Shown here in pieces: positions 1 to 64,000 of a stretch of DNA of 64,000 nucleotides. The stretch lies in sequence record PP456879.1, one strand, 5' to 3'. Numbering within the stretch: position 1 is the stretch's first letter; each line of letters starts with the position of its first letter. A model generated the notes under the pieces. That model was not told the origin of the DNA, ran no database searches, and was given only the letters and a program-made list of their open reading frames with translations. The position numbers and the translations under genes were made by a program.

Positions 1-2
1 AA

Positions 3-233
<231 letters not shown>

Positions 234-236
234 GGT

Positions 237-267
237 CATAAGCCCTCCCCTAGGGGAGGGCATTATG
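237..267. terminator. Bidirectional intrinsic terminator (CCCTCCC hairpin family)
   Basis: cataagCCCTCCCC-ta-GGGGAGGGcattatg between convergent genes. Confidence 0.8.
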
Positions 268-274
268 TTGTATT

Positions 275-1564
275 TTACATTGCATAACCACGTTTAAAGT
301 CATCGATGACTTTATCAAATCGACGCTGCCATTCGCGAATAGCATCATTGAAGCCATGGATCTTATAATCTTCACTAACTACTTGTGCACACTTACCATA
401 ATAGTTAAGTACGCAACTAGCTGCTAGATATTGTGCTTGAGAATATTCAAACATCGTATCAGTAATACGACGCATACCTTCAAGGGAAGTGTTGATTAAT
501 TGAACAGACTCACCAATAGCATCAATAGTTTCTTGACTATAATTACGTGATAGTTGCTTTAACTTACGTAGAGTATCACTGCTATTGCGATATGCTTTTA
601 ACAAATCATCAAGTGGTGCGACAAAACGATCTTTTAACAGATGTGAGTTTTTCCAGAAATTCTTATCAGGGAAATCTGGAATGCTTGAACGATCAGGATA
701 CACTGTAGATAGTTCATTGCACCGGGTAGCTAGTTTACCAATCTCACGGATATTAGCGATAGGCATAAGTGCACGATAATCATCACCATTGTAATTAACA
801 TATTCAATGATAGTGCCAACTAGCTTTTCCATTGTACCTAGTTCAGTACGTGCTTCATTATTAATATTAATGATTTCTTTCTGGTAGTATACACTACCAA
901 ATGCAGCAGCATATACACGACTAGCTAGGATTTTAGGATCATCAATGATTGATTGTGCAATTGCATCAAACTTTTCTAGTAATGCATCCTTTCGATTACC
1001 TAATCGATTTTTAACTAGTAACTCTTGAAAGAGAGTACGTGCTTGATCAACTGCCCGGACAATCTTTCCATAACGAGTTGCTACAACAACATCACGCTTC
1101 TTAAAATCACTAATCCAACGCATCAGCTTAGCAAATAGTTCCATTAGTTTCTCAAACCAAGTCTTAAGAGTATTAATGATGGTAGCCATCACTGCCTCTT
1201 GAGAAATAGTCACATTAAGAGTACTACGGGTTGGTGTAAACATAGAAGCATATTGCTCAAGTGAAGCTACTGCTTTCTTAGGAGCTTCAAACCCTTCAGT
1301 GCTCATGCGCTTAACTAATGCTCGAATACCATCAACATCTGGTTTTGATACGCCTTCAAGTTTAGTGATTGCATAAATATCAGATAGCTGATGAATCGCT
1401 TCGACAGCTACACACATCTTAGCTAAAATTTCAGGAGCCGAGGCACTTGAAACAGTCTCTTCTTCGCCTTCAACCATCTCTGGTTGGTTCTCATCAAAGA
1501 AAAGTTTTTCCTCTTCGACATCTACTTCTTTAACATGAGACATGGGTTTAACCTCACTCATCAA
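275..1564 (-). CDS. Virion head protein with acidic N-terminal propeptide (gp86-like)
   Basis: 429 aa; acidic N-terminus with S/A-X-E motifs (APE, STE, SLE, SQE) then an amphipathic helix (TIINTLKTWFEKLMELF), typical of protease-processed phiKZ head proteins. Confidence 0.6.
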   Translation of the reverse strand: MMSEVKPMSHVKEVDVEEEKLFFDENQPEMVEGEEETVSSASAPEILAKMCVAVEAIHQLSDIYAITKLEGVSKPDVDGIRALVKRMSTEGFEAPKKAVASLEQYASMFTPTRSTLNVTISQEAVMATIINTLKTWFEKLMELFAKLMRWISDFKKRDVVVATRYGKIVRAVDQARTLFQELLVKNRLGNRKDALLEKFDAIAQSIIDDPKILASRVYAAAFGSVYYQKEIININNEARTELGTMEKLVGTIIEYVNYNGDDYRALMPIANIREIGKLATRCNELSTVYPDRSSIPDFPDKNFWKNSHLLKDRFVAPLDDLLKAYRNSSDTLRKLKQLSRNYSQETIDAIGESVQLINTSLEGMRRITDTMFEYSQAQYLAASCVLNYYGKCAQVVSEDYKIHGFNDAIREWQRRFDKVIDDFKRGYAM

Positions 1565-2003
1565 TACTACCGATTAATTGATTTAATGCATTACCCATGT
1601 CTGCTTGGATACGGTTATAATCTGAGCCATTAACAACGGCAGAGACAATATTGATATCATCGACAGTTAGATAATCATTAGCGGTATCAGATGTCAGTAC
1701 AGCTTTGACAAGACATGGATCAGTAATACCGTTGATAAGACTTTGGCGAATGCGAAGAATATTGTTAAAATATGTTACGGCTAGTTTAGTATCAACTGCA
1801 ATATTCTCATTAACTTTACTTAAGATTTTCTTAAATTTAGCAACAGCTTTATCCTGTTGTTCATTGAAATCAAGTAAAATCTCAAATGGAATCTGTAATG
1901 CCACCGCATTAGCTAGGAGCATTGCGCGGGTTTTACGATCAGAACCACCTAAGTTAGGCAGTTGCTTTAGAATACGGGAAAGTTCAAAACCTAATTGTTG
2001 CAT
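1554..2003 (-). CDS. Hypothetical, probably virion protein (gp85-like)
   Basis: 149-aa ORF tightly packed in the operon. Confidence 0.7.
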   Translation of the reverse strand: MQQLGFELSRILKQLPNLGGSDRKTRAMLLANAVALQIPFEILLDFNEQQDKAVAKFKKILSKVNENIAVDTKLAVTYFNNILRIRQSLINGITDPCLVKAVLTSDTANDYLTVDDINIVSAVVNGSDYNRIQADMGNALNQLIGSIDE

Positions 2004-2014
2004 GATTTTTCTCT

Positions 2015-3256
2015 CTATTTAGTTAAGCGGTAGGCTCTTACAAATAAGTCATTATTTAATAGACTTTCTAAAGTATCTTCTAATTCAGTAGCCCGTTTAT
2101 CTTTACGACGCTGGGGACTAAGGAAATCTAAAATTTTATCAAAAATGGTCCACTCATTAGCTAAATCATTTATCAATGAATCAATTACTTTAATGTCATC
2201 ATCAATTCCTGGTTTTAGTGATGAGTCCTTTACCCATTTAAGTTGTGCTACTAGATCTTGTTTAATTTTCATTAAACGTTGTCGTTGTTTGTCATAACGT
2301 GAACTAATTGGATCATATCCAACTTTTAAATTACCGGCAATGATACCTAGTGTAACAGGTAAACCAATGATCATAAATAGACCTTTGAATACCTCAGCAG
2401 TAATATGGCTAGAAACAGATTTATATTCACGGTCATTATAATACCGACCTGATTTAGTTAATGCCGTTGCCAGTGGCCTTCCATAACCTAATCGAGTGGC
2501 GAATAAATCAGCTAATTGTTCATCGCGTTTACGTGATTGAACATCACCAGTTAAATGCGGACGTTGCGCTTTCTTAAATGATGATAGAATGACTTTACGA
2601 ATATTTCCTTCAGTCCTATCATTAGCAAACTTCTCATAATCGGCTGGATCAACGTTTTTCTTTAACCATGTTTCATCCAATAATTGAATCTTATACTTAT
2701 TAGCTTTCCTACCCTGTAAGATAAGTATACCTTCAGTAAGTGCATAGTTAAGATAGACGTAGTCACCCATTGTAGCCAGTGTTTCCCAACAATGCCCAAT
2801 TTCATGTAATGTAATGGCAGTAGCTTCTGCTATACTAACACGGTTAATAGCCGATAATAAACCAATAGATAAACCGACCTTGTATTTAAAAGTTGAAACA
2901 GCCTCACCCGTAACTTTTAAATTTGTTAAATCAATATTAATGAATGTATTGACACCTTGCTCAGTTGCTAAAGTAACTCGATTAATATTGTCAAATTTAC
3001 TACCAGTATGTCCAACTGTAAAGGATGTGTATGCACCACCCATTATACCCTGATCATCCAGGTGTGTAAACTCTATATTCATATTGAGGATCTTAGAAAC
3101 ATCATCACTCAGTGACCTAAAATCATTAATATCTATTCTCTGTTGATTATCTAATTTATCACGAATCTTGGTTAGATGTTCTTCGATCAATGGACCTAAG
3201 TCACGCTTAACATTCACATCTAACACTTCATTAGAGATTTCTATCGTATGTAGCAT
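2015..3256 (-). CDS. Zincin-like metallopeptidase-domain virion protein (gp84-like)
   Basis: HEIGH (HExxH) plus downstream EQLADLFATRLGYG motif. Confidence 0.7.
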   Translation of the reverse strand: MLHTIEISNEVLDVNVKRDLGPLIEEHLTKIRDKLDNQQRIDINDFRSLSDDVSKILNMNIEFTHLDDQGIMGGAYTSFTVGHTGSKFDNINRVTLATEQGVNTFINIDLTNLKVTGEAVSTFKYKVGLSIGLLSAINRVSIAEATAITLHEIGHCWETLATMGDYVYLNYALTEGILILQGRKANKYKIQLLDETWLKKNVDPADYEKFANDRTEGNIRKVILSSFKKAQRPHLTGDVQSRKRDEQLADLFATRLGYGRPLATALTKSGRYYNDREYKSVSSHITAEVFKGLFMIIGLPVTLGIIAGNLKVGYDPISSRYDKQRQRLMKIKQDLVAQLKWVKDSSLKPGIDDDIKVIDSLINDLANEWTIFDKILDFLSPQRRKDKRATELEDTLESLLNNDLFVRAYRLTK

Positions 3257-3357
3257 TTTATATCTCTACCAGTATTAATTTATAATCATAAAGATAAGGC
3301 TGCGTTGTATAGAATTCAATCTTATGCACTACGTATTATAAAAGAGGCGCACACAAA

Positions 3358-4872
3358 ATGTTTGAGTTATTGTTGTCTTCTGGACTAACAAATACGCCTA
3401 TATATTCCGATCCTTATCCAGGTCCTAAAACACTGATAGCTGGGACAAGGGAATTAGGTTTGTATGGTGAAACAACATCTTCAGAATTATTTGGTTATGA
3501 TGATGCAGCTAAATTAGTTAATATGACATTTGGAACAGTAATCAATGATGGACAACCATGGTTAAAGTTCTCTAATAAAAATGTTACTTGTTACATACCA
3601 AAGAAACCAGCTCGTAAATCAATACAAAAATCACGGCTTAATAATGCCGGACTCCGTAATGGTGACTATGAAGTTAGATTTATGGGGAACATTTATAAAT
3701 TTGGTTTATTAACAATGGCTGGTGCCACATCAGAATGGCAAAGGTTACTTTATAATGTTCACGTATCTAATTTAAATGGTGCTAACTGGCCTTATAAATT
3801 TACAGATAATGACTTAGGTATTAACCAAGCGGTCGCTGGTGGTATTAGCACTGATGGTACTACTAACTGGGGAAGAGACCCAGGTAGTGATCCAGTTAAT
3901 GACCAGCTCTATCGTGGCTACTATGCGATTGATATAACTAGCTCGTCAAGTAGTGAAACGGGTGCTGCAACCCAAGGTTGGCGTCCAGTGGTTTATGCTA
4001 GTGGTACATATCCATTCGTTAAAGATAATGTTATTAAACTTACTGATTTTGAAACTGATAACGAAATGGCAGCAGGTGCCCAAATAGGTAACTTAGTCTA
4101 TTATTACGGTGGTAAGAATAATGCTAATACTGCTCTACGTACACTGAATTTAGTCACGGGTAAGTTAACAACATTACAACCAACTGGTACGCCTATAGCA
4201 GTTAAACAATGCTCGGCTGTTGCATTTAATGGTAAAGTATATTTCTATGGTGGTGAAAGTGCCACAGATGGTGTACTTACTAAAGATATGCAGTGTTATG
4301 ATCCTGCAACTAATACATGGGAAATAAAATCACCAGGCACGATAGCTTGCCGGTATGCACGTGGAACTAGTCTTAATGGGTTAATCTACATATTAGGTGC
4401 AGCTGATACAACTGCGACAAATAATCGTGGATTTACATTAATGTACAATCCAACTACAGATACATATACCAGTGGTGCAGCATTTAATGATACTGGGGAA
4501 TATACCCAAGATTATTCAGTGAGTATTTATAATAATAGCGTATGCGTTATTGGTGGTACGGTTGGTGCTGGTGTTAACACTGGAATCATATCGTACAATC
4601 AAACCAACAATAATTGGTCCAAACCAATAACTACAGGTATACCTCTTGGTGCAGCTATTAATATACGCCCATCTGGTGAACTTTATGTAATCGCTGGTGA
4701 AAATCAAAATAACGCACCAATTAAGTATTATGAACCACGATTAGCACGATGGATAAATTTAGGTAATTTAGAAACTGGTTTAGTGGATGCAGGTTTTGCC
4801 AATACGTTTAATAATGACGGTAAGATTTATGTTCTAAACGGTAATCAGAATTTAAAATACCAAATTAGTTAA
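3358..4872 (+). CDS. gp131-family baseplate/fibre protein with Kelch beta-propeller (gp83-like)
   Basis: N-terminal PGPKTLIAG...WLKF...KKP.R signature; C-terminal Kelch repeats (VYYYGG, VYFYGG, IYILG, VCVIGG, LYVIAG, IYVLNG). Confidence 0.75.
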   Translation: MFELLLSSGLTNTPIYSDPYPGPKTLIAGTRELGLYGETTSSELFGYDDAAKLVNMTFGTVINDGQPWLKFSNKNVTCYIPKKPARKSIQKSRLNNAGLRNGDYEVRFMGNIYKFGLLTMAGATSEWQRLLYNVHVSNLNGANWPYKFTDNDLGINQAVAGGISTDGTTNWGRDPGSDPVNDQLYRGYYAIDITSSSSSETGAATQGWRPVVYASGTYPFVKDNVIKLTDFETDNEMAAGAQIGNLVYYYGGKNNANTALRTLNLVTGKLTTLQPTGTPIAVKQCSAVAFNGKVYFYGGESATDGVLTKDMQCYDPATNTWEIKSPGTIACRYARGTSLNGLIYILGAADTTATNNRGFTLMYNPTTDTYTSGAAFNDTGEYTQDYSVSIYNNSVCVIGGTVGAGVNTGIISYNQTNNNWSKPITTGIPLGAAINIRPSGELYVIAGENQNNAPIKYYEPRLARWINLGNLETGLVDAGFANTFNNDGKIYVLNGNQNLKYQIS

Positions 4873-4876
4873 CGAA

Positions 4877-4907
4877 ATAAACCCTCCCGTAATGGGAGGG
4901 TTTTATG
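4877..4907. terminator. Bidirectional terminator (CCCTCCC family)
   Basis: aaaCCCTCCC-gtaat-GGGAGGGtttt between convergent genes. Confidence 0.8.
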
Positions 4908-4975
4908 ATGTGTCGAAGTTTATGTTAGCAGTAATGATCAATTGATAATATTTAATTAGGAATACCTTCCATTTT

Positions 4976-5344
4976 TTAATATCCTTCATTAAGTAGTTCT
5001 GCTAGAGCACGTGCCTGTGAAATATCAGTAGAAGCAAAAACATCAGAAAGATAGTTATCATGTTCTTTTGCATTCTGACGCAATTCATCCATTAGATGTT
5101 TATTAGATACCGCCCATACTTTCCACAGATTTTTATAATCATCATATTTGGGATTATACCCGTCTAGTGGTGGTTTTCCTTTACCAGCTTTCCAATGGTT
5201 GGAGTATATGCGATATCCTTTACAATCTAACTGCCAAGCTTCCTCAATTGTTCTGCCATCAGGAAGCCTTGCGTAAAGAGCCGAGAATCTTTTGTCACCA
5301 ACAGATGAACATTCATATCCTCCTCGGCGCTTCCACTGATATAT
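4976..5344 (-). CDS. Unannotated 122-codon ORF with no ATG/GTG/TTG at its 5' end (ATA start or -1 frameshift extension of the polymerase subunit)
   Basis: Hand translation IYQWKRRGGYECSSVGDKRFSALYARLPDGRTIEEAWQLDCKGY...ARALAELLNEGY*; fills the gap to the terminator; the ATA overlaps the upstream TAA (TAATA). Confidence 0.75.
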   Translation of the reverse strand: MYQWKRRGGYECSSVGDKRFSALYARLPDGRTIEEAWQLDCKGYRIYSNHWKAGKGKPPLDGYNPKYDDYKNLWKVWAVSNKHLMDELRQNAKEHDNYLSDVFASTDISQARALAELLNEGY

Positions 5345-7260
5345 TACTTTGGGTTCTTATAGGTATTAATAAACTTCTCTAGCAGGGTGTCCATTTTAGG
5401 AGCACCCATGATCTTCTGTGTGATTTCAATAGCATTAACCCTACCACCTGTTAAGTTTACGCCAACTTCACGGCGATGGTGTTCACTAATTCCTTCCATC
5501 ATTGAGAATTCCATCACACATGTTTCACGTGCAATATTTAGAATCTGACTAACGTTAGGATATGTCGACACGATGTCAAGGTCGGCGATATGACAGAAGA
5601 TTAAGGTTTTATAATTCGGTAAATCTTTAACACACTGCAATCCATTTGGACCTGCCATGTATGATGGTAGTGTAACAATCCAATCATTATGGCCAATAAC
5701 ATATTGATCAAGTTCATGCACCATCTGATCTGAACTTGAACCAATGACACATGGCTCTGGTCTATTCAAATACCAGAAGTGCATATCGTCACATAGTCGT
5801 TTTGGGTTAGAACTAAAGTTCTTATAGTCAGATGCCTTAGAGAATAGACTTATAGAGCGACCAAGGTCATTTACTTGTTCATCAAGTTGTTCTAGTCGAA
5901 TGGAGTCGATGATGTTATAAAGACCATATTTGATTTTATGCTTAGTCTGCATCTCACGGTGCCAATCGATACCACCAAGATGTGCAGTTTCTTTAAAGGT
6001 TAACTTACCAAATTCCATTACATATCTAATAGAATCACCATAGGTAAAGTTATCATTTAATATAAAATCATCCACCGGTACCCATTCATTACTACCTACA
6101 TTTTTAATATATTTAGTAATAACGCCGCCTGGTCGGTCAACTAGTTGTTTATTAAAACCTTCAATAAAATCTTCTAAGTCCTTATCATTTTTAATGGTCG
6201 TGGATTTATCGATGTTTAGTTCTTTTCTAAGAATAGACTCTAACCGATAGTTAGGATCACGTCCTTTAGCTAATCGAGTTACTCGATAAGTTGACATAGA
6301 ATCGATACATTGAAAACTAGAGGGTGCTGTAATCCAATGCCATTGATCCTCCGGTCCTTTAGATTTAGTGACCCCAGATGCAGTGGTGGTCATAGGTTCA
6401 TCAATCTTAAAATGGAAATACCTATAATTCTTAGGTACCGATGGATCAGAAAAAACATCAGCTGGATTAACACCATAGTGTTCTAATGTTTTTAAGATTC
6501 TACCAATGTCGAAGCTAATATTCCAGAATGCGAAGAAATCTGGTTTCCAGGTATGTAGTCGTTTAAAACATTCAATAATAATATCTACTGGTGTTTCAAC
6601 AACCATTACTTCAATATCTAGACCACGTTCTTTAATTAGATGTGATAATACCTCTTCTTTTTGTGCTTGTTCTAATGTCTCTTTCACTGGATCTTCAATA
6701 TCACTAACCCATCGTTTTAAATAGGCTAGGAAAGCTTTGTTCTTATGTGTAACTGACATACAGATAATCTGGCCATCGTTCTCAGCTTCATAAACGTTGG
6801 TTTCGATGTCACCGCCAGCAACAGTGTTTAGAGAGATTAGACCAGGATAACGTTCTTGATAATCATGCTTCAGATAACAGGTTGAACTAACATCACTGCC
6901 ATATAGGTAAGGACTACGCGCTAGTTGACGAAGAGATCTAGCCGAATAGTCACCTAGGATTTTACTAATCTTACGTTTCATGTCAATTTGAGTTGACATG
7001 TATTTAACTAAGTTACGCTCATATTCGTAATCTTTCTTTTCTTTATGGTTACGCATTCCTTTTGCGGTAATCCAAAAAGGACGCTGGTAGTTTTCCCACA
7101 TCCTTAAATTATTTGCAGTTGTACCATCTTCAAAATGAATTCGTTCTTTAACGAAATGCGCATCTGTAAACTTACCAAATTGATCAGTACAATAAGTAAT
7201 ATGTTTGGCTTCAATGCCCTTAATCTTTTTCTTATTTGTAACCTGTTGTTCATTAGACAT
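5344..7260 (-). CDS. Split family-B DNA polymerase, N-terminal subunit (3'-5' exonuclease + motif A; gp82-like)
   Basis: ExoI DIET, ExoII WNISFD, ExoIII YNIID, PolB motif A DLDIVSTYP. Confidence 0.85.
   Translation of the reverse strand: MSNEQQVTNKKKIKGIEAKHITYCTDQFGKFTDAHFVKERIHFEDGTTANNLRMWENYQRPFWITAKGMRNHKEKKDYEYERNLVKYMSTQIDMKRKISKILGDYSARSLRQLARSPYLYGSDVSSTCYLKHDYQERYPGLISLNTVAGGDIETNVYEAENDGQIICMSVTHKNKAFLAYLKRWVSDIEDPVKETLEQAQKEEVLSHLIKERGLDIEVMVVETPVDIIIECFKRLHTWKPDFFAFWNISFDIGRILKTLEHYGVNPADVFSDPSVPKNYRYFHFKIDEPMTTTASGVTKSKGPEDQWHWITAPSSFQCIDSMSTYRVTRLAKGRDPNYRLESILRKELNIDKSTTIKNDKDLEDFIEGFNKQLVDRPGGVITKYIKNVGSNEWVPVDDFILNDNFTYGDSIRYVMEFGKLTFKETAHLGGIDWHREMQTKHKIKYGLYNIIDSIRLEQLDEQVNDLGRSISLFSKASDYKNFSSNPKRLCDDMHFWYLNRPEPCVIGSSSDQMVHELDQYVIGHNDWIVTLPSYMAGPNGLQCVKDLPNYKTLIFCHIADLDIVSTYPNVSQILNIARETCVMEFSMMEGISEHHRREVGVNLTGGRVNAIEITQKIMGAPKMDTLLEKFINTYKNPK
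5347..5353 (-). promoter_or_regulatory. Candidate -1 slippery heptamer C-CCA-AAG
   Basis: AAC CCA AAG TAA ends the polymerase subunit; the -1 frame is open from here for 123 further codons. Confidence 0.4.
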
Positions 7261-7326
7261 TGCTATAACCTCAGCACATATTGATATTTATCTACGTACT
7301 ATATTAGTGCCTAGTAAAAGTAATAA

Positions 7327-7362
7327 TCAGCATAAAGCCTCCCCTAGGGGAGGCAATATGTT
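7327..7362 (-). terminator. Terminator hairpin, identical over 36 bp to 54851-54886
   Basis: tcagcataaaGCCTCCCC-ta-GGGGAGGCaatatgtt. Confidence 0.75.
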
Positions 7363-8783
7363 TACATACCAGCTTTCTGCCGGAAGAAGTGTAGAACGAG
7401 TTGCCGCTTACCTTCAGGGATGAAACGTGCAAGATAGTTAATATCTACCTGATAAAGCGCATCTGATACATCACTAGTAAATAGGCAGAATAGAGTAAGA
7501 AGATTAATGTGTGCTTCTTGACGGTTATTCTGAGTAGGTAGAGTAGCAACAAAGCGAAGTGCGTTAGATTCACTAAATAGAGTATTACGATTTTTCTTAA
7601 CGAAATCAAAGATAATATCCATGCCTGATTTAAAGCCTTCAATATCTTCGATTGTCATTACGTAGTTGAATACATCATCTAGTTTCTTTTGTGCATCGCC
7701 ACCACGTTCGATAGTGATATAGTCACCAGGTTTAGCACCAGTGGCAAACTGCTCTAGACGAGATTCGATAAATACTTGGTTCATTTTGGTCATACCTTTA
7801 CGAAGTACAGGTTCATTAGATGTTGATTCACTATTCAAGATTTTAACTTCCCCGGTTGGTTTAATATCATCTTTACCAGAGAATACTTTCCATTGTTCAA
7901 CAATAGTTTCAATATCTTGACTAGTGGTAGGTAAGAATAAACGATCGCGTAACTCAATAGCAATTTTAAAATCTTTTATCAGATTACTATTTTTAATAAG
8001 TCCTTCAGCCCAGTCTTCAAGCTCTGCTGTCGTCCAATCGGTAGGTGGAGCATTATCACGAATAACACTATTAACCCAACTACCACGTAGTGTTTTTGGT
8101 GGAGTAATACCTTGTTTAACAAAATCAACCACTTCTTGGGTAGACCAATCTAGTGGAATATCACTAGTGTGAATACGCAGTTGCTTGACTAATTCTTCAA
8201 GCTTGATACTGTCTTCAGTATTGCGAATATCTTGTTTCAGAGTATCTTCATTAACTACCGGTACAATTACTTCCTCAGTAGTCTCATTCTCTTTAGCCCT
8301 TTTAGTTAAAATATCATCAGCAATATCGGCAATATCATTAACTACACCAGTTAGACGATGGTTAGCAGCATCGATTAGTTCATCATCTGACCATTCATCA
8401 TAAGGACGATATTTACGGGTTGGGTCAAATACAAAGCTACCGAGTTCAGTTTTACCTTTAGCAATGCCATCATTGGTAAACCATTCAATGACGTTTTCAT
8501 CTGTCCATGTTTCAGGAATATCATGGTCAGTACGCAGTGCATTTACATTAACTTTAGCTAATTCTGAGGTATCGTTAACTGTATTAACTGAAGAATTAAT
8601 ATCATCTGCTGTAGCATATACTTCCTCAGGAGATACTAATTCAATATTTGTTAATCCTCGACCAATTTCAGAAGTTGGCTTATCTTCAGTTACTTCTGAT
8701 AAAACTTCGTCTTTGACAATAGGTTTTTCAGGTAAACGATTGAGTTGAGGAAACTTTCCAAATCGTTGATTCTTTTTAGACAT
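7362..8783 (-). CDS. Conserved hypothetical protein with internal repeat (gp81-like)
   Basis: 473 aa; SD AAGGA; duplicated DIP..W...V..F...KT..GS.V...W...EL unit. Confidence 0.8.
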   Translation of the reverse strand: MSKKNQRFGKFPQLNRLPEKPIVKDEVLSEVTEDKPTSEIGRGLTNIELVSPEEVYATADDINSSVNTVNDTSELAKVNVNALRTDHDIPETWTDENVIEWFTNDGIAKGKTELGSFVFDPTRKYRPYDEWSDDELIDAANHRLTGVVNDIADIADDILTKRAKENETTEEVIVPVVNEDTLKQDIRNTEDSIKLEELVKQLRIHTSDIPLDWSTQEVVDFVKQGITPPKTLRGSWVNSVIRDNAPPTDWTTAELEDWAEGLIKNSNLIKDFKIAIELRDRLFLPTTSQDIETIVEQWKVFSGKDDIKPTGEVKILNSESTSNEPVLRKGMTKMNQVFIESRLEQFATGAKPGDYITIERGGDAQKKLDDVFNYVMTIEDIEGFKSGMDIIFDFVKKNRNTLFSESNALRFVATLPTQNNRQEAHINLLTLFCLFTSDVSDALYQVDINYLARFIPEGKRQLVLHFFRQKAGM

Positions 8784-8845
8784 TACTAGTTCCTTTCGGG
8801 TTATAATCTAAATAATGGAGAAGCTGAGTAACTTCTCCATCTATT

Positions 8846-10204
8846 TTAACTGATGCGATCGCGATAAGACCATTTAACAGTCTTAAGAACAGCACTGTGC
8901 ATTTTAGACATGAAGATGGATAGGAATCGACCACCAACACCTGCTGCTGCTGCCGGAATGCCATTGGGGTTCTCTGACATTTGTTTACCCATACAGACAG
9001 CACATACGTTCTTACCTCTACCTATTACACCATTAGCTGGATCACCACCGGCCTTACATGTCATTGGACCACGTAGTTCAATCTCAGTGCCAACTAGTTC
9101 ATCAATATTAGTTTCTTCAATAAGGATAGATTTCCCATTCTTAACATAAGACAAGCCAATGAAATCTTTCTTATTAAATTGGTGAACAGTAGTTGGAATA
9201 CCTATCCATGTATTGCAGTCTTCCATAATAATCCTGACTGTACCAACCATTCGATAAATCGTTTTAGTTGACTCACCGCCTAGGGCTGTTTGTGCACCAC
9301 GGTTATATGAACCATAACGTAATGAGTTATTCATTACTGGCATATGGTCAGTGTCAATGCCTTCTTCCAATGATTTACCGATATATTCAACTGATGTACC
9401 ATCTTGGAATGGCGCTTCCCCACCAAACATACCAAATACTTTCTTACGCACGCCACCAAATAATTTACTATGTTTAGTGTCATAGAACTCATAAGAAGGA
9501 TCGTCTTTTAGATAGTCCTCATCTAGCTTGATTAATGCATTACCCATTTCTGCAATAACAGCCGGATCATCTAACCGATCTTTATATTTCTCTTCTAGTT
9601 CTTTACGTAACTTATCTCTGTCTGGTGCAGAGGTCATTGATTTCTCAGTAATGGATGTTACCAAGGTACTGGCATATGCTGGCAATGCTAAACAATGATC
9701 TGCAAACATCCGATATTGCCATACATATAACTTACCATCAGTTGCACGCGGTGGATTATCATCATCAATTGGATCATCGATCATGCGGTTAAGAATTTCT
9801 TTCTCAACTTTACCAATATCGAAATAACCAGATTGGAATGGGAACAGATCACCAAAAGGTAAACATAATACTAAATGGTTAACAAAAACGTTACCATAAG
9901 TTGTTCTTAATGCACCTGGTCCTTTATAGTTTTCAATTTCACCAGGTTGTAAAATGAATTCATCTCGAAATGCTAATGGTTGTTTACCTTCAATATAATC
10001 GTCGATATAAACAACTTCATCATTAGAATCGCCTTCTTTATAGAAGAACATTTTACCATCTTTGAAATATGGCTTGTATAGATATTCACCACCATCATTT
10101 GGGTTATAAACGATATTAAATAAAACGTTAACCCATGCTCGTTTCTTATCTAATCCAGCATTGATACCCATTAGAAAATAATCACGTAATTTCATTAGTA
10201 TCAC
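8846..10204 (-). CDS. Virion RNA polymerase beta' C-terminal subunit (gp80-like)
   Basis: Bridge-helix-like GSYNRGAQTALGG, Zn site GPMTC...VCAVCMG, trigger-loop-like AAAAGVGGRFLSIFMSKMH; likely start ATG 10195. Confidence 0.85.
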   Translation of the reverse strand: MILMKLRDYFLMGINAGLDKKRAWVNVLFNIVYNPNDGGEYLYKPYFKDGKMFFYKEGDSNDEVVYIDDYIEGKQPLAFRDEFILQPGEIENYKGPGALRTTYGNVFVNHLVLCLPFGDLFPFQSGYFDIGKVEKEILNRMIDDPIDDDNPPRATDGKLYVWQYRMFADHCLALPAYASTLVTSITEKSMTSAPDRDKLRKELEEKYKDRLDDPAVIAEMGNALIKLDEDYLKDDPSYEFYDTKHSKLFGGVRKKVFGMFGGEAPFQDGTSVEYIGKSLEEGIDTDHMPVMNNSLRYGSYNRGAQTALGGESTKTIYRMVGTVRIIMEDCNTWIGIPTTVHQFNKKDFIGLSYVKNGKSILIEETNIDELVGTEIELRGPMTCKAGGDPANGVIGRGKNVCAVCMGKQMSENPNGIPAAAAGVGGRFLSIFMSKMHSAVLKTVKWSYRDRIS

Positions 10205-11072
10205 CTATGCTATTTAAAATCTTTTTAGCTTCATTTTCCATAATAGATCGTTCAATATTGTTAGATGTGAAATCATCTATAATACTCATTACGGTTCTAC
10301 TAATTTCATTCTGTTCAGTATTTGAAATTAATACCAATCCGACAATTTCTTTAGCAACTTCAATAGGCGTCATAGCATCTAATGGGCCAAATGAAATTTG
10401 TAATAGGTCATCAATATTCCTTTTACCAACACGTAATCCTGCATTAACTAGTTCCATAGCTAACTTAAATGATGCCCGCGTATGAATACGAATAAGGCGA
10501 TTAATTAAATTAATCCGTTCGACATTACTTACATTGCCATATGCTTGACCACGGGTAGTAAGTACTGACTGAATAAATGATGTAATATTACTAATAAGTG
10601 TTGGTGATACACTTTCAATTAAGTCAATGATATTTAAGAAATCTACACTTGTATCGATAAGTTCTACCAGATGTGCTAACGTCTCTTCGGGTGAATATTC
10701 GGCTAACAGAATATCATTCACTTCATCTGGAATAATGTAATCTTCTAAACTAAGGAGTGTATTAACAACAGCTTGCCGTTCAGCCTGAGTTGCTTCATCA
10801 CTAATTTTAATAAGATGTTCATTTAGAATTTCATCTTGTGCAATGCGAATGATATCATCAATGCGAGAAAGAAGCATTGCATTATCTGAGATACCTGATT
10901 GAATCTGACATACTGTATTTAGTTCATCTAGAGCTGCAACATAATTGATCTTTTCAAAAGATGCTACACAGTCTAGGATAACTTCTTTACGCTCTTCATG
11001 TATAAGAGGCGTAAGATAACTATCAATGAAATCTTTCATGACGATATCCTTTTTATACGGAATTATTAACAT
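10182..11072 (-). CDS. Hypothetical virion-associated protein (gp79-like)
   Basis: 296-aa helical ORF overlapping the start of the RNAP subunit. Confidence 0.75.
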   Translation of the reverse strand: MLIIPYKKDIVMKDFIDSYLTPLIHEERKEVILDCVASFEKINYVAALDELNTVCQIQSGISDNAMLLSRIDDIIRIAQDEILNEHLIKISDEATQAERQAVVNTLLSLEDYIIPDEVNDILLAEYSPEETLAHLVELIDTSVDFLNIIDLIESVSPTLISNITSFIQSVLTTRGQAYGNVSNVERINLINRLIRIHTRASFKLAMELVNAGLRVGKRNIDDLLQISFGPLDAMTPIEVAKEIVGLVLISNTEQNEISRTVMSIIDDFTSNNIERSIMENEAKKILNSIGDTNEIT

Positions 11073-11210
11073 AGGGTTGGACAGATAGTTATTCTTTAAT
11101 ATAGTGTAAAATTACCAAATGTGTTAAATATATGTTGAACTAATCATTTTTTTCATTTGTCAATTTATATTGGCAAATATTAAATTAAGCCTCTATCGGA
11201 GTATAACAAG

Positions 11211-11705
11211 ATGTCAAATAAAGCTAAAGAACCAACTCTAACTAAAGAACAGGAAAAGACTCTACGTCTATTTGAACGTGCAGTTGGAGCATCAGCTGCC
11301 GCAGCTGATCATATTCTTAACCGTGATGGTTGGGATGTTGTCAATGTACTAGCAGGTTCCGTAGGTAAACGTATTCTACAAACTGAAGTATTCATTAATC
11401 CAGTTATCAATAAGATCAATGAAATCATTCCGACGTTATCTGATCCTACTGGATTCCAAAAGAACCTACAAACAGTTATTGCTGACCTTAATCGACTAAC
11501 TAAAATTATCAGTGTCCTATATGCACAACATCAAGGTAAGGCTGGTCCAGCAAATAATGAAGATGAACTAAAACTCATCAGTGAACTTGTTACTAAATAC
11601 ACTGGTATTGAAGGTGCTATTGAACGCGGTATTGATGGTGTAATCCTAGCGATGATCGGCACTCTTCGAGAAGCTGGTTGGGACGAAAAACTAATTCAAC
11701 AATAA
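11211..11705 (+). CDS. Hypothetical protein (gp78-like)
   Basis: 164 aa, SD GGAG, first gene of a + strand operon. Confidence 0.8.
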   Translation: MSNKAKEPTLTKEQEKTLRLFERAVGASAAAADHILNRDGWDVVNVLAGSVGKRILQTEVFINPVINKINEIIPTLSDPTGFQKNLQTVIADLNRLTKIISVLYAQHQGKAGPANNEDELKLISELVTKYTGIEGAIERGIDGVILAMIGTLREAGWDEKLIQQ

Positions 11706-11716
11706 TGGAGTTTTAA

Positions 11717-13318
11717 ATGGCTACTGCTGACTTCGATAATGAGTACGATGATACTCCAGAAGAGAATTTACTAGATCAAATTGATGAGATCAATGCGCAA
11801 CACGATCCTGACTCTAGTATTGAAAATAATGACGAGGTGGAAACTCCACCTTTCGTTCCTGATCAAAAAGAAATTAAACTACGTATTCCACGTAATGCTA
11901 AAACTGGAAATATCCGGGATGCTTCTGAACCGGCTATTAAAGATAGTGCTAGCATTCTTACTTTACTACGTGAGAATCCCCAGACTGTTTATAATTTCCT
12001 GGATCACAATAAAGAACTATTTAAAGCATTTGCTGATAATAAAGTAGATGACACTAGTGACGGTGTAAAGTGGACAGCTGCTATTCTGGAAGGCTTAGCT
12101 CACTCTATTGTTGAAGATGCACCAATCGGTGCAACTGCCCGAGAAGGTTCTGAATGGTCTAGTGAAATTCCTTATGGTGAAAAGATCATTCGACCTGGCC
12201 GACCTGTATTTAATACCAATGGTCGTAAAATGACCGATGATGAAACTCTAGTTTTCCTAACACGTAAAGCTAACATCGGTACGCCATATGATACTTTCCT
12301 ACCTCATTCAGGTATTTGGGTAAAACTACGTGCACCTACTGGTACTGAAGTAGCTGCCCTACAAGCACGTCTAGCACAATTAAAGATCCGGCTAGGCGCT
12401 GAATCAAAAGGTATGCTGTTCTCAAACATGGCAGCTGTGTTACTTAACATGGTTAGTAGTTTAGCACTTGCATGTGTTATTCAATCCAACTATAAGTTCA
12501 ACACCCCAACTGATCTAGAGCATGTTATCTCAGTAGCTGATGAGCCGTTCTTGCATCACGCACTAGCGGCGACTATGTATCCAGATGGATTTAATTATAG
12601 TTATCCATGCATTGCAGATGCCAATACATGTAACCATATTGAAACAGCGAAACTTAATATGTCAACGCTTGTTCAATATGATCTACTGGCATTCTCAGAA
12701 GAACAAAAGAAATATATTGCACGTAAGTTTAATGCATGTACTGAATCTGATCTTAAGACTTATAAAGAAGGATTCCGTATTGAAACTCAAGTAACTGAAA
12801 TGTTTGGTGACGTTGGTGTTGTTCTTGAGATGTGTACAATTGCTGATCGCCGAGAGTCTGGTGATAGTTGGATTAACTCAATTATCGATATGACTCAAGG
12901 TAGTTTTAATGAACCAGTCGATGGTCCGCAACGTTCTCAGTATATTGCACGTTTACAAAAGATCTCTATTGCCCGTCAGTTCTCACATTTTGTTAAAGAA
13001 ATTAAAGTACGTGAAGATGACGATGGTGAAAGTTCTGAAGACAATATTCGTACTGCAACCACTAATCGTGAAACTATTGAAAAGTTCTTAACTAATATTC
13101 TATCCACACCGGAATATAATGACCGCTTTATTAATGCGGTGAGTAACTTCATTGATTCACAACTAATTGGAATGATTGCAATTACAAGTTGGAATTGTCC
13201 AGTATGTGAGTCACCTGCTGCTACTAAATTTAAAGAACGTTTCCCACACTTAATCCCTATTGACATGCTGTCAACTTTTTTTACTTTGGCGGCCTCGAAG
13301 TCAAACCGGATGGTGTAG
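11717..13318 (+). CDS. T4 gp26-like baseplate hub/tail assembly chaperone (gp77-like)
   Basis: TPYDTFLPHSGIWVKLRAPT..E, C...C pair, C-terminal CPVC and DMLSTFF resemble the T4 gp26 family; SD GGAG. Confidence 0.65.
   Translation: MATADFDNEYDDTPEENLLDQIDEINAQHDPDSSIENNDEVETPPFVPDQKEIKLRIPRNAKTGNIRDASEPAIKDSASILTLLRENPQTVYNFLDHNKELFKAFADNKVDDTSDGVKWTAAILEGLAHSIVEDAPIGATAREGSEWSSEIPYGEKIIRPGRPVFNTNGRKMTDDETLVFLTRKANIGTPYDTFLPHSGIWVKLRAPTGTEVAALQARLAQLKIRLGAESKGMLFSNMAAVLLNMVSSLALACVIQSNYKFNTPTDLEHVISVADEPFLHHALAATMYPDGFNYSYPCIADANTCNHIETAKLNMSTLVQYDLLAFSEEQKKYIARKFNACTESDLKTYKEGFRIETQVTEMFGDVGVVLEMCTIADRRESGDSWINSIIDMTQGSFNEPVDGPQRSQYIARLQKISIARQFSHFVKEIKVREDDDGESSEDNIRTATTNRETIEKFLTNILSTPEYNDRFINAVSNFIDSQLIGMIAITSWNCPVCESPAATKFKERFPHLIPIDMLSTFFTLAASKSNRMV
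13276..13282 (+). promoter_or_regulatory. -1 programmed ribosomal frameshift slippery site T-TTT-TTT
   Basis: ACT TTT TTT in X-XXY-YYZ phase; the -1 frame is closed by TGA at 13261 and open 13264-13779. Confidence 0.7.
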
Positions 13319-13779
13319 TTAATGATCTGAGATATAGTCGTCTTGAGGCCACTTTCAAGGAAGATAGTGGTCACATCCTACATCCAAACTTTGGTTATGA
13401 TAAGTTAACTGAAGATGATACACACTTAGATAGACTATTATCGACAGTAGGGGCAGTAAGACCGTCTACAGCAGCACGTTTAACAAGAGAAGCATATCTA
13501 CTTGATTACGATATCGGTTCACCAGAAAACGGACCCATGTGGTTAAATAAGGTAAATCCTAAAGAGGACTTTATCGAAGGTGGGTTGAGAAGGAGACTGA
13601 CTAGAGATTTCTTCAAGTATAAAGTAGGTAGCTTATCTAATATGTCATTAACTGAATTCTTTGAATTAGCTTATTCTGAGGTAGAATACATAATTGAATT
13701 ATGTAGGAATATTACTCATAATGAGGCTGTTAATAACAATAACCAGTTAAATGAATTAAACAAGCCGTTAACTAAATAA
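13276..13779 (+). CDS. -1 frameshift extension of the chaperone (predicted 687-aa fusion; the ORF-track 80-aa ORF is its tail)
   Basis: 91 stop-free codons without ATG/GTG/TTG precede ATG 13537; tail SLTEFFELAYSEVEYIIEL resembles GT/gp51-type tails. Confidence 0.7.
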   Translation, partial: FFYFGGLEVKPDGVVNDLRYSRLEATFKEDSGHILHPNFGYDKLTEDDTHLDRLLSTVGAVRPSTAARLTREAYLLDYDIGSPENGPMWLNKVNPKEDFIEGGLRRRLTRDFFKYKVGSLSNMSLTEFFELAYSEVEYIIELCRNITHNEAVNNNNQLNELNKPLTK

Positions 13780-13794
13780 AAAAAATAAAGACAG

Positions 13795-13823
13795 GCCCCT
13801 CTCCACATGGAGAGGGGTTTATG
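13795..13823. terminator. Bidirectional terminator
   Basis: CCCCTCTCC-acat-GGAGAGGGG with A-tract upstream and ttt downstream, convergent genes. Confidence 0.8.
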
Positions 13824-13828
13824 TCGTC

Positions 13829-13972
13829 TTACTTACGTGCAAAGCTAGCTACAAGACCTTTGATAGCTAGAGCGACCATCCAGGCCGTTAACCCCTTCAT
13901 TGGGCGGATATCAACCCGTTCTTCGATATCCAGATTGCCCTCACTATTGATTACCTCAATTCGTACTTGCAT
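13829..13972 (-). CDS. Unannotated 47-aa protein with hydrophobic C-terminal helix
   Basis: AAGGAG-N6-ATG; MQVRIEVINSEGNLDIEERVDIRPMKGLTAWMVALAIKGLVASFARK; ends at the terminator. Confidence 0.7.
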   Translation of the reverse strand: MQVRIEVINSEGNLDIEERVDIRPMKGLTAWMVALAIKGLVASFARK

Positions 13973-14067
13973 GGTCTACTCCTTATCAGGGTGGGATATG
14001 ATATTCAAAAGTCTTTTGATATAAAGATGGCATATTACCCCACCAATAAAAGGCGGGGTAATATTTA

Positions 14068-14262
14068 TTAAACCATCAGATATCCTAATGGGAATAAAGC
14101 AAAGAAGCCATATAAAACAACAAGCAGTGTCTTTTGGCGAACATACCGGGATTTAATACTATCTTTATCTAAGTCAAACTTGACATAAAGATAAATCTGA
14201 TAACTTTTATATCCCATACTAGCCACAAGGGCTATTACTATAAGTTGACACAAAAAGACCAT
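14068..14262 (-). CDS. Small membrane protein (2 predicted TM)
   Basis: 64 aa, two hydrophobic segments. Confidence 0.7.
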   Translation of the reverse strand: MVFLCQLIVIALVASMGYKSYQIYLYVKFDLDKDSIKSRYVRQKTLLVVLYGFFALFPLGYLMV

Positions 14263-14317
14263 AGTGGGATGCTCTTATTATTAGAGAACAATGATCAATT
14301 GTTCTTACATAGCATGT

Positions 14318-14509
14318 CTATTTAATATGCATGATTATCATATTAAATAACCACAACCCTAACATAAGGGTAAACATACTGCAAATCAAGCCACTTACAA
14401 TCATTGCTTTTTGTTTGATTGTTTTAGCAGCAGCAAGAAATATAATTGAAGTTATTAATCCACTAAATGCAATTAATAGTGGTACTAAAAATAACAATAC
14501 CCGAGCCAT
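14318..14509 (-). CDS. Small membrane protein (2 predicted TM)
   Basis: 63 aa, SD GAGG, two hydrophobic segments. Confidence 0.75.
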   Translation of the reverse strand: MARVLLFLVPLLIAFSGLITSIIFLAAAKTIKQKAMIVSGLICSMFTLMLGLWLFNMIIMHIK

Positions 14510-14521
14510 ATAGACACCTCA

Positions 14522-14779
14522 TCAAAATAGATAAGTTGTACATGTCAGTGAATAGTTAGTCCAGCAACTAACAATAGTACTTACCCATATGGTAACTAAT
14601 ACAATGCTTACGGAGAGAAAAAGCATAGCGTACTGGCATGCACTTTTATTAAAGATATCTTTAAACTCAAGATATGTTTTAATAATAAATATCAGCATGC
14701 ATGTTAGAAGAATATCAACTAAGATCAAAGTACTGACTAGAAGCCATGTTGCACCAAAGATCTGATCAACTGTATACAT
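14522..14779 (-). CDS. Small membrane protein (2 predicted TM)
   Basis: 85 aa from ATG 14779 (SD GGAG, TAATG overlap with the upstream peptide). Confidence 0.75.
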   Translation of the reverse strand: MYTVDQIFGATWLLVSTLILVDILLTCMLIFIIKTYLEFKDIFNKSACQYAMLFLSVSIVLVTIWVSTIVSCWTNYSLTCTTYLF

Positions 14780-14844
14780 TATTTCCACTCCCATAGTTTA
14801 TAAGCTATAACTACAATTGTAATCATAATCAATTTTTTCTTCAT
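14779..14844 (-). CDS. Unannotated 21-aa membrane micro-peptide
   Basis: MKKKLIMITIVVIAYKLWEWK*; AGGG-N8-ATG; stop overlaps the next start. Confidence 0.55.
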   Translation of the reverse strand: MKKKLIMITIVVIAYKLWEWK

Positions 14845-14873
14845 TGTAAATACCCTATAGTTTTATCACATTT

Positions 14874-14881
14874 GTGATATA
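14874..14881 (-). promoter_or_regulatory. Early (virion RNAP) promoter variant TATATCAC
   Basis: Near match to phiKZ early consensus TATATTAC, ~30 nt upstream of the small-membrane-protein operon. Confidence 0.5.
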
Positions 14882-14917
14882 CTGTTTAAAATGCTTTAAA
14901 TACAAAAAATAAAAAAA

Positions 14918-14955
14918 GCATAATCCCTCCCAACTAAGGGAGGGATCATTTATGC
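14918..14955 (-). terminator. Terminator after helicase
   Basis: atCCCTCCC-aactaa-GGGAGGGat with long U-tract on the minus strand. Confidence 0.8.
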
Positions 14956-14961
14956 CATTTA

Positions 14962-16500
14962 CTATAAACGCATCATGCGCATACTTTTAGTTTTACCCAT
15001 GAAATGATTTTCTTTATTTCTAGCGTATCTGCAATGATGAGGTATGTTATTACAAACCATGAATGTTAACCTTGGTATTACATCAGGCCAGTTCTTCAAT
15101 GGTCTTAGTCGTCCAAGAATTTGGATGCTGTCCTTTTTAGAGTCAGTTGCTTGTAATAGAATAACTTCCCTTAAATTCCTAATATCAACACCAGTACCAG
15201 ATGATTTAATAGTTGATACAGTGATATCATTAGTCATTAATCTATCATACGGACTACCCGAAACATGTCTATTAATCTGAAGATCTGGATATTGTTTCTT
15301 AAGATAAGCTGTCAGTACATCGATAAAGTTTACAGTCGCGCATAATAGCAAACATTTCTGACCTTCAATACGATCCTTTATATAAACGCCATCTACAATA
15401 CGTTTAACCATCTTTAAATAGAAGTCTAGTCGCCTAGGATTCTTCATCATTACTGTTTCATAACGAGCATGGTTATATGTATTTTTAAATGGAGTTAAAT
15501 AGTCCTTAGGTTTAATAGTTGGTTCACTATATAACAAGCCAATAACATTGATGTATGAGTCATATGCAGGTAACCTACACTTTGTAGTGGCAGGTAGCAT
15601 GACATCAATCATTTTAGTAACAAACTGATTACCAGTGTATGGAGTAGCTGATAAATAGATTTGTTTATTGACATTGGTATATAGATCAGTACGAAATACT
15701 AATCCTGGATCTTCTTGAATCTCATCATTGATCTGCCAACCTGCTCCAATAACCTCATGGAATCTAGGTGGTGGTACATTAAATCCAACTACATCGATTT
15801 TTTCACCTAATCGTTCAAAAGTATCGATATATGCACGGTATGTTGTAGAACTAATGAGAATAATTTCAACACCCTCTAAATCATTCTCTAGTCCGCGATT
15901 AATTAGATTCTGTAACTCAGCAGATCCAGATACTTTTAAATATTTTATACCTAGCTGATCTTCATAACCAACAAATGTTTCTTTTAATGCTTTCTCCCAA
16001 ATACCGAAATATTTAGGTGGAATCATAACAACACCACGTTCTTTCATTACTGCAACTGAAGCTAAACTAGTTAAGGTTTTACCTTTACCAGTCTGTAAAT
16101 CAACACGTGCTGAATGTAAATGTGGTCTTAGAATATCTTCGCGGATGGTTTCCTGATAATCCCTTAGAACATAATGTTCAAATAAAGTATAGTCTACTTT
16201 AACAGCTGTTGGTACAGGAATATCTACAATTTCAATTCTAGTAGATGGTATATTCTTATCGGCTAGATAATTAATAAGTTCTTGAAGACATTCACGATGG
16301 ATGAATACAGATTTACCATCTTCTGTTTCACCATAATATTTTTTCTTTATTTCCATTATGGTGCGTTGACCAGGTATCTTCTTAGGTTCTTTTAAAACCA
16401 GTTTATTAAGATATCCAGTCATCTTTAAGTATGTTTCCCGATCGTAACCGGATAAACGAACACCATGGGTGTATCGTTCTGCTGTAAGAATCGGTTTCAT
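14962..16500 (-). CDS. SF2 (UvsW-like) helicase (gp75-like)
   Basis: Walker A LQTGKGKT, DEIQ motif II, LSATP motif III, QILGRLR motif VI; start ATG 16500 after a hairpin. Confidence 0.9.
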   Translation of the reverse strand: MKPILTAERYTHGVRLSGYDRETYLKMTGYLNKLVLKEPKKIPGQRTIMEIKKKYYGETEDGKSVFIHRECLQELINYLADKNIPSTRIEIVDIPVPTAVKVDYTLFEHYVLRDYQETIREDILRPHLHSARVDLQTGKGKTLTSLASVAVMKERGVVMIPPKYFGIWEKALKETFVGYEDQLGIKYLKVSGSAELQNLINRGLENDLEGVEIILISSTTYRAYIDTFERLGEKIDVVGFNVPPPRFHEVIGAGWQINDEIQEDPGLVFRTDLYTNVNKQIYLSATPYTGNQFVTKMIDVMLPATTKCRLPAYDSYINVIGLLYSEPTIKPKDYLTPFKNTYNHARYETVMMKNPRRLDFYLKMVKRIVDGVYIKDRIEGQKCLLLCATVNFIDVLTAYLKKQYPDLQINRHVSGSPYDRLMTNDITVSTIKSSGTGVDIRNLREVILLQATDSKKDSIQILGRLRPLKNWPDVIPRLTFMVCNNIPHHCRYARNKENHFMGKTKSMRMMRL

Positions 16501-16521
16501 AAAAAAATCAACGATCGGTAA

Positions 16522-16538
16522 GGGGAGCAGTGCTCCCC
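16522..16538 (-). terminator. Hairpin between nvRNAP subunit and helicase
   Basis: GGGGAGC-agt-GCTCCCC. Confidence 0.5.
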
Positions 16539-16558
16539 AAACCTCACGTCCTCCACGT

Positions 16559-18592
16559 CTATCGCAGTTTACCACCTTTAACTAGTAAGTCATATGGATG
16601 GTCATTCCTCATCTTGTTAAGGAAACTGCCTGGGTTATTTAGTGGCTCATGCTGCTTTTCGAAAGCCATCGCACCACCTAAACTACGACATTGCATTAGC
16701 CTATTATATTTTTCAAATTGGCCATTAATACCGGGTTTAGGTAAGCGATAGTCTCGATATTGAGCTGAACGGATCATCATAGCGTATATCAAGATCTCAC
16801 AATGGGAAATATTAAGGCTAATCTTTTCATTAGCCATTGTTGCAAATACAGGTAGTGCTTCAATTGGTGACTTGTAGTTTTTAAGATACGTTTTAGACGT
16901 ATATCCAACTTTCTCAGTGCTTAGTTTACCTGCCTCGGCTGAGTCACTACCGGAATGTAAGAAACTTTGGAATCGTTTCATTACTTCATACATGTTTACG
17001 TGCTTATTTGGTAGCGTTAAGAATGGTAGGTTAAAATCAAAACCACGAAGACTAATGACGATATTGTCTCGCTGATCTAGTTCCCAACGGACCATCTTAA
17101 TATGCTTTAGCATTTCAATAGATAGACTAGCCCTACGGTTATACAGCGACACAGTCAGAACATCACCACATTCACCATTCACCTCATCATCATAGACTAG
17201 GGCCAGGCTGGTTAGTTCAGTAGCTGAAGTAGCTGGATATGCAGTAAGGTCATCAATCATTAAAATGTCAGCAAGGTTTTCTGCCTCTGACCGTGCGATT
17301 ACTAAACGATAATCCTTCTGAGTAAGTTCTTTCTTTAGATATAGTGTCTCTGGGATTTCACCTGTTCTTAAATAATTACTTTCAATTTTGCCAAGTTTAT
17401 ATTGTTCTACAGCAGAAGACGCATCGGTGTGTTTAGTAGACAATACTGCTGAAGTAATTTTGTCACCCATCGATACGGCAGCAACCTGACCGATATTAGT
17501 TCCTTTTGGAATATTGATACCTAGTCGGCCATAACAAGTCATACAGATACCCTGACTATCTGGATGATTACATCCAAATACAGACCTGAATTTCTGTTTA
17601 GTTCCAATTAGGTGTGTTTCATTTCCACGGATCCAGTCTAGTTTACCATCTTCTTTTTGATAATATTTTCCTTTGAATGCTTTTAAAGTTAACTTAGTTA
17701 CAGGATACTCAGCTAAGATTGTGGTCTTACAATCACCAGGATGTAGCCTTTGGACATATTGTGCAATAAGCTGAGATTTCCGGTTAAAGTATTCAGTTAC
17801 TCGCAGTAGTTCTTTGTTATATAGTAGTGCTTTAGTACCTGAACGAGATTCAATCATATTCTCATACAGATTCCAAATACCATCAATATAACCAGTTGTT
17901 ACCGGATATTTAAAGATATCTGAGTTAATGTCAGTTGGAAAGCCCCGCCAAGCAAATGCTTGTAGAAGCTGTTCAGTTTTCTGAGTACCAGAACGAAGAC
18001 CTTCAATGATGCTGTTACCAATGAATTGGGTAGGATCATTAAATACTTCTTTGACTTTACCATAACTAATTTTTTCGATACCATAAGTAGTTGGTTCGAT
18101 ATTATGGTTAGCCTCACGTACCTTGGGATGATTATATACTTCAGCAATATCAAACATCGACAAGGTTGCTAGATATTCAGACAGTTTCACAGTGGTCTGA
18201 TTATACAGCCAGTTCTTACCTTCAATAGCCAGTTTAGATAGTACTTCAGGATCTACTGTTTCACCTGACCAATCATAGATGTTCCAAATAGCCTTATTTA
18301 AATGCTTAACCATGGCCTTAGATGTTACTCGGCCACCTTCAACATTTAGATAATCTTTAGGGTTATCAGTTAAGATGCGATTGAAATCGATATGGTGATC
18401 AGATGGAATTGGGCAATCTTTATAATGTTTAAGAGGATACCAACACAGAACGGATAATTTGGTAATACGGTCAACTGACACAACCGTTTTACCATCATCA
18501 AATTCGATTAGATGCCATTCTGAAGGGAGTGACCATAAATCATCATAACTTAGATTTAGAAGATCACGCGCTTTATAACGATTAAGATTCAT
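16559..18592 (-). CDS. Non-virion RNA polymerase beta' C-terminal subunit (gp74-like)
   Basis: 677 aa; RSVFGC...GICMTCYG Zn site, AAVSMGDKITSAVLSTKH trigger loop. Confidence 0.92.
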   Translation of the reverse strand: MNLNRYKARDLLNLSYDDLWSLPSEWHLIEFDDGKTVVSVDRITKLSVLCWYPLKHYKDCPIPSDHHIDFNRILTDNPKDYLNVEGGRVTSKAMVKHLNKAIWNIYDWSGETVDPEVLSKLAIEGKNWLYNQTTVKLSEYLATLSMFDIAEVYNHPKVREANHNIEPTTYGIEKISYGKVKEVFNDPTQFIGNSIIEGLRSGTQKTEQLLQAFAWRGFPTDINSDIFKYPVTTGYIDGIWNLYENMIESRSGTKALLYNKELLRVTEYFNRKSQLIAQYVQRLHPGDCKTTILAEYPVTKLTLKAFKGKYYQKEDGKLDWIRGNETHLIGTKQKFRSVFGCNHPDSQGICMTCYGRLGINIPKGTNIGQVAAVSMGDKITSAVLSTKHTDASSAVEQYKLGKIESNYLRTGEIPETLYLKKELTQKDYRLVIARSEAENLADILMIDDLTAYPATSATELTSLALVYDDEVNGECGDVLTVSLYNRRASLSIEMLKHIKMVRWELDQRDNIVISLRGFDFNLPFLTLPNKHVNMYEVMKRFQSFLHSGSDSAEAGKLSTEKVGYTSKTYLKNYKSPIEALPVFATMANEKISLNISHCEILIYAMMIRSAQYRDYRLPKPGINGQFEKYNRLMQCRSLGGAMAFEKQHEPLNNPGSFLNKMRNDHPYDLLVKGGKLR

Positions 18593-18622
18593 TATTTACC
18601 TCTTGTATTATTAAACCCCTGA

Positions 18623-19546
18623 TCAATGATCAGGGGCATATTCTAATGCAATACCACTACATTCAAGCAGGTGATCAAACATAGCTACTGGGCGAGATCC
18701 ACCAAATGGAATCTTTTCACGATCAACTGCAACTGGTACAGATGAAGGTTTTTCTGCTGTTAGCCAAGACTCGATAACCGCAGCATGCGCCAATGGGTTA
18801 TTAGTTTGGTCTAAGATTTCAGCAGTCGGACCTGGACCAACTGTACAGTTATATGACCGAGTTTCAGATTCACCGAATGACCGGATAGCTGTTTCTCGAC
18901 CAGGTGTGCTAGCCCTATCAGCATTGTTTAACTTAGAAGGTAGACCAAATGGTTGTGTTTTTACAGATGCTGCTGCTGACCAGTCTTCACCAATCTTTTC
19001 TAGTAGCATCATGTAAAGTGGACCCATTAAGACATTATCTTTAGTTGTTACCCACTTACCAGCTTGATCTCGATAAGATACCTTCCCATAGTGTGGTCGA
19101 TACTTATCGCTATTAATTAATTTGTTGACTGCTGCCATTAGATCCACTGGATCATCAACTGGTGCGTAGATATATGGGAATCCATCCATTAGTACTGTTT
19201 TAACATGTTCTGCTGGATTTGGGTGTTCCATCATTTTACTATGCATTGTTGGAGCAATGATCTCATAGAAACCTAATAGTTCTTTAAATGCATAATCAAC
19301 CCATTGCGTATTACCCATTACACTATTTAGTTGTTGCTGGGTTGGTTTGGCATGTCGATCTAGTCCAGCTTCAACGCGTAGGCGTTGAGCTAGATCTCGT
19401 GCAGCTGCGCCAAAACCATGTTCATAAATTCGACCATAATTTGAACGACGCATGGTTGAACCACCAAAGATAATTAGATCTGCCCTATTACCATTTTCGT
19501 CAATAGGCATATCTTCATCTTCCATTACCTTACAGATGACGCCCTT
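18623..19546 (-). CDS. nvRNAP beta C-terminal subunit, exon 2 (gp73 part of gp71-73)
   Basis: Begins KGVICKVMEDEDMPIDENGNRADLII, matching beta KGVISKI..EDMP.DENG..VDIV; beta GPLYMMLLEK motif. Confidence 0.9.
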   Translation of the reverse strand, partial: KGVICKVMEDEDMPIDENGNRADLIIFGGSTMRRSNYGRIYEHGFGAAARDLAQRLRVEAGLDRHAKPTQQQLNSVMGNTQWVDYAFKELLGFYEIIAPTMHSKMMEHPNPAEHVKTVLMDGFPYIYAPVDDPVDLMAAVNKLINSDKYRPHYGKVSYRDQAGKWVTTKDNVLMGPLYMMLLEKIGEDWSAAASVKTQPFGLPSKLNNADRASTPGRETAIRSFGESETRSYNCTVGPGPTAEILDQTNNPLAHAAVIESWLTAEKPSSVPVAVDREKIPFGGSRPVAMFDHLLECSGIALEYAPDH

Positions 19547-19853
19547 CGTTATGTTCAGGTAAGTTCGCTACGCTTACCCCGCCTCTCGTATTGCAGGCAG
19601 CTGCATGTCACCATGCAGACCAGACTATATCTTAACCTTCACCCTAGGTGGTCAGGTCCCTCCCATTTCCACTCGCTTGAGTGTACTCCGCGTAACCGGA
19701 TAGTCGTTGAACGTTCAATCCATTTCTGGAAAGCTTCGCTGCTGATTGTCTCATTGAGATGTCCCAGCAATTAGAGAGGATTTACTTGACTCTTTCGAGA
19801 TCAAGCAGGCAATTTGACAATATCCATTCCTGAGAGATGGATGGATATTAATT
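19547..19853 (-). mobile_element. Group I intron without ORF (307 nt)
   Basis: P AATTGCTGGGA, Q AATCAGCAG, R GTTCAACGACTA, S AAGATATAGTC; 5' exon ends in U, intron ends in G; P1 GGU|AAUU pairs with AAUUGCC; splicing restores HGG|KGV. Confidence 0.92.
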
Positions 19854-21032
19854 ACCACCATGAAAATCAGTCATCTTGAAAGCACCAGCAGGCATCTTTT
19901 GGGCTTTGTAAGTTACTTCGACTCGCCATTCATCTAGTGGGTCTAGTCGATAGAATCGAGATAGTTTACGGACATTATCAGGTTGAGGTAGGAACATCTG
20001 TGCAGTTACAATAAGACGTTCAAATTCCTCAGTGATATGTAGATCATCTTTACGACGTGCTAATAGACCACGATAGATCTTTAATAGTTCTCGATAATAA
20101 CTGCTAAGATGAGTATGATATTTAACTAGTTGTGCATCCATTCCTGTTGGAGTAGGGGATGGATTTACACGCTCATCACGCCAAATATCAATATCAATAA
20201 CCTTCGCACCAGGTGTGCCAATAACAGCTCTATCGAAAGTTCTATCTAGTGTACGAAGTGCCCTAGGAGTCATCTCGGCAGGAGCTAGATCATCATCATG
20301 GTCACGGATGGCGAAGATTACACCATCTGGTCGGATAACATCGCCAATGTCTGGGAATGGTTTATAGACCTTATCATCGCCATACATGTTTAAGAAGAAA
20401 GCTTTCCTACCAGCATTAGCTACAGCCGTGCTATAACTAGTTGGCATCATCCTTTTAAGGAAATTCTTATTAGCTACGAATCCATCTTCAATGGTACCAG
20501 CGGCAGATAGGAATACAACATTAGCATTAACACCCATCCCTAAAGTACCGTCTTTCTTAACTGCACCAGACTGTGCAATCACTGTGTCTTTAGAGAACAT
20601 TTCATTTGGGGCAATGGTTTCCCACACTTCTCGATTCTTTACAAGTTCATAACCAAAGTCTTGGTGATGACTCATGTACTCGGGAACATGTAAGACACCA
20701 ATGGTTTTATATTTGTCAAAATAGTTTTCGTAGATAATAGTTGTTACCGGGTTAGATCTAATACTGTCTTTACCAATACCCGTTGGATATTTTCTAAGAA
20801 CATGTAGTACACGACAATCCTCAGGAAAACGAACATCATGTGTATACTTGGCATACTCTAATTCAGCACCCGTTAGGAAATAACGCGATTCATTTCCATT
20901 TACTTCTGGTGCCTGGCCAATATGTGTTACAAACATAGCACCCCGTGCAGATGAGGTAGTGCCATACCAAGGATCTAAACCAGTATGCCCTAATAGGGTT
21001 AGATCAATTTCACGTTTACCTAGTTCAGCCAT
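19854..21032 (-). CDS. nvRNAP beta C-terminal subunit, exon 1 (gp71 part; spliced product 700 aa)
   Basis: SSARGAMFVTHIGQA, GTIEDG, FKMTDFHGG beta motifs. Confidence 0.9.
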
Positions 21033-21144
21033 TTTGTTTATCACCATTAATTAGACAAGATGCAGTACTACTATATTTCTTATTTGCGCTGTTTTTAGAT
21101 ATAGCCTTTTGTAAGACTTCAATGTCTGGTATCACCAATCTCAT
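21025..21144 (-). CDS. Unannotated 39-aa leader ORF overlapping the nvRNAP beta start
   Basis: CAGGAGGT-ATG; its TGA overlaps ATGGCTGA of the RNAP subunit. Confidence 0.5.
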   Translation of the reverse strand: MRLVIPDIEVLQKAISKNSANKKYSSTASCLINGDKQNG

Positions 21145-21170
21145 ACCTCCTGTTTACTAATTACAAATCA

Positions 21171-21178
21171 ATGATATA
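21171..21178 (-). promoter_or_regulatory. Early promoter variant TATATCAT
   Basis: aattttatttAAGATCTATATCAT, same extended context as the other copies. Confidence 0.6.
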
Positions 21179-21196
21179 GATCTTAAATAAAATTTA

Positions 21197-21571
21197 TTGG
21201 AATTTATTATGGCATTCACACTGTTAGCTAATCAGCCAGATTCAGGTGAATCTGTTTATTATGAACCAGGGTTCAGATTAATTATTGAGACTCATTTGAA
21301 TATCTTACGTAATGTCAGATCCACACGTATTCAAATTCCACCTGAACTGTATTACCAGTTCGAAGGAAACTTTTATGGATACATGGCAGAACGCCGTGTC
21401 AATCCTGATATGTGGTGGATTCAAATGCGTGTTAATGGTTTAGTTAGCCCTTATGATTTTGGTAAAGTTCTAAGGGATCCTTCAGCTAATGATTACACCA
21501 GCTATTTAATCATACCGAATAACGACATGATTCAACACCTCGTTAGCTTATATCAAACTAAAAAGTTTTAA
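21197..21571 (+). CDS. Putative LysM-like baseplate wedge protein (T4 gp53 / P2 gpX-like)
   Basis: WWIQMRVNGLVSPYDF...LIIP pattern; likely start ATG 21209. Confidence 0.55.
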   Translation: MEFIMAFTLLANQPDSGESVYYEPGFRLIIETHLNILRNVRSTRIQIPPELYYQFEGNFYGYMAERRVNPDMWWIQMRVNGLVSPYDFGKVLRDPSANDYTSYLIIPNNDMIQHLVSLYQTKKF

Positions 21572-21574
21572 AGC

Positions 21575-21608
21575 AAGCCAGGGGACCCTTAGGCCCCCTG
21601 GTTTATGC
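21575..21608. terminator. Bidirectional terminator
   Basis: Imperfect aagCCAGGGG...CCCCTGGttt hairpin between convergent genes. Confidence 0.7.
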
Positions 21609-21612
21609 CGTG

Positions 21613-23004
21613 TTACAGTAGACGACCCATCATTTGGTTTCCACCTAGATTCATCATCGCGGTGTTACCATTACCAGCTAGAGCGGGGTTTAGTGCTTGT
21701 GCAAATCCACCACCCATCGGCATTTGATTGCCCATGAGTTGCATCATTTGCGGATGCATATTAGCCATCATTGGCTGCTGTGGCTGCATCATCCCAGGCA
21801 TTGCAAAGTTATTGTTCATCATAACAGGTTGTTGCATCATTCCGGGTTGAGCAAATTGGTTTTTCTGCCCAGCGTTTAGAAGATCTTGGATAGATGCTTT
21901 ATTGCTAGTTTGAACTTGTTGTGCGGGACGTTGAGGTGCCTGAGTCATTGCTACAGCTTGACTCATAGATGGATTAACATTCACAGTTGTGCCTACTGGT
22001 ACACGTGTAGAAGTAGTTTGTTCTTTAGCAGTATTACCCACTTTAACTACACTATCCTTTTTCTGGACAGGAATTTGGGCAACTGGGTTTACAGTTTCAG
22101 AAGCTTCTTCTTCTACTTCATTGCTGACTCCTTCATTACCATCAAGAGAGGGGATCTCACGTTGCATCTTTGCAAAATCAGCAATCACCTTCTCATCAAC
22201 TTTTGAATAAGGTTGAATAGCATCATCGAAGATCAGGCGATACTTATCAATAACACTATTTAGTTGAGTAGTGATTTTGTTAAATGCCTGGATAAGACAT
22301 ACAAAATAAGGTGCTACCCGCTCAACTGTTCCTGCTGAATATTCAGTTGGTGAATCACCAAATGGTACAACTAGTTTAAATAGTTCGATTAGAACTGGCC
22401 GCTGTTTCTTAGGTACATTTACTCCAAGGATATCATCTTTAGAATAAAGATCCTCTACGATAGGGAACCGAATAACGCAGATACGGTTAACTGTCTTCCC
22501 ATCAAATTTACCATTTGCTTTTAGATACACGCTTACAAAACGTGAACGTTTTTCAGCAGCTTTGACAACCTTATTAAACCACTCAATGGTATCTGGCTTA
22601 GCACCGGATAGTTTCTTTAGGAAGTCTGAACATTCTGGTGGAATGTCTTTATGCAGAGTGGAGTCGGCAGCTACTTCTAAAATACGTGAAGTAAGATACT
22701 TCACAGTAAACATTAGATTAGCCTTAACTTGACGCTGCATATGCTGTAGTACTTGAGAAGTACCTAGCCGAGAGATCTTTTCAGATAGCGGGTGGAAGGC
22801 GATGTAATCATCGCCTAGCCCTTTACGAAGCCAATCTTTAGTAGGTACCACTAGTCGCTTACCATCTACCTTTGCAGGTGCAGGTCGACCAAGTGGATCG
22901 AGAATACTGATCATATCCTCTTCACCTACTTTGTATCGGAAAGCAGGTAATACTTGATCACTATAGAACTTGGAAAGAGAAATCGTAGGCATTGTTATCA
23001 CCAA
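21613..23004 (-). CDS. Conserved nucleus-block protein with Q/M/N/G-rich C-terminal tail (gp70-like)
   Basis: 463 aa; low-complexity tail QPGMMQQPVMMNNN...; lies next to PicA. Confidence 0.8.
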   Translation of the reverse strand: MVITMPTISLSKFYSDQVLPAFRYKVGEEDMISILDPLGRPAPAKVDGKRLVVPTKDWLRKGLGDDYIAFHPLSEKISRLGTSQVLQHMQRQVKANLMFTVKYLTSRILEVAADSTLHKDIPPECSDFLKKLSGAKPDTIEWFNKVVKAAEKRSRFVSVYLKANGKFDGKTVNRICVIRFPIVEDLYSKDDILGVNVPKKQRPVLIELFKLVVPFGDSPTEYSAGTVERVAPYFVCLIQAFNKITTQLNSVIDKYRLIFDDAIQPYSKVDEKVIADFAKMQREIPSLDGNEGVSNEVEEEASETVNPVAQIPVQKKDSVVKVGNTAKEQTTSTRVPVGTTVNVNPSMSQAVAMTQAPQRPAQQVQTSNKASIQDLLNAGQKNQFAQPGMMQQPVMMNNNFAMPGMMQPQQPMMANMHPQMMQLMGNQMPMGGGFAQALNPALAGNGNTAMMNLGGNQMMGRLL

Positions 23005-24634
23005 ATTTAGGATTGATTTGAGCAGGTTGAGCTACAGGATGTTGATACGGTTGCATGTTAACCGGCTGACCACTACTGTTTAGAATGTTTTGTTGAGTCT
23101 TAGTTGGGATAACATTCTTAACAAGATAGGTAAGGTCATTAGAGATCATAGCCGGTGCAGATGCATCCCGAGTAATGACTGGACTAAACAGACTATCAAT
23201 GAAGGTCGGTGCGATGAATCGTTCTACCGATTCATGATTTAGACTGATATCAATAACAGTATCACCAGCTAAGTCAGAGTGCATGGAAATTTTAAACGGA
23301 ATCTGGTTACCATAAGAGATACTGTTAATCGCATCGGTAATAAGACGACGTTCAAAGTCATTAATCTGTGGAGTCATATCAATTCCATCCATGATACTCC
23401 TGGTACCATTTGGATGCATTTCGAATAGATAGTTATTCGCTCCATGTCCATTTGTAATTGCAAAGGAGGTTACCCGGAAATAGTTATCCATCATGATTGC
23501 TGGAACTACTTGTGCAAGTAGAGATGCTGCAACAGTGTGATGATCTGCACCACCCCAATGCATGGAATGCTCTGCTCGGTTAACGAAGCGTTGAGAATTA
23601 CCATTATCCATACCAGCTTTAACTACACCATCAACCAGTAGTTCAGGGAATACTCGTTGTAGGTCAGCCAGTGTAACAAAGCCACGTTCCATGTAATTGC
23701 AGCGTTCTTTTAGAATGCGCATGAACATATTGGAATGGATATCTTGATTTCGAAGTACAGCTGATGCATCACCTAGCATCACTTCATCAGAGACACCTCC
23801 AAAGATATTATCGTTATCATTATTAGCCATCTCAGCTTCTTTAACAGAATGCTGCCATGCATTAAGAGTACTGGATAGATAACGAGTAGGAGAAGTATCG
23901 CGGCGATTTGAATATTGGAAAGTACCTGCTTCACCAACACTGGAGCGTTGGTCAATGATCCGGTCAAATACGCCTTGATGTAGTCCAGTTGATTCAATGC
24001 GTTTAGCTACTTGCATCGTTTGCTGAATCTGGAAAACATCTTCTGGTCGTTGGAGATATGATGAAGTTCCAGTATACATGCTAAACCCGTTCTGAGGGAT
24101 AGTAATATCACTCATGATATCGACGGGTGCAAGGATCTGGTTAGAACCTAGGATATGTGCTTGTTTGATTACCCCAAACTCAGTTGGTCGTTGACGCTCT
24201 ACAATAACAGTTTCACTATTAAAATAGATACGCATGTTAGGATCTAGACTATTGCTAAGCGGACTAATAGAGCAATGGTCAGAGCAACCAAATAGAATCC
24301 GGCAAGTACGGGTATTACCAAAGAAACGGTTATTCTCCCATACTTTCATCATGAACCTAAACCGACGCTCACCCCAACCATTGACGATAGGGACTTCGCC
24401 TTGAGTTTGAGCACGTGGTGCAATCACATCTGCTGCAATTTGCTGCACAGCTGCAACACCTAGATTACGACCATCATTAGTTGCTTCTTTTAAACGTTCA
24501 ATAGAGTTCTCAGTGACCTCTACAGTAAATGGTCGAACATGTTCAGGTTGATAAGTACCAGTCTGTACTAGAATGAATGATTCAATCTGTACTTCAGTAT
24601 TACCGCCCATTGCTGAATTATTAAAACCTAACAT
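22961..24634 (-). CDS. picA: Phage nucleus protein importer PicA/Imp1 (gp69)
   Basis: 557 aa; position directly after the gp68 subunit in the conserved chimallivirus block. Confidence 0.75.
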   Translation of the reverse strand: MLGFNNSAMGGNTEVQIESFILVQTGTYQPEHVRPFTVEVTENSIERLKEATNDGRNLGVAAVQQIAADVIAPRAQTQGEVPIVNGWGERRFRFMMKVWENNRFFGNTRTCRILFGCSDHCSISPLSNSLDPNMRIYFNSETVIVERQRPTEFGVIKQAHILGSNQILAPVDIMSDITIPQNGFSMYTGTSSYLQRPEDVFQIQQTMQVAKRIESTGLHQGVFDRIIDQRSSVGEAGTFQYSNRRDTSPTRYLSSTLNAWQHSVKEAEMANNDNDNIFGGVSDEVMLGDASAVLRNQDIHSNMFMRILKERCNYMERGFVTLADLQRVFPELLVDGVVKAGMDNGNSQRFVNRAEHSMHWGGADHHTVAASLLAQVVPAIMMDNYFRVTSFAITNGHGANNYLFEMHPNGTRSIMDGIDMTPQINDFERRLITDAINSISYGNQIPFKISMHSDLAGDTVIDISLNHESVERFIAPTFIDSLFSPVITRDASAPAMISNDLTYLVKNVIPTKTQQNILNSSGQPVNMQPYQHPVAQPAQINPKFGDNNAYDFSFQVL

Positions 24635-24650
24635 AGAACTACCTCAATTA

Positions 24651-26216
24651 TTACTGATTAAGTTTACCCAGATGAATTACCAGTTCGGTGATCACCGACT
24701 TAATTGTGGCCGGTACAACAAGGACTTTATTCTGAGTTACCTGTTCTGCTTCTTTGAATAAACGATCGGGTCCATGATAGATCCAGTTACTAGATCTAAT
24801 GGATGCATGTGCAGATTGCACAGCAATGCCCGCAATATTTACAGGTGCTACTGGAACACCGTTAATAGCTCGTTGTTGTCGCTGATGTGGATAAAGTTCA
24901 TCCATCACATCCTTATATTTAATTTGAATACGTGTACTATTACGTGGTTGAATGGACATTGCATGTTCACCACTATAATACAACTCTACTTGCATAAATA
25001 CAGCAACTTGTTGGAAACCCCAATGCCACATTAGTGACTGAGCTGCTGCCAACAAATGGTTAACTGCATTTTTATTAATGTGGCTGAATGCTCTTGCAGG
25101 GAAAGCTTTGTGCATCACCCATTGTGCAAGTAATATCTGGTGTGGATAGATATCTTTAGTAGCTGTAACTGCAACGCAATCTAGACATTCCTGAATTAAC
25201 TCTACTGGGACAGTGTCATCGATTTTGTGAACCAGTTTAACTACATCAAGAGCATCTAAGTTATAAGCTACGATATCACCAGGAGTAACTCGCTGTTTAG
25301 TTTTATGCGATTCGATAAATGATGTTTTATCATCATCATCAATACCACCTTTATCTGGCCGTTTATCATTAACCCGGTCAGCAGTTGATCGTTCCGCAGG
25401 GTTTAGATTTGACTTAACATATCTAAACATATTTGAAACGATGGAATGTGAGGTGACATCGTTTAATGGTAGGATGGTTAATCGCCTAACCATAACTTTA
25501 GCCTGTAAGATATCCGGCACTTCAGCTGAACTCATACCCCTATAAAGGTTGGCTAAGGTGGGTGCTTCATCTTCTACACAAAACTTAACATATGCACTTA
25601 GCTTATCATAAGCTGTTTCTACTGGAGTTCCATCGATTGATATTTCATCAACAGGCCAATGGTTAACCTCACAATCCGAGATGAGACTAATTACTTCACA
25701 CTCTTTATGCATTTCCTGAGAAGTGCCCTGATCAATAAACTCGCCCCAAATAGGTACTAAAGGACGAAGAGCTAGTGATACAGATGCAAGGTTAATATAG
25801 TCATGTTTCAGATATGTTTGATCTGGTCGATTATATCGTGAATCATCAGTGATAACTTCTTCAATATCTACTGGAATATAAAGTTTACCAATAGTTAGTA
25901 GCCATCGCCGAAAACTGTTCATCGGCATGGCTTTATACATCTCTTTGATGTAATAGGATAGACTCATTGCAATCCTCATCGGATCCATAGCCATATCCAT
26001 GATCTTACGAATTTCTACATAACAATTCCAGATATGTTGTTGTGTCTCAGCACTTAGGCCACTCCAATAATCATTGATTTCTTGGAATACGCGTTGTTGA
26101 TCTTGTACACGGATTTTACTATAAGCCGTAGTTGTCCAAGTTAAACGTTTACCATTGTGTTCTGTAGCCACTTCAGTAAAACCAGTACCTTGAACTCCTG
26201 TAACGATGATTTGCAT
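24651..26216 (-). CDS. nvRNAP sigma-like promoter-specificity subunit (gp68)
   Basis: 521 aa from ATG 26216 (SD GAGG); recognised N-terminus MQIIVTGVQGTGFTEV; synteny. Confidence 0.85.
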   Translation of the reverse strand: MQIIVTGVQGTGFTEVATEHNGKRLTWTTTAYSKIRVQDQQRVFQEINDYWSGLSAETQQHIWNCYVEIRKIMDMAMDPMRIAMSLSYYIKEMYKAMPMNSFRRWLLTIGKLYIPVDIEEVITDDSRYNRPDQTYLKHDYINLASVSLALRPLVPIWGEFIDQGTSQEMHKECEVISLISDCEVNHWPVDEISIDGTPVETAYDKLSAYVKFCVEDEAPTLANLYRGMSSAEVPDILQAKVMVRRLTILPLNDVTSHSIVSNMFRYVKSNLNPAERSTADRVNDKRPDKGGIDDDDKTSFIESHKTKQRVTPGDIVAYNLDALDVVKLVHKIDDTVPVELIQECLDCVAVTATKDIYPHQILLAQWVMHKAFPARAFSHINKNAVNHLLAAAQSLMWHWGFQQVAVFMQVELYYSGEHAMSIQPRNSTRIQIKYKDVMDELYPHQRQQRAINGVPVAPVNIAGIAVQSAHASIRSSNWIYHGPDRLFKEAEQVTQNKVLVVPATIKSVITELVIHLGKLNQ

Positions 26217-26249
26217 TTTAACCTCTTTTACCAATGTAGATACATGTTA

Positions 26250-26257
26250 GTAATATA
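26250..26257 (-). promoter_or_regulatory. Early promoter TATATTAC
   Basis: AAAAAAAATTTGAGATCTATATTAC upstream of gp68. Confidence 0.75.
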
Positions 26258-26341
26258 GATCTCAAATTTTTTTTAGTATAACGGTATTTAGTGCTGAGGG
26301 CATATCGGTGCCTACTTCGAGAGTAAGCACCGAAATATGTT

Positions 26342-27082
26342 TTAGAAGGAAGGCATATCCTCATCAAAAGCTGAGTCATTATAACTATTATTAGCCGGCT
26401 TAGCATAACTATTATTGCCACCGTTGTTATAGTTATTGCGCTGACCACCGTTATTGTAACCACCGCTATTACCATTACCCTGATTGAAATTAGCAGGGTT
26501 AGATACACCTTTAGCATCTGGATCGAATTCAGTTACTAGAAGATGCATTACTAGTTTATATGCGGGGTCTAGGAAACCGTATGCATAAGCATCAGACATT
26601 TCCTTAGGTGATAGCTGACTACCATCTGCTTTGCGGATATCATGGAATTGGGACGGGCCAAAGAAGAATTTGATCTTTGGACGATCAGGTTGAGTGCTCA
26701 GCACTGCGATGTAAATTCGACCATCTTGTGCACGGCCAACATGTAGCTTAGAAAGCTCAATAAAATTATCACGCTTTTTACCAGCTACGAAGTTATTGCG
26801 GTAAACAAAGACGCGTTCAGTATCTTCAGTTTTACCTTCAATTAAGTCCATTGCAAACTTAATGAAACATGCAAAGGTTGCTAGGTCAGTATTGAACTCA
26901 ATTTTACCATGGTCTTTATCACCAGGTACATTAGTACGAACAGTAACCCGTGGTTGGTTTTTAAACAGACCAAATCGTAGCGTCGGTCGTTTTTGAGAAC
27001 CCTCACATGGTTTGGCATGTAGCCAAGTATTCATTACGTTAAAAGGGTTAACTACGGGTGCATTAGGCTGCTGTTGTGACAT
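26342..27082 (-). CDS. chmC: ChmC, nucleus-associated nucleic-acid-binding protein (gp67)
   Basis: 246 aa; beta-rich Whirly-like core plus N/G-rich tail with acidic end (FDEDMPSF); synteny with gp68/gp69. Confidence 0.7.
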   Translation of the reverse strand: MSQQQPNAPVVNPFNVMNTWLHAKPCEGSQKRPTLRFGLFKNQPRVTVRTNVPGDKDHGKIEFNTDLATFACFIKFAMDLIEGKTEDTERVFVYRNNFVAGKKRDNFIELSKLHVGRAQDGRIYIAVLSTQPDRPKIKFFFGPSQFHDIRKADGSQLSPKEMSDAYAYGFLDPAYKLVMHLLVTEFDPDAKGVSNPANFNQGNGNSGGYNNGGQRNNYNNGGNNSYAKPANNSYNDSAFDEDMPSF

Positions 27083-27168
27083 GATGTGATAACTCCAAAT
27101 TAAAACTAGATTCTTTTAACTAGATGGGAAATGATTTCTACGTAATATTATCGCAACAAGTATTTCTT

Positions 27169-27999
27169 CTATTTGAATTTCTTGTATGCTTCTTTTAACT
27201 CTTTAGAACCATAAGCAGTAATGTCATGATGAACTTTATCTGGTGTTGTTAATCCTGTCCATTTTCTAGATTGTGCCAATTGTTTTAATTGCGCACGAAT
27301 AGCTTTGTCTTGTGGTTCAAGTAATTGTTTATCGCCAAATATCTGTATAGCAAATGATGTAAAAGGAAATGGAGTATCTTCTTTTAAACCATTTAGTTTA
27401 GTATACCACATGTTGTATGTCTTTATTTTACCCGTATGGGATTCCAATAAAAGAAGTCTATTAAAATGGGGTTTCCATAATAGTTCATGTGGGAAATGGG
27501 TTAATAGTAAAACAGTACCTTCAACCTTTGGAGGTTTATTAGATATTTCCATTGTAGTTAAATCTGTATCTTTTAACTTCTGGTATAGTTCAATTGATAC
27601 AAATCGTTCATAAACATCATAAGCTAATTGTTGCGGTGTTCGTGATACTTTAAATGTAGCTTTAGGGAATAACCACTTCACTGCATCTCGACCAGTAATG
27701 TAATATTTTACAGTTGCTTTTATCCCCGATTGCCGTAAAGCAACCGGGATTGTTTGTGCTTCTTGAAATAAAACATCGACTGCTGCAACCAAGTTAATAT
27801 TAGTTTGTTGTTCAGACTTCATAGCCTGCCACATATTTCTTGCAAGAGTACGGACATTAATCCATATTTCTTTAATAGACTTAACATCAGTTGGTTGTCT
27901 AGGCTTTTGTGGATGTGTTCCTATAAGCCCTTCGAGAGCAAAAGAAGTTCCAATGCTAATCGGAATATTAGCACCTACATCTCTCTCGATAATATCCAT
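27169..27999 (-). CDS. Conserved protein with degenerate FEN/5'-3' exonuclease-like pattern (gp66-like)
   Basis: WINVRTLARN, LLTHFPHELL and QIFGDKQ align by eye to FEN/PIN motifs. Confidence 0.55.
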   Translation of the reverse strand: MDIIERDVGANIPISIGTSFALEGLIGTHPQKPRQPTDVKSIKEIWINVRTLARNMWQAMKSEQQTNINLVAAVDVLFQEAQTIPVALRQSGIKATVKYYITGRDAVKWLFPKATFKVSRTPQQLAYDVYERFVSIELYQKLKDTDLTTMEISNKPPKVEGTVLLLTHFPHELLWKPHFNRLLLLESHTGKIKTYNMWYTKLNGLKEDTPFPFTSFAIQIFGDKQLLEPQDKAIRAQLKQLAQSRKWTGLTTPDKVHHDITAYGSKELKEAYKKFK

Positions 28000-28011
28000 T
28001 ATTATTGCCTT

Positions 28012-29178
28012 TTATTTGAACTCTGTCAATAATCCCAATACCCGCTGGATCTGAGCAGCGTCCGCTGTAAATTTTTCAATATCTGGAATAATTAAATCAG
28101 AAATACTTTCTGGAGTTATATCCAAAAATTCTGATAAATCAAAATTCTTTAGGCTATCTGACACAGTATTTTTCTTTGTAGTAACTTTTTCAATTAAGAT
28201 ACTCCATGAAAAATTAGGATATTCATTTTGAAATGTATCGAGATCACCAGTAGCTACATCACCTGGATTACATCTTAACCTAATTGCAGAGTTAGTTGGT
28301 AGTGTCTTGATATGTTCTTTAACAGTGTAATTAAGTTGCTTAGTATCCATTCCATGGACATTCAAAGTATCATATCTACGCGCACCCTTATTCTCAAGGA
28401 ATGTAGCAGTCCATTCGCCATTTTCTTTCACCACAACATCAAATAATCCTTTTGGAATTTCATCGTTGTGACTTAATCGGTCAAATCCACCGGCAGCTAA
28501 AATGCGTTCATAGATAGACATCTCATGAACATGTCCACCATTGATCATATATTTAGTTAATGCTAAATATTCATCTGGATCATGTGTTGGCTCTTCAACA
28601 ATGCTAGGTAGCTGGTGTTTAAATGCACCATGTAAAATAGTAAAGTCAACTTGAGATATACCTTTCTTATGCATTAAATCTTTTACTTGATTTAAAGTCT
28701 CTGATGTGGATGGATTCCATTTATCAGGGACATAAAGGAAATATGCATCTAGTTTCTCAATATACTCGATATCGAGAATCTTTGAATAATGCAAATCAAC
28801 TTTAATATTAGCATTATTCTTTTGTTCTACGAAAAACTGCATTTGCCCACGATCGTGTGATGGAGTCCCTTCAACAATACGGATCATTACATTATACATT
28901 TCACATTTGTAGAGAAGTATTGTAATAAATCTATCAATTGCGTATGCAGCTGGATCACCATTGTTTAATTGGCGATCAAATAAATCCCCTGTAATAATCA
29001 ACATATCAATATCTTTTAAAATTGTATCAGGGACAGTTTTCCAAAAGTTATTGATGATTAATTCAGTAGGGGTTTGGCGATGCCCCATATGGACATCGCC
29101 TACTGTTAAATATCGAAATATGCCAGGTTTCTTTGTTTTATCAGTCTTCATATTCGTCACCGTAAACACATTCATCAT
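28012..29178 (-). CDS. SbcD/Mre11-like metallophosphoesterase nuclease (gp65-like)
   Basis: GDVH, GDLFD, GTPSHD, LHG, GHVH motifs. Confidence 0.9.
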   Translation of the reverse strand: MMNVFTVTNMKTDKTKKPGIFRYLTVGDVHMGHRQTPTELIINNFWKTVPDTILKDIDMLIITGDLFDRQLNNGDPAAYAIDRFITILLYKCEMYNVMIRIVEGTPSHDRGQMQFFVEQKNNANIKVDLHYSKILDIEYIEKLDAYFLYVPDKWNPSTSETLNQVKDLMHKKGISQVDFTILHGAFKHQLPSIVEEPTHDPDEYLALTKYMINGGHVHEMSIYERILAAGGFDRLSHNDEIPKGLFDVVVKENGEWTATFLENKGARRYDTLNVHGMDTKQLNYTVKEHIKTLPTNSAIRLRCNPGDVATGDLDTFQNEYPNFSWSILIEKVTTKKNTVSDSLKNFDLSEFLDITPESISDLIIPDIEKFTADAAQIQRVLGLLTEFK

Positions 29179-29773
29179 TCTCAGGTGTATCTACTTGCAC
29201 ACCTCCAGATTTAGATGAAGATGCATTCGGTAACTCATATAACGGAGTACCATCAGTATTTTTTAATACCCGACCATATGCTGCTAAGATTTGGATTAAC
29301 ACTTGTAGAAGTTGTTTTTCTAATGGTTCATTATAAATACACCGCTCTAGGAATTGAGCCGCTTCTTTAGCAAACCCACCACGTGGATTACGGTTATGTT
29401 CTTTATTATAATAATCCATTACGTTAGAAATGCTAGCAACATTCTCACCAGATGAGATTGCAACACTTGGACGAGGATAGAGTGCTGGAACTGTAAAAAG
29501 CACAACTGCTTCTTTGGTATTTACACTTGCTACGCGTAACGGATTTGATAGCTCACGAACATATTTACGATATTCATCTAATGCACCAGGTGCCCATGGA
29601 CATTCAAGTAACGGTAATATATTCTTTACAAAAACGTCCTCATGAACAATAGGTGTCTCTTTCTGATGAATGTTAACCATGGCTTGCATTGCATCCATGA
29701 TCATGTTATCGCTATCTGTAACTCTAGTGTTCGGTTCCGGAGTTGCCATCTTCTTTACCCATAACTTGTTCAA
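29141..29773 (-). CDS. Hypothetical protein (gp64-like)
   Basis: Packed operon ORF; probable start MATPEP. Confidence 0.75.
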   Translation of the reverse strand: MNKLWVKKMATPEPNTRVTDSDNMIMDAMQAMVNIHQKETPIVHEDVFVKNILPLLECPWAPGALDEYRKYVRELSNPLRVASVNTKEAVVLFTVPALYPRPSVAISSGENVASISNVMDYYNKEHNRNPRGGFAKEAAQFLERCIYNEPLEKQLLQVLIQILAAYGRVLKNTDGTPLYELPNASSSKSGGVQVDTPENDECVYGDEYED

Positions 29774-30281
29774 TCTGTTGTTTAGTCAGAGTAGTGATGA
29801 TATTAAAACGAGCTTCTTCTTTATTTTCCATTAGTTGAGGATTACTATTTAGGTAATCAATCAACGCATCGCAGTTTTCAGTAGTGAACTTATTAGGCGT
29901 TCCAACAGTAGCAAACATATAACCTTTATCACCGCCCTTACGAACAATGACTGATTCCATATGTTCTTTCTGATTAACCCCATCTACTTCAGCTAGTGAG
30001 AATACTGGTTTAGTATCACCATGGATAGCTCGCAATGCGTCATCAACTTCATGCCGAATACTTTCACCCATATTGCAAAGAATATCTGCAAGAACTCGAC
30101 TAACGCGAATATTAAATGTTGCAGTTTCTTCAGCTTTAGCTTTTACCAATTGTTGGAAAGCCTCATCTACAACATTAGCATGTTTTGTTAGATTCCTAAC
30201 TGTTACTTCTAGCATATGAATTCGTTTTAATAGCATGGAGTTCATAGCTTCGCTTTCATTTTTCTCAACTTCACTAGTCAT
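29724..30281 (-). CDS. Hypothetical coiled-coil protein (gp63-like)
   Basis: 185 aa, abuts the upstream gene. Confidence 0.75.
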   Translation of the reverse strand: MTSEVEKNESEAMNSMLLKRIHMLEVTVRNLTKHANVVDEAFQQLVKAKAEETATFNIRVSRVLADILCNMGESIRHEVDDALRAIHGDTKPVFSLAEVDGVNQKEHMESVIVRKGGDKGYMFATVGTPNKFTTENCDALIDYLNSNPQLMENKEEARFNIITTLTKQQIEQVMGKEDGNSGTEH

Positions 30282-30719
<438 letters not shown>

Positions 30720-30731
30720 TTAAGTTAAGAT

Positions 30732-30749
30732 GGGAGCCAAATGGCTCCC
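30732..30749 (-). terminator. Terminator
   Basis: GGGAGCC-aaat-GGCTCCC with downstream U-tract on the minus strand. Confidence 0.7.
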
Positions 30750-30785
30750 TTTATATTGCTTGATACATACAGTTAAATACTTACA

Positions 30786-31250
30786 TTAACTAGCATATAA
30801 ATATTTACTTGCAATTAATTCAATGTGATATACGATAACAGCACCTTCTTTTTTCTTGAGTGTGCTTGTTAAAACGATATCGTGTTCAGTAACACATGCA
30901 TGTACACTAATGGGTTTGGTAGTAATTTCACTACTTGTCCCTGAAAAATGAGTTGTAGCTACATATAACTGGGTATCATCAACTAACCCATTTGGATCCC
31001 TACCAACATGTACAAATGGTGGCCTGCTAGAAACATTAGGATGGTCGTCTTTAATAACAAGATGACCATCTTCAGATGGGTAAGCATAGTCATATCCAGT
31101 TACATAGATACGTAGAGCGCCATTCTTAAATGCTTCTTTAAGATAAGAATATTCTTCAAAATTAAAACGAATTGAATCAACCACAGCAGTAGTTAATTTA
31201 AGAATAGGGTGTAGTGGCCTTGATGAGTTATTATTCTTAATTAATAGCAT
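30786..31250 (-). CDS. Hypothetical protein
   Basis: Likely start ATG 31250 (SD AAGGA); ORF track extends it to 31310. Confidence 0.7.
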   Translation of the reverse strand: MLLIKNNNSSRPLHPILKLTTAVVDSIRFNFEEYSYLKEAFKNGALRIYVTGYDYAYPSEDGHLVIKDDHPNVSSRPPFVHVGRDPNGLVDDTQLYVATTHFSGTSSEITTKPISVHACVTEHDIVLTSTLKKKEGAVIVYHIELIASKYLYAS

Positions 31251-31572
31251 CGGTATTTTCCTTAACGTAAAAAGCAATATGTGGATGGTTCCACAATGGA
31301 CTCTCATCACAAAAACTATAACTATGTATTTCCTCGCCAGTATCTAATTTAATAGAGACCACTTCACCTTCAATGACTGTGAAAATAAATTTAGTATCAG
31401 GTGAAACATAATCACCAGTTACATAGTCATTATCGGGAAGATACAATAGTCGTGTTTGATTATCGTATTTAAGTTCTATTCCATCTGTACTATTAAAGTA
31501 CATATATCCCGTACCATCTGGACTTTTTTGAAACATCTTTAGTTTATTTGGTACGAGTAGATCAATTGACAT
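31237..31572 (-). CDS. Hypothetical protein
   Basis: 111 aa, SD AGGAG. Confidence 0.75.
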   Translation of the reverse strand: MSIDLLVPNKLKMFQKSPDGTGYMYFNSTDGIELKYDNQTRLLYLPDNDYVTGDYVSPDTKFIFTVIEGEVVSIKLDTGEEIHSYSFCDESPLWNHPHIAFYVKENTDAIN

Positions 31573-31623
31573 AGATCTCTCCTAAACGATAGAAGAGAGC
31601 CCCATGTAGGGACTCTCATTTAT

Positions 31624-32235
31624 TTAACCTAGAAGATTACCTACGACTGAAGTTGGATCTTCTTCACCTGCGTCCAGATGTTCATCAATAGCATTCCACA
31701 TACGGATGATGTCAACTTTCTCGTGCAGACTAAGTTTACGATCGCTCTTGATATCTTCGTGATAGTTTTTATAACCGAATTCTTTCTTATCGGTATACAT
31801 AACTCCATCCATCACGCGGCGATAATCAAACTGTCGTTCACCTACAGCATCACCTTGGATGTTATTATAAGAACCACCATATCCATCAACTTCATTATTA
31901 AGATACATAGTTCTTAGACGCTCATGCGCCATAACCCAACGTTGCATAATTGGACCAGCTGTTTGTAGTTCAGCTAATGTCTCAAGATACACAATGTTGT
32001 TCGACTGCCATAAGTTATCTTTCTTTGTGGTCAGATTCCGCAGTGCTTGAACAGCAGCTGATTCACTAATCATACTGTACATATTTTGAGCAGTATTAAA
32101 AAAGCTAGCAGCAGCAGTTGACATAGTTGAACGAAGTGCCTGACTACGCTCACCCAACCATTGAGTTGTTTGCTGTGTAAGATGGCCACCTGCACAGATG
32201 TCCAAGAGGTCTACACCATGTGCATCTACAATCAT
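31624..32235 (-). CDS. Conserved chimallivirus protein, positionally gp59 (reported import factor Imp3)
   Basis: 203 aa, SD GAGG; number from counting between gp56.1 and gp68. Confidence 0.55.
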   Translation of the reverse strand: MIVDAHGVDLLDICAGGHLTQQTTQWLGERSQALRSTMSTAAASFFNTAQNMYSMISESAAVQALRNLTTKKDNLWQSNNIVYLETLAELQTAGPIMQRWVMAHERLRTMYLNNEVDGYGGSYNNIQGDAVGERQFDYRRVMDGVMYTDKKEFGYKNYHEDIKSDRKLSLHEKVDIIRMWNAIDEHLDAGEEDPTSVVGNLLG

Positions 32236-32243
32236 TATACACC

Positions 32244-32669
32244 TCAGTTATTGGCCGTATATGACCAGCATAGATTAAACGGATGTTGCATAGGTAAGTT
32301 AAATGTATCTAGTTCCTGACCGATCCAATTGACAGCTTTTGTAACACCTTCAACAGTTACAGTTAATTCAACATGGATATCATGTTCAGGTGCAGTCACC
32401 ACAATAGTGATTGGATCATCATGTTTAATACGGAATCCAAACTTAGGATGATGGAATCCAGTATATTCACCTTTAGTATTTTCTAGAATACATTCAAATA
32501 GATTAGTTTCTTTATTAAGTTTAAATGTAACTAGTTTATCTGAATCTTTAAGTAAACCATTATCCCCAAATACATTGAATCGATAATGCTTATGGCAGAT
32601 ACCAAGTGTTTTTGGTACATCATGGGAATTATCGATTTGCTTAGTACATTCGTTGCATTTACTATTCAT
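32244..32669 (-). CDS. Hypothetical protein
   Basis: 141 aa, SD AGG. Confidence 0.7.
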   Translation of the reverse strand: MNSKCNECTKQIDNSHDVPKTLGICHKHYRFNVFGDNGLLKDSDKLVTFKLNKETNLFECILENTKGEYTGFHHPKFGFRIKHDDPITIVVTAPEHDIHVELTVTVEGVTKAVNWIGQELDTFNLPMQHPFNLCWSYTANN

Positions 32670-32681
32670 CTTTATTTACCT

Positions 32682-33065
32682 TTAATAGATTTGTTTATCA
32701 AAAGAACAATTGATTGGAATAGTGATAACTTCATTAGTAATTACATGTTTACCTGTCTTTTTAAAGAATTGTGCAAATTTTGAAGTAGCTGGAATTACAA
32801 GGGTATCATCCCGATCATTATTTGACATATTGTAAAAAGTAAACTTACCGTCTAGGTTAAACCTAATGCACCACTTAATATTTCGTATTTTGAAATCTAT
32901 ACCAAATCTTAAATGACCATCAATCAATTCAGAACCACCGTATTCATAAGCTCCGGTGAAATTCCAATTAATTTCTGATAATTGGAAAGTTACAGGATGT
33001 TCGCCATATTCATCTTGTATGTAGTAACCATCATGAGCTTTCCAATAGATAACTAAATCATGCAT
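32682..33065 (-). CDS. Hypothetical protein
   Basis: 127 aa, SD GAGG. Confidence 0.7.
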   Translation of the reverse strand: MHDLVIYWKAHDGYYIQDEYGEHPVTFQLSEINWNFTGAYEYGGSELIDGHLRFGIDFKIRNIKWCIRFNLDGKFTFYNMSNNDRDDTLVIPATSKFAQFFKKTGKHVITNEVITIPINCSFDKQIY

Positions 33066-33124
33066 ACTACTAGCCTCAAAGAATTAATAGGGGATTCAAA
33101 CTCCCCTATTAATTTATTTTGCTT

Positions 33125-33313
33125 TTAATCATTAAGCTTAGAGATCATTTCGACATATGCATCGACAAACCTTCTGTTTACCACTACATCACCATTCCCG
33201 CAAGTAATATATCTCTTAGTGAATACGGCTACCGATCTGGCTTCACGTTCATCTCATTCGACTTGTGATAAACATTCCGGGTTACGTCGAATAATTTCAC
33301 GAATATTAGACAT
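33125..33313 (-). pseudogene. 62-codon small gene interrupted by in-frame TGA at codon 20
   Basis: SD GGGG, own promoter motif; MSNIREIIRRNPECLSQVE*DEREARSVAVFTKRYITCGNGDVVVNRRFVDAYVEMISKLND*. Confidence 0.55.
33204..33211 (-). promoter_or_regulatory. Early promoter TATATTAC (internal)
   Basis: Exact core, upstream of the 33065/32669 genes. Confidence 0.5.
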
Positions 33314-33344
33314 TGGGTATTCCCCTTATCACTATTGCATCTTA

Positions 33345-33352
33345 GTGATATA
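33345..33352 (-). promoter_or_regulatory. Early promoter variant TATATCAC
   Basis: tttcAGATTTATATCAC ~30 nt upstream of ATG 33313. Confidence 0.55.
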
Positions 33353-33419
33353 AATCTGAAATTAAATCCAGTGGAACTTTACATCCATGGTTAGTCGCCG
33401 CCATAACAGGAAATAAAGC

Positions 33420-33444
33420 CCCCTACTACATAAATAGTAGGGGT
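33420..33444 (-). terminator. Terminator after nvRNAP beta' exon 2
   Basis: CCCCTACTA-cataaa-TAGTAGGGG. Confidence 0.75.
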
Positions 33445-33454
33445 AAGTTTATTA

Positions 33455-33673
33455 TTACGACTTCAACCATTCTTCTAATGGCGGTAAATACTTCTCATGC
33501 GCCCAGTTAATAATTGTTTCTACAACAGGACCCTGTAATTCAAGGTTACCTGAGATTTCATGTGGTTCATCAATAGATAGAACCCATGTATGTGGAGCAA
33601 TGCGTTCAGTTGCTTTGGTTAAATACACATCAGGCATTAACGTTAAATTCAATTGATCGCCGTCAAAATCCGC
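33455..33673 (-). CDS. nvRNAP beta' N-terminal subunit, exon 2 (gp56.1)
   Basis: Starts GCG GAT TTT GAC GGC GAT = ADFDGD, completing the catalytic motif. Confidence 0.92.
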   Translation of the reverse strand, partial: ADFDGDQLNLTLMPDVYLTKATERIAPHTWVLSIDEPHEISGNLELQGPVVETIINWAHEKYLPPLEEWLKS

Positions 33674-35063
33674 CGTTATGTTCAGTATGGGTCGTTAATC
33701 CATACCCGGTAGTATAATTACCACATGATAATTACCACCTGCTGCATGTCGCCATGCAGACCAGACTATATCTTCACCCTTCCTTTCGGAGTAGGGTGTC
33801 TCCCATTTCGAGTCACTTGACTCTACATCCTATTTCTAGGACCGGCGCACCTGATACCGTAATAGTCGTTGAACCTTCTCCTATTCCTAAATGGAATGTT
33901 ACGGAGCTTGGCTGCTGATTGTCCCTACCTAATCTTTTTCAAACCTTGGCTTTGTCTTTCGACTCGCAGTGGTAGATTAGTTTAACAGGATATCCCAGCA
34001 ATTAGAGAGAACTCATCCCAATGATTACTCATTGGGGGAACTAGACTTGATTAACTTAATAAGGTATTTATCAAGCACTCCATTCTTTTCAAAGATTGCT
34101 CTTCGAACAGTATTCGGATGCTTAATACCGACATCTCTTGCAAAGTGTGGAATACTCGGATACACTTTGGTAGTGTTCAAGATGGTGTCGGTTACTTCAA
34201 TTGGAGTACCTTTTCCATTACTAGGTTTTCCAAATGAGGCTTCAATTTCTTTCTGAGTATATTTAGGGAAATCTTCAGGATTAGCGGTATAGGAGAATAC
34301 CAAACCATCCATGATTTCCTTACTACCTCTAACTAGATGGTAATAGGCTTTATTACGTTTAGTACCTAGTGCAAGTTCCATTTCTGCTAAGTTATGGAAC
34401 ACATGCAATGTCTTAGTCTTATAGTCTAAAACATAAACTGTCTTGGTACTTTCACGATCAGCAATCTTAGTCTCACCGGTAATAAATTCAAATGTGAATC
34501 TATTTCTATACGGCTTAGTCTTATGGTCACGTATAATAACCCAAACCGTATTTTTATTAACTCCTAATGCCCGAGCAAGTTCACTCATCGAGTAATAAGT
34601 AGTCTTTTCACCAGTGGTAACATCAGTTGCAATTACCCGTCTATTTTCTTTTCTTAATCCATTTTTGTAAGCATGCTCAATGTTTTCACCACGAGTCATC
34701 CACTCCAAATTAGATGGTAAGTTATTATGTTTGTTACCGTCTTTATGATTGACTTCATAATTTGGTCCAGGTGATGGACCATGGAATGCGGTACAAATTA
34801 GAATATGTGATAATGTAGAATTACTTCTGCCATTATCATTTTTTGCACCCAGCTTCAGATATGAACCAGTTGAAGTAGGTACTTTGTATAACTTACATAT
34901 TCTATTTAACCGCTTATGACGAATTGTTCCTAAGTTACTAGCTTCATATGCTGAGTATCCAGGAATATCCCGCCATTCAATTTTAAATGAAGCCGGATCA
35001 AAGACGGACACTACTCCGTTTTGTTCCATTGTTTTTACCCTTATTTAGTTATTTGCTTATCCG
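33674..35063 (-). mobile_element. Group I intron (1390 nt) carrying a homing endonuclease
   Basis: P/Q/R/S elements at ~33770-34000; exon ends CCTAAT (U), intron ends AACATAACG; splicing gives KAPN|ADFDGDQ. Confidence 0.93.
34025..35029 (-). CDS. Intron-encoded HNH homing endonuclease (NUMOD4-HNH-NUMOD1 repeats; gp56-like)
   Basis: WRDIPGYSAYEASNLG (NUMOD4); VNHKDGNKHNNLPSNLEW (HNH); three NUMOD1-like repeats. Confidence 0.92.
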   Translation of the reverse strand: MEQNGVVSVFDPASFKIEWRDIPGYSAYEASNLGTIRHKRLNRICKLYKVPTSTGSYLKLGAKNDNGRSNSTLSHILICTAFHGPSPGPNYEVNHKDGNKHNNLPSNLEWMTRGENIEHAYKNGLRKENRRVIATDVTTGEKTTYYSMSELARALGVNKNTVWVIIRDHKTKPYRNRFTFEFITGETKIADRESTKTVYVLDYKTKTLHVFHNLAEMELALGTKRNKAYYHLVRGSKEIMDGLVFSYTANPEDFPKYTQKEIEASFGKPSNGKGTPIEVTDTILNTTKVYPSIPHFARDVGIKHPNTVRRAIFEKNGVLDKYLIKLIKSSSPNE

Positions 35064-36308
35064 ATTAGGCGCTTTAAGGCATAAAACTGACATGCTGATA
35101 GAATTATCATTAATGTCATCTTTTACTTTAGTAATAAAGAACTGCTGCGTAGATCCACGTTGAAGCGTTGGATTTCGGTGAAAAGTACAACCCATCCCTT
35201 TATAAGGGGCTGCTTCTGCAATTAGCTCTTTAAATAGATCTGCAATGATTTGGTTATATTGAAGTACATTCTCATATACAAATGAGAATGCTTCACGAGT
35301 TGTCATGTTAAACTTTGCTTTTAGTTTATTGGTTAGATGATACTTTAATAATTGACAACCTACCCCCCAAGGGATATGTAGTTCATCATAATCATGCGGG
35401 TCACTAATAGAAGTGATTACTGCACGTGCCGTAGCGTTGAGACGAGCACCAAACATGTGACGCCGAGCAAGACCAGGCTTTTGAGCAATTCGTGATTTTG
35501 CGTAGATCTCGTAGAACTGGCCATATAGTCTTAGTCCTCGCATAGTCCTATTCTGAGCTTTAATTGGACTAAGTGGTACAGATGATGCATCAATACTAGC
35601 GAAGGTTAAGGTAGCATCAATTGCTGCTTCAATTGGTTTATCTAAGTAAGTACCAGATGTGGTTGATTCTGCTACGAAACAGAGTTTAGAAGGAACTGGT
35701 AAATATTTAGGGAATAACTTATCTTTATTCTGAGCAACGAATTGAGCGAATTCGGATTTATTATTAGAGATAATATTTGCATCTAGTAGGAATTGGAAGA
35801 TCTCATTGAAATTATCAATGAAGTGATTTAATCCTCTTTCAAATCCTCGATGCAGTAGCCTATCTACTTTCCTGCGTGTTTCCTTAGAACCAATAGATTC
35901 TACATCGTATCGATAAGAAGTATCAGTTAGATATGCTAAGAAATCGAATTCTTTAGTTACTAGATATCCGGTTAGCATAATGATTAAACGTGGGTTAATT
36001 AGGCTACGTACATGTTTTGGTGTACGAACCCACATTGATGGTTCGATAGGACGGCTAGAAGTATTGACAACTGGAGTATTACAAATATCACAGATTACTC
36101 CGAGTTTATGTGCGTCTTCGATTGCTCGACAATCACAGCTTACACTACTTTCAATTGCTTCTGAATCTTGGAAATGAGAATAGAAATGCCTATCAAATTC
36201 TTCTTTCTCATCTGAGTTACTCGTATTGTAATCATTGGCATAAATTCGTTTACCCGTAAATTGATCATGAACTTCATTATGATCAACAACTTTGGCATAA
36301 AGACCCAT
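35064..36308 (-). CDS. nvRNAP beta' N-terminal subunit, exon 1 (gp55; spliced product 487 aa)
   Basis: Zn ribbon CDC...CDIC, RRHMFGARLNATARAVI, FHRNPTLQRGS beta' motifs. Confidence 0.92.
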
Positions 36309-36343
36309 ACCAAACTCCTATTTATCGATTAACAAAAAAAGGA

Positions 36344-36377
36344 GATATAAGCGGCCCCCGAAGGAGCCGCTATATCA
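36344..36377 (-). terminator. Strong terminator ending the chmA transcript
   Basis: gatatagcggctcc-ttcg-ggggccgcttatatc then ccttttttt (minus strand). Confidence 0.85.
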
Positions 36378-36700
36378 GTTTTTACAATGGACCACCAACG
36401 GAGCCTGGCCCGATCCTAGCGTCATCTACAAAGCTTAACCTCCGCTCTTCTCTGTAGCATACCGGCACTAGTATCATTTACCATCCATTGTAGTTTTTGA
36501 TCACACGTCACCTTTTGAGTAACTCCTTTCGGTTAAGTGATCTATCATCCTCGTGTAGTGATAGGTCGACCTAGACTAAGTCCACTAGTCGATTACTTCA
36601 CGGAACCTACTCCTAACCGTTATCACCGAAGTGAACCAGGGTCGCAGTATTAGAATCGGGATGTTACTTATTTAACATCCCTATCTACCGAGGTATTTCC
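36378..36700 (-). ncRNA. Putative structured RNA / long 3' UTR of chmA
   Basis: No credible ORF; at least 7 inverted repeats including a 9-bp long-range helix; GC-richer than other intergenic DNA. Confidence 0.5.
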
Positions 36701-36702
36701 TA

Positions 36703-38583
36703 TTAGTACCAGGTACCCGGTGCATTATAGGAAGGAGCGCCGTAAGTTTGACCCATGCTGCCAGCCATACCAACTTGTGCACTACCAGAAACAGCCATGT
36801 TACCCATACCGGTGTAACCAGCGAAGCGCTGTTGACCGAAGTTGGTAATTAGGTTTTCCATGGTTACAGTTACACCAGCGGCTGCTGCTGCGGCATCCAT
36901 TGCGGTGATGAATTTCGGGTTAAAGGTTAGACGACGAGCACGACCAGTATAGGTAACGTTACCTAGGTACATCTTGTCGAAGCCTTTACTGTTATTCATA
37001 CGACGCACAATGTGGTCATTACCTACCTGAGTAGCATACCAGGTCTTCCACTCTTGGTCATTACCTTCAGACATGTTCATGGCACCTAGAACGTCAAGAT
37101 CACGACGGTCGCTTAGTTCGCCATGCTCATCAGTGTAGTGACCGAGGTCTACTTCATGATGGTTGTCAAAGATAATCGGACCAGCTTCAGCTAGGTTATA
37201 GAACTGACGGAAATCAGTGCCGTATAGGTTAGTTAGAGCTTGGAAGATCAGGCTAACTGCACGAGCTTGGTTTACGCCACCAGCTGCATCTAGGATGACT
37301 TGCTCAATAGCTGAGTTGTCGCCCATTGGATCGATATCGATCTGGAATGCAGGGTTCTGGTTAACCATCTTGTTCATTAGCATTACGAAGTTGCTGTCGT
37401 CTGCCATGAATGCTTCGGTGCGAGTTTCAATCGCTTTACCTAGCTCTGAGTAATAACCAAGTGCACCAATATCACGCATCTTACTAGTAGCGATCTTCGG
37501 CATTAGAGTACGAGCCCATGCCTGAGATGCAGTTGCACGATACGCGTTACCAAGCGCGAACAGCCACATTTCTAGAGTCCATGCTTGGATCCAGGACGCC
37601 TTACGAACGTCAGTAATAACGATGTAAGGAGTGAACTGCGGAGGTAGAACTGCACCAGGTAGAGTTACGCCAAACATGCCTTGTTGCTGGCCAGTGGTCG
37701 GAGTCCAATGTAGATCTACGAATAGACTAACTTGGTTTAGCTGGCTATCGGTATCATAGAACTCGTTCTCAGGTACGTTGGTTTTCTTACCACGGCTAGT
37801 GGAGATGACCAGGTCAGAACGGATCGGATTACCACAGCTATCTTTAACCGGAATACCATTGTAGTCTAGATTGCAGGTAAGCTGTTCGTTTTCTGCTTTG
37901 ATGTGGGTCGCAATAGAGAACGGAGTCTCATTGTTACGACGCGCAATAGCATCTTCACAGATATTAACGGATTCAACTAGTAGGTTCTTAACAGCTAGTT
38001 CATCTTTGAAGTCGAAGTCAGCATACACTGCACGTGGACCGGCAGATAGTACTTCTAGACCAGGGATGTTGTAACGGTTCCGTAGGAACTCGCCGATCTT
38101 GCTCCAGTATTGAGCAGTGAATACATCACGCGGTAGTACCTTCTCTTCAATGATGTCATCAGTTAGACCATTATTGATTTTGTGGGTACGGGGACGGATG
38201 CGAGTACCAGGTAGGTTATCGAGTACTAGAGTACGAACGAATGCCTTCATGGAACCATTGATATCTTTAGCTAGTTTAACAATGAGTAGACCAGCCATAC
38301 CCACTTGTTGTGCATCGCGATCGAAACGATGGATATCGAAGTCATCAGGTAGGTCCTGATGGCGGATTGCTTCTTCTTTTACTTTAGTGAATACTTGTAG
38401 GGCATCTGCTGAACGAGCATCAGAGCCATCTAGCCGACCAGAGCGACGCATTAGATGGTTAATGCCAGTAGTAGACCCAGGCGCGCCAGTAGGACGTTGA
38501 GCTTGACGCTGTGCAGTGGGTTGCGGAGCCGGAGCGGTAGCTTGAGTTTGAACGGTGCCGATTTCGTTTTCGTTAACAGCCAT
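36703..38583 (-). CDS. chmA: Chimallin, major phage nuclear shell protein (gp54)
   Basis: 626 aa; recognised sequence; disordered Q/P/A N-terminus; directly upstream of nvRNAP beta' gp55; highly expressed codon bias. Confidence 0.9.
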
Positions 38584-38655
38584 TTTAAATACCTTTACGA
38601 TTATGGTTTCTTGATCAAGAAGAACCTAAGTACTTAGTATACTAGATTCAATTTA

Positions 38656-38663
38656 GTAATATA
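38656..38663 (-). promoter_or_regulatory. Early promoter TATATTAC of chmA
   Basis: AAAAAAATTTGAGATTTATATTAC ~70 nt upstream of the start. Confidence 0.75.
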
Positions 38664-38894
38664 AATCTCAAATTTTTTTCATTACAACATAGACGCTATA
38701 ATCTGCTATCAGCAGATCGTAACGAACACTATGTTCACTACATATTATTACAATCTGAGTATTATTTATTTTTCATCTTACAATTTCCATATCTTCTTTT
38801 TTGAGTTTATGGGTATAAAGTTTGAATCCAGAAACTAATTTACGTCAGTCCTGTATTAAATAATAACTATCAGTATTTTTATAAAATGCAGTTA

Positions 38895-39260
38895 TCATTT
38901 ACTTCGCATATACTTACGAACTGTTCCAAAAAGAGAATGATACAGTTTGTATAGTTTACTAACTGGATCAACTTTATTATTATCAGTTGTATCAAATTTA
39001 GCAATAAATGGTGAATGTGCCGAAGCAGATGTTTCATTTACTTTAACTACACTACCAAATCGATATGCGACTAATACCTTTATTAATTCCTCATGGAGTT
39101 TAGTAGCAGTTGCTAATGGATTGGGATCATTAGGATCTATCTTAATCCTACGCTCGACATTGAAAAAGTTTACTACAATTTCTTTGCTAGTCATGTATAC
39201 AGTAAGATCTTTGTTATTACCTAAATATAGTGGCGGATCTTCAACATTATTTTTAGCCAT
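38895..39260 (-). CDS. Hypothetical early protein (gp53-like)
   Basis: 121 aa, SD AGGA, upstream promoter motif. Confidence 0.7.
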   Translation of the reverse strand: MAKNNVEDPPLYLGNNKDLTVYMTSKEIVVNFFNVERRIKIDPNDPNPLATATKLHEELIKVLVAYRFGSVVKVNETSASAHSPFIAKFDTTDNNKVDPVSKLYKLYHSLFGTVRKYMRSK

Positions 39261-39301
39261 TGTATATTCCTATTTGTAATTACTACTGTTGTTACCAAAC
39301 T

Positions 39302-39309
39302 ATGATATA
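39302..39309 (-). promoter_or_regulatory. Early promoter variant TATATCAT
   Basis: AAAAATTAATTGAGATCTATATCAT. Confidence 0.6.
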
Positions 39310-39341
39310 GATCTCAATTAATTTTTAATCGGATAATAACC

Positions 39342-40433
39342 ATGTATAATTTATTTAAGAATGCTCCGTCACGTAAATTGGGGCAGGTGGTTGATCCTAA
39401 CATCCATTATATCCGACGAATCTACGCTGAGCAAATTAGGGACGTTAAAAGTTATTATAGACGGGCACCGAAGTATGTTGAATCTAAAAACATATTAGCA
39501 CAAATGATTCGACATTTTAACGTAGAGTTACTAAGTGATGATGCTACTTTTATAAAGAACGTGGACGATCGTTCACGTGCTATTATTCGTTCATTTGGTA
39601 TTACATCATCTTTAAATAAAGGTAAGGTTCATGTAGGTGGTGTTACACTTGGTCCTCAAACTGAAGAAGTTCTAGTATCCACATCAGAGAGCTTTGATCT
39701 AAAAGATCTAAATAAAACATGGTATAAACTTTCCCCTGTTACGTATCTGTATCATACACGTACTGATACTAATTTACCTATCATGAACAATACCACACAG
39801 GGTAGAGGCTATGGTGTAACTCTAGTAAATATACCAATGCTTCTTGTGATGTACCGTTACTGGTATCGATGGCAAGTTGAGAAGAATCCTGATGAAGTAG
39901 AAGACACTTATAGGTTTATAGGATCATTTGTATTGCCAAATATGGTTGACTCTTATTTAGATATTTCTTTCTTTAATAGGTTAGCAAGGAATGCTTTAGA
40001 TATTAAAAATCCAACATTCCCTATACCGCATCCATTTTACATCACTGATATGAATCCACGTATTGATAAACTATGTACAACTATCAATAGAGAATCCATA
40101 TTAAAAGGTGTAGACATGGAAGGTTTATCATGGATAACACCAGCTATCGTACAATCTAATTTGTTCGATATGATGCGGCTCCCACGAGAACCTATTAACA
40201 GGAATAATGAATGGGCTTATGTATTGGCTCGCACACCCTTCATTAAGTATCTTGTAGGGCAGCTTTTAAAGAATACTGGTTATGATCAATCTTCTGTTAA
40301 CACTGTATTAATTGATCTTATAGAAGCATCTAATGATCAAGCATTTAAGCAACAAGCAAATAGTGAGTTTGTAAAAGCTCAACAGGCACAAGTTGATTGG
40401 ATGATAGATGCACTTAAAAGAAAAGAAATGTGA
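39342..40433 (+). CDS. Conserved virion structural protein (gp52-like)
   Basis: 363-aa + strand ORF between chmA and DNA polymerase; synteny. Confidence 0.7.
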   Translation: MYNLFKNAPSRKLGQVVDPNIHYIRRIYAEQIRDVKSYYRRAPKYVESKNILAQMIRHFNVELLSDDATFIKNVDDRSRAIIRSFGITSSLNKGKVHVGGVTLGPQTEEVLVSTSESFDLKDLNKTWYKLSPVTYLYHTRTDTNLPIMNNTTQGRGYGVTLVNIPMLLVMYRYWYRWQVEKNPDEVEDTYRFIGSFVLPNMVDSYLDISFFNRLARNALDIKNPTFPIPHPFYITDMNPRIDKLCTTINRESILKGVDMEGLSWITPAIVQSNLFDMMRLPREPINRNNEWAYVLARTPFIKYLVGQLLKNTGYDQSSVNTVLIDLIEASNDQAFKQQANSEFVKAQQAQVDWMIDALKRKEM

Positions 40434-40468
40434 CATAAACCCCCTCCTAAATTGGAGGGGGTTATATG
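40432..40468. terminator. Bidirectional terminator
   Basis: cataaaCCCCCTCC-taaatt-GGAGGGGGttatatg between convergent genes. Confidence 0.8.
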
Positions 40469-40476
40469 CCGTTTTA

Positions 40477-41199
40477 TTAGAAATTACCTTTCTTCATTTT
40501 AGAAAGTAATTTTCTACGTTCAGCTCGGTTAATTCCTGGGATAGCTGGTAATAGCATTTTATTACTAAACTTACCTGGCTTGCGGTCATGATTTAGTAAT
40601 TGATCAACTACAGCTTGGTCACTGCTTTTAACTCCATTATCCATTTCATCTAATGGGTCCATAATAGCTTTAGCAGTCAATCTTAGATGAGTAACTAGTT
40701 CATCAAATGAACTATCGGTATTAATAAGTTGTTTATCAACACCTTCTTTAAGAGCTTGTTTAATAGTTACGTCTTTTACCAGGATATTATCACATTCCCA
40801 AAGAGTTGTATGATGGGTATTTAACATTAATTCAAGTGAGACATTATTGTAATCGTTGTCAGCACTTGAGTGCCAATTGAATTCATCAATATAGTCATTT
40901 AGACTCATTAACTTTGGTGGTTCGTTACTAGAGGTAATTAAACCAATTGGTTGAACATCATCTAGTGAACTTTTATCACTAGTAATTGCAGTTGTTTCAG
41001 TAGTAACATCAACTTCTTTTAATTCGTTGGTATAAGTTACATATACTAATTCTTCACTACCGTCATCCAAAAGAACATAGGCTGTTGCTTTGGTGGAATC
41101 ATCAGGTGCTAATCCATGGATCCTAATACGATTATCATTTACTAATTTACTATAATCATTCCAGGTAATTACGCGGACTTCTTTATTCTCTTTCATCAT
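40477..41199 (-). CDS. Hypothetical protein
   Basis: 240 aa, SD GAGG. Confidence 0.75.
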   Translation of the reverse strand: MMKENKEVRVITWNDYSKLVNDNRIRIHGLAPDDSTKATAYVLLDDGSEELVYVTYTNELKEVDVTTETTAITSDKSSLDDVQPIGLITSSNEPPKLMSLNDYIDEFNWHSSADNDYNNVSLELMLNTHHTTLWECDNILVKDVTIKQALKEGVDKQLINTDSSFDELVTHLRLTAKAIMDPLDEMDNGVKSSDQAVVDQLLNHDRKPGKFSNKMLLPAIPGINRAERRKLLSKMKKGNF

Positions 41200-41359
41200 T
41201 AGTTACCTCTTTTAATTTGTCTTTAATATAACTTCGGATAAATGCTCGTTTTTCTTCACGAGTTAACCCAGGTGGAGCGGTTGGTAATGTGATAGTACCA
41301 CTGTTAATTGCCTTCTTCATCCGATCTAAGTCAAAATTAAATTCGGTATGATTTGTCAT
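41183..41359 (-). CDS. Small hypothetical protein
   Basis: 58 aa from ATG 41359 (FDLDRMKKAINSG...GLTREEKR). Confidence 0.6.
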   Translation of the reverse strand: MTNHTEFNFDLDRMKKAINSGTITLPTAPPGLTREEKRAFIRSYIKDKLKEVTNDERE

Positions 41360-41426
41360 TATATTGAACCATATTAAGTTAGTAATTGGCAATCAGACTA
41401 TATAAATCTTAATTATTTTTTAGTAT

Positions 41427-41456
41427 ATAAGCCTCCCACTAGGGGAGGCTATATTT
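41427..41456 (-). terminator. Terminator after DNA polymerase subunit
   Basis: tataAGCCTCCC-acta-GGGGAGGCTata (imperfect). Confidence 0.7.
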
Positions 41457-41457
41457 C

Positions 41458-43653
41458 TTAATAGAAGTCAGAGATGAGTCGATCGTTATTTTTATCAATA
41501 AGGAAAATACCTAGGGACTCTAAGGTTAGATAGAATACACCCATAGTGTTTCCAATGATTGTTCTAACGTCAGCAACACGCGTAATAACTTCTGGAATAC
41601 GACCAGTTTCTACTACTGTACTAGGAATATGGAAATCACCAATACTGGTTTTATTTTCTTCAGTAACCCATGCTTGAATACGAGCAGCTAATTTCTTATC
41701 TTCGATACCATCAATCCATTCTTTGATCGCAGTTTTATTATTAAGAGTAACTGAGATCTTTACATGTGAATAAGGTGGATCACCAGCTTCACCAAATGAC
41801 GGAGCAAATACAGTCTTCCACACCAATCCCTTTTTATGAGTTGAGTTATCTTCAGATTTATAAGATTCAGGTCGTTTAGTTTGACCACTTGTAAGATACT
41901 CGGCTTTACCACTTCTAACAGACTCAATAATTTCTCTTTCGATATTACCGGCTTCTTTTAGAATTGAAGCTAAGTCGATTTTCTCTTCAGCCTTTACCGT
42001 CTTAATAATATCTTCCATGAGTTTTTTAGCACGACTATTAATCTTCTTAGGTACTTTACTATCCCTTAGCCCCACGCCTTTAATCTCCATCCGAGATTCA
42101 TTAAACATCACCCCTTCTTGGGCATCCTGTGATGCAAAGTAATGTTTAGAACGAGTAGTTAAGGCCAGTACTGCGAAATAAAATTCGTTCTTCATTGCAA
42201 ATAGACGAAGCTTATCTTTAGATACACCCATATTAGCGGATTGAATCGCTAAGATATGCATAACTACTTCAGATACTAGAAACACTAGTGCAAATACTAG
42301 TCGTTTAGCTTCACTGCTAAAAGTTACTTTACCAAAGAATTCCTCAACCCACCATTGTAATGTAAACATAGTGGAGTCAGTATCTGAAATAACAGCAGCT
42401 CGCCTATATACCGTTGGAAAAGCATGAATACTTGATGGTACACATTTAGTCAAGAAGAAAGCTTCAATCAATAGACGATATTCATTAAGAGTTTCAGCGA
42501 TATTTCGACCAGTTGCAAAAATTTGATTCAGTGTATCTGGATCAGATTCTTTTAGTTTAGCTTTAGATCGACCTTTAACAGTATCAAAGCAAATAAAGCT
42601 AGCCAAAAGATCCATATCACCATCATAAGTTGAATATTCTTCTTCAGTGATGATTTGTTCTTTTGTTCCAACCTGGCTTAATTTAATTAGAAAGCTCTTG
42701 ATTAATTCTTTATTGTATTTATATAAGTGATATAGATCACCTACATACATAACTGCTGCTCGTTCGACTGGTGTCATCCCAGTAGCTAGTTTTAAAATCT
42801 GTGCCGTGTAATACTTATTTTGCCAATAGTGTTTAGTTGAATAAAGAACCATATCAACTACTTCTTCTGGCGTTGGGCAATGTAGATTAAAATTAGTTAC
42901 TGCTTTTTGAATTAACTCCATATCAGCTACATTAATAATATTTACTAAATTAGCTTTTGTGATTTCCGGAGTATAATAATGCCTATTACCCATAATGAAT
43001 TTTTCATTATTTGAGTTAGCATAAGAGGTACCAGTTCTACAAGTAGATGTTAAACTAGAGTGTGTGGACTTATAATAAAGAATAGTGGCAGCAGATACCG
43101 TACCTCCTGAATATGAGTTATTGTTAATTTTGAAGTTTTCTTGTTCACCTTTACGTACTTGTGCAAGTTCTGTTTTAATTTGTGAATTCTCTTTATCGCC
43201 GGCCTGTAGGAAAGCAGCTGCTTCACGTTCAGCCTGCATCTGCTCACCTTTAACACGCTTACGGTTTTTCACACCTTCAGCAATATAGATGGAGTGCGTC
43301 GACTGTCTAACAGACTCTGGTAAATATGCGGTCATTGATGGAGATAATAATAGATTCTGTTTCTTAACACGGTTAAGGAAAGCCATAAATGAAACAGTCT
43401 TTAATTCCCTATCACCAAACTTATTTTTATCTAGGATAGTTGCTACTGGGTTACGAAGTGCATATTCGCCATTTTGACGTAATTGTTCTTTAACAAATTC
43501 TTTACATTCTTCTAAACTAATATTTAATTCATCTTTTGTCATTAATTGAAGATATTTGGCATTATCATCAAGACATGCATTAATGATATCAATATCACGA
43601 TGGTAATCATTGACATCTTTTAAAAACGGATTTGGTTGGGCAAATGCGGTCAT
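41458..43653 (-). CDS. Split family-B DNA polymerase, C-terminal subunit (motifs B and C; gp50-like)
   Basis: KINNNSYSG (motif B), ISDTDS (motif C), SKHY and IKGV motifs. Confidence 0.88.
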   Translation of the reverse strand: MTAFAQPNPFLKDVNDYHRDIDIINACLDDNAKYLQLMTKDELNISLEECKEFVKEQLRQNGEYALRNPVATILDKNKFGDRELKTVSFMAFLNRVKKQNLLLSPSMTAYLPESVRQSTHSIYIAEGVKNRKRVKGEQMQAEREAAAFLQAGDKENSQIKTELAQVRKGEQENFKINNNSYSGGTVSAATILYYKSTHSSLTSTCRTGTSYANSNNEKFIMGNRHYYTPEITKANLVNIINVADMELIQKAVTNFNLHCPTPEEVVDMVLYSTKHYWQNKYYTAQILKLATGMTPVERAAVMYVGDLYHLYKYNKELIKSFLIKLSQVGTKEQIITEEEYSTYDGDMDLLASFICFDTVKGRSKAKLKESDPDTLNQIFATGRNIAETLNEYRLLIEAFFLTKCVPSSIHAFPTVYRRAAVISDTDSTMFTLQWWVEEFFGKVTFSSEAKRLVFALVFLVSEVVMHILAIQSANMGVSKDKLRLFAMKNEFYFAVLALTTRSKHYFASQDAQEGVMFNESRMEIKGVGLRDSKVPKKINSRAKKLMEDIIKTVKAEEKIDLASILKEAGNIEREIIESVRSGKAEYLTSGQTKRPESYKSEDNSTHKKGLVWKTVFAPSFGEAGDPPYSHVKISVTLNNKTAIKEWIDGIEDKKLAARIQAWVTEENKTSIGDFHIPSTVVETGRIPEVITRVADVRTIIGNTMGVFYLTLESLGIFLIDKNNDRLISDFY

Positions 43654-43825
43654 TTCACATATCTCTCAGTATACTTATTTTTAATTATAGTGAATGATTT
43701 CTCTCTCTTTAACTAAAAAAGAAAAGGAAAGAATGGGTACCCTATACGGGCACCCTAAATTGAGAGGTAGCACATCAACTTACATTCACATTAGATGATG
43801 TAAGCAAGTAAAAATAATACAACAT

Positions 43826-43850
43826 AAAAGGAGCCATTATGGCTCCTTTA
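43826..43850 (-). terminator. Terminator
   Basis: AAGGAGCC-atta-TGGCTCCTT-like hairpin. Confidence 0.65.
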
Positions 43851-43853
43851 TAG

Positions 43854-44279
<426 letters not shown>

Positions 44280-44304
44280 CTAAAATAGTTGGTTACATAG
44301 GGTA

Positions 44305-44688
44305 TTACTCATCTAGTAATACAACTACACCAAACAGACCTTTTGTATCCATTGGCACTGTAATTAATACATGTCCATTTGGATATTTTTCTTTAAAGCT
44401 ATTGATAAAGTCGGTACAATATTCAATAACATATCCTTTAGTAGAATAATTCTCTAACTCAATATCTTCGTCAGGATCATCAAATGAGTCATGTCCATAC
44501 ATCAGCATATGGATATATATGTCATTATTAAGCGTATCCATATAACTTAACTTACGTGATTCTTCAAATAAATCAAGTGGTGTTGGACAATCTGGATATA
44601 TCATTCGTTTTGTATATTCACGAAGCAAATGTTGCGAATATATTTCTGACTCTTTAGATTTAAATACGATAAATACTCGTTTTTCCAT
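44305..44688 (-). CDS. Hypothetical protein
   Basis: 127 aa, SD AGGA. Confidence 0.7.
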   Translation of the reverse strand: MEKRVFIVFKSKESEIYSQHLLREYTKRMIYPDCPTPLDLFEESRKLSYMDTLNNDIYIHMLMYGHDSFDDPDEDIELENYSTKGYVIEYCTDFINSFKEKYPNGHVLITVPMDTKGLFGVVVLLDE

Positions 44689-44760
44689 ATCGGTTCCTAG
44701 TAGGAAGCCTATGTGAACCGATAGGCTTTCCTATTTACGTCAATTGTTAATATGTGTCAC

Positions 44761-45297
44761 TTAATCCACATCATTGTAGCAGTCCATACCAAAGTCTTCA
44801 CCTTCTAGAATATAACCTTGATTATGTTGATCAACTGCTATTGATTGGATTCTTTCTACACCATATCCATTCTGATAAAGATACGCTATTTCAGATTGTA
44901 GTTTACTAGCCAGTGTTTTACACACAGCTGCAAACCACATATTAAGAATACTCAATGCATATTTATCTTGCATAATCACAGGTGCTACCGATGGAAAGTA
45001 TTCTTGTAAATAATAGTCAACCCCTATAATTGGTTGAGTAGGCTGTTGCGCTAGAAATTCAATATATGAATTAATTGCCTGATACCATAATTGTTCTATA
45101 GACTGGTGTTCAGTATATGGGTAAGGGGTATTGTAAGATTTATTGACAACTACATCAGCCATTTTATTAACAATGGGCCAGATATCACTGATGTTAATAA
45201 CTACGAAACTCGTCATTCCTTGTTGACCTGGAGTTATGTTATTAGCATCATTTATCCGCTGCATTTCTTGTTGTCTATAAAGAAGTGGATGCATCAT
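44761..45297 (-). CDS. Hypothetical protein
   Basis: 178 aa, ATGA overlap with the upstream gene. Confidence 0.75.
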   Translation of the reverse strand: MMHPLLYRQQEMQRINDANNITPGQQGMTSFVVINISDIWPIVNKMADVVVNKSYNTPYPYTEHQSIEQLWYQAINSYIEFLAQQPTQPIIGVDYYLQEYFPSVAPVIMQDKYALSILNMWFAAVCKTLASKLQSEIAYLYQNGYGVERIQSIAVDQHNQGYILEGEDFGMDCYNDVD

Positions 45298-45728
45298 GTT
45301 TGAGACCTCATAACTAATTTAGTTACCATCTTATATTTATCTACTTCTATACATTTAAGACTAGTAATAAGATTACCTGCTTGAATAACTTGTTTTTGGA
45401 TTATCTCTAAGAAATCAGTTCCAAATAAATCCAATACCCTTTCGATAATCTCAGCAGATCTTAAGTGCCAATTGATAGTATTAGGATTTCCCTGATGATC
45501 AAATACCATCATGCTCATCGGTCTATCTGGTTCTATATAGGTATCGCTTAAGTAATCTTCTAACCATTGCTCTAAAAAGGTAGGCCAATCTAATCTCTGC
45601 CAGTGGTTAAAGTATTCTACATATGCTGCTAGAAGTCTATTGATACACCACAGTACAAAGTCAGTCGGTTCATCTACACCTAGCTCTTCCGTAAAAGAAC
45701 GCGGTTTCAAAATTAGCAACAATTGCAT
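45294..45728 (-). CDS. Hypothetical protein
   Basis: 144 aa, SD GGAG. Confidence 0.75.
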   Translation of the reverse strand: MQLLLILKPRSFTEELGVDEPTDFVLWCINRLLAAYVEYFNHWQRLDWPTFLEQWLEDYLSDTYIEPDRPMSMMVFDHQGNPNTINWHLRSAEIIERVLDLFGTDFLEIIQKQVIQAGNLITSLKCIEVDKYKMVTKLVMRSQT

Positions 45729-46185
45729 ATTGACTCCACTCTTTACCAGTGACTATAGTTAATAGAACAACTTTGTTATCTATTACACTAATGAACTTAT
45801 AGTCTATTAAATTCTTCGGTGTTCTATGTAGTAATTGGATTCCAGTTGTATAGAACAAATTAATGAACTCATCCCAATCTGGACCATTTCCTAGTTGTAT
45901 TGATATATCCACAAAAGGAATAACCGTATTATCCTGTTGTAATTTAGACATCATCTTAACAACCCATTGAGTTAATAAGACGATGACTGTAGCTTCATCT
46001 TTATTTGTTAGGTAAGTAAATTTCTTTATCAATGTGATTAATTGTGGGAATACCACTTCGATTGGCAATACATATACCAGACGTTGTACTTCCTCCGATG
46101 TACAATCCATCTCGTGCTTCTGTTTCATACCACAGTTCCTTAGTATTTGTTGGAATGAGGTGCATGATCTGCTCAGCACCCTCAT
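45670..46185 (-). CDS. Hypothetical protein (true start probably MDCTSEE, ~46110)
   Basis: Long open frame overlapping both neighbours. Confidence 0.6.
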   Translation of the reverse strand: MRVLSRSCTSFQQILRNCGMKQKHEMDCTSEEVQRLVYVLPIEVVFPQLITLIKKFTYLTNKDEATVIVLLTQWVVKMMSKLQQDNTVIPFVDISIQLGNGPDWDEFINLFYTTGIQLLHRTPKNLIDYKFISVIDNKVVLLTIVTGKEWSQYAIVANFETAFFYGRARCR

Positions 46186-46453
46186 CGAGAAGTTCTATTA
46201 GTTTATACATGAAATGAATGTCTTTAGCATATTCATAGAACATTTCTTCTTTAACGACCATTTGCATAAGCTTCTGTTCTGCCAATGCAACAAGCAAATG
46301 CATTGCTTCGATATAACTAATATCTAAAAAGTCCAATACAAATCTTAGATAGTTATCATCTTTAATAAGTTTACTTTTAGTCGCTCTTAGTAAAAAACGA
46401 GGTTGTGGTGTGGGTAATGGTGACGTATAGATCTTCTGGTTTCTCAGTATCAT
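46001..46453 (-). CDS. Hypothetical protein
   Basis: Open frame in the tandem array; start uncertain. Confidence 0.6.
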   Translation of the reverse strand: MILRNQKIYTSPLPTPQPRFLLRATKSKLIKDDNYLRFVLDFLDISYIEAMHLLVALAEQKLMQMVVKEEMFYEYAKDIHFMYKLIELLDEGAEQIMHLIPTNTKELWYETEARDGLYIGGSTTSGICIANRSGIPTINHIDKEIYLPNK

Positions 46454-46766
46454 AAATAACCCTATTTAACTGGATGTTACCAGCTGATGGTAGAACTACC
46501 CGGTTAGAACAATTATACAGATAAGTTGTTAAATTAATATCACAAATATCCCTATAACCCAGCATCTGATTAATTAGTTCTATGACATCATTAGATGTGC
46601 TACCCGATGCCCTCTCAGACGCTGCTGCCAATACAATTGTTAATGCATATTCTGCACCAATACTATTTTTTATAGATTTCCAAATATCAGAATGTTGATC
46701 TTGTACAAAAGATCTTACTTCCATTCTGATACACATTGATGTGTCTTTATCATTAGATATGTTCAT
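46377..46766 (-). CDS. Hypothetical protein
   Basis: 129 aa downstream of a hairpin. Confidence 0.65.
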   Translation of the reverse strand: MNISNDKDTSMCIRMEVRSFVQDQHSDIWKSIKNSIGAEYALTIVLAAASERASGSTSNDVIELINQMLGYRDICDINLTTYLYNCSNRVVLPSAGNIQLNRVIYDTEKPEDLYVTITHTTTSFFTKSD

Positions 46767-46815
46767 TATAAAAACCTTATAATCGGTATAAAGCCCCCCA
46801 TAAGGAGGGCTTTAT

Positions 46816-47889
46816 TTAGTATAGATTATTTTCTAAAATGTATCGCTCAGCTTGCGCTCGCTGATCATCAGGTAAATAATCACCACGTTGATATTCAAAT
46901 ACTAATTTCTCAATAGGATAAGTTGCATTCTTATTCTTGTATACAGAAATTACATAGCTATGATACTCTAGTTCATACTTAACGTCATGCTCAATTCTGG
47001 TTGAAAAATATGCCATGTTAATAGAACTAACTAGAGGGCTAATATATTTCTCTTCAAATAGTAATAAATTATCAAGTCCTAAACTTGCAAAGAAATCATG
47101 GTTAACCTTAGGTATTAGATAAGATACTTTAATATTACTATATTGTTTAACAATTACACCAATAAGTAATGCAGTTAACTGTTCTTGAATATATTCTACT
47201 GCGATGTTATATGCATGGTTAGTGGTGATGTGGTCTTTATTTAAAGTATAGCTACCACCATTAGCAAGAGATAGCTGAGTTTTACGCCTAGATTCGTAGA
47301 TACTATAACCTAATGTTTGTAAATTAATTCTGTCAAAGCCATGGAAGAATGTACGGAGAAATTCACTAAATAAATAGTTTAATGGGTTCAGTAGGTTAAG
47401 TGATACCACTGCATGATCATCACCATTATCAATCCCATGGACACGATCATATTCCGCGATACGATAATCTTTGCCACTGATTAAAGTTATAACTGAACCA
47501 GCTTTAACTACATCCCATTGGATCCATGTACCGCTATCGATATATTTAGCTACTTGTTTATAGATATCTAGATAGATAGTTTCTAGATAAGGTAGTTTCA
47601 TTAGATTTTCTACCCAAGCAACTTTATTACTATCTACGTCAGTTACAGCACAATTAAAAATAGCTGCTGCCATCTTAAGATTGGTGTACTGGTCTTTGGC
47701 TGTTTTATATGAAACTAAACTCTCTACTATATTTTCAACCATTAGATGTAAAAACTGTTGAGCCACATCTTTACTCAATTTCACCCCAATCGCTTCATCA
47801 ATTGAAGCTGAAGCTGTAAGCTGACCTAGTAAATCGTATATTGCTTTTTCTTGGTGGCGCGTATCAAGTACAATGAGCTTATTCGACAT
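46816..47889 (-). CDS. Hypothetical protein
   Basis: 357 aa, SD GGAG. Confidence 0.8.
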   Translation of the reverse strand: MSNKLIVLDTRHQEKAIYDLLGQLTASASIDEAIGVKLSKDVAQQFLHLMVENIVESLVSYKTAKDQYTNLKMAAAIFNCAVTDVDSNKVAWVENLMKLPYLETIYLDIYKQVAKYIDSGTWIQWDVVKAGSVITLISGKDYRIAEYDRVHGIDNGDDHAVVSLNLLNPLNYLFSEFLRTFFHGFDRINLQTLGYSIYESRRKTQLSLANGGSYTLNKDHITTNHAYNIAVEYIQEQLTALLIGVIVKQYSNIKVSYLIPKVNHDFFASLGLDNLLLFEEKYISPLVSSINMAYFSTRIEHDVKYELEYHSYVISVYKNKNATYPIEKLVFEYQRGDYLPDDQRAQAERYILENNLY

Positions 47890-47902
47890 TATATTTCTCC
47901 AA

Positions 47903-48331
47903 TTAATTTTTTGGAATAGCGATCCAAACTGTGTTCTTTAACCGATAAAATATTACAAACTTACCTGCATTTACTCTAGGTATAATTTTTAATATATCCC
48001 AAAGATCAGATGCGGCCTCATGATTATCATGAAACCATTGGATTTCTTGAGGGGTGTTATTTATTGGATTATATCCAGTAGTATACATGAATTCAAAAGA
48101 GTCAATAGAATATTTAAAGAAGTCATCAATTAAGCTGTCCTCTACTGATTTAAATATATGCTCTAATGTACCATAGTCATCTGGATGTATTCCAAAGCTT
48201 TGGCACCTAATTGCTAAACGAGCATTTATTAGCTCTTTTGGCGATCTTGGTACTAACTTGGCTATCACCCTCGTTACATCTATTACATACAGGTCAGCTA
48301 CTTGGGGAGTAGTCACAGTACAATCTCTCAT
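47903..48331 (-). CDS. Hypothetical protein
   Basis: 142 aa, first gene after a promoter motif. Confidence 0.7.
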   Translation of the reverse strand: MRDCTVTTPQVADLYVIDVTRVIAKLVPRSPKELINARLAIRCQSFGIHPDDYGTLEHIFKSVEDSLIDDFFKYSIDSFEFMYTTGYNPINNTPQEIQWFHDNHEAASDLWDILKIIPRVNAGKFVIFYRLKNTVWIAIPKN

Positions 48332-48346
48332 TAAATGTTCAGGAAC

Positions 48347-48354
48347 ATGATATA
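48347..48354 (-). promoter_or_regulatory. Early promoter variant TATATCAT
   Basis: AAAAATATTTTTAGATCTATATCAT. Confidence 0.6.
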
Positions 48355-48458
48355 GATCTAAAAATATTTTTAGTCAAATCTGTTCGTGGTAAGCCGATGT
48401 ATATTATACCTTAGTTGGGTATTATCTCCATCGAAAAAACGCGTACAGCGCATTATAG

Positions 48459-49268
<810 letters not shown>

Positions 49269-49287
49269 AAAAAAAATAAAAAAAAGA

Positions 49288-49320
49288 CATAATGCCCTCC
49301 CATTGCGGGAGGGCTTATGC
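49288..49320. terminator. Bidirectional terminator (CCCTCCC family)
   Basis: cataatgCCCTCCC-attgc-GGGAGGGcttatgc. Confidence 0.8.
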
Positions 49321-49377
49321 CATTAAGATAATATCTAAATAACACTATATTTAAAAACATACTGGTATAACCCATCA

Positions 49378-49683
49378 TCAATTAATACTGTTGAGAATCT
49401 TTTTGATGAGATCACCAGGTGCAATACCAATACCTGAACAATACCGTCTAAAGTTATTACACGGTTGACATGCTTTCTTTTCAACGATATTTAATTCAAA
49501 GCAAATATTGCCACGTGAATCTAGAATGGATATAAATGCTTTGTTACCTGTTACGCGATATGTCTTACCGAATACAACAGTTGTTTTATATGCAAGGCTA
49601 TTCATGATTATTCCTTTAACATGGATTATTATCATGTTTGTAATATAGCCTTTAAATGTATTTAAATATTTATTAAACCCCAT
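49378..49683 (-). CDS. Small hypothetical protein
   Basis: Operon ORF; true start probably MNSLAYK. Confidence 0.6.
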   Translation of the reverse strand: MGFNKYLNTFKGYITNMIIIHVKGIIMNSLAYKTTVVFGKTYRVTGNKAFISILDSRGNICFELNIVEKKACQPCNNFRRYCSGIGIAPGDLIKKILNSIN

Positions 49684-49960
49684 AGCGATGAGCTATATAT
49701 GTTTTTAATACCTCATATGCCTTATCAGTTGCCATGGAACTATTGACAAAATCAGAATGATCAATCTTAATAATCTTACCGAATGAATCATAATCGATAG
49801 TTGTAACTGCTATTCGATCACTATCACGGATCAATAGTTTATTTTTATTTAAAACAAAAATATTCCATTTCTCGCCATCGGCTAAAATAACATCCTCATC
49901 TTTAAGATTAAGACGAACAAACTGTTTTACATAAATACTTAACTGAGCAACTGTTGACAT
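49673..49960 (-). CDS. Small hypothetical protein
   Basis: 95 aa, overlaps neighbours. Confidence 0.65.
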   Translation of the reverse strand: MSTVAQLSIYVKQFVRLNLKDEDVILADGEKWNIFVLNKNKLLIRDSDRIAVTTIDYDSFGKIIKIDHSDFVNSSMATDKAYEVLKTYIAHRYGV

Positions 49961-50271
49961 AATGATTTCTCGATATCTGTTAATGAAATAATCATATCTT
50001 GGACATTGATGGTAATAACATTTTTATAAGTTAAATAAGTTGGATATGAACCCATAAATGTAATAGTCCCACAGATATGATTTTTATATCTAATATCAAC
50101 ACATCCGTCATATCTCCAGATAAAATCAAATGATCCTTTAGTGTGGTGTTCAAGTGAAAGAATAGAACCACTAACTAATTTAGGATATTGTTCAAATTCA
50201 GACATTACATAATCTGCCAGTTCCTTAACCTCAGGATAATCAATCAATAATAGCATATACGTAAATCTCAA
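49939..50271 (-). CDS. Small hypothetical protein
   Basis: 110 aa, packed operon. Confidence 0.65.
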   Translation of the reverse strand: MRFTYMLLLIDYPEVKELADYVMSEFEQYPKLVSGSILSLEHHTKGSFDFIWRYDGCVDIRYKNHICGTITFMGSYPTYLTYKNVITINVQDMIISLTDIEKSLCQQLLS

Positions 50272-50741
50272 TTAGTTAATATAACACCCCATCCAGGGTG
50301 GACTCTTTCGAAAAATGGTAATGTATTATTTCGTATACTGTCTGCATCAATATTTGGAATGTGGATGGTACAACAGTGGGGGTTACTGTCAATCTTGAAA
50401 TAGAAATTATCTTTTAAATCTTCAACCTTGGATGTTTGTAATGGATATAAAATACCATTCCCCCAAACATACCAACGTCTATACAGCTTATCGTTTAACC
50501 GCTTCTCAATAACCGAATGCGATTTGAAACGAGGAACTCGCAAACGCATCCCGTTTACTTCAGCCCATTTGTCTACCCGATCATAGCTAATAATTCCATC
50601 CTTAACCATTACAAAGATAAATCCCTCAACTATGTTGGGGAGACGAACTACGTGTTTCAGAACCATAGTAAACGGAGATAACGTCAGATCAAGTTCAGCT
50701 GCCATTTGCTCGTCGAGCTTTTTAGCAGTGTTCTTTGCCAT
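50268..50741 (-). CDS. Hypothetical protein
   Basis: 157 aa, SD AGGAG. Confidence 0.75.
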   Translation of the reverse strand: MAKNTAKKLDEQMAAELDLTLSPFTMVLKHVVRLPNIVEGFIFVMVKDGIISYDRVDKWAEVNGMRLRVPRFKSHSVIEKRLNDKLYRRWYVWGNGILYPLQTSKVEDLKDNFYFKIDSNPHCCTIHIPNIDADSIRNNTLPFFERVHPGWGVILTN

Positions 50742-50780
50742 CGGTTATCTCCTAATATACAGATTATTAATTATCGCTAG

Positions 50781-51263
50781 TTATTTAATATCTGCAAAAT
50801 TCTGATTTACTTTACCCATAAAAATACCATCGGCTCTATCGTCATAATAAAGCTTCCCTGCTTTAGCATTACATAAAACTCCATAAATGTGACCATTGTA
50901 ACCATCAAAATTAAATAAAGATGGATTATGCGGTACATGAATGAATCCCATTTTATCGCACAGAAACTTAGCTACAGCAGCCGATCGGCTAATACCTGCC
51001 TCACAGTGTACGAATAGGTGTTGACCCTTACCAAGAGCTTCACAGAAGGAAATAATACGTTGTGCATGCCGATGATCAAATAGATCATAAGAAGAATCAA
51101 CATAATCCTCAATGTCATCAACATTGATACGTAAATAATTAAGATGTTTTGCTGAATAAAGTGGGACTTTACCTTTCTCCAGTAGACAGATCATATTTCT
51201 AGGGGAATAAAATGATTCAGCTACATGCAAAGGAATATAAGTAACTGTATTTACTGGCTTCAT
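50781..51263 (-). CDS. Dual-specificity / protein-tyrosine phosphatase family protein
   Basis: HCEAGISRSAAVA = CX5R P-loop; upstream DDIED acid loop; SD GAGG. Confidence 0.85.
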   Translation of the reverse strand: MKPVNTVTYIPLHVAESFYSPRNMICLLEKGKVPLYSAKHLNYLRINVDDIEDYVDSSYDLFDHRHAQRIISFCEALGKGQHLFVHCEAGISRSAAVAKFLCDKMGFIHVPHNPSLFNFDGYNGHIYGVLCNAKAGKLYYDDRADGIFMGKVNQNFADIK

Positions 51264-51289
51264 ATTACACCTCGTTACAAAAAAAATAA

Positions 51290-51310
51290 AAGGAGCCCCG
51301 AAGGGCTCCA
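51290..51310 (-). terminator. Terminator after phuZ
   Basis: GGAGCCC-cgaa-GGGCTCC followed by a U-tract on the minus strand. Confidence 0.8.
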
Positions 51311-51317
51311 GTATAGG

Positions 51318-52301
51318 TTAATCGAATACAAGACCACTACTAGTTGCTTGGTCATCCACATCTAGAGTAGACTGACGCTTACGCATATTAGCTTTGGCTC
51401 GATTCATCATTTCACGACGTTCTTCTAATCGTTTACGAATATCTTCAACAGATAGACTAGTGATCACAAAATGCATTTGATCGAAATCATATTTCTCGGG
51501 ATCAGCATAACCAGTGGTACGAGTTAAAACAGTGTTAATGGATACTTCGCGATCAGGGTCAGTGTATAGCGAAGCAATAGAAATTGGGTCCAGAATAGCC
51601 TGGGCTTCTTGACGATCAAAACACACGTGTAATTGGACAGTCTGTACAGGTACATCATGGTGTTTATGGAAGTGTGCCCAGTTAGTGATATCCATTAGAT
51701 CAAGACTTTGGTGTTCTTGATTAAATAGAGTTACTAGTGCATCTAGTACTTCAAGAATGTTTTGGTTCACCATTGACTGCGGTACACCTTCAACATTCTC
51801 ATGATAGTTAATAATCATCGGAACTTTACTAACAGAGGAAACCCCTTCAAACGTCTTAAGGCTACCACTACTATTTCGAAGACTAATATCACTGTCGTAA
51901 GATCCAATGACCACACTTACAACTACTTCACCTTGTTGTTGTAGATGACTGACAAGGGAAGGACCAATAGTTGAACCAGAAGCACCACCCATTGAATACA
52001 CTACAATGTTAGCATCCCCTGCTGGGAAATGATGGGCAATGGCAGGAATGTGTGAAGAGATTAGTTCTGCGGCTGCCTTACGATCTTTACCCATACCGAT
52101 AGCACGTTTACGTGCGGTCTGATCAGCTAGCTTAGTATCCGCTTCAATAATGATCGTATTATCGTCAGTATTGTGTTTGTGTTTATTTTGTACACTGGTA
52201 TCAATGTAGCAAACATCCTCATGATAACCATGGAATAGTTCACCAATACGGAAACCAGCACCACCACAAAAGTAAATTCGAGTTTTTACTTTAGACATCA
52301 T
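51318..52301 (-). CDS. phuZ: PhuZ phage tubulin (gp39)
   Basis: 327 aa; CGGAGFRIG, GMGKDR, SMGGASGSTIG tubulin signature, C-terminal SSGLVFD. Confidence 0.95.
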   Translation of the reverse strand: MMSKVKTRIYFCGGAGFRIGELFHGYHEDVCYIDTSVQNKHKHNTDDNTIIIEADTKLADQTARKRAIGMGKDRKAAAELISSHIPAIAHHFPAGDANIVVYSMGGASGSTIGPSLVSHLQQQGEVVVSVVIGSYDSDISLRNSSGSLKTFEGVSSVSKVPMIINYHENVEGVPQSMVNQNILEVLDALVTLFNQEHQSLDLMDITNWAHFHKHHDVPVQTVQLHVCFDRQEAQAILDPISIASLYTDPDREVSINTVLTRTTGYADPEKYDFDQMHFVITSLSVEDIRKRLEERREMMNRAKANMRKRQSTLDVDDQATSSGLVFD

Positions 52302-52351
52302 TACACCTCATTGTGTTTAATATAAATTCATATACCAACTTGTAAATGGTA

Positions 52352-52864
52352 TCAGTGCTTAAAAGTAACGATCTCTTCATGAGTTCGTTCTTGATGAACA
52401 ATTAATTCATTAACCACTTTACCAGTATCAGATTTAAATTCGATTACCATCTTATCTCGACACATGTATGTTTGCCAAGTACCACCAGACTTAACACAAT
52501 CAATAATCATGTTAAGTACATTCTTAACTTCAATCTTACTAACTTTATAACGATAAACGTTTAGAAGTTCAGTAAGCCATTTCGTTTTTGGGATTTTGGC
52601 ATTTTTACGTTCTTTTGAAATATCAAAAGGAATTAGTGCAATGATCTCACCATCTTTGTTGGTGAATTCAAATACCATTCCTTTTGAGTTAGCTAAAGGA
52701 CGAATGTTATAATTACCTTTAACACTGCATACTTCTTCAGATAACTTAACTAACCTATCTAGTTGAACATCAGATGCATGAATGTTATCTTCTTTAAATG
52801 CTTTCTTTAGTTCATCATGAGTTAGTGGAGTACGTACTAGAGTGTAATCTTTCTGTTCAGTCAT
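52352..52864 (-). CDS. Hypothetical protein with internal duplication (gp38-like)
   Basis: 170 aa; MVFEFTNKDGE / MVIEFKSDTGK repeats. Confidence 0.75.
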   Translation of the reverse strand: MTEQKDYTLVRTPLTHDELKKAFKEDNIHASDVQLDRLVKLSEEVCSVKGNYNIRPLANSKGMVFEFTNKDGEIIALIPFDISKERKNAKIPKTKWLTELLNVYRYKVSKIEVKNVLNMIIDCVKSGGTWQTYMCRDKMVIEFKSDTGKVVNELIVHQERTHEEIVTFKH

Positions 52865-53002
52865 TTTTCATTTTTTCCAATTTTTCTATTTTCAAATTAA
52901 ACGGTATTGGCTTTTTATAGCCAATCCCTTATTACTAAAAGTAATAGATTCTCGAACTAAGGATGGGTTATACCCCTTCTCTAATAATAAGGAATATTAT
53001 AT

Positions 53003-53028
53003 GGGACCCCCCCAAAGGGTCCCCCCCA
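53003..53028 (-). repeat. Tandem GGG(A/T)CCCCCCCA repeat; G7-ACCCTTT-G7 on the minus strand
   Basis: gggaccccccca-aa-gggtccccccca in an AT-rich spacer. Confidence 0.8.
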
Positions 53029-53111
53029 CATAATATACTATTTATATAATTTTCTTTTTAGAAGAAAAGAGATAAATAAGAGAAATACAGTCTATTAAAG
53101 TAATGAATTTC

Positions 53112-53933
53112 TCAAAAATTAAATAGTACACCGCGCGTCCGTTGCGTCGGATTGGCCTGCCGGACGATGGTCCGGATGTGCGGTAATAGCGGGTTTTTCA
53201 AAAATACTTGCATCGCGGTTGAATTGAGCGGTTGATTATAACGTGTGATCTTAATAGTAAATAGAACTTCTTCAACATCTGAATGACATCCTTCGAAACT
53301 AAAATATACTTCAGTCCGATCAATAAACTGATACATTTCTACAGCTGGTTCAGCTGGATCTTTAAAGGCCAGCTTATTAGCGAAATAATCAGTATGGGCT
53401 AGAATTAATTCTTTTACATTAATTGCATTCTTCTTATCAACAAGGAATTCAAACTCTTCAAGGTTATCTGTTTTGAAAATACCTTGATAAGATGACGACT
53501 CGATTAGTTCATCACTGATATCATCAACATGAACGCCTGGCATAAATTCAATGACTGGTAGAATAAGCTTGTTACCTCCTACGCCGTCAGCGATATGAAT
53601 TCCAATCACATTACCATCACTAATGTATTCGTCATTACCGCAAATAACGGCACCAGCCGCTAGATATAAATTATCAACATATTTCAGATTATCGGCAATA
53701 ATGCGAGATAGTACATATTCTCGCACCATGGCATCATCTGGACTTGACTGCGGTTTAAAAGTATAGTGGGTGTTATGACTACTCATGGTCGCACATGTAA
53801 CAAAAACTGAAATATCTACTGGATTAAATACCCAATGAACGGAGATATCCTCTAATTTATGTGGATGATGTAAACCATCTAGCTTAGATAGGGCTTGGAG
53901 TTGTTCTTCCCAGGTGATGTTAAATTGAGTCAT
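53112..53933 (-). CDS. dip: Dip, RNA degradosome-interacting protein (gp37)
   Basis: 273 aa from ATG 53933; recognised N-terminus MTQFNITWEEQLQALSKLDGLHHPHKLEDISVHWVF. Confidence 0.85.
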   Translation of the reverse strand: MTQFNITWEEQLQALSKLDGLHHPHKLEDISVHWVFNPVDISVFVTCATMSSHNTHYTFKPQSSPDDAMVREYVLSRIIADNLKYVDNLYLAAGAVICGNDEYISDGNVIGIHIADGVGGNKLILPVIEFMPGVHVDDISDELIESSSYQGIFKTDNLEEFEFLVDKKNAINVKELILAHTDYFANKLAFKDPAEPAVEMYQFIDRTEVYFSFEGCHSDVEEVLFTIKITRYNQPLNSTAMQVFLKNPLLPHIRTIVRQANPTQRTRGVLFNF

Positions 53934-53969
53934 TTTTTCTAACCTCTTCATTTATTAAAAATAATACAC

Positions 53970-54782
53970 TTATTTTACTTTAGCAGTTGATACTTCACAT
54001 ACATTAACTAATTGTTCAAATAACGGTTCATTATCTGGATCATTAACTAATTTTGATGTATTAATAATAATACCAGAATACAGCATATCAGCTGCATCTC
54101 GATCACTTGTTTTGCTGGTTACACCTTCCCACTTCCATCCATAGTAAATTAAATCAAATGATGAACCAATGTTAAAGGTTGATTGAATAAATTTGCATGT
54201 ACCATTTTCTTTTAACCAATCAGGCCTATATGGTTCATTTTTATAAAATTCATGCATGAGTACTTTAAAATCAGTTTTAATGTTTTCATGAATAATGCAA
54301 TCAATAGAATTAAGAGCTTCATCAAGAGCTGATTTAGACTCAATAATGATTTCTGATACATTGGCAGATTTTAGTGTAATCATGCCTAGTTCATCTGAGT
54401 GTGCTCTTCCGATTTGAAATACATTGAGCTTACCAATTGGTAAGGTGGCTTTTAATGGCAGATTAGTATAGTGAGATACATCGCTTTTATAACTGTCTTC
54501 ATATGACTCAATTAAATTAAGCCATGCTCTTTCAATACGTGTATTCTCAAAATGCTGTTCTTCTTCTAGTAGTCTAGAAATTAGATGATTAATGTATTGA
54601 ACATTATGGCCAGTACCTGTAATTGAATTATATTTCGTATTACCGGTAATTCCCCATTTATTATTTTCTTTATTTATCCAACCGTAGATTACACTGTTTT
54701 TAGGATATTTATTTTTAAAATTATCGTATATTTCTTTTAGATGTGGATTAGGGGTAAAACTAAAAGTAGTTGATTCAGTCAT
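53970..54782 (-). CDS. Hypothetical early protein
   Basis: 270 aa, first gene after an exact TATATTAC. Confidence 0.8.
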   Translation of the reverse strand: MTESTTFSFTPNPHLKEIYDNFKNKYPKNSVIYGWINKENNKWGITGNTKYNSITGTGHNVQYINHLISRLLEEEQHFENTRIERAWLNLIESYEDSYKSDVSHYTNLPLKATLPIGKLNVFQIGRAHSDELGMITLKSANVSEIIIESKSALDEALNSIDCIIHENIKTDFKVLMHEFYKNEPYRPDWLKENGTCKFIQSTFNIGSSFDLIYYGWKWEGVTSKTSDRDAADMLYSGIIINTSKLVNDPDNEPLFEQLVNVCEVSTAKVK

Positions 54783-54822
54783 TATAGATACCTATTTGAA
54801 TATTGTTTATTATTGCAAATAT

Positions 54823-54830
54823 GTAATATA
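54823..54830 (-). promoter_or_regulatory. Early promoter TATATTAC
   Basis: AAAAAAAGTTTAAGATCTATATTAC. Confidence 0.75.
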
Positions 54831-54850
54831 GATCTTAAACTTTTTTTAAC

Positions 54851-54886
54851 TCAGCATAAAGCCTCCCCTAGGGGAGGCAATATGTT
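54851..54886 (-). terminator. Terminator, identical to 7327-7362
   Basis: Same 36-bp hairpin element. Confidence 0.75.
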
Positions 54887-55701
54887 CATTTATCTATTTC
54901 AGCGTTTGGATCATACCAAGGTAATAAACTTAGTAATGCCGGTTGTTGTTTCTTCATATCCTCTAAGATTGTTGCTTCACTTGCACCTTCTAACATAGTG
55001 GTGAAAGTAATCATGTTCTTAGAGTTATATATCGGACGTAGACCATTACCAAAGAATTTTACCTGTTGAACCATTATTTTGAAATCAGGGTTATCGACTA
55101 CATCTGGGATATAGATAGCAGGTGGCGCACTGAAATAACGTTTAATTAACTCAATAGCCCAATACGTTGGTAAATCACCAAACTGTGATTTCACTGTAGC
55201 TAGGTTTAATTGGAATGCTTTAGGTTCTTCAGGCGGTGGTTCCACCGGATCAACTGGATCAGTGGGTTCTTCAGGGTCAGTAGGTTCAGTTGGCTCTTCA
55301 GGATCCTCTGGATCGCCTTCTGTTGGCTTTTCTTCAGATGTGCCACCATCAGGGTCACCTGAACCATCATCATCTTCAACGGGCTCCTCAGGCGTTTCTA
55401 TAGGCTCCTTCGGATCTTCCTGATTCTCCGATAGATCGGGCTCTTCTGATTCCCCATCTCCATTTGCTTCAGTAGAAGACGTGTCTTCTGATTCTTCATC
55501 TGTTGTCGAGTCAGTTGCGGCTGTGTTTTCTGAATCGGCAGTGGTATTTTCATTTTCACTTGATTCAGTAGAAACAATTTCAGTAGGAGTGGTTTCAAGT
55601 TCATTGACACTATCCTCTGCATTAGTTACTTCATTAGGGATTTCACTAATTTCTGATAATGTTACTGGTGCACTTACTGCGCGAGTTTTTCGTTTAGCCA
55701 T
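54886..55701 (-). CDS. Acidic, Pro/Glu/Thr-rich low-complexity protein (gp35-like)
   Basis: 271 aa; EEPTEPTDPEEPTDPVDPVEPPPEEP linker before a folded C-terminal domain. Confidence 0.8.
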   Translation of the reverse strand: MAKRKTRAVSAPVTLSEISEIPNEVTNAEDSVNELETTPTEIVSTESSENENTTADSENTAATDSTTDEESEDTSSTEANGDGESEEPDLSENQEDPKEPIETPEEPVEDDDGSGDPDGGTSEEKPTEGDPEDPEEPTEPTDPEEPTDPVDPVEPPPEEPKAFQLNLATVKSQFGDLPTYWAIELIKRYFSAPPAIYIPDVVDNPDFKIMVQQVKFFGNGLRPIYNSKNMITFTTMLEGASEATILEDMKKQQPALLSLLPWYDPNAEIDK

Positions 55702-55710
55702 GGTTGTACC

Positions 55711-56490
<780 letters not shown>

Positions 56491-56542
56491 CTACAATTAT
56501 ATTTGAGTTATTGTACTACAGATGATAAAAGAGAAAATACAT

Positions 56543-56575
56543 CATAAGCCCTCTCCTTATGGAGAGGGCATTATA
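56543..56575 (-). terminator. Terminator (CCCTCCC family)
   Basis: cataagCCCTCTCC-ttat-GGAGAGGGcattata. Confidence 0.75.
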
Positions 56576-56576
56576 T

Positions 56577-56780
56577 TTACATAGTGTTAAAACACGCATT
56601 AAATTTAGATAATGAGCAGCCAGTATAAATTAATGATTGCTCTAGTTGTATGATGACATCGCCATTACTATCAAAATCAGCAGCAATAAAAGTAGATTCA
56701 GTTATCTTAAAAGTAGATGGCAGCATTTCTAAATAATTAAATATTGCTTGATTATCGATGTCATGAGGATTTAAATCCAT
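56577..56780 (-). CDS. Small hypothetical protein
   Basis: 67 aa, SD AGGT. Confidence 0.6.
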   Translation of the reverse strand: MDLNPHDIDNQAIFNYLEMLPSTFKITESTFIAADFDSNGDVIIQLEQSLIYTGCSLSKFNACFNTM

Positions 56781-56787
56781 ATGTTAC

Positions 56788-57657
56788 CTATACATGGATA
56801 GTTATGGACCAAATATTAACAGGACTGCATAAGACAATTGTGATTAAATCTCTATGAGTTCTTTGATAATGATTGGAACACATAACTTTGATTAACTTTA
56901 ATTTTTTAGTTTCTTTATTTTGAATTTCTTTGATAAGCGATTCAATAAGCTCATTAGTAATAAGTGAATGTCCATCAATAAATGGTTTTATACTTACTAG
57001 CGAATCTTTGTTAAATAGAATTGTATCATCATATTCGCATGTAGCTGCGGTCTTGTATATGGATGCAACTTTATTAACTTTGTCATTAGTGACTATAGAA
57101 AAATTAAATTCACTCTTAGTTTTACTTAACGATGTTTCAAATAATTTATATTTATCAATAATAGTTTTATTATCAATAAATGATTTCATCCCAATATTTA
57201 AATCTATGTCCAGTGTGTAAGAATCATGTATTAAACCAATTGATAGTTGAGTCTCATTACCACTATTGTTAAACTTAATATTATTAACTGAACATATCTG
57301 ATTATTAATAAACGATAATAATAGTTTAGAAATAGTTTTAATAACATTAACTTCATAATCATTATTAGTACAAGCAAGTGCAGTTGTCATGTATCGACTA
57401 ACTTGACTAACATCTAGTTTCTGATAGTTACTACCACTATCTACCCATGGGTCAATATTTAAAAAAATCCTTAGACTAGCTAGAATATCAGAAGATGTTT
57501 CAGAATAAATGAAAAACACATTATTATTAAGATCATCTTTTAGCCAACCACTAGTTCTAAGATTTTCTAGATCTTTTTCATTAGATACCGATTGACTTAA
57601 TTGCTGAATTAAACTAGGGTTAGCTAGGTTTAATAAACTAATCATTTTATAAACCAT
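56788..57657 (-). CDS. Hypothetical protein
   Basis: 289 aa, SD GAGG. Confidence 0.75.
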   Translation of the reverse strand: MVYKMISLLNLANPSLIQQLSQSVSNEKDLENLRTSGWLKDDLNNNVFFIYSETSSDILASLRIFLNIDPWVDSGSNYQKLDVSQVSRYMTTALACTNNDYEVNVIKTISKLLLSFINNQICSVNNIKFNNSGNETQLSIGLIHDSYTLDIDLNIGMKSFIDNKTIIDKYKLFETSLSKTKSEFNFSIVTNDKVNKVASIYKTAATCEYDDTILFNKDSLVSIKPFIDGHSLITNELIESLIKEIQNKETKKLKLIKVMCSNHYQRTHRDLITIVLCSPVNIWSITIHV

Positions 57658-57747
57658 TTTATTATCCTCTAATTTATGTAATTACATGGAATAAATAACA
57701 TAAGTACTTTTATGACTTATGATTTGATTCTCCAGGAGGTTTTCCCA

Positions 57748-58986
57748 ATGGCAACTATTAAAGAAGTCCTTGATAGAAATTTTAAGGATGTTCAATTTGA
57801 TCGCGATTTATGTAAAAGAATTATTGACTTTACTATCAGTTTTATGAATAGGAATGCTGATCACTCTGCTTTCTTTGGTGGTGTATTACTAGGTGTACAA
57901 CAAGTTAAATTCTTCGATACGGATCGTGAGATTTGGTATGATGATGTTTTACGAATTGATGAAGCGCTGTTAGTCCAAGATTTTAAGTCAGTTGAATTCA
58001 TTGACCCTAACCATCGTGTAATGTCAGATGTATTCAATCATCTTCCTGCCTATATTTGTTCTAGGCTTTTAAAAACAACTAATGTTCCTTTGAATATTAG
58101 ACATGAAGCAATGGTTAGTTGTTTCATGGTGTTGCATTTTAAATATCTAACATCTTTACTTGTACCACGCTTTAAATATCCTGCACGTAAAGAAGTAGCC
58201 GAAGCTGCATTCGCCGCACTCAATTATCGATTTGACATTAAGACAATTGGGTCATGGGAGAAACTATTTAGGCAACGGGCTGAAGGTATCATTGCACCTG
58301 ATTCTATTTATGCACCTTTCTTAACTGGTAAAACACAAGAACTGGATTATTGGTCTGGTCGTGTAGTATCTGATACTCAAACACGTCTACGTGAATTAAT
58401 CAACAAGTACTATGATGTTTATATCAGAACACTGCAATCAGGTGGTAAATTAGTTATTTCATCAGACATGGCTATTAATTCTGATGGTGAGCAGATTCTA
58501 CGCGATAAGTCTACTGGGTATCGCTCATATCTTACTTATATCCATCAAGTTGCGCAACAAGAACAAAATTTCATTAGACCTGAGTTAGTCGGTATTATTG
58601 AAAAGATAATGCCCACAATGCCACCAGAAATGTTCATGGCGACACTTAGACACCTTTCCCGTAATATCGGTCAACCTAGGGCACAAAAGCTTGAGAAACT
58701 CGTAGATGAGTGCTTATTGTATGCTTTCGATTATATGCAATCACTCCGTACAATGGTTGCTAGAAATAATGATCTACAAACATTGCTTGTAAAAATACGA
58801 GCAAAGATAATGGCATCTAAAACAGAAAATGCTCAAGTTATTTTCATGCGTGAAGAAGGTGAGAAGTTAGTTAGGGATGCGACTAATTCTAGGGTACCTG
58901 CATATATCGCAGCAACTAGGACTGGGTTGATGTTGTATTTAATTCTACGTGCTATGACTAAGAATTACTATACAAAAACAAAATAA
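57748..58986 (+). CDS. Conserved virion structural protein (gp32-like)
   Basis: AGGAGG-N7-ATG at 57748; late-promoter-like TATG motifs at 57711 and 57718. Confidence 0.8.
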   Translation: MATIKEVLDRNFKDVQFDRDLCKRIIDFTISFMNRNADHSAFFGGVLLGVQQVKFFDTDREIWYDDVLRIDEALLVQDFKSVEFIDPNHRVMSDVFNHLPAYICSRLLKTTNVPLNIRHEAMVSCFMVLHFKYLTSLLVPRFKYPARKEVAEAAFAALNYRFDIKTIGSWEKLFRQRAEGIIAPDSIYAPFLTGKTQELDYWSGRVVSDTQTRLRELINKYYDVYIRTLQSGGKLVISSDMAINSDGEQILRDKSTGYRSYLTYIHQVAQQEQNFIRPELVGIIEKIMPTMPPEMFMATLRHLSRNIGQPRAQKLEKLVDECLLYAFDYMQSLRTMVARNNDLQTLLVKIRAKIMASKTENAQVIFMREEGEKLVRDATNSRVPAYIAATRTGLMLYLILRAMTKNYYTKTK

Positions 58987-58987
58987 A

Positions 58988-59020
58988 CATAATGCCCTCC
59001 CGCAATGGGAGGGCTTATGC
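58988..59020. terminator. Bidirectional terminator (CCCTCCC family)
   Basis: cataatgCCCTCCC-gcaat-GGGAGGGcttatgc. Confidence 0.8.
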
Positions 59021-59032
59021 TGTTAAGTAACA

Positions 59033-59395
59033 TTAGCTAGATTGATCATTACATAAATTTTTCAGAGCATCGTAAATAGCCACATAAGTAAAAATAGTTA
59101 AACTATCTTTAATTTCCTTACGCGGGGTACCACTGAATCCACCCCATGATACATTTGTATTACTAACGCATACAGTGCTAATAGCTGGCTCATGATAGCC
59201 ACCATCTACTTTACGCTTTGCATAAACCTTAGCCGTAATTTCTCCACGTAACTTTTTGAAGAAAACTAGAGCACCCGGAACGACTATACGTTTATTACCA
59301 ATCTTCGTAATAAATTCTTTACGATTAGTAAAGTGCTCTTTTAATAAATCATTAATAATTTTAGTTAAACTATCAATTTCATTCTTCATCGACAC
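59033..59395 (-). CDS. Hypothetical protein
   Basis: 120 aa, coupled to the upstream ORF. Confidence 0.65.
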   Translation of the reverse strand: MSMKNEIDSLTKIINDLLKEHFTNRKEFITKIGNKRIVVPGALVFFKKLRGEITAKVYAKRKVDGGYHEPAISTVCVSNTNVSWGGFSGTPRKEIKDSLTIFTYVAIYDALKNLCNDQSS

Positions 59396-60582
59396 GTTGT
59401 TAGTTCCTTACAAATAAACTTGATAACGTGATCACTTACAAATTTCAATGGACCAGAACAATTAGATTTCTCAATAGCGGTTTCAGTGTATGAAATTATT
59501 TGATTTCCACTTAAGGATAATGAATCAAATAATTCATAAGAGTTATTATTTTTATTCTTAAAGGATACTGCATATTGACTATTTTCACTATTGATGCAAA
59601 ATAGGTTAATAGCTGGGATAGATACAGAGTTATCTGAAGTATGGCTATTTTCCGTAATATTCCAATTACTGTATACAGTGAAAATATTTGCAGCTAGTAA
59701 AAGGTTGGCATTAACCGTTTCTAAACTAACATACTCCACAGAAGTACCTTTATGCCAATATAGTTCAATTGGATTAACCCAAGTATACCCAATGGTTTTA
59801 TAGAAGGCATGCATTACATATTCTCGCCAACGTGTGGGTTTCTTATTATCAGTTAAAACACACGTAATATTGCCTGACGGATAAATGTGGTGGATGCTAC
59901 ATGCATTAATTTCATCTCTAACATTAGTTGTTTCAGTAATATTAGAATGATCCTGTTTGAATAGCCATTTTAAATGACTATTAGTTGTGTCATCACCTTC
60001 CCCATTTGCAATGTCATTTTCTAACCACTTTTCAAATGTAGCTTGTCTATCAGGTGTTGGCATTCCCCAATAGGTAGCTAAAATGAAACGATAATAGTAT
60101 CGAATAATATCATCATCGTTAAGAATATTTTTATCCAGTTTCCAGTGATGTTGATACTCGTATACTTCGCTTGGAATATTATTTACTTGATACCATGTAT
60201 TAATTAATACTTGAATTGTTAATTGCCGAATACTCTCACTTGTTAGAGTGTAATATTCCCTGCTATGCGGCTCTTCAATTGTCACTTCTTGATCAGTATA
60301 ACCAATGTATTTAGGTTTACCATCGATGAGTGCAAAATTAACATTCCATGATGTATCATTACTAAAGGTGATATTAATAAAATCTTCTTCAAAACTAGGC
60401 TTCACTACAAAACTGACATCATCCTTCTGATATGTCATTTGTGTTAGAATACCAAAATTAATTTTAGATGTAAATTCTTTATCGAAGTTATGTTTATAAA
60501 GTAATCCTAGTAAACAATCAATTTTATTAATAGTGTGGTTTTCTAATAATAAATCAGTATTTGTAAGTTCATTAATTTTCAT
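59386..60582 (-). CDS. Hypothetical early protein
   Basis: 398 aa, SD GAGG, upstream TATATTAC. Confidence 0.8.
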   Translation of the reverse strand: MKINELTNTDLLLENHTINKIDCLLGLLYKHNFDKEFTSKINFGILTQMTYQKDDVSFVVKPSFEEDFINITFSNDTSWNVNFALIDGKPKYIGYTDQEVTIEEPHSREYYTLTSESIRQLTIQVLINTWYQVNNIPSEVYEYQHHWKLDKNILNDDDIIRYYYRFILATYWGMPTPDRQATFEKWLENDIANGEGDDTTNSHLKWLFKQDHSNITETTNVRDEINACSIHHIYPSGNITCVLTDNKKPTRWREYVMHAFYKTIGYTWVNPIELYWHKGTSVEYVSLETVNANLLLAANIFTVYSNWNITENSHTSDNSVSIPAINLFCINSENSQYAVSFKNKNNNSYELFDSLSLSGNQIISYTETAIEKSNCSGPLKFVSDHVIKFICKELTTCR

Positions 60583-60635
60583 TTTAACCTCTCTAAAATT
60601 TACAATCTAGTTTTACTTATTGAATAAGCAAACAT

Positions 60636-60643
60636 GTAATATA
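60636..60643 (-). promoter_or_regulatory. Early promoter TATATTAC
   Basis: AAAAAATAATTAAGATATATATTAC. Confidence 0.75.
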
Positions 60644-60677
60644 TATCTTAATTATTTTTTAGCATAGTTTTTAACAA

Positions 60678-60707
60678 CATAAAGCCTCCCCGAAGGGAGG
60701 CGATATG
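60678..60707 (-). terminator. Terminator of the sheath-tube operon
   Basis: cataaaGCCTCCC-cgaa-GGGAGGCgatatg. Confidence 0.8.
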
Positions 60708-60709
60708 CT

Positions 60710-60891
60710 TTAGCTTTTTTGGTTAGTACCGACAGTCTGCTCATTCTTTTCAGTTTGAGCATTTCGCCGAAGTTGACTAACCAGACCATTGCCAGCCGCA
60801 ACTACATCGGGAGAAAAGAATGCATTGATATCAAAGTTCTGATCTTGGTTGCGAGTCTTCCCAGGTGGGACCATCGGATATACTTTTGCCA

Positions 60892-60892
<1 letters not shown>
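60710..60892 (-). CDS. Small protein coupled to the tail tube gene
   Basis: 60 aa; TAATG stop-start overlap; ends at the terminator. Confidence 0.6.
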
Positions 60893-61776
<884 letters not shown>

Positions 61777-61804
61777 ACTTTTCCTCATTCTGAAAGCCAC
61801 CCAC

Positions 61805-63943
<2,139 letters not shown>

Positions 63944-64000
63944 CTAACAGTCAATCATAGATATTAATCATAGTTGACCATACTAGTTATTTTTTACTAT

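What the first reader, a model, noticed from the sequence alone, without database searches (positions are those of the whole stretch)
4976..5353. DNA polymerase exonuclease subunit ends on a C-CCA-AAG slippery site leading into a start-less 122-codon ORF
Seen: the subunit ends AAC CCA AAG TAA, a phased X-XXY-YYZ heptamer directly before the stop. The -1 frame has a stop just upstream, then reads PKVIYQWKRRGGYECSS...NEGY* to 4976 and fills the gap to the terminator. It has no ATG/GTG/TTG at its 5' end, only ATA in a TAATA overlap. Known: A-AAG is shift-prone in gammaproteobacteria (dnaX tau/gamma, lambda G-GGA-AAG). Inference: either a ~761-aa polymerase fusion made by frameshifting, or a TAATG-coupled gene whose start became ATA (non-canonical start, pseudogene or sequencing error).
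Basis: partly seen in the sequence, partly recalled or inferred. Interest (0 to 1): 0.75.

Follow-up and report, generated by a model that had tools for sequence, protein, structure and literature searches.

The report
Frameshift extends phiKZ DNA polymerase subunit
In phiKZ-type giant phages the first DNA polymerase subunit gene ends on a conserved ribosome-slipping signal that most likely adds a whole extra 123-residue domain of unknown function, which current annotations and the recent polymerase structure leave out.

Summary
On the minus strand the 638-codon polymerase gene (7260-5344; phiKZ gp82, DNAP-N) ends AAC CCA AAG TAA. The -1 frame is open from the heptamer (5353-5347) to a stop at 4978-4976, and its first canonical start is codon 88.

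The junction is identical in at least 30 independently sequenced phiKZ-type genomes, so it is not a sequencing error.

Thirteen related lineages carry this ORF ("X") in the -1 frame. All have an in-phase X_XXA_AAG heptamer at the junction: C_CCA_AAG in ten, G_GGA_AAG in one, A_AAA_AAG in two. The wobble base of the preceding codon changes with the heptamer. The stop codon and the polymerase tail vary. Eight lineages have no ATG/GTG/TTG at the position where free-standing homologues start.

X is under strong purifying selection between two start-less lineages (dN/dS 0.05). Metagenomic phages encode polymerase-X as one in-frame protein.

Best explanation: programmed -1 frameshifting makes a roughly 761-residue DNAP-N-X fusion. 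No conserved 3' RNA stimulator was found, and the product has not been seen experimentally.

X's function is unknown. It is fused elsewhere to DNA and RNA polymerases, helicases, RNase H and AlkB, and may be distantly NADAR-like (inconclusive).

The parts
5344..7260 (-). [quoted passage not shown]
   Evidence: ORF and translation. PHROG 3011 'DNA polymerase', E 1e-241. 98-100% identical to PHIKZ082. Identified as DNAP-N in preprint 10.64898/2026.09.30.755723.
5347..5353 (-). Slippery heptamer C_CCA_AAG, in phase with the polymerase frame (last two sense codons plus the wobble base of AAC)
   Evidence: It is the only in-phase XXXAAAG in the whole ORF. It is conserved, or replaced by G_GGA_AAG or A_AAA_AAG, in all 13 -1-frame lineages. 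All three heptamers are described as highly shift-prone in E. coli in PMC5009743.
5344..5346 (-). Zero-frame stop TAA directly 3' of the heptamer ('shifty stop' position)
   Evidence: A stop (TAA, TAG or TGA) directly follows the heptamer in 10 of 13 lineages.
5342..5344 (-). ATA codon at the position where free-standing homologues of X have their initiator Met
   Evidence: Alignment A1. This codon is ATG, GTG, ATA, ACA, ACT, GTT, GTA or GTC in different -1-frame lineages.
4976..5353 (-). ORF X in the -1 frame: 125 sense codons from CCC to TAT plus TAA. A complete PHROG 9995 domain with no canonical start before codon 88
   Evidence: AlphaFold2 mean pLDDT 96. dN/dS 0.03-0.22 among relatives.
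5357..5359 (-). TAA in the -1 frame, two codons before the heptamer. It closes the -1 frame upstream
   Evidence: X frame opens at EPKV....
4879..4903 (-). Intrinsic terminator that ends the polymerase-X transcription unit
   Evidence: 10-bp stem with 6 GC pairs and a T-rich tail.
7337..7354 (-). Terminator-like hairpin upstream of the polymerase gene (matches on both strands)
5257..5341 (-). Candidate 3' RNA structure that starts 5 nt after the heptamer. Weak and not conserved
   Evidence: MFE -25.6 kcal/mol, z -1.86, 6 of 200 shuffles fold as well. RNAalifold consensus over 11 relatives is only -7.5 kcal/mol, with a covariation term of -0.47.

Best explanation
The polymerase gene and X form one recoded gene.

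Most ribosomes terminate at TAA and make the 638-residue DNAP-N. A fraction slip back one base on C_CCA_AAG: the Pro-tRNA moves from CCA to CCC and the Lys-tRNA from AAG to AAA. The slow-to-decode stop codon directly after the heptamer probably helps. Those ribosomes then read GTA ATA TAT... and continue through X. The product is a DNAP-N-X fusion of about 761 residues, in which the variable polymerase tail acts as the tether.

Shown here:
- the anatomy of the junction;
- nucleotide-level conservation of the signal;
- loss of the start codon without decay of X;
- natural in-frame fusions.

Inferred:
- that slippage occurs in infected Pseudomonas, and how efficiently;
- that the stop is the stimulator;
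- what X does.

The fusion partners suggest that X works on nucleic-acid templates beside polymerases and helicases. In a nucleus-forming phage, fusion would also carry X to the replication site. Both points are inference.
For: - Not an error: the junction is 100% identical in at least 30 independently sequenced phiKZ-type genomes.
- Heptamer conservation: all 13 lineages with X in the -1 frame carry an in-phase X_XXA_AAG in the short stretch where the -1 frame is open. C_CCA_AAG is in phiKZ, PhiPA3, PS119XW, Phabio, 201phi2-1, Viktualia, L014, L070, L016 and L018. G_GGA_AAG is in L017. A_AAA_AAG is in L023 and Noxifer.
- Wobble base: the preceding codon is AAC, CCC, TCC, CTC, GTC or GCC before CCA, CTG before GGA, and TCA or GCA before AAA. 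The amino acid varies, but the wobble base always fits the heptamer.
- Uniqueness: with one exception (TTTAAAG in L017) it is the only in-phase XXXAAAG in about 650 codons of each polymerase ORF.
- Start codon: eight of the 13 lineages lack ATG/GTG/TTG at the family's start position. PS119XW, one of these, has a GTG one codon upstream that overlaps its TGA stop. L014 (ACA) is sister to L070 (ATG).
- X is translated: dN/dS is 0.048 between L016 and L018, which both lack a start, and 0.03-0.22 in other pairs.
- In-frame fusions: P0231 (698 aa, on a contig that also carries a PhiKZ-type capsid gene) and P0393 (919 aa) are natural single-ORF fusions of a gp82-type polymerase with X.
- Other partners: X is also fused in frame to divergent family B polymerases, family A polymerases, T7-type RNA polymerases, SF1 helicases, RNase H and AlkB-like dioxygenases.
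- Literature: PMC5009743 names exactly these three heptamers as highly shift-prone in E. coli.
Against: - No trans-frame peptide, second protein band or ribosome-profiling signal was available.
- No conserved 3' stem-loop or pseudoknot and no conserved upstream Shine-Dalgarno-like element was found.
- Shiftiness of X_XXA_AAG is documented for E. coli. The tRNA-Lys repertoire of Pseudomonas was not checked.
- PhiPA3, L070, 201phi2-1 and Viktualia also keep ATG or GTG, so X can probably be made on its own in some lineages.
- A sister clade (D6, Psa21 and seven contigs, one of them identical to another at the junction) has X in the +1 frame without any heptamer, so the fusion is not obligatory for X.
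- The recent cryoEM study of gp82-gp50 found an active polymerase without X and does not mention a frameshift.
Confidence: 0.8

Rival explanations
1. X is a separate protein. Ribosomes that terminate at TAA reinitiate on the overlapping non-canonical ATA (TAATA), a decayed form of the TAATG coupling seen in PhiPA3.
For: - Free-standing homologues begin with Met exactly at this codon.
- PhiPA3 and L070 have TAATG. 201phi2-1, Viktualia, D6 and Psa21 have GTG or TTG there.
- ATA is a one-mismatch near-cognate of ATG.
Against: - It does not explain conservation of the heptamer or of the wobble base before it, nor its replacement by two other slippery heptamers.
- It cannot work in L014, L016 and L018 (ACA/ACT), L017 (GTT), Phabio (GTA), L023 (GTC) or Noxifer, where X is still conserved.
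- No Shine-Dalgarno sequence precedes the ATA.
- It could still add a little free X alongside frameshifting.
Confidence: 0.1
2. X is a dead remnant in phiKZ: a pseudogene that lost its start and is not translated. At most the annotated 38-residue tail (PHIKZ082.1) is made.
For: - There is no canonical start before codon 88.
- GenBank records annotate only short fragments.
Against: - The full 125-codon frame is intact in all 47 phiKZ-type genomes matched.
- It is 88% identical to PhiPA3 with dN/dS 0.03.
- Start-less sister lineages show dN/dS 0.05.
- The conserved residues lie mostly before codon 88.
Confidence: 0.04
3. The frame break is a sequencing or assembly error, or the shift happens by transcriptional slippage rather than on the ribosome.
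For: A one-base frame offset is what an indel error would produce.
Against: - The sequence is identical in at least 30 independent genomes from different laboratories.
- The same frame relation holds in relatives down to 58% protein identity.
- CCCAAAG has only runs of three, far shorter than known RNA-polymerase slippage tracts (established knowledge, not tested here).
Confidence: 0.02

Closest known systems
E. coli dnaX tau/gamma -1 frameshift (A_AAA_AAG)
   Same: It is a -1 tandem slippage on an X_XXA_AAG heptamer inside a replicase subunit gene, and it gives two products from one gene. Noxifer and L023 use the very same heptamer.
   Different: In dnaX the shift truncates the protein, and it relies on an upstream Shine-Dalgarno-like element and a 3' hairpin. 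Here the shift extends the protein by a complete domain, and neither stimulator was found.
Phage lambda G/GT and other tail-chaperone frameshifts (G_GGA_AAG)
   Same: It is a -1 shift near the 3' end of the upstream ORF, and it makes a minor C-terminally extended fusion next to the short product. It is conserved by position rather than by sequence. L017 uses G_GGA_AAG.
   Different: That system concerns tail assembly proteins. This one concerns the replicative polymerase, and the appended part is elsewhere an independent, widely distributed domain.
E. coli copA -1 frameshift
   Same: It is an efficient -1 frameshift in a bacterial gene. To my recollection its slippery site is C_CCA_AAG, but that was not confirmed in a text read here. 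Searches show only the human ATP7B site and the copA pseudoknot.
   Different: The copA shift is driven by a pseudoknot and yields a short 70-residue product. No pseudoknot is evident here.
Overlapping stop-start translational coupling (TAATG/ATGA)
   Same: The geometry of the junction is the same. PhiPA3 and L070 really have TAATG.
   Different: phiKZ and seven other lineages lack a canonical start codon at that position (PS119XW has a GTG one codon upstream), and no Shine-Dalgarno sequence is present.
NADAR (YbiA, PF08719) ADP-ribose/N-glycoside hydrolase domains, as a possible relative of X
   Same: - Both are small alpha+beta domains.
- YbiA (2b3w) is the only PDB match with TM above 0.5.
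- Several NADAR proteins appear among sub-threshold BFVD matches.
- The segment FSAL..DGRT aligns with the NADAR FSNF..DGK motif.
- X has the same kinds of fusion partner that the literature reports for NADAR: DUF4326 and SLOG domains.
   Different: There is no Pfam hit in any of 28 members. hhalign probability is 0.1%. All Foldseek E-values are above 0.8.

Membership tests
Programmed -1 ribosomal frameshift (tandem slippage) | X_XXY_YYZ heptamer in phase with the upstream frame | tested here: met
   C_CCA_AAG at 5353-5347, in phase.
Programmed -1 ribosomal frameshift (tandem slippage) | -1 frame open from the heptamer into a conserved coding region under purifying selection | tested here: met
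   (dN/dS 0.03-0.22).
Programmed -1 ribosomal frameshift (tandem slippage) | Heptamer conserved across relatives at the nucleotide level, synonymous positions included | tested here: met
   13 of 13 -1-frame lineages. Three heptamer versions, with a matching wobble base in the preceding codon. Almost unique within the ORF.
Programmed -1 ribosomal frameshift (tandem slippage) | Stimulatory element (3' hairpin or pseudoknot at 5-9 nt, or upstream Shine-Dalgarno-like sequence) | tested here: inconclusive
   No conserved structure. The phiKZ fold has z -1.86. A zero-frame stop directly after the heptamer in 10 of 13 lineages is the only recurrent feature.
Programmed -1 ribosomal frameshift (tandem slippage) | Trans-frame protein product detected | not testable with these tools
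   The papers read contain no proteomic or ribosome-profiling data on this junction.
Stop-start translational coupling | Canonical start codon overlapping or adjacent to the upstream stop | tested here: not met
   ATA in the window. Also absent at the homologous position in L014, L016, L018, L017, Phabio, L023 and Noxifer, and in PS119XW, which has a GTG one codon upstream.
Stop-start translational coupling | Shine-Dalgarno sequence upstream of the restart codon | tested here: not met
   The upstream sequence ...TACCTATAAGAACCCAAAG has no GGAGG-like motif.
NADAR domain (PF08719), for X | Significant match to the family profile | tested here: not met
   No NADAR hit at E up to 10 in 28 members. 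hhalign probability 0.1%.
NADAR domain (PF08719), for X | Same fold as a solved NADAR structure | tested here: inconclusive
   YbiA 2b3w: TM 0.54/0.43, E 5.7. NADAR proteins in BFVD: TM 0.4-0.5, E 0.8-9.
PHROG 9995 (X family, unknown function) | Full-length profile match | tested here: met
   E 1.8e-55, residues 5-125 on profile positions 2-123 of 124.

The most novel reading that the evidence does not exclude
X is a compact NADAR-like hydrolase, or another enzyme that reverses base adducts. It clears modifications such as defence-inflicted ADP-ribosylation from templates. phiKZ-type phages use the frameshift to weld a set fraction of it onto the polymerase, so that it is imported into the phage nucleus and travels with the replication fork. 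This would be a polymerase-tethered counter-defence or repair module.
Probability: 0.2. Interest if true: 0.85.

Novelty: new member of a known kind. Interest (0 to 1): 0.66.

Why it matters
phiKZ is the model nucleus-forming phage, and its replicative polymerase was described structurally only in 2026 as a gp82-gp50 pair plus Rhc. If the frameshift operates, part of the polymerase in infected cells carries an extra conserved domain. No annotation, knockdown or structure has included it.

It would also give a function-linked handle on a large orphan family (PHROG 9995) that is repeatedly attached to DNA and RNA polymerases, helicases, RNase H and AlkB in many phages.

Practically, dozens of GenBank records should replace two or three spurious short ORFs with one recoded gene.

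Tried and rejected
- Sequencing error: rejected, because the junction is identical in at least 30 genomes.
- The strong GAGGAGG-ATG inside X (annotated as a 30-aa ORF in some records): rejected as the start. It is in the wrong frame, lies after the conserved N-terminus, and simply encodes the RRGG motif.
- Conserved 3' stimulatory RNA: single-sequence folds give z from -0.1 to -3.7 with different structures, and the consensus fold has almost no covariation.
- Pfam, NCBIfam and PDB sequence searches for X: nothing.
- Sequence tests of NADAR homology: negative.
- Pfam on five giant X-containing proteins: nothing. PHROGs gave only one N4-type virion RNA polymerase hit and one virion structural protein hit.
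- Literature searches for a reported frameshift in phiKZ gp82: none found. The transposon-mutagenesis preprint's 'gp82' refers to another phage.
- tRNA genes in the window: none.
- Frameshift site in the +1 clade: not resolved. Only the conserved GAAAAGAAG was noted.

Full report
**What the window is**

The region is 100% identical to many Pseudomonas phages of the genus Phikzvirus (PA7, SL2, KTN4 and others) and 98-99% identical to phiKZ itself. The genes of interest lie on the minus strand.

The ORF 7260..5344 (638 codons) is the homologue of PHIKZ082. It matches PHROG 3011 'DNA polymerase' at E 1e-241. A 2026 preprint shows that gp82 is DNAP-N. [quoted passage not shown]

**Checking the observation**

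The gene ends AAC CCA AAG TAA. One base back, the frame reads TAA GAA CCC AAA GTA ATA TAT CAG TGG and stays open for 125 sense codons to TAA at 4978-4976. There is no ATG, GTG or TTG before codon 88. The codon that overlaps the stop is ATA.

A terminator follows at 4903-4879 and another hairpin precedes the polymerase gene, so the two ORFs share one transcription unit.

The heptamer alone means little in a single genome: it occurs 4 times in the window against 4.6 expected.

**Not an error, and not a remnant**

The junction is identical in at least 30 independently sequenced genomes.

The downstream ORF, called X here, is a complete copy of a widespread small protein family, PHROG 9995. More than 200 free-standing homologues of about 122-130 residues begin M-[YF]-x-W-x-R-x-G-G-Y-E. 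Their initiator Met sits exactly where phiKZ has ATA.

GenBank records annotate only fragments of X. These are a 30-aa ORF in another frame and a 38-aa tail, PHIKZ082.1.

**Comparison of the junction in relatives**

I collected 22 distinct lineages in which a gp82-type gene is followed by X. They came from GenBank phages and IMG/VR contigs.

*X in the -1 frame (13 lineages).* Every one has an in-phase X_XXA_AAG heptamer in the short stretch where the -1 frame is open into X.

| Heptamer | Lineages |
|---|---|
| C_CCA_AAG | phiKZ, PhiPA3, PS119XW, Phabio, 201phi2-1, Viktualia, L014, L070, L016, L018 |
| G_GGA_AAG | L017 |
| A_AAA_AAG | L023, Noxifer |

- **Polymerase tail.** The tail before the heptamer is unalike in length and sequence.
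- **Stop codon.** The stop is TAA, TAG or TGA.
- **Preceding codon.** The codon before the heptamer encodes N, P, S, L, V or A. Its third base is always C before CCA, G before GGA and A before AAA. A protein-level constraint cannot explain this. A slippage signal does.
- **Uniqueness.** In each polymerase ORF of about 650 codons this is the only in-phase XXXAAAG, with one exception.
- **Literature.** A review of recoding names exactly these three heptamers as highly shift-prone in E. coli (PMC5009743).

*The start codon is not conserved.* At the family's Met position the -1 lineages have these codons:

| Codon | Lineages |
|---|---|
| ATG | PhiPA3, L070 |
| GTG | 201phi2-1, Viktualia |
| ATA | phiKZ, PS119XW |
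| ACA or ACT | L014, L016, L018 |
| GTT | L017 |
| GTA | Phabio |
| GTC | L023 |
| nothing alignable | Noxifer |

PS119XW also has a GTG one codon upstream that overlaps its TGA stop.

On a polymerase tree L014 (ACA) is the sister of L070 (ATG). The CCCAAAG state is spread over the tree, and the GGG and AAA versions form a derived group.

X is nevertheless under strong purifying selection. dN/dS is 0.048 between L016 and L018, which both lack a start. It is 0.05 between L014 and L070 and 0.03 between phiKZ and PhiPA3. X is therefore translated where no initiation codon exists.

**Natural in-frame fusions**

A profile search of 1.8 billion proteins found X inside many larger proteins.

- **P0231 (698 aa).** It comes from a metagenomic contig that also carries a PhiKZ-type major capsid gene. 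It is a gp82-type polymerase (30% identity over residues 29-531) joined in frame to X through a glycine-rich linker.
- **P0393 (919 aa).** It is a second gp82-type polymerase with X further along the same chain.

X is also joined in frame to:
- divergent family B polymerases, at their C-terminus;
- family A DNA polymerases;
- T7-type RNA polymerases;
- RecD/Pif1-type helicases;
- RNase H;
- AlkB-like dioxygenases;
- an ArdC-PolyVal protein;
- DUF4326 and SLOG domains.

A covalent polymerase-X protein is therefore a recurring, selected arrangement.

**Mechanism proposed**

Ribosomes that decode CCA-AAG slip one base back onto CCC-AAA. They then read GTA ATA TAT... through X, giving a protein of about 761 residues. 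Non-shifted ribosomes stop and give the 638-residue subunit.

The only recurrent accessory feature is the zero-frame stop directly after the heptamer, present in 10 of 13 lineages. I take it as the likely stimulator, which is an inference.

I found no conserved 3' structure. The phiKZ fold has z -1.86, and the consensus fold over 11 relatives has almost no covariation. The efficiency is unknown. In PhiPA3, L070, 201phi2-1 and Viktualia a start codon coexists with the heptamer, so free X may be made as well.

**What does not fit neatly**

A monophyletic sister clade has X in the +1 frame, overlapping the polymerase tail, with no -1 heptamer. It comprises D6, Psa21 and seven contigs, one of which is identical to another at the junction.

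At the Met position the nine loci have GTG (D6, L027, L029, L036), TTG (Psa21), CTG (L025, L033), ACG (L034) or CGG (L024). All share GAAAAGAAG just upstream. Whether they use weak starts or another recoding event is unresolved. This clade shows that X can function without the -1 fusion.

Other limits:
- Shiftiness data come from E. coli, not Pseudomonas.
- The recent cryoEM work obtained an active polymerase without X and does not mention a frameshift.
- No paper found reports one.

**What X may do**

AlphaFold2 gives a confident small alpha+beta domain with mean pLDDT 96. No solved structure matches significantly. The only match with TM above 0.5 is E. coli YbiA, a NADAR protein.

Among predicted viral structures the sub-threshold matches are enriched in NADAR and DUF4326 proteins. 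The best, though insignificant, profile alignment pairs X's FSAL..DGRT with the NADAR FSNF..DGK motif. [quoted passage not shown]

I therefore regard a distant NADAR-like relationship as a lead, not a result. Pfam and hhalign do not support it.

The fusion partners point to work on nucleic-acid templates next to polymerases. Because chimalliviruses replicate inside a protein-bounded nucleus, fusion to DNAP-N would also deliver X to the DNA. That is an inference.

**Verdict**

The frameshift reading is well supported by comparative evidence and unproven experimentally. It is a new member of a known kind of recoding, in a well-studied model phage, with an unexplored protein product.

Noticed in passing
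L002 (PhiPA3, HQ630627.1) 1920-2225: The PhiPA3 homologue of the polymerase gene is interrupted by a group I intron (Rfam RF00028, 71.7 bits, E 4e-18). It sits right after the motif A residues VADLD. GenBank gp085 stops at the intron, and the last 71 codons of the gene are unannotated.
   Followed up: partly
L008, L009, L024, L025, L027, L029, L033, L034, L036 (junction near locus position 2480-2525): In the D6/Psa21 clade X lies in the +1 frame and overlaps the last 8 polymerase codons. All nine loci share GAAAAGAAG just upstream. The codon at the Met position is GTG, TTG, CTG, ACG or CGG, so four of the nine also lack a canonical start there. A second kind of recoding (-2 or +1) or weak initiation is possible.
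   Followed up: partly
window 4976-5353 (-); L001 2885-2974 and 3109-3225; L006 2762-2878: Public records annotate two short 'hypothetical proteins' here: a 30-aa ORF behind the internal GAGGAGG-ATG, and the 38-aa PHIKZ082.1. Both are by-products or fragments of X. In Noxifer, PS119XW, Phabio, D6 and Psa21 the annotated start of X cuts off the conserved N-terminus.
   Followed up: yes
proteins P0222 and P0393 (not in the window): In two long X-containing proteins a domain named 'A1S_2505 family phage non-structural protein, N-terminal' by NCBIfam (NF049995) lies near X. In P0393 it is directly upstream of X, and in P0222 it is downstream. Its function is unknown to me.
   Followed up: no
proteins P0154, P0167, P0216 and about 30 others of 2000-6000 aa: X is embedded in giant phage proteins. 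One matches the N4-type virion RNA polymerase family and one matches a giant virion structural protein family, which suggests that X is often delivered with the injected DNA.
   Followed up: partly
window 7337-7354: A perfect palindromic GC-rich hairpin (GCCTCCCC TAGG GGGAGGC) between the upstream virion gene and the polymerase gene scores as a terminator on both strands.
   Followed up: no

Follow-up and report, generated by a model that had tools for sequence, protein, structure and literature searches.

Programmed -1 frameshifting is used by several bacterial and phage genes to obtain two proteins from a single coding region. The tail assembly chaperones (TACs) G/GT of phage lambda and E/E+E' of phage P2 share a conserved -1 frameshift (Xu, Hendrix and Duda, 2004). 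In these systems the shift occurs near the 3' end of the upstream ORF, frame 0 stops soon after, the shifted product carries an extra C-terminal domain and shares its N-terminus with the short product, and the arrangement is conserved although the sequences diverge; P2, additionally, uses a U-rich site. In E. coli dnaX (tau/gamma), a -1 shift on a homopolymeric heptamer inside a non-structural gene gives two isoforms in a set ratio, the shifted product being the shorter one, and the shift is stimulated by an upstream Shine-Dalgarno-like element and a downstream hairpin. In the orfA/orfAB transposases of the IS3 family, a -1 shift on a homopolymer-rich heptamer, usually A-rich with a downstream structure, fuses a downstream -1 ORF that has no start codon of its own. 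Two products are also obtained from T4 gene 26 (26 and 26'), encoding a baseplate-hub assembly protein, though these share the C-terminus through an internal start and not through a frameshift.

Here we describe a locus of phiKZ-like giant phages that resembles the lambda and P2 systems in expression logic only. PHIKZ077, one of the roughly 70 core genes of nucleus-forming phages (Chimalliviridae core gene cg18, listed as "hypothetical protein" in PMC10299810), very probably yields products of 533 and about 687 residues because the reading frame slips back one base on a run of T's. As in dnaX, a -1 shift on a homopolymeric heptamer would give two isoforms, yet here the shift gives the longer product and neither type of stimulatory element was found; as in IS3 elements, the downstream -1 ORF lacks a start of its own, though the proteins and the biological setting are different.

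Layout of the PHIKZ077 locus

The window, the whole 64,000-nucleotide stretch analysed (from record PP456879.1), derives from a phiKZ-type phage. Direct reading of the sequence, listing of its ORFs and translation of both frames confirmed that the observation made in the earlier note is real. A T7 run lies at 13276-13282, as the note had claimed, in phase with frame 0 as X XXY YYZ (T TTT TTT). The -1 frame is closed by a TGA just before 13264 and is then open for 171 codons, with its first ATG/GTG/TTG at codon index 91 from the opening, 85 codons after the run. The predicted product sizes given in the note are likewise right (522 + 165 residues for the long form). Two details required correction: the 533-aa ORF does not end at the T-run but continues for 11 more codons, and the annotated downstream ORF is PHIKZ076.4 and not gp76, which lies on the other strand. 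None of 20,000 shuffles of the 516-nt stretch was stop-free, though the decisive evidence is comparative; within the window, the statistic of open frames beyond a stop does not discriminate, as adjacent genes often give long off-frame runs. The features of the locus are collected in Table 1.

Table 1. Features of the PHIKZ077 locus, in coordinates of the window.
Position	Strand	Feature	Supporting observations
11211..11705	+	PHIKZ078 homolog (164 aa)	Directly upstream of the frameshifted gene in all 19 GenBank phages sampled; phrog_14050, unknown function
11717..13318	+	Frame-0 ORF, 533 aa, PHIKZ077 homolog (cg18); the short product	phrog_4585 (E 7e-196); GGAG Shine-Dalgarno 6 nt upstream of the start; four nearly invariant cysteines; last ~16 residues modelled as a helix
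13264..13318	+	55-nt zone in which frame 0 and frame -1 are both open; holds the T7 run, the proposed slip site	T5-T9 run at the equivalent place in every relative examined
13264..13779	+	-1 frame open stretch (171 codons plus TAA); the 165 codons after the run would form the C-terminal extension of the long product (about 687 aa)	Protein-level homology in 21 distant phage records and in an alignment; phrog_12109; AF2 model of about 40 disordered residues followed by a helical domain
13537..13779	+	Annotated 80-aa ORF (PHIKZ076.4), read here as the tail of the extension and not as a gene of its own	Only a 3-nt GGA, 3 nt upstream of its ATG; first start codon at unrelated positions in relatives
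13796..13817	.	G+C-rich hairpin (9 pairs) flanked by T-rich tails on both strands; terminator-like site closing the gp78-gp77-extension unit against the convergent genes	Consensus scan only

Conservation among relatives

The earlier note had staked its reading on relatives retaining both the run and an open -1 frame, and examination of about 97 relatives came out in its favour. The layout is conserved far beyond chance. Specifically, all 18 divergent GenBank relatives with an intact extension, among them a Bacillus phage, have the downstream reading frame in -1 (by chance each would be so about 1 time in 3), a T5-T8 run near the 3' end of the gp77 homolog, and 154-176 codons after the run. One GenBank phage, RVTF4, carries one further frame change inside its extension. 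In IMG/VR, the -1 frame stays open after a T5-T9 run in 79 of 79 evaluable loci: for 150-188 codons counted from the run in 75 loci, and for 178-221 codons counted from the opening of the frame in the other four. All 79 extensions match one profile (E 1e-13 to 1e-67), while none of the 75 tested matches in +1. These counts are not phylogenetically independent, and the GenBank sample was drawn from roughly 226 records with a homolog. The relatives include lineages sharing only 20-40% protein identity, and 47 independently sequenced phiKZ-type records keep both pieces at 99% identity or more.

The site itself is somewhat less uniform. Runs of T7 or longer, which contain the X XXY YYZ heptamer, occur in 10 of 19 GenBank genomes and 61 of 79 IMG/VR loci (T8-T9 in 28, T7 in 33), while the remainder, 9 of 19 and 18 of 79 respectively, have T5-T6 (N TTT TTY or a T5). 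In the Pseudomonas-phage clade the base preceding the run varies (T, A, G) and the run can be as short as T5, and in four IMG/VR loci the T5 is in a different phase; the canonical pattern is therefore not kept everywhere. The run is held at synonymous sites against codon preference: the first Phe codon of the site is TTT in 19/19 genes, compared to 120 of 385 Phe codons (31%) elsewhere in the same genes and, in Xoo-sp14 (63% GC), 0 of 14 elsewhere.

Coding constraint upstream of any start codon

In 20 of the 21 distant records, RVTF4 being the exception, tblastn homology begins at residue 1-6 of the -1 stretch, and before any ATG differences between close sequences fall mostly on third codon positions of the -1 frame (positions 1/2/3: 1/0/6 and 1/2/8 in two close pairs). 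The first start codon lies 8-87 codons after the run in the GenBank set and 2-151 in the IMG/VR set. Eleven of 18 annotated downstream starts have no Shine-Dalgarno match at all and only 2 reach 4 nt, while 18 of 18 starts of gp77 homologs have 4-5 nt at a spacing of 6-10 nt. No fusion of the two parts in a single frame was found among 1.84 billion representative proteins, where all 38 hits of the extension are 45-175 aa and all 20 hits of the N-part are 485-633 aa. No terminator-like site lies between the run and the stop of the extension, consistent with one transcription unit. Within the overlap, frame 0 encodes the terminal helix (Leu524 is invariant in 21 sequences), while the -1 reading encodes a low-confidence linker.

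In contrast to these findings, no convincing stimulatory RNA structure was detected. In the window, the region downstream of the run gave z = -0.84, the consensus fold of 11 relatives has an energy of -1.3 kcal/mol with 4 pairs, the mean z over 18 sequences is -0.79, with 2 below -2, and a search of Rfam returned no match. Many bacterial sites work without such an element, such that its absence lowers the expected efficiency and not the claim itself.

Interpretation and alternative explanations

Taken together, we hold with considerable confidence that PHIKZ077 is a recoded gene. In this view, most ribosomes read frame 0 through the T-run and stop 11 codons later, giving a 533-aa protein whose last residues form a conserved helix, while a fraction of translation shifts to the -1 frame on the run and continues for 165 codons, giving a protein of about 687 aa with the same first 522 residues, in which the terminal helix is replaced by a flexible linker of about 40 residues and a helical domain of about 120 residues. 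The predicted masses of the two forms are near 60 and 78 kDa. The most likely mechanism would be -1 ribosomal slippage of tRNA-Phe on the U-run. What the analysis demonstrates is the sequence layout, its conservation and the coding constraint on the -1 frame upstream of any start codon; that the shift takes place, with what efficiency and by which machine, is inferred, as no proteomic, ribosome-profiling or transcript data were examined and there is no direct evidence of the long product. Nor did a search of the literature find a paper describing the frameshift or functional data on phiKZ gp77, the "gp77" of the papers found being that of other phages' numbering (the Goslar capsid decorator, a PhiPA3 RNA polymerase subunit and the PCH45 small terminase).

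The main rival, which we consider unlikely, is transcriptional slippage, in which the phage or host RNA polymerase adds one U while copying the run and ordinary translation of a fraction of the mRNAs makes the same long protein. Runs of T7 to T9, as found in 61 of the 79 IMG/VR loci, are of a length that makes RNA polymerases slip, as in Thermus dnaX, IS elements and Shigella mxiE; no structure stimulating ribosomal shifting was found; and these phages use unusual multisubunit RNA polymerases whose slippage behaviour is not known to us. However, runs of T5-T6 are short for polymerase slippage. The cases studied have about 8-9 or more, and the T7 of the window, within a T5-T9 spread across relatives, leaves this point undecided. 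The phase of the run relative to frame 0 is kept in 75 of 79 loci, but that could follow from the conserved Phe-Phe alone.

Very unlikely, in our judgement, is that the extension is a separate gene translated from the annotated ATG, from a non-canonical start or by re-initiation after the frame-0 stop, the -1 relation being a by-product of tight packing. All public annotations treat the locus in this way, and downstream genes in an overlapping frame are common in the window. Yet homology and third-position bias extend up to 85 codons upstream of any ATG/GTG/TTG, start positions are scattered and mostly lack a Shine-Dalgarno, and packing alone would neither fix the frame at -1 in about 97 of 97 loci nor hold a T-run against codon preference. 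Finally, homopolymers are a classic source of indel errors, and RVTF4 does carry a further frame change, but a sequencing or assembly error, or a gene inactivated by a frameshift mutation, is refuted by the recurrence of the same geometry in the 47 phiKZ-type genomes and in divergent lineages, and by purifying selection on both parts.

If the frameshift is real, every annotation of this family is wrong at this locus, the records showing either a short ORF with an arbitrary start or spurious opposite-strand ORFs. In addition, a conserved domain of about 120 residues gains a context as the C-terminus of a core protein, and the ratio of the two isoforms becomes a measurable and probably regulated quantity. 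The recoding field, for its part, gains a deeply conserved phage frameshift that lies outside the tail-chaperone genes, appears to lack a stimulatory structure and is kept across hosts from Pseudomonas to Bacillus. The locus also offers gene callers a clean test case, in phages that are now a main model of phage cell biology and are used in therapy cocktails.

Relation to tail and baseplate assembly proteins

The interpretation given in the earlier note is partly supported. A hidden -1 frameshift giving two products with a common N-terminus, and the reading of the 80-aa ORF as only the tail of the long form, are supported by the data above, the products themselves being inferred. That the gene is a lambda G/GT-type tail assembly chaperone is not supported. 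It is not next to tail tube or tape-measure genes and does not lie between them; rather, its neighbours are PHIKZ078, the head protein PHIKZ079, RNA polymerase subunits, a helicase and a DNA polymerase, and the same holds in relatives. The short form is 4-5 times larger than a TAC (roughly 100-150 aa). No Pfam family, and hence no TAC family, is matched above threshold, the PHROGs hit are of unknown function, and sequence searches of both pieces against Pfam, PHROGs and the PDB gave no function. A PDB fold search with a confident model of the N-part (pTM 0.81) gave nothing better than E 2.9, and among the predicted structures of BFVD one mycobacteriophage "tail assembly chaperone" model appears only at E 2.4. 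No evidence exists that the protein binds tail proteins.

The function of the protein is not established. Our leading, and tentative, guess is a non-virion assembly factor with a weak fold-level link to the T4 gp26/gp51 baseplate-hub assembly proteins (Pfam PF12322, T4_baseplate), which leaves a tail-assembly role possible but unproven. Foldseek matched the AF2 model of the 533-aa part to seven BFVD models named baseplate hub assembly protein, subunit or chaperone (E 2e-4 to 9e-3, target TM 0.51-0.57, query TM 0.26-0.32); this compares one predicted structure with others, no solved structure of the family having come up, and does not settle whether the fold is shared. Homology at the sequence level is not supported: T4 gp26 and gp51 score 216 and 178 bits against PF12322, while none of 11 members of the PHIKZ077 family matches at E up to 1, and hhalign comparison of an alignment of the family with a gp51/gp26 alignment gave a probability of only 24% over 22 columns around a CxxC, single-sequence runs giving 1.6% and 4.3%. 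The PHIKZ077 protein is, moreover, twice as long.

A bolder possibility, which the data do not rule out but which we regard as unlikely, is that cg18 with its extension is the tail or baseplate-hub assembly chaperone of phiKZ-like phages, an enlarged relative of T4 gp26/gp51. The logic of a short and a C-terminally extended form seen in lambda G/GT and P2 E/E' would then extend to the hub-assembly proteins of large contractile-tail phages, and would suggest what T4 gp26/gp51 do. Alternatively, the two isoforms may act in a process specific to the phage nucleus, with the extension serving as a targeting or docking module. A BFVD fold search of the extension returned only its own uncharacterised family, and the wider neighbourhood in Bacillus phage AgentSmith is mosaic and does not settle the function. 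Both the PHIKZ077 and the gp26/gp51 families have four conserved cysteines, and some depositors already label homologs of PHIKZ077 "putative baseplate hub assembly protein".

Genomic Context and Arrangement of the Two Reading Frames

A 3.5-kb stretch around the locus is 100% identical to Pseudomonas phage KEN51 and 95-100% identical to 46 other phiKZ-type records. In the phiKZ reference the two ORFs concerned are PHIKZ077 (533 aa) and PHIKZ076.4 (80 aa), while PHIKZ076 itself lies further on, on the other strand. The neighbors on either side consist of PHIKZ078 (164 aa, same strand, directly upstream) and the head protein PHIKZ079; RNA polymerase subunits, a virion structural protein and a DNA polymerase; and four small opposite-strand ORFs, the helicase PHIKZ075 and more RNA polymerase subunits. 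This is not a tail module.

Direct reading of the sequence, listing of its ORFs, and translation of both frames bear out the observation made in the earlier note in nearly every detail. Specifically, a T7 run phased as X XXY YYZ lies inside the 55 nt where both frames are open, and the -1 frame, shut by a TGA just before this zone, then stays open for 171 codons; the predicted products are 533 aa and 522 + 165 = 687 aa in length. Two small corrections are required: frame 0 does not end at the run, as had been described, but continues 11 codons beyond it, and the downstream ORF is gp076.4 rather than gp76. In the KEN51 record, the "gap" between PHIKZ077 and the terminator is filled with two tiny opposite-strand ORFs (36 and 30 aa) and the plus-strand ORF is omitted; the two lie inside the conserved -1 extension and are almost certainly spurious.

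Coordinates of features in the window and in the phage records compared with it
Sequence	Coordinates	Strand	Feature
Window	11717-13318	+	Frame-0 ORF, PHIKZ077 homolog, 533 aa
Window	13264-13318	+	55 nt in which both frames are open; contains the T7 run
Window	13264-13779	+	-1 frame open stretch, 171 codons, to the TAA ending at 13779
Window	13537	+	ATG, first ATG/GTG/TTG in the -1 frame
Window	13500-13810	-	Region holding the two tiny ORFs annotated in KEN51
KEN51 locus as retrieved	8507-8617 and 8717-8809	-	The two tiny ORFs (36 and 30 aa)
Window	13796-13817		Perfect 9-bp G+C-rich hairpin with T-rich tails on both strands
Window	49267-49285		A10 run and A8 run separated by one base
Erwinia phage Deimos-Minion locus	2532-3080		Annotated downstream ORF gp272
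Bacillus phage AgentSmith locus	1-30000		Region with the gp79-gp78-gp77-extension block
T4 (NC_000866)	7803-9229		Genes of gp26 and gp51

Conservation Among Related Phages

Homologs lacking the T-run, or carrying stops in the -1 frame, had been named in the earlier note as grounds for rejecting a frameshift, and relatives were examined for both. When the phage collection was searched with the -1 stretch alone, never joined to frame 0, tblastn identified it in 21 records outside the phiKZ species at 34-41% identity. In 20 of these the alignment starts at residue 1-6, up to 85 codons upstream of the first start codon of the window, and in 20 of the 21 the match also spans two annotated genes. 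Pseudomonas phage RVTF4 (PQ015378.1) is the exception on both counts, as its match covers only residues 55-146 and lies under one gene. Ten of these loci were retrieved, followed by eight much more distant ones found with the 533-aa protein at 20-29% identity, namely those of Xanthomonas Xoo-sp14, Erwinia pEa_SNUABM_54 and Deimos-Minion, Ralstonia RSF1, Serratia PCH45, Salmonella SPN3US, Klebsiella FBKp24, and Bacillus phage AgentSmith.

In all 18 relatives with an intact extension, the downstream frame is -1 relative to the gp77 homolog, a run of five to eight T's sits near the 3' end of that homolog, frame 0 stops 8-44 codons after the run, and the -1 frame continues for 154-176 codons. RVTF4 has the run and the -1 opening but carries one further frame change within its extension, such that the C-terminal part lies in a third frame and is annotated as a separate 106-aa ORF; whether this reflects a sequencing error or a real defect was not pursued. 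The position of the first start codon in the extension varies from 8 to 87 codons after the run. In Deimos-Minion the annotated downstream ORF (gp272) was started at an ATG upstream of the T-run, so that it overlaps gp273 by 136 nt, showing how arbitrarily gene callers place the start of the extension. AgentSmith, a phage of about 200 kb with a Gram-positive host, carries the gp79-gp78-gp77-extension block with the same T7 run; whether it encodes chimallin was not checked, and its block sits beside genes annotated as central spike, UvsX and T4-like DNA polymerase.

A wider scan of IMG/VR with an alignment of the family returned 80 loci, one of which runs off its contig. Of the other 79, 75 have an in-phase TTT TTN (run lengths: T7 in 33, T8 in 24, T6 in 12, T9 in 4, and T5 in 2) and 4 have a T5 one codon position over. 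A few of these loci are the same phages as in the GenBank set, for example PhiPA3, 201phi2-1, Phabio and Noxifer. In all 79 the -1 frame goes on for about 150-190 codons after the run and its translation matches a profile built from the GenBank extensions (E 1e-13 to 1e-67), while none of the 75 loci tested matches in the +1 frame.

Coding Constraint on the Extension and on the T-Run

No single-frame version exists in the data searched. A HMMER search of 1.84 billion representative proteins with the 171-residue -1 stretch gave 38 hits, all of which are 45-175 aa long and each of which begins wherever a gene caller found a start, while the 533-aa part found 20 proteins of 485-633 aa. Were these two domains of an ordinary protein, or two ordinary genes, some lineage would be expected to have fused or separated them; none has.

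Several findings indicate that the extension is coding upstream of any start and is not a gene of its own. An alignment of 18 extensions shows residue conservation from the first codons in the Pseudomonas-phage clade. Codon-level conservation ahead of the first ATG had been proposed in advance as a test of the frameshift, and in pairs of close relatives the differences between the frame-0 stop and the first ATG do fall mainly on third positions of the -1 frame: counts for positions 1/2/3 are 1/0/6, 1/2/8 and, in more distant pairs, 7/6/13, the same pattern as downstream of the ATG. Additionally, every one of the 18 gp77-homolog starts has a 4-5-nt Shine-Dalgarno at 6-10 nt, whereas of the 18 annotated downstream starts 11 have none, 5 have three bases and 2 have four.

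The run itself is selected at the nucleotide level. Elsewhere in the 19 genes Phe is encoded by TTT in 120 of 385 codons (31%), while at the site the first Phe codon is TTT in 19 of 19, including Xoo-sp14 (63% G+C), which uses TTT 0 of 14 times elsewhere, and RVTF4 (1 of 20 elsewhere). The nominal probability is 10^-11, though the lineages are not independent. Across species, the stretch where both frames are open shrinks to about 40 nt around the run: the -1 frame opens four codons before the run in the window, Psa21, D6 and Phabio, and frame 0 closes eight codons after it in 201phi2-1 and Viktualia. The run is the only conserved slippery element in that stretch.

Predicted Structures and the Sharing of the Overlap

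The AF2 model of the 533-aa part is confident (mean pLDDT 78.5, pTM 0.81) and ends in a helix comprising residues 517-532. Leu524, two codons after the run, is invariant in 21 sequences, and Phe521 and Phe522 are nearly so. The short form therefore has a conserved C-terminal helix of its own. The AF2 model of the extension (pLDDT 80) has about 40 low-confidence residues followed by a helical domain with a long, very confident terminal helix. The -1 reading of the overlap thus falls in a tolerant linker, which is the usual way in which two frames coexist.

Possible Mechanisms of Recoding

A shift of -1 on a U-run by tRNA-Phe is the simplest reading, and it fits the canonical heptamer present in the window and in most relatives. 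In those relatives that have A or G before the run, or only T5, the P-site tRNA would re-pair with a first-position mismatch, or only one tRNA would slip; non-canonical sites of that kind exist. No conserved stimulatory structure was found: the downstream 118 nt of the window fold no better than shuffles (z = -0.84), the consensus fold of 11 relatives consists of 4 pairs at -1.3 kcal/mol, mean z over 18 sequences is -0.79 with two below -2, and a search of Rfam returned nothing. Slippage of the polymerase on the same run would yield the same proteins, a possibility favored by the T8-T9 runs of many relatives and weighed against by the T5-T6 runs of others. Ribosomal slippage is judged considerably more likely than its transcriptional counterpart. 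The window holds fourteen A or T runs of 7 or more in all, the longest being the A10 and A8 runs listed in the table; whether any other lies in phase at a gene end was not examined. A terminator-like hairpin follows the stop of the extension and none precedes it, and the extension therefore lies on the same transcript. This hairpin lies between the convergent plus- and minus-strand gene sets and looks like a bidirectional terminator.

Identity of the Protein and Comparison with Known Systems

The supplement of PMC10299810 lists phiKZ gp077 as core gene cg18, "hypothetical protein." Searches of Pfam gave nothing, PHROGs places the parts in phrog_4585/8054 and phrog_12109, all of unknown function, and PDB sequence and fold searches were empty. 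Four cysteines (298, 305, 494, 497; Cx6C ... CxxC) are nearly invariant across 21 family members, suggesting a zinc-binding site. In the 201phi2-1 record gp138 is noted as found by mass spectrometry while gp136 and gp135 carry no such note, which is weak evidence that the protein is not in the virion.

The one functional lead comes from a Foldseek comparison against BFVD in which, beyond its own family (E 1e-26 to 1e-16), the model matches predicted structures named baseplate hub assembly protein, subunit or chaperone (E 2e-4 to 4e-3, target TM 0.51-0.57). T4 gp26 and gp51 both match Pfam PF12322, at 216 and 178 bits, and so are paralogs. Profile-profile comparison of the two families, however, gives only 24% probability over a CxxC stretch; membership is therefore not shown and the likeness remains a lead. 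The T4 gp51/gp26 alignment also has four invariant cysteines, but in a different arrangement (CxxC ... CC).

Taken together, the layout is confirmed by the sequence, and the recoding interpretation is strongly supported by comparative evidence though not yet seen at the protein level. The interpretation offered in the earlier note is thus supported in part, as its further proposal of a lambda G/GT-type tail chaperone is not supported. Programmed -1 recoding is already familiar, and what appears to be new is its presence in a gene family where it had not been noticed; full-text literature searches, in which most subscription journals were not represented, found no paper reporting this frameshift, and prior description is therefore not excluded. 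The expression logic is that of lambda G/GT and P2 E/E+E', but the family tests for a tail assembly chaperone fail on genomic position, size, domain and fold. Against dnaX the polarity is reversed, because here the shift gives the longer form. T4 gene 26 also makes two products, with an annotated internal product, 26', but does so through an internal start.

Follow-up and report, generated by a model that had tools for sequence, protein, structure and literature searches.

The stretch of DNA analysed here (the window, 64,000 nt of sequence record PP456879.1) carries on its minus strand a gene for a beta-like subunit of the non-virion RNA polymerase (nvRNAP), split by a short group I intron. 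Exon 1 (19854..21032; residues 1–393; equivalent to phiKZ gp71) and exon 2 (18623..19546; residues 394–700 and the stop codon; equivalent to phiKZ gp73) were queried as separate searches with no joined model, and both matched PDB chain 7ogp_C, the 700-aa phiKZ nvRNAP subunit gp71-73 (E values of 6e-272 and 1e-211, respectively), on which they abut at residues 393/394. An alternative in-frame ATG for exon 1 is found at 21047, five codons upstream, and the KTN4 record labels the exon 1 product as a putative non-virion RNAP subunit. The 307-nt ORF-less intron between the exons (19547..19853), of an IA2-like subgroup, was delimited by Rfam model RF00028, the MFE fold and phiKZ RNA-seq contigs. On the minus strand, exon 1 ends in TTT CAT GGT GGT (F H G G, the last GGT at 19856-19854) and is followed by AAT TAA as the first intron bases, while the intron ends in CAUAACG with its terminal G at 19547 and exon 2 begins with AAG GGC GTC (K G V) from 19546. 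The initial annotation had placed the same splice sites in an nvRNAP beta-like gene (phiKZ gp71/73) and proposed that removal of a group I intron restores FKMTDFHGG↓KGV and a 700-aa protein, and the Rfam match and the mapping of the exons to residues 1–393 and 394–700 of 7ogp_C bear this out.

The intron lies between G393 and K394, the lysine of the catalytic site with which exon 2 starts. Exon 2 matches Pfam RNA_pol_Rpb2_6, and its residues 1–57 align to E. coli beta 1073–1129 with K394 opposite K1073, therefore the intron directly precedes the conserved catalytic-site lysine, which is one of the two DPBB lysines (PMC8287921). Over 18600–21100, the window matches Pseudomonas phage KTN4 and about 20 further phiKZ-like phages at 100% identity, and phiKZ-type strains at 98%. 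Because the region 32600–35100 is 100% identical only to vB_Pae10145-KEN51, the window is by sequence from a KEN51-like Phikzvirus. Most database records list the gene as two separate CDSs; about 40 public phiKZ-like genomes hold an essential polymerase subunit as two unrelated "hypothetical proteins" or two "RNA polymerase" CDSs, for which one spliced 700-aa gene would be the proper annotation.

Rfam found two group I introns in the window, both on the minus strand (19601–19829 with 84.2 bits and 33742–34062 with 85.3 bits). The first, which concerns us here, covers the full model (1–253 of 253; gathering score of 50; E value of 5.9e-20). Its P1 consists of 7 bp between GGU↓AAUU (19850..19856) and the internal guide sequence AAUUGCC (19808..19814), with a U19854-G19810 wobble at the 5' splice site, which follows U19854. 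This pairing, including the U-G pair claimed earlier for the splice site, is present in the sequence and in both the MFE and centroid folds. Within the P1 loop, fold and comparison with ORF-containing relatives define a P1 extension hairpin (19819..19849) with a 9-bp stem (AAUAUCCAU/AUGGAUAUU), as had been described, and a 13-nt loop (CCAUCUCUCAGGA). It is followed by P2 (19785..19805; 8 bp, one bulged U and a GAAA loop), the catalytic core aligned by Rfam (P3, P4, P5, P6/P6a, P7, P7.1, P7.2, P8 and P9; 19601..19780), and the 3' peripheral hairpins P9.1 and P9.2 of the fold together with the terminal G (19547..19600). The description of the 307 nt as holding a complete core thus agrees with the full-length model match and the canonical helices of the fold.

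The unconstrained MFE fold of a 320-nt precursor recovered P1, the 9-bp P1 extension, P2–P6, P7.1, P7.2, P8, P9, P9.1 and P9.2, with GAAA, GAAA and GUGA loops on P2, P6a and P9, whereas P7 (GACUA/UAGUC), a pseudoknot, was assigned by eye. None of 100 shuffled sequences folded as well as the precursor (z = -3.27), and the 5' 77 nt folded alone gave z = -4.5. P7.1 (UCCG/CGGA) and P7.2 (CACUC/GAGUG) are both predicted between P7 and P3', the arrangement that defines subgroup IA2. All 69 modelled pairs are canonical in each of the four close variants, and the substitutions at paired positions among these (n = 3) keep pairing in every case: P2 pair 55:64 is C-G, U-G or U-A, P8 pair 197:219 changes from A-U to G-U, and P9.2 pair 276:296 changes from G-C to G-U. 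Relative to the paralogous second intron of the window (intron 2), compensatory two-sided changes occur in P7.2, P9.1 and P9.2; intron 2 and the intron of phage phiPA3 were compared only at the cleanly aligned P7, P7.1, P7.2, P9.1 and P9.2, as MAFFT misaligned P2–P5 around large insertions. These substitutions at paired positions count for selection on RNA structure, as judged from aligned sequences. Changes at intron positions 197 and 220 in T2P-type alleles were considered as a compensatory P8 pair and rejected, since 197 pairs with 219 in the fold; in that register the first turns an A-U pair into G-U and the second falls in J8/7. Introns 1 and 2 have the P7–P9 segment in common and end in the same 12 nt (CUGAACAUAACG).

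The only open frames in the intron encode 43 aa (sense, with a TTG start) and 53 aa (antisense), and neither has a Pfam match, in line with the earlier statement that the intron lacks an ORF. A tblastn search of the window locus with gp72 homologues, the proteins encoded in the corresponding intron of relatives, likewise gave no match.

RNA-seq contigs from four phiKZ studies (runs X1, X7, X8 and X11) join 19544 to 19852 and skip 307 nt. This joint equals the 19547–19853 junction, with two bases being ambiguous because the intron and exon 2 both begin with AA. In run X11, one 2201-nt contig covers both exons. The unspliced form occurs in the same runs as well, with a block of 911 nt in its P1 loop (916 letters in place of 5). 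The joined contigs carry exactly the 37 + 7 exon differences that separate phiKZ from the window, while the differences of the intronless phage KEN49 lie at 21 + 15 other positions; the joined contigs therefore represent spliced RNA from an intron-containing strain and not an intronless contaminant. All four runs report on the phiKZ allele, and contigs indicate the presence of spliced RNA and not its efficiency. Some intron-containing contigs stop at 19547 (X7), or reach 19546 and continue into Illumina adapter (X8), at or next to the terminal G; such ends are as expected for abundant excised intron RNA, although contigs cannot prove RNA ends. A further contig joint, from 19637 to 19758 (skipping 120 letters, with 210 letters between), was considered as alternative splicing and rejected, as it is the paralogous intron 2 matching two common 21-nt core segments.

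The core of the window intron differs from that of phiKZ at only 1 of 272 nt, an unpaired position. One could suppose that the intron is a decayed relic which no longer splices, the two ORFs being made as separate polypeptides, as the two CDSs annotated in most records would have it. For gp56, gp72 and gp179, a long-read study of phiKZ is reported to have given no sign of splicing (PMC10914365), which fits such a relic and conflicts with the exact junction in short-read contigs of four studies. However, the split would fall within the universally conserved HGxKG catalytic segment, the 84-bit core has all helices intact with conservative substitutions only, four RNA-seq data sets show splicing of the near-identical phiKZ core, and the fused protein is present in the native enzyme: in nvRNAP purified from infected cells, gp71-73 is a single 74-kDa polypeptide (PMC4666361). 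We therefore consider a non-splicing relic scarcely credible. The ORF-less intron is real and almost certainly functional; splicing of the ORF-less allele itself is predicted from its near-identity to the phiKZ core, and it is implied by the viability of the phage because the gene is essential.

Taken together, what the window carries is very probably a functional allele of the gp71/73 group I intron (between Gly393 and Lys394) that lost its endonuclease ORF by deletion. In the proposed mechanism, the transcript would fold as a compact IA2-type ribozyme, running from P1 to P9.2 with P7.1 and P7.2, guanosine would attack after the U of the P1 U-G pair, and the terminal G would direct ligation of the exons into an mRNA for the 700-aa subunit. 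The ancestral intron would have held an I-HmuI-like HNH gene in its P1-extension loop, as the phiKZ intron still does, and a deletion of about 911 bp would have taken out this gene and left the short hairpin. Such an intron would be unable to promote its own homing, and it would persist because the gene is essential and only exact excision is tolerated at these codons.

To place this allele among its relatives, we surveyed 47 phiKZ-like records in the phage collection. The ORF-less intron is present in 41 of them, comprising 36 KTN4-type records (at least 99.3% identity over 801 nt), PaZh_1 (KTN4-type with a 29-nt gap) and four T2P-type records with 6 extra nt; the ORF-less sequence is 100% identical in about 30 records. 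Five records from four phages (phiKZ, OMKO1, fMGyn-Pae01 and FBPa36) have the intron with a 316-aa HNH ORF in the P1 loop, so the possibility that relatives never carry an ORF there, which would have spoken against a loss, did not hold. The only intronless record of the 47 is KEN49 (vB_Pae3705-KEN49, PP456877.1), annotated as one 705-codon CDS, which reads FHGGKGV straight through and encodes FKMTDFHGGKGVICKV (1736–1760 of locus L004). The more distant HPP-Temi is also intronless. At the same codon boundary, phiPA3 (HQ630627.1), from another genus, has an ORF-less group I intron of 450 nt (79.2 bits; L007:2247–2696), with GGUUC/GAGCC as its P1; the phiPA3 record marks this region of the gp71/73 homologue only as a "fragment" misc_feature. 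The gap in PaZh_1 (MN871489.1, UNVERIFIED_ORG; L009:301–1072) removes 29 nt over P4–P5 of the core. This gap should abolish splicing of an essential gene, and it is likely an assembly error from sequence common to the paralogous intron.

Group I introns without an ORF, like the homing cycle itself, are textbook knowledge. For this particular ORF-less allele and its scar, for KEN49 as an intronless allele and for the corresponding intron of phiPA3, we found no published description. The paper on KTN4 (PMC4908380) goes no further than to say that KTN4 and phiKZ differ in their predicted HNH endonucleases.

The initial annotation had the HNH gene gp72 in this intron of phiKZ, and it does lie there, in the same P1 loop. 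In phiKZ, OMKO1 and FBPa36, a 911-nt block with the 316-aa HNH ORF occupies the P1-extension loop and is closed by a 14-bp stem, and the last ~14 codons and the stop codon of the ORF run through the internal guide sequence and P2. Pfam scores for gp72 lie around the cut-offs (HNH_3 24.1 bits against a cut-off of 24.8; NUMOD4 20.2 and 24.8 bits in two alleles against a cut-off of 23.4), while phmmer aligns residues 4–102 with I-HmuI (PDB 1u3e) at an E value of 6e-10. At the family level, gp72 is clearly I-HmuI-like as far as these similarity searches go. The phiKZ-type and FBPa36-type alleles are both intact and share 81–82% DNA identity (L006:1596–2546 versus L001:1683–2633), with 84 codons differing synonymously and 58 non-synonymously, whereas the core and exons flanking them are about 98% identical. 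The divergence of the ORF alleles is thus about tenfold that of their flanks, so that the history of the ORF is partly its own, by replacement or re-invasion.

Aligning the window with phiKZ gp71-73 maps the difference between the two introns to the ~911-nt block in the P1 loop, with the closing stem shortened from 14 bp (AAUAUCCAUCCAUC/GAUGGAUGGAUAUU in ORF-containing alleles) to 9 bp. In the loop of the window hairpin, the orphaned 5' half-stem CCAUC is unpaired and is accompanied by AGGA, a leftover of a ribosome-binding site. The hairpin at 19819..19849 is, to judge from this comparison, the scar of the endonuclease-gene deletion, and the leftover (CUCUCAGGA) is too short to assign to a source endonuclease allele. 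The T2P-type ORF-less allele is more informative, as the ATG of the endonuclease and its ribosome-binding site are still there (AGGAGGUGAGAUG), with the fusion at a GAUG microhomology; the UUUUAGGAGGUGAGAUG of this allele corresponds to the ribosome-binding site and start codon of the FBPa36 ORF (16/17 identical), joined to the last bases of that ORF. The window junction is the T2P junction minus six bases.

These leftovers need to be weighed against the opposite direction, in which the ORF-less intron is ancestral and an HNH gene entered the P1 loop later, at least twice (giving rise to the alleles of phiKZ type and of FBPa36 type). Independent colonisation of introns by endonuclease genes is known, the form without an ORF far outnumbers the others (41/47 records), and HNH alleles that differ by 19% in DNA within a flanking core differing by less than 2% are what different sources would produce. 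The partly separate history of gp72 leaves room for gain or replacement events and, on these sequence comparisons, counts against simple loss. Nevertheless, both ORF alleles have exactly the same boundaries, the T2P loop consists of the ORF's own ribosome-binding site and start joined to its last bases, an insertion would need to land in frame right after a pre-existing ATG, and the orphan half-stem of the window has its partner only in ORF-containing alleles. In addition, phiPA3 holds matching start and end leftovers: the 5' part of its intron is collinear with the gp72 ORF, matching 9/10 nt at the start and 19/23 nt at the end (ENLDGWIF versus EDFNGWIF), matches that are by themselves weakly consistent with loss. 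An ancestral ORF-less intron is on balance quite improbable, and the sequences point to derivation of the ORF-less allele by deletion of an endonuclease gene.

The core downstream of the loop falls into two haplotypes separated by five fixed differences. Haplotype 1 comprises the KTN4-type (no ORF) and phiKZ (ORF) with 1 difference between them, and haplotype 2 comprises T2P (no ORF) and FBPa36 (ORF) with 3 differences. Both core haplotypes thus occur in an ORF-containing and an ORF-less version. This is explained most simply by two deletions, so that the gene was probably deleted twice; one deletion followed by recombination may also account for it. The suggestion in the initial annotation that this isolate lost the endonuclease consequently stands in its direction, given the deletion leftovers, but not in its scope, as this is the majority allele (41/47 records) and the loss is old and shared. 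The same genome also keeps another endonuclease, a 334-aa HNH gene in the second nvRNAP intron. Endonuclease loss is an ordinary stage in the life cycle of a selfish element.

A different question is why the ORF-less allele is so common. The initial annotation proposed that the isolate stays immune to homing because the target site is still interrupted, from which it could follow that the ORF-less intron is selected as a shield, splitting the gp72 recognition site in mixed infections with phiKZ-type phages. Between nucleus-forming phages that co-infect a cell, intron endonucleases serve as weapons (PMC11620839), and the dominance of the ORF-less allele is in keeping with such a role. In KEN49, moreover, four synonymous changes lie no more than 9 nt from the insertion site, as though the empty site had been modified (GGAGGG↓AAGGGAGTT versus GGTGGT↓AAGGGCGTC in the window; P about 2e-4 for this stretch, against 1.7% difference overall). 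Such clustering is not unique, however, as a second 18-nt stretch ~50 nt upstream also has four differences. The gp72 protein is I-HmuI-like, and I-HmuI and I-HmuII cleave DNA both with and without the intron (PMC3428280), so that interruption of a site does not necessarily confer protection. Persistence of the intron is equally explained if exact deletion alone is viable. We regard selection as a shield as unlikely, and immunity to homing through the interrupted target is doubtful on this analogy. The ORF could even return by recombination within the flanking intron homology on both sides.

All intron-containing alleles keep GGU GGU, which P1 requires, and KEN49 lacks the GGU of P1; its allele may be a homing recipient or a cleavage-resistant site. 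A more far-reaching scenario would have three homing stages coexisting at the catalytic Lys codon, the ORF-less intron dominating as a cost-free vaccination against gp72-type attack and KEN49 surviving through synonymous changes in the target. We hold this to be somewhat less likely still than the simple shield; if true, nucleus-forming phages would be keeping the ORF-less intron under selection as a means of defence, and it would not be debris. Closely related culturable phages with an empty site, with intron and endonuclease, and with the intron alone form a natural test set, which could probe endonucleases as inter-phage weapons and the ORF-less intron as protection.

Among the closest known systems is the phiKZ gp71-gp72-gp73 intron itself (PHIKZ071/072/073), which shares the gene, insertion site and splice sites and is identical to the window at 271 of 272 core positions downstream of the P1 loop. 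It is 1218 nt long and holds the 316-aa gp72 within a 14-bp closing stem, compared to 307 nt, no ORF and a 9-bp stem in the window. An intron containing gp72 was predicted in phiKZ by Mesyanzhinov et al. 2002, as cited in PMC10914365. The architecture with P7.1 and P7.2 is that of T4 td/nrdB-type IA2 introns, and the P7–P9 segment of the window is about 80% identical to that of the T4 td intron over 84 nt. Like the window intron, T4 nrdB is a non-mobile intron left after endonuclease loss in the T-even phages (PMC1865063); its ORF is truncated and not cleanly excised. The host genes of T4 td and nrdB belong to nucleotide metabolism, whereas that of the window intron is an RNA polymerase subunit and its ORF site is the P1 loop.

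The DNA polymerase introns of SPO1 and SP82, with I-HmuI and I-HmuII, resemble the window intron in lying at the catalytic motif of a polymerase, and gp72 of the relatives belongs to the same endonuclease family (NUMOD4 + HNH_3), being 316 aa long compared to 174 aa for I-HmuI; the window intron, unlike those of SPO1 and SP82, has no endonuclease. Like the window intron, that of phiPA3 gp210 belongs to group I and interrupts the gene for an RNAP beta-type subunit; its host, too, is a nucleus-forming Pseudomonas jumbo phage with co-infecting relatives. The gp210 intron lies in the virion RNAP gene and has an active endonuclease that was shown to harm phiKZ (Birkholz et al. 2024, PMC11620839), whereas the window intron lies in the non-virion RNAP gene and, with no endonuclease, carries no such weapon.

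Intron 2 of the window (33674–35063, minus strand; RF00028, 85.3 bits) interrupts gp55, the nvRNAP beta'-like gene, within its catalytic NADFDGD motif (between N415 and A416), with gp55 exon 1 matching 7ogp_A 21–435 and exon 2 matching 7ogp_A 436–506. The 334-aa HNH endonuclease that it keeps (ORF 34025–35029, minus strand) has three NUMOD1 domains, HNH_3 and NUMOD4, and shares 27% identity with gp72 over 150 aa. The region around the gp55 intron (32600–35100) is highly mosaic among phiKZ-like phages: in place of the full identity seen with KEN51, KTN4 and phiKZ match it in three pieces (92.7%), and coverage by many others is only 40–65%.

Follow-up and report, generated by a model that had tools for sequence, protein, structure and literature searches.

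The chmA message of a phiKZ-type jumbo phage of Pseudomonas aeruginosa ends in a non-coding, folded RNA, which forms the 3' region on the mRNA strand from the stop codon to the terminator. This phage is the source of the 64,000-nucleotide stretch of sequence record PP456879.1 that we analysed (the window). Judged by covariance-model searches of phage genomes, the element represents a single-copy RNA family that, where present, is always found at the 3' end of chmA in Pseudomonas chimalliviruses. The chmA gene is the defining gene of phiKZ, which serves as the model for nucleus-forming phages. Attached to the chmA message, the element provides a concrete object, one that can be deleted and probed, for the study of RNA handling at the phage nucleus.

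The 5-kb stretch around the element is 100% identical to vB_Pae10145-KEN51 and 97.6% identical to phiKZ. The chmA gene (36703-38583, minus strand) encodes chimallin, the nuclear shell protein, and its transcript bears the element; the product matches Pfam PF25677 (Chimallin_Phikzvirus) over its full length (E = 0) and is 99.7% identical to phiKZ gp54. On the same strand follow gp55 exon 1 (35064-36308, minus strand), which encodes the N-terminal subunit of the nvRNAP beta' and is annotated in relatives as "RNA polymerase beta subunit", and gp56, an HNH endonuclease gene (34025-35029, minus strand). The whole non-coding 3' region of chmA, comprising three domains, the terminator, and its U-tract, spans 36334-36702 (minus strand), within which the element is the stretch of about 330 nt from the stop codon of chmA to the terminator.

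No open reading frame in the gap between chmA and gp55 is kept by relatives, in agreement with the original prediction that the region holds no credible ORF. The sense frame at 36382-36477 was considered as a small protein gene and rejected: its ATG is missing in the SL2, PA7, and PA1C types, a 1-nt deletion shifts the frame in PS119XW, its stop position differs in PA1C, and indels of 1-2 nt occur among relatives. Several GenBank records nevertheless annotate small "hypothetical proteins" within the element, and these annotations are corrected by the present finding. Together with the fold and the covariation described below, the lack of a conserved ORF bears out the central claim of the original prediction, namely that chmA is separated from its terminator by a structured non-coding RNA of the transcribed strand.

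The intrinsic terminator (36334-36376, minus strand) has a two-tier stem, with a 4-bp lower stem (36373-76/36344-47) below a 9-bp GC stem (36363-71/36350-58) that is capped by a UUCG loop, and it continues into UCC and a run of seven U (36334-40), so that both the hairpin and the U-run expected of such a terminator are present. A simple terminator scan did not call this site, probably because the U-run begins 3 nt beyond the extended stem. The start codon of gp55 (36308) lies 25 nt past the U-tract. A hairpin with a UUCG loop and a U-tract also precedes gp55 in PA1C, PhiPA3, Psa21, D6, 201phi2-1, Phabio, Viktualia, and Noxifer. In D6 and Noxifer the gap between chmA and gp55 is just 84-87 nt, which corresponds to the terminator alone. 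From this comparison the ancestral order looks like chmA-terminator-gp55; structured RNA modules would have been inserted ahead of the terminator later, in several lineages. As D6 and Noxifer are without the element, it is accessory and not essential to the phage nucleus.

The predicted fold is stronger on the sense strand than on its complement. Without the terminator, the sense strand folds at -97.1 kcal/mol (z = -2.7, or z = -3.8 when the terminator is included), and the antisense strand reaches -75.8 kcal/mol (z = -1.4), a difference of 21 kcal/mol. An RNAalifold consensus from ten sequences, six of the phiKZ clade and four of the PA1C clade, contains 108 pairs in 16 helices arranged as three domains and the terminator. 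Standard pairs occupy 99.5% of the sequence-by-pair cells of this consensus, and eight pairs have changed on both sides; none of 500 shuffles matched these values, and when pairing partners were slid by 1-3 columns as a control the paired share fell to 33-42%. Of the eight double changes, three arose independently, each within a single lineage (W10-2, HPP-Temi, and phiKZ). Covariation, the first check listed in the original prediction, is thus positive. Between the window and PA1C, 13 pairs have changed, five of them on both sides and eight by gaining or losing a G.U, all without loss of pairing; unpaired positions have accumulated 35 substitutions and nine indel columns. Because all pair changes since the phiKZ and PA1C copies split retain pairing, this pattern of substitution indicates that the base pairs of the element are maintained by selection. 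At least 12 conserved pairs are G.U, and because their equivalents on the opposite strand are A.C mismatches, the structure can be assigned to the chmA-sense RNA, to which the fold is limited.

Of the seven helices named in the original prediction, this consensus contains four; a fifth pairs in a different register, and the other two are incompatible with covarying helices. Domain 1 (36550-36692, minus strand) is closed by helix P1 (36689-92/36550-53), which encloses P2/P2a, P3/P3a, and P4/P4a/P4b, and it has double-sided changes in P1, P2, P2a, P4, and P4a. The predicted helix 36658-66/36673-81 is P2a, a 9-bp hairpin (36658-36681, minus strand; GGGAUGUUA/UAACAUCCC) in which a U-A pair is replaced by C-G in PA1C and whose distal stem in PhiPA3 differs yet pairs. 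A similar hairpin of the GGGAU...AUCCC type is located right after the chmA stop in 201phi2-1 and Phabio. The predicted helix 36574-78/36586-90 is P4a/P4b in another register, and W10-2, in which G-C replaces A-U, favours the consensus register. The two helices at 36600-03/36617-20 and 36542-47/36559-64 did not hold, as they clash with covarying helices and are not kept by PA1C. PhiPA3 retains P1, P2, P2a, P3, and P4 of this domain and carries an insert of about 190 nt in distal P4.

Domain 2 (36499-36542, minus strand) is a three-way junction, in which a 6-bp closing stem (GAUCAC/GUGAUC) is followed by the strand UUAA, a CC-GAAA-GG hairpin, an A, a second 6-bp hairpin, and GU. Its closing stem and GAAA-looped hairpin match an entry of the original list (36499-504/36537-42 with an inner GAAA loop). 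Across eight sequences, both sides have changed in 7 of its 14 pairs and 99.1% of cells are paired, in an alignment that was fitted to the model and is therefore biased toward the structure. Domain 3 (36385-36490, minus strand) has an 8-bp closing stem (36483-90/36385-92), a long arm composed of D3a, D3b, and D3c, and a side hairpin, D3d. The closing stem corresponds to the long-range helix first placed at 36383-91/36484-92, and D3b to the one at 36426-30/36453-57. Double-sided changes occur in the closing stem and D3a, and the apical part of the long arm (…GAGAAGAGCGGAGGUUAAGCUUUGUAG…) is invariant. Domain 3 was found in the phiKZ clade, the PA1C clade, and phiHQ; no recognisable copy was seen in PhiPA3, Phabio, or 201phi2-1. 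CUUAACC in domain 2 could form a 7-bp contact with GGUUAAG in domain 3. Both strings are invariant in the phiKZ and PA1C types, so that there is no covariation for this contact, which is reduced to 5 bp in PhiPA3. We also compared pairing between the element and the chmA 5' UTR with that of shuffled UTRs, and the duplex energy was no better than with the shuffled sequences.

Covariance models were used to search for the element in more distant phages. Model R1, trained solely on domains 2 and 3 of the phiKZ and PA1C types and used to scan 117 kb, gave matches at the syntenic site of PhiPA3 (E = 0.02) and Phabio (E = 0.24). With model R2, which adds the PhiPA3 and Phabio sequences, a scan of the full genomes of phiKZ, PA1C, PhiPA3, and Phabio gave exactly one significant match in each, at domain 2 and directly behind chmA. 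The phage 201phi2-1, which is outside the model, is a candidate member only: with filters off, the best match of its locus was at the same place (E = 0.027), and the whole-genome R2 scan did not recover the site. Psa21 has a CUUAAGCGAAAGC junction by eye and was rejected as a member because R2 gave no match. A hand-written descriptor of the three-way junction was too loose, with 14 matches in the window, and had been built from the same sequences; its matches were not counted.

Searches against known families gave no assignment for the window or its relatives. In Rfam 15 (cmscan, E <= 10, positions 35800-37300), the only matches were chance ones to Hovlinc and SNORD104, and at E <= 1 six to seven relatives had no match. 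No known riboswitch, T-box, or leader family matched the window element or its relatives in Rfam. A group I intron or other self-splicing RNA was rejected, since there was no Intron_gpI or ribozyme match at the element and there is no splice joint in RNA contigs; the same scan did find Intron_gpI elsewhere in the window, at 33742-34062 and 19601-19829. No tRNA-like genes were detected by ARAGORN in the element or in the gaps of relatives. Beyond isolated phages, scans of IMG/VR returned only PhiPA3 and Psa21 themselves, and the 120 metagenome loci with the pattern CACTTAACCNAAAGGNGT were all chance occurrences, as nhmmer with the element profile finds no homologue among them. Among 185,579 bacterial and archaeal genomes, none contains the two invariant cores of the element that were searched, and there is thus no sign of a host origin.

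The element was found in 57 phage records, all from Pseudomonas phages, and its conservation does not follow that of the genes on either side. Between the window and PA1C, nucleotide identity is 86% in the element against 56% in chmA and 64% in gp55 exon 1. Third codon positions of this pair are 39-40% identical, near saturation, and ChmA of the PA1C/Pawinskivirus clade shares 48-49% protein identity with that of the window. The zone of high identity extends from 13 nt past the chmA stop codon to the U-tract. PA1C is closer to PhiPA3 by protein (65% and 84% amino acid identity for ChmA and gp55, respectively), yet across aligned columns the two elements agree at only about 62%. Other changes are local. 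A PA1C-like patch in D3a of domain 3 occurs in SL2, PA7, T2P, and W10-2, where phiKZ and the window differ. In phiHQ the whole of domain 1 is swapped for another structured module (z = -4.7), which is also present in the chmA-gp55 gap of Psa21 and of which an 87-nt piece, at 82% identity, adjoins a tRNA-Leu gene in the Ralstonia phage RP13. The insert in the Psa21 gap is itself of variable occurrence, as D6 lacks one although the two phages are close relatives.

The incongruent identities, the D3a patches, and the phiHQ domain swap show horizontal, modular exchange among co-infecting phages; the element is modular and has moved between phage lineages. The 86% identity may be largely a result of recent transfer rather than constraint at every base. 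The element is more conserved than its flanking core genes and moves between phage genera with a common host, and RNA databases would gain a new family by it. Neither this conservation, nor the modular exchange, nor the lack of the element in some relatives had been noticed in the original prediction.

Published transcriptomes offer a view of the element as part of a transcript. RNA-seq contigs from four independent studies are continuous through chmA, the element, the terminator, and gp55; being assemblies, they carry no ends, strand, or depth. The contigs extend beyond the chmA stop, in line with the original prediction, and in them the neighbouring gp55 intron is spliced out and no splice joint falls in the element. 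Read-through of the terminator is likely, as the contigs cross the site, although DNA carry-over could also account for this. In phiKZ, PHIKZ054 is assigned to an operon of six genes that is served by both an early and a middle promoter (Wicke 2021, PMC8244752). Only two phage RNAs sediment apart from mRNAs in Grad-seq at 10 min (PMC8545117), and the element is not one of them, which fits an element acting in cis. No RNA is named at this locus in the main texts of three phiKZ studies (PMC8244752, PMC8545117, and PMC10914365), which include dRNA-seq and ONT-cappable-seq. A search of the 201phi2-1 paper (PMC11512511) for terms around chmA gave no RNA at the locus, and 3 of its 11 sRNAs are given simply as intergenic.

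A link to a protein comes from PhiPA3. In this phage, eCLIP of ChmC, a nucleus-associated RNA-binding protein, gave peaks between chmA (gp53) and gp54, which were interpreted as small regulatory RNAs (Enustun 2024, PMC11077065). The PhiPA3 gap with these peaks is syntenic with ours and has homologues of domain 1, domain 2, and the terminator. By analogy, this suggests that the element is bound by ChmC, on the strength of one sentence on PhiPA3, whose domain 3 differs, and it is a published hint at the ChmC binding for which the original prediction proposed an assay. The element was therefore already glimpsed in the PhiPA3 eCLIP and never defined.

The function we infer for the element, with about an even chance of being right, is to act in cis as the 3' end of the chmA message, one that is structured, stable, and bound by ChmC. 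Of the roles first suggested, a stability element and an export or localisation signal are still candidates. Three independently folding domains (about 330 nt) would close the chmA transcript and be followed by the two-tier terminator. The compact domains and the terminator hairpin would together make a nuclease-resistant 3' module and so prolong the life of an mRNA that is needed in large amounts. By throttling read-through to gp55, the terminator would let a single operon yield plenty of ChmA but little gp55. ChmC could use the conserved junction and loop sequences as a binding platform, and the chmA message, or a stable 3' fragment derived from it, could in this way be tied to the nuclear shell. 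For protection of a 3' end, the terminator hairpin is usually enough, so that 330 nt with conserved junctions suggest a role more specific than bulk stabilisation. Counting against the cis proposal, D6 and Noxifer manage without the element.

Several other readings were weighed against this one. The element might instead be a discrete, stable ncRNA or RNP that is cut from the chmA 3' UTR and acts in trans, perhaps to form a scaffold with ChmC bound to it, to nucleate condensates, or to serve as a decoy that diverts an RNA-binding factor or defence sensor of the host. We consider this unlikely. It draws on the published interpretation of the PhiPA3 peaks as small regulatory RNAs, on the conserved single-stranded CUUAA of the junction and GGAGGUUAAG, which suggest specific recognition, on an accessory distribution and horizontal exchange reminiscent of an RNA "moron", and on the precedent of 3' UTR-derived phage ncRNAs in PAK_P3 and in phiKZ (PHIKZ298). 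However, the Grad-seq, dRNA-seq, and ONT-cappable-seq texts for phiKZ list ncRNA candidates without naming this locus, no conserved internal promoter motif was seen, and the contigs are silent on fragment ends. Quite unlikely, in our estimate, is a cis "zip code" by which ChmC would direct the chmA message to be exported and/or locally translated at the EPI vesicle or the nascent nucleus, or, in a variant, a released RNP that organises ChmC condensates at the shell. The same reading, with the same low estimate, makes the element the founding member of a class of modular RNA cassettes that nucleus-forming phages exchange horizontally. If true, the zip code would bring to a phage the type of RNA localisation or export signal that is otherwise familiar from eukaryotes. 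The layout of a structured RNA, a terminator, and then the RBS and start of gp55 25 nt on also recalls an attenuator leader for gp55, in which the folded domains would control how often the terminator is passed, either by responding to a protein or ligand or by altering the phage RNA polymerase. The contigs that cross the terminator, the assignment of chmA and gp55 to one operon, and the unusual conservation of the terminator sequence, including its loop, are consistent with this. We hold it to be very unlikely, since Rfam at E <= 10 yields no match to a riboswitch, T-box, or leader, gp55 is expressed in D6 and Noxifer after the same terminator with no upstream domain, and inspection of the alignment by eye gave no conserved antiterminator, the sole competitor (GGCUCC, 6 nt, D3d) being missing in PhiPA3.

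The element might also be a selfish or relic RNA or DNA cassette, such as the remains of an intron-like element, that persists by spreading through recombination between co-infecting phages and not by any benefit to the phage. The phylogenetic incongruence and mosaicism, the phiHQ domain swap with its module common to Psa21 and the Ralstonia phage RP13, the presence or absence of an insert among close relatives (Psa21 and D6), and the two true group I introns in the same window are in keeping with such a cassette. That account seems very unlikely to us given that every pair change since the phiKZ/PA1C split keeps pairing, which points to selection on the fold, and that the element is always at one site and in one orientation. 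Moreover, the scan that finds both real introns has no Intron_gpI or ribozyme match here, and the contigs have no splice joint in the element, yet lack the gp55 intron. The host Pseudomonas has the Gac/Rsm system, and RsmA sponges typically expose four or more GGA, either in hairpin loops or in single-stranded linkers. A sponge of the RsmY/RsmZ type, which would titrate RsmA, the host translational repressor, through GGA loops, was one of the roles in the original prediction, which placed several GGA motifs in predicted loops and held their count to be only modestly above chance. Neither observation survived analysis. The nine GGA triplets compare with 8.4 +/- 2.0 in dinucleotide shuffles (P = 0.47), which is no enrichment; six are paired in the covariation-supported fold, two are in linkers lost in PA1C, and just one is in a hairpin loop, the conserved GGAG of the domain 3 apical loop (GCGGAGGU). 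As Rfam also gave no RsmY, RsmZ, or CsrB match at E <= 10, we regard the sponge as extremely improbable.

Comparison with known systems helps to place the element. The RsmY/RsmZ RNAs of the CsrB family are, like it, structured, associated with Pseudomonas, ended by a terminator, and supplied with GGA triplets, but the element falls outside that family because its GGA are unenriched and mostly paired and Rfam gives no match. REP/BIME sequences, such as those between malE and malF of E. coli, are intercistronic structures by which the upstream message is protected and the downstream gene is expressed less. The likeness would lie in a stable fold that separates two genes of the same operon; REP sequences are, in contrast, short, simple hairpins with many copies per genome, whereas the element is single-copy, about 330 nt long, and has conserved junctions. 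GOLLD and ROOL are large multi-domain RNAs of phages that are supported by covariation and mobile between genomes. The element shares these traits with them, but it has no Rfam match, is smaller, and is associated not with tRNA clusters but with the 3' end of a single protein gene.

Further parallels are RNAs of other phage 3' ends. The 3' UTR-derived phage ncRNAs, 3'UTR_PHIKZ298 of phiKZ (about 100 nt) and ncRNA1 and ncRNA2 of PAK_P3 (PMC8545117, PMC10914365), resemble the element in being positioned between a stop codon and a terminator, structured, conserved within a genus, and without a mapped promoter of their own. The element differs in being three times longer and multi-domain with a three-way junction, in its cross-genus occurrence and horizontal exchange, and in having no reported discrete processed species. 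The ChmC-bound RNAs of PhiPA3 come from the same syntenic gap, with homologues of domains 1 and 2 and the terminator; the paper on them presents coverage peaks without boundaries, structure, family, or conservation, and does not concern phiKZ. Structured 3' UTRs and phage RNAs derived from 3' UTRs are already a known kind, and within that kind the element is, judged by the databases and papers searched, a previously undescribed RNA family, which departs from the known 3' UTR RNAs in its size, architecture, cross-genus spread, mobility, and link to chmA.

The junction between chmA, the chimallin gene, and gp55, which encodes the N-terminal part of the nvRNAP beta' subunit, carries different inserts among relatives (L-numbers denote sequences taken from their records). 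A second structured RNA module, unrelated to the chmA 3' RNA, was found in phiHQ (L013, 294-600), Psa21 (L004, 4380-4570), and Ralstonia phage RP13 (L139, 2501-2588). It follows the pattern …GGUCUGACG…GCCAAAGUC…ACUUACGGUGAUGUAA…, with compensating stem changes among the three phages. The module stands in place of domain 1 of the chmA 3' RNA in phiHQ and occupies the chmA-gp55 gap in Psa21; the RP13 copy sits 10 nt upstream of a tRNA-Leu gene. No Rfam family matched the module, and it was absent from all other phage records searched. A small protein gene is inserted between the chmA 3' RNA and gp55 in 201phi2-1 (L005, 4484-5050), Phabio (L007, 4537-4809), and Viktualia (L008, 4518-4850); in Phabio, this gene is followed by a second UUCG-loop terminator. 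Both RNA cassettes and small protein genes have thus entered between chmA and gp55, making this junction a hot spot for RNA- and protein-cassette insertions.

Several GenBank records (HPP-Temi, HHBS36_1, KEN51, and others) annotate small "hypothetical protein" genes within the non-coding chmA 3' RNA. Examples lie at 274-381 and 527-715 of L010 and at 274-381 and 526-714 of L012, and the small gene gp057 of Psa21 (L004, 4341-4583) is antisense, on the strand opposite to the RNA. The frames of these genes are not kept among relatives, and the annotations are probably over-calls.

A group I intron of ~1.39 kb (33674-35063, minus strand; Rfam match at 33742-34062) interrupts gp55 itself and contains the ORF for the HNH endonuclease gp56 (34025-35029, minus strand). 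The intron is spliced out, because RNA-seq contigs from three studies join position 35064 directly to second-exon sequence equal to phiKZ 50540-50569, which corresponds to 33644-33673 in the window with three mismatches. The first codons of this second exon encode the beta' catalytic motif that binds Mg, ADFDGDQ, and gp55 as annotated (419 aa) is therefore incomplete. The gene is uninterrupted in PA1C and PhiPA3. Another group I intron in the window (19601-19829, minus strand; Rfam Intron_gpI, 84 bits) is without an endonuclease ORF.

Upstream of chmA, an early-promoter motif, TTTATATTAC, lies at ~38657-38666 (minus strand). The chmA 5' UTR contains a palindromic hairpin, UUCUUGAUCAAGAA (38606-38625, minus strand; ~1085-1100 in L001); although the leader around it has diverged, the hairpin is retained in the phiKZ and PA1C clades alike.
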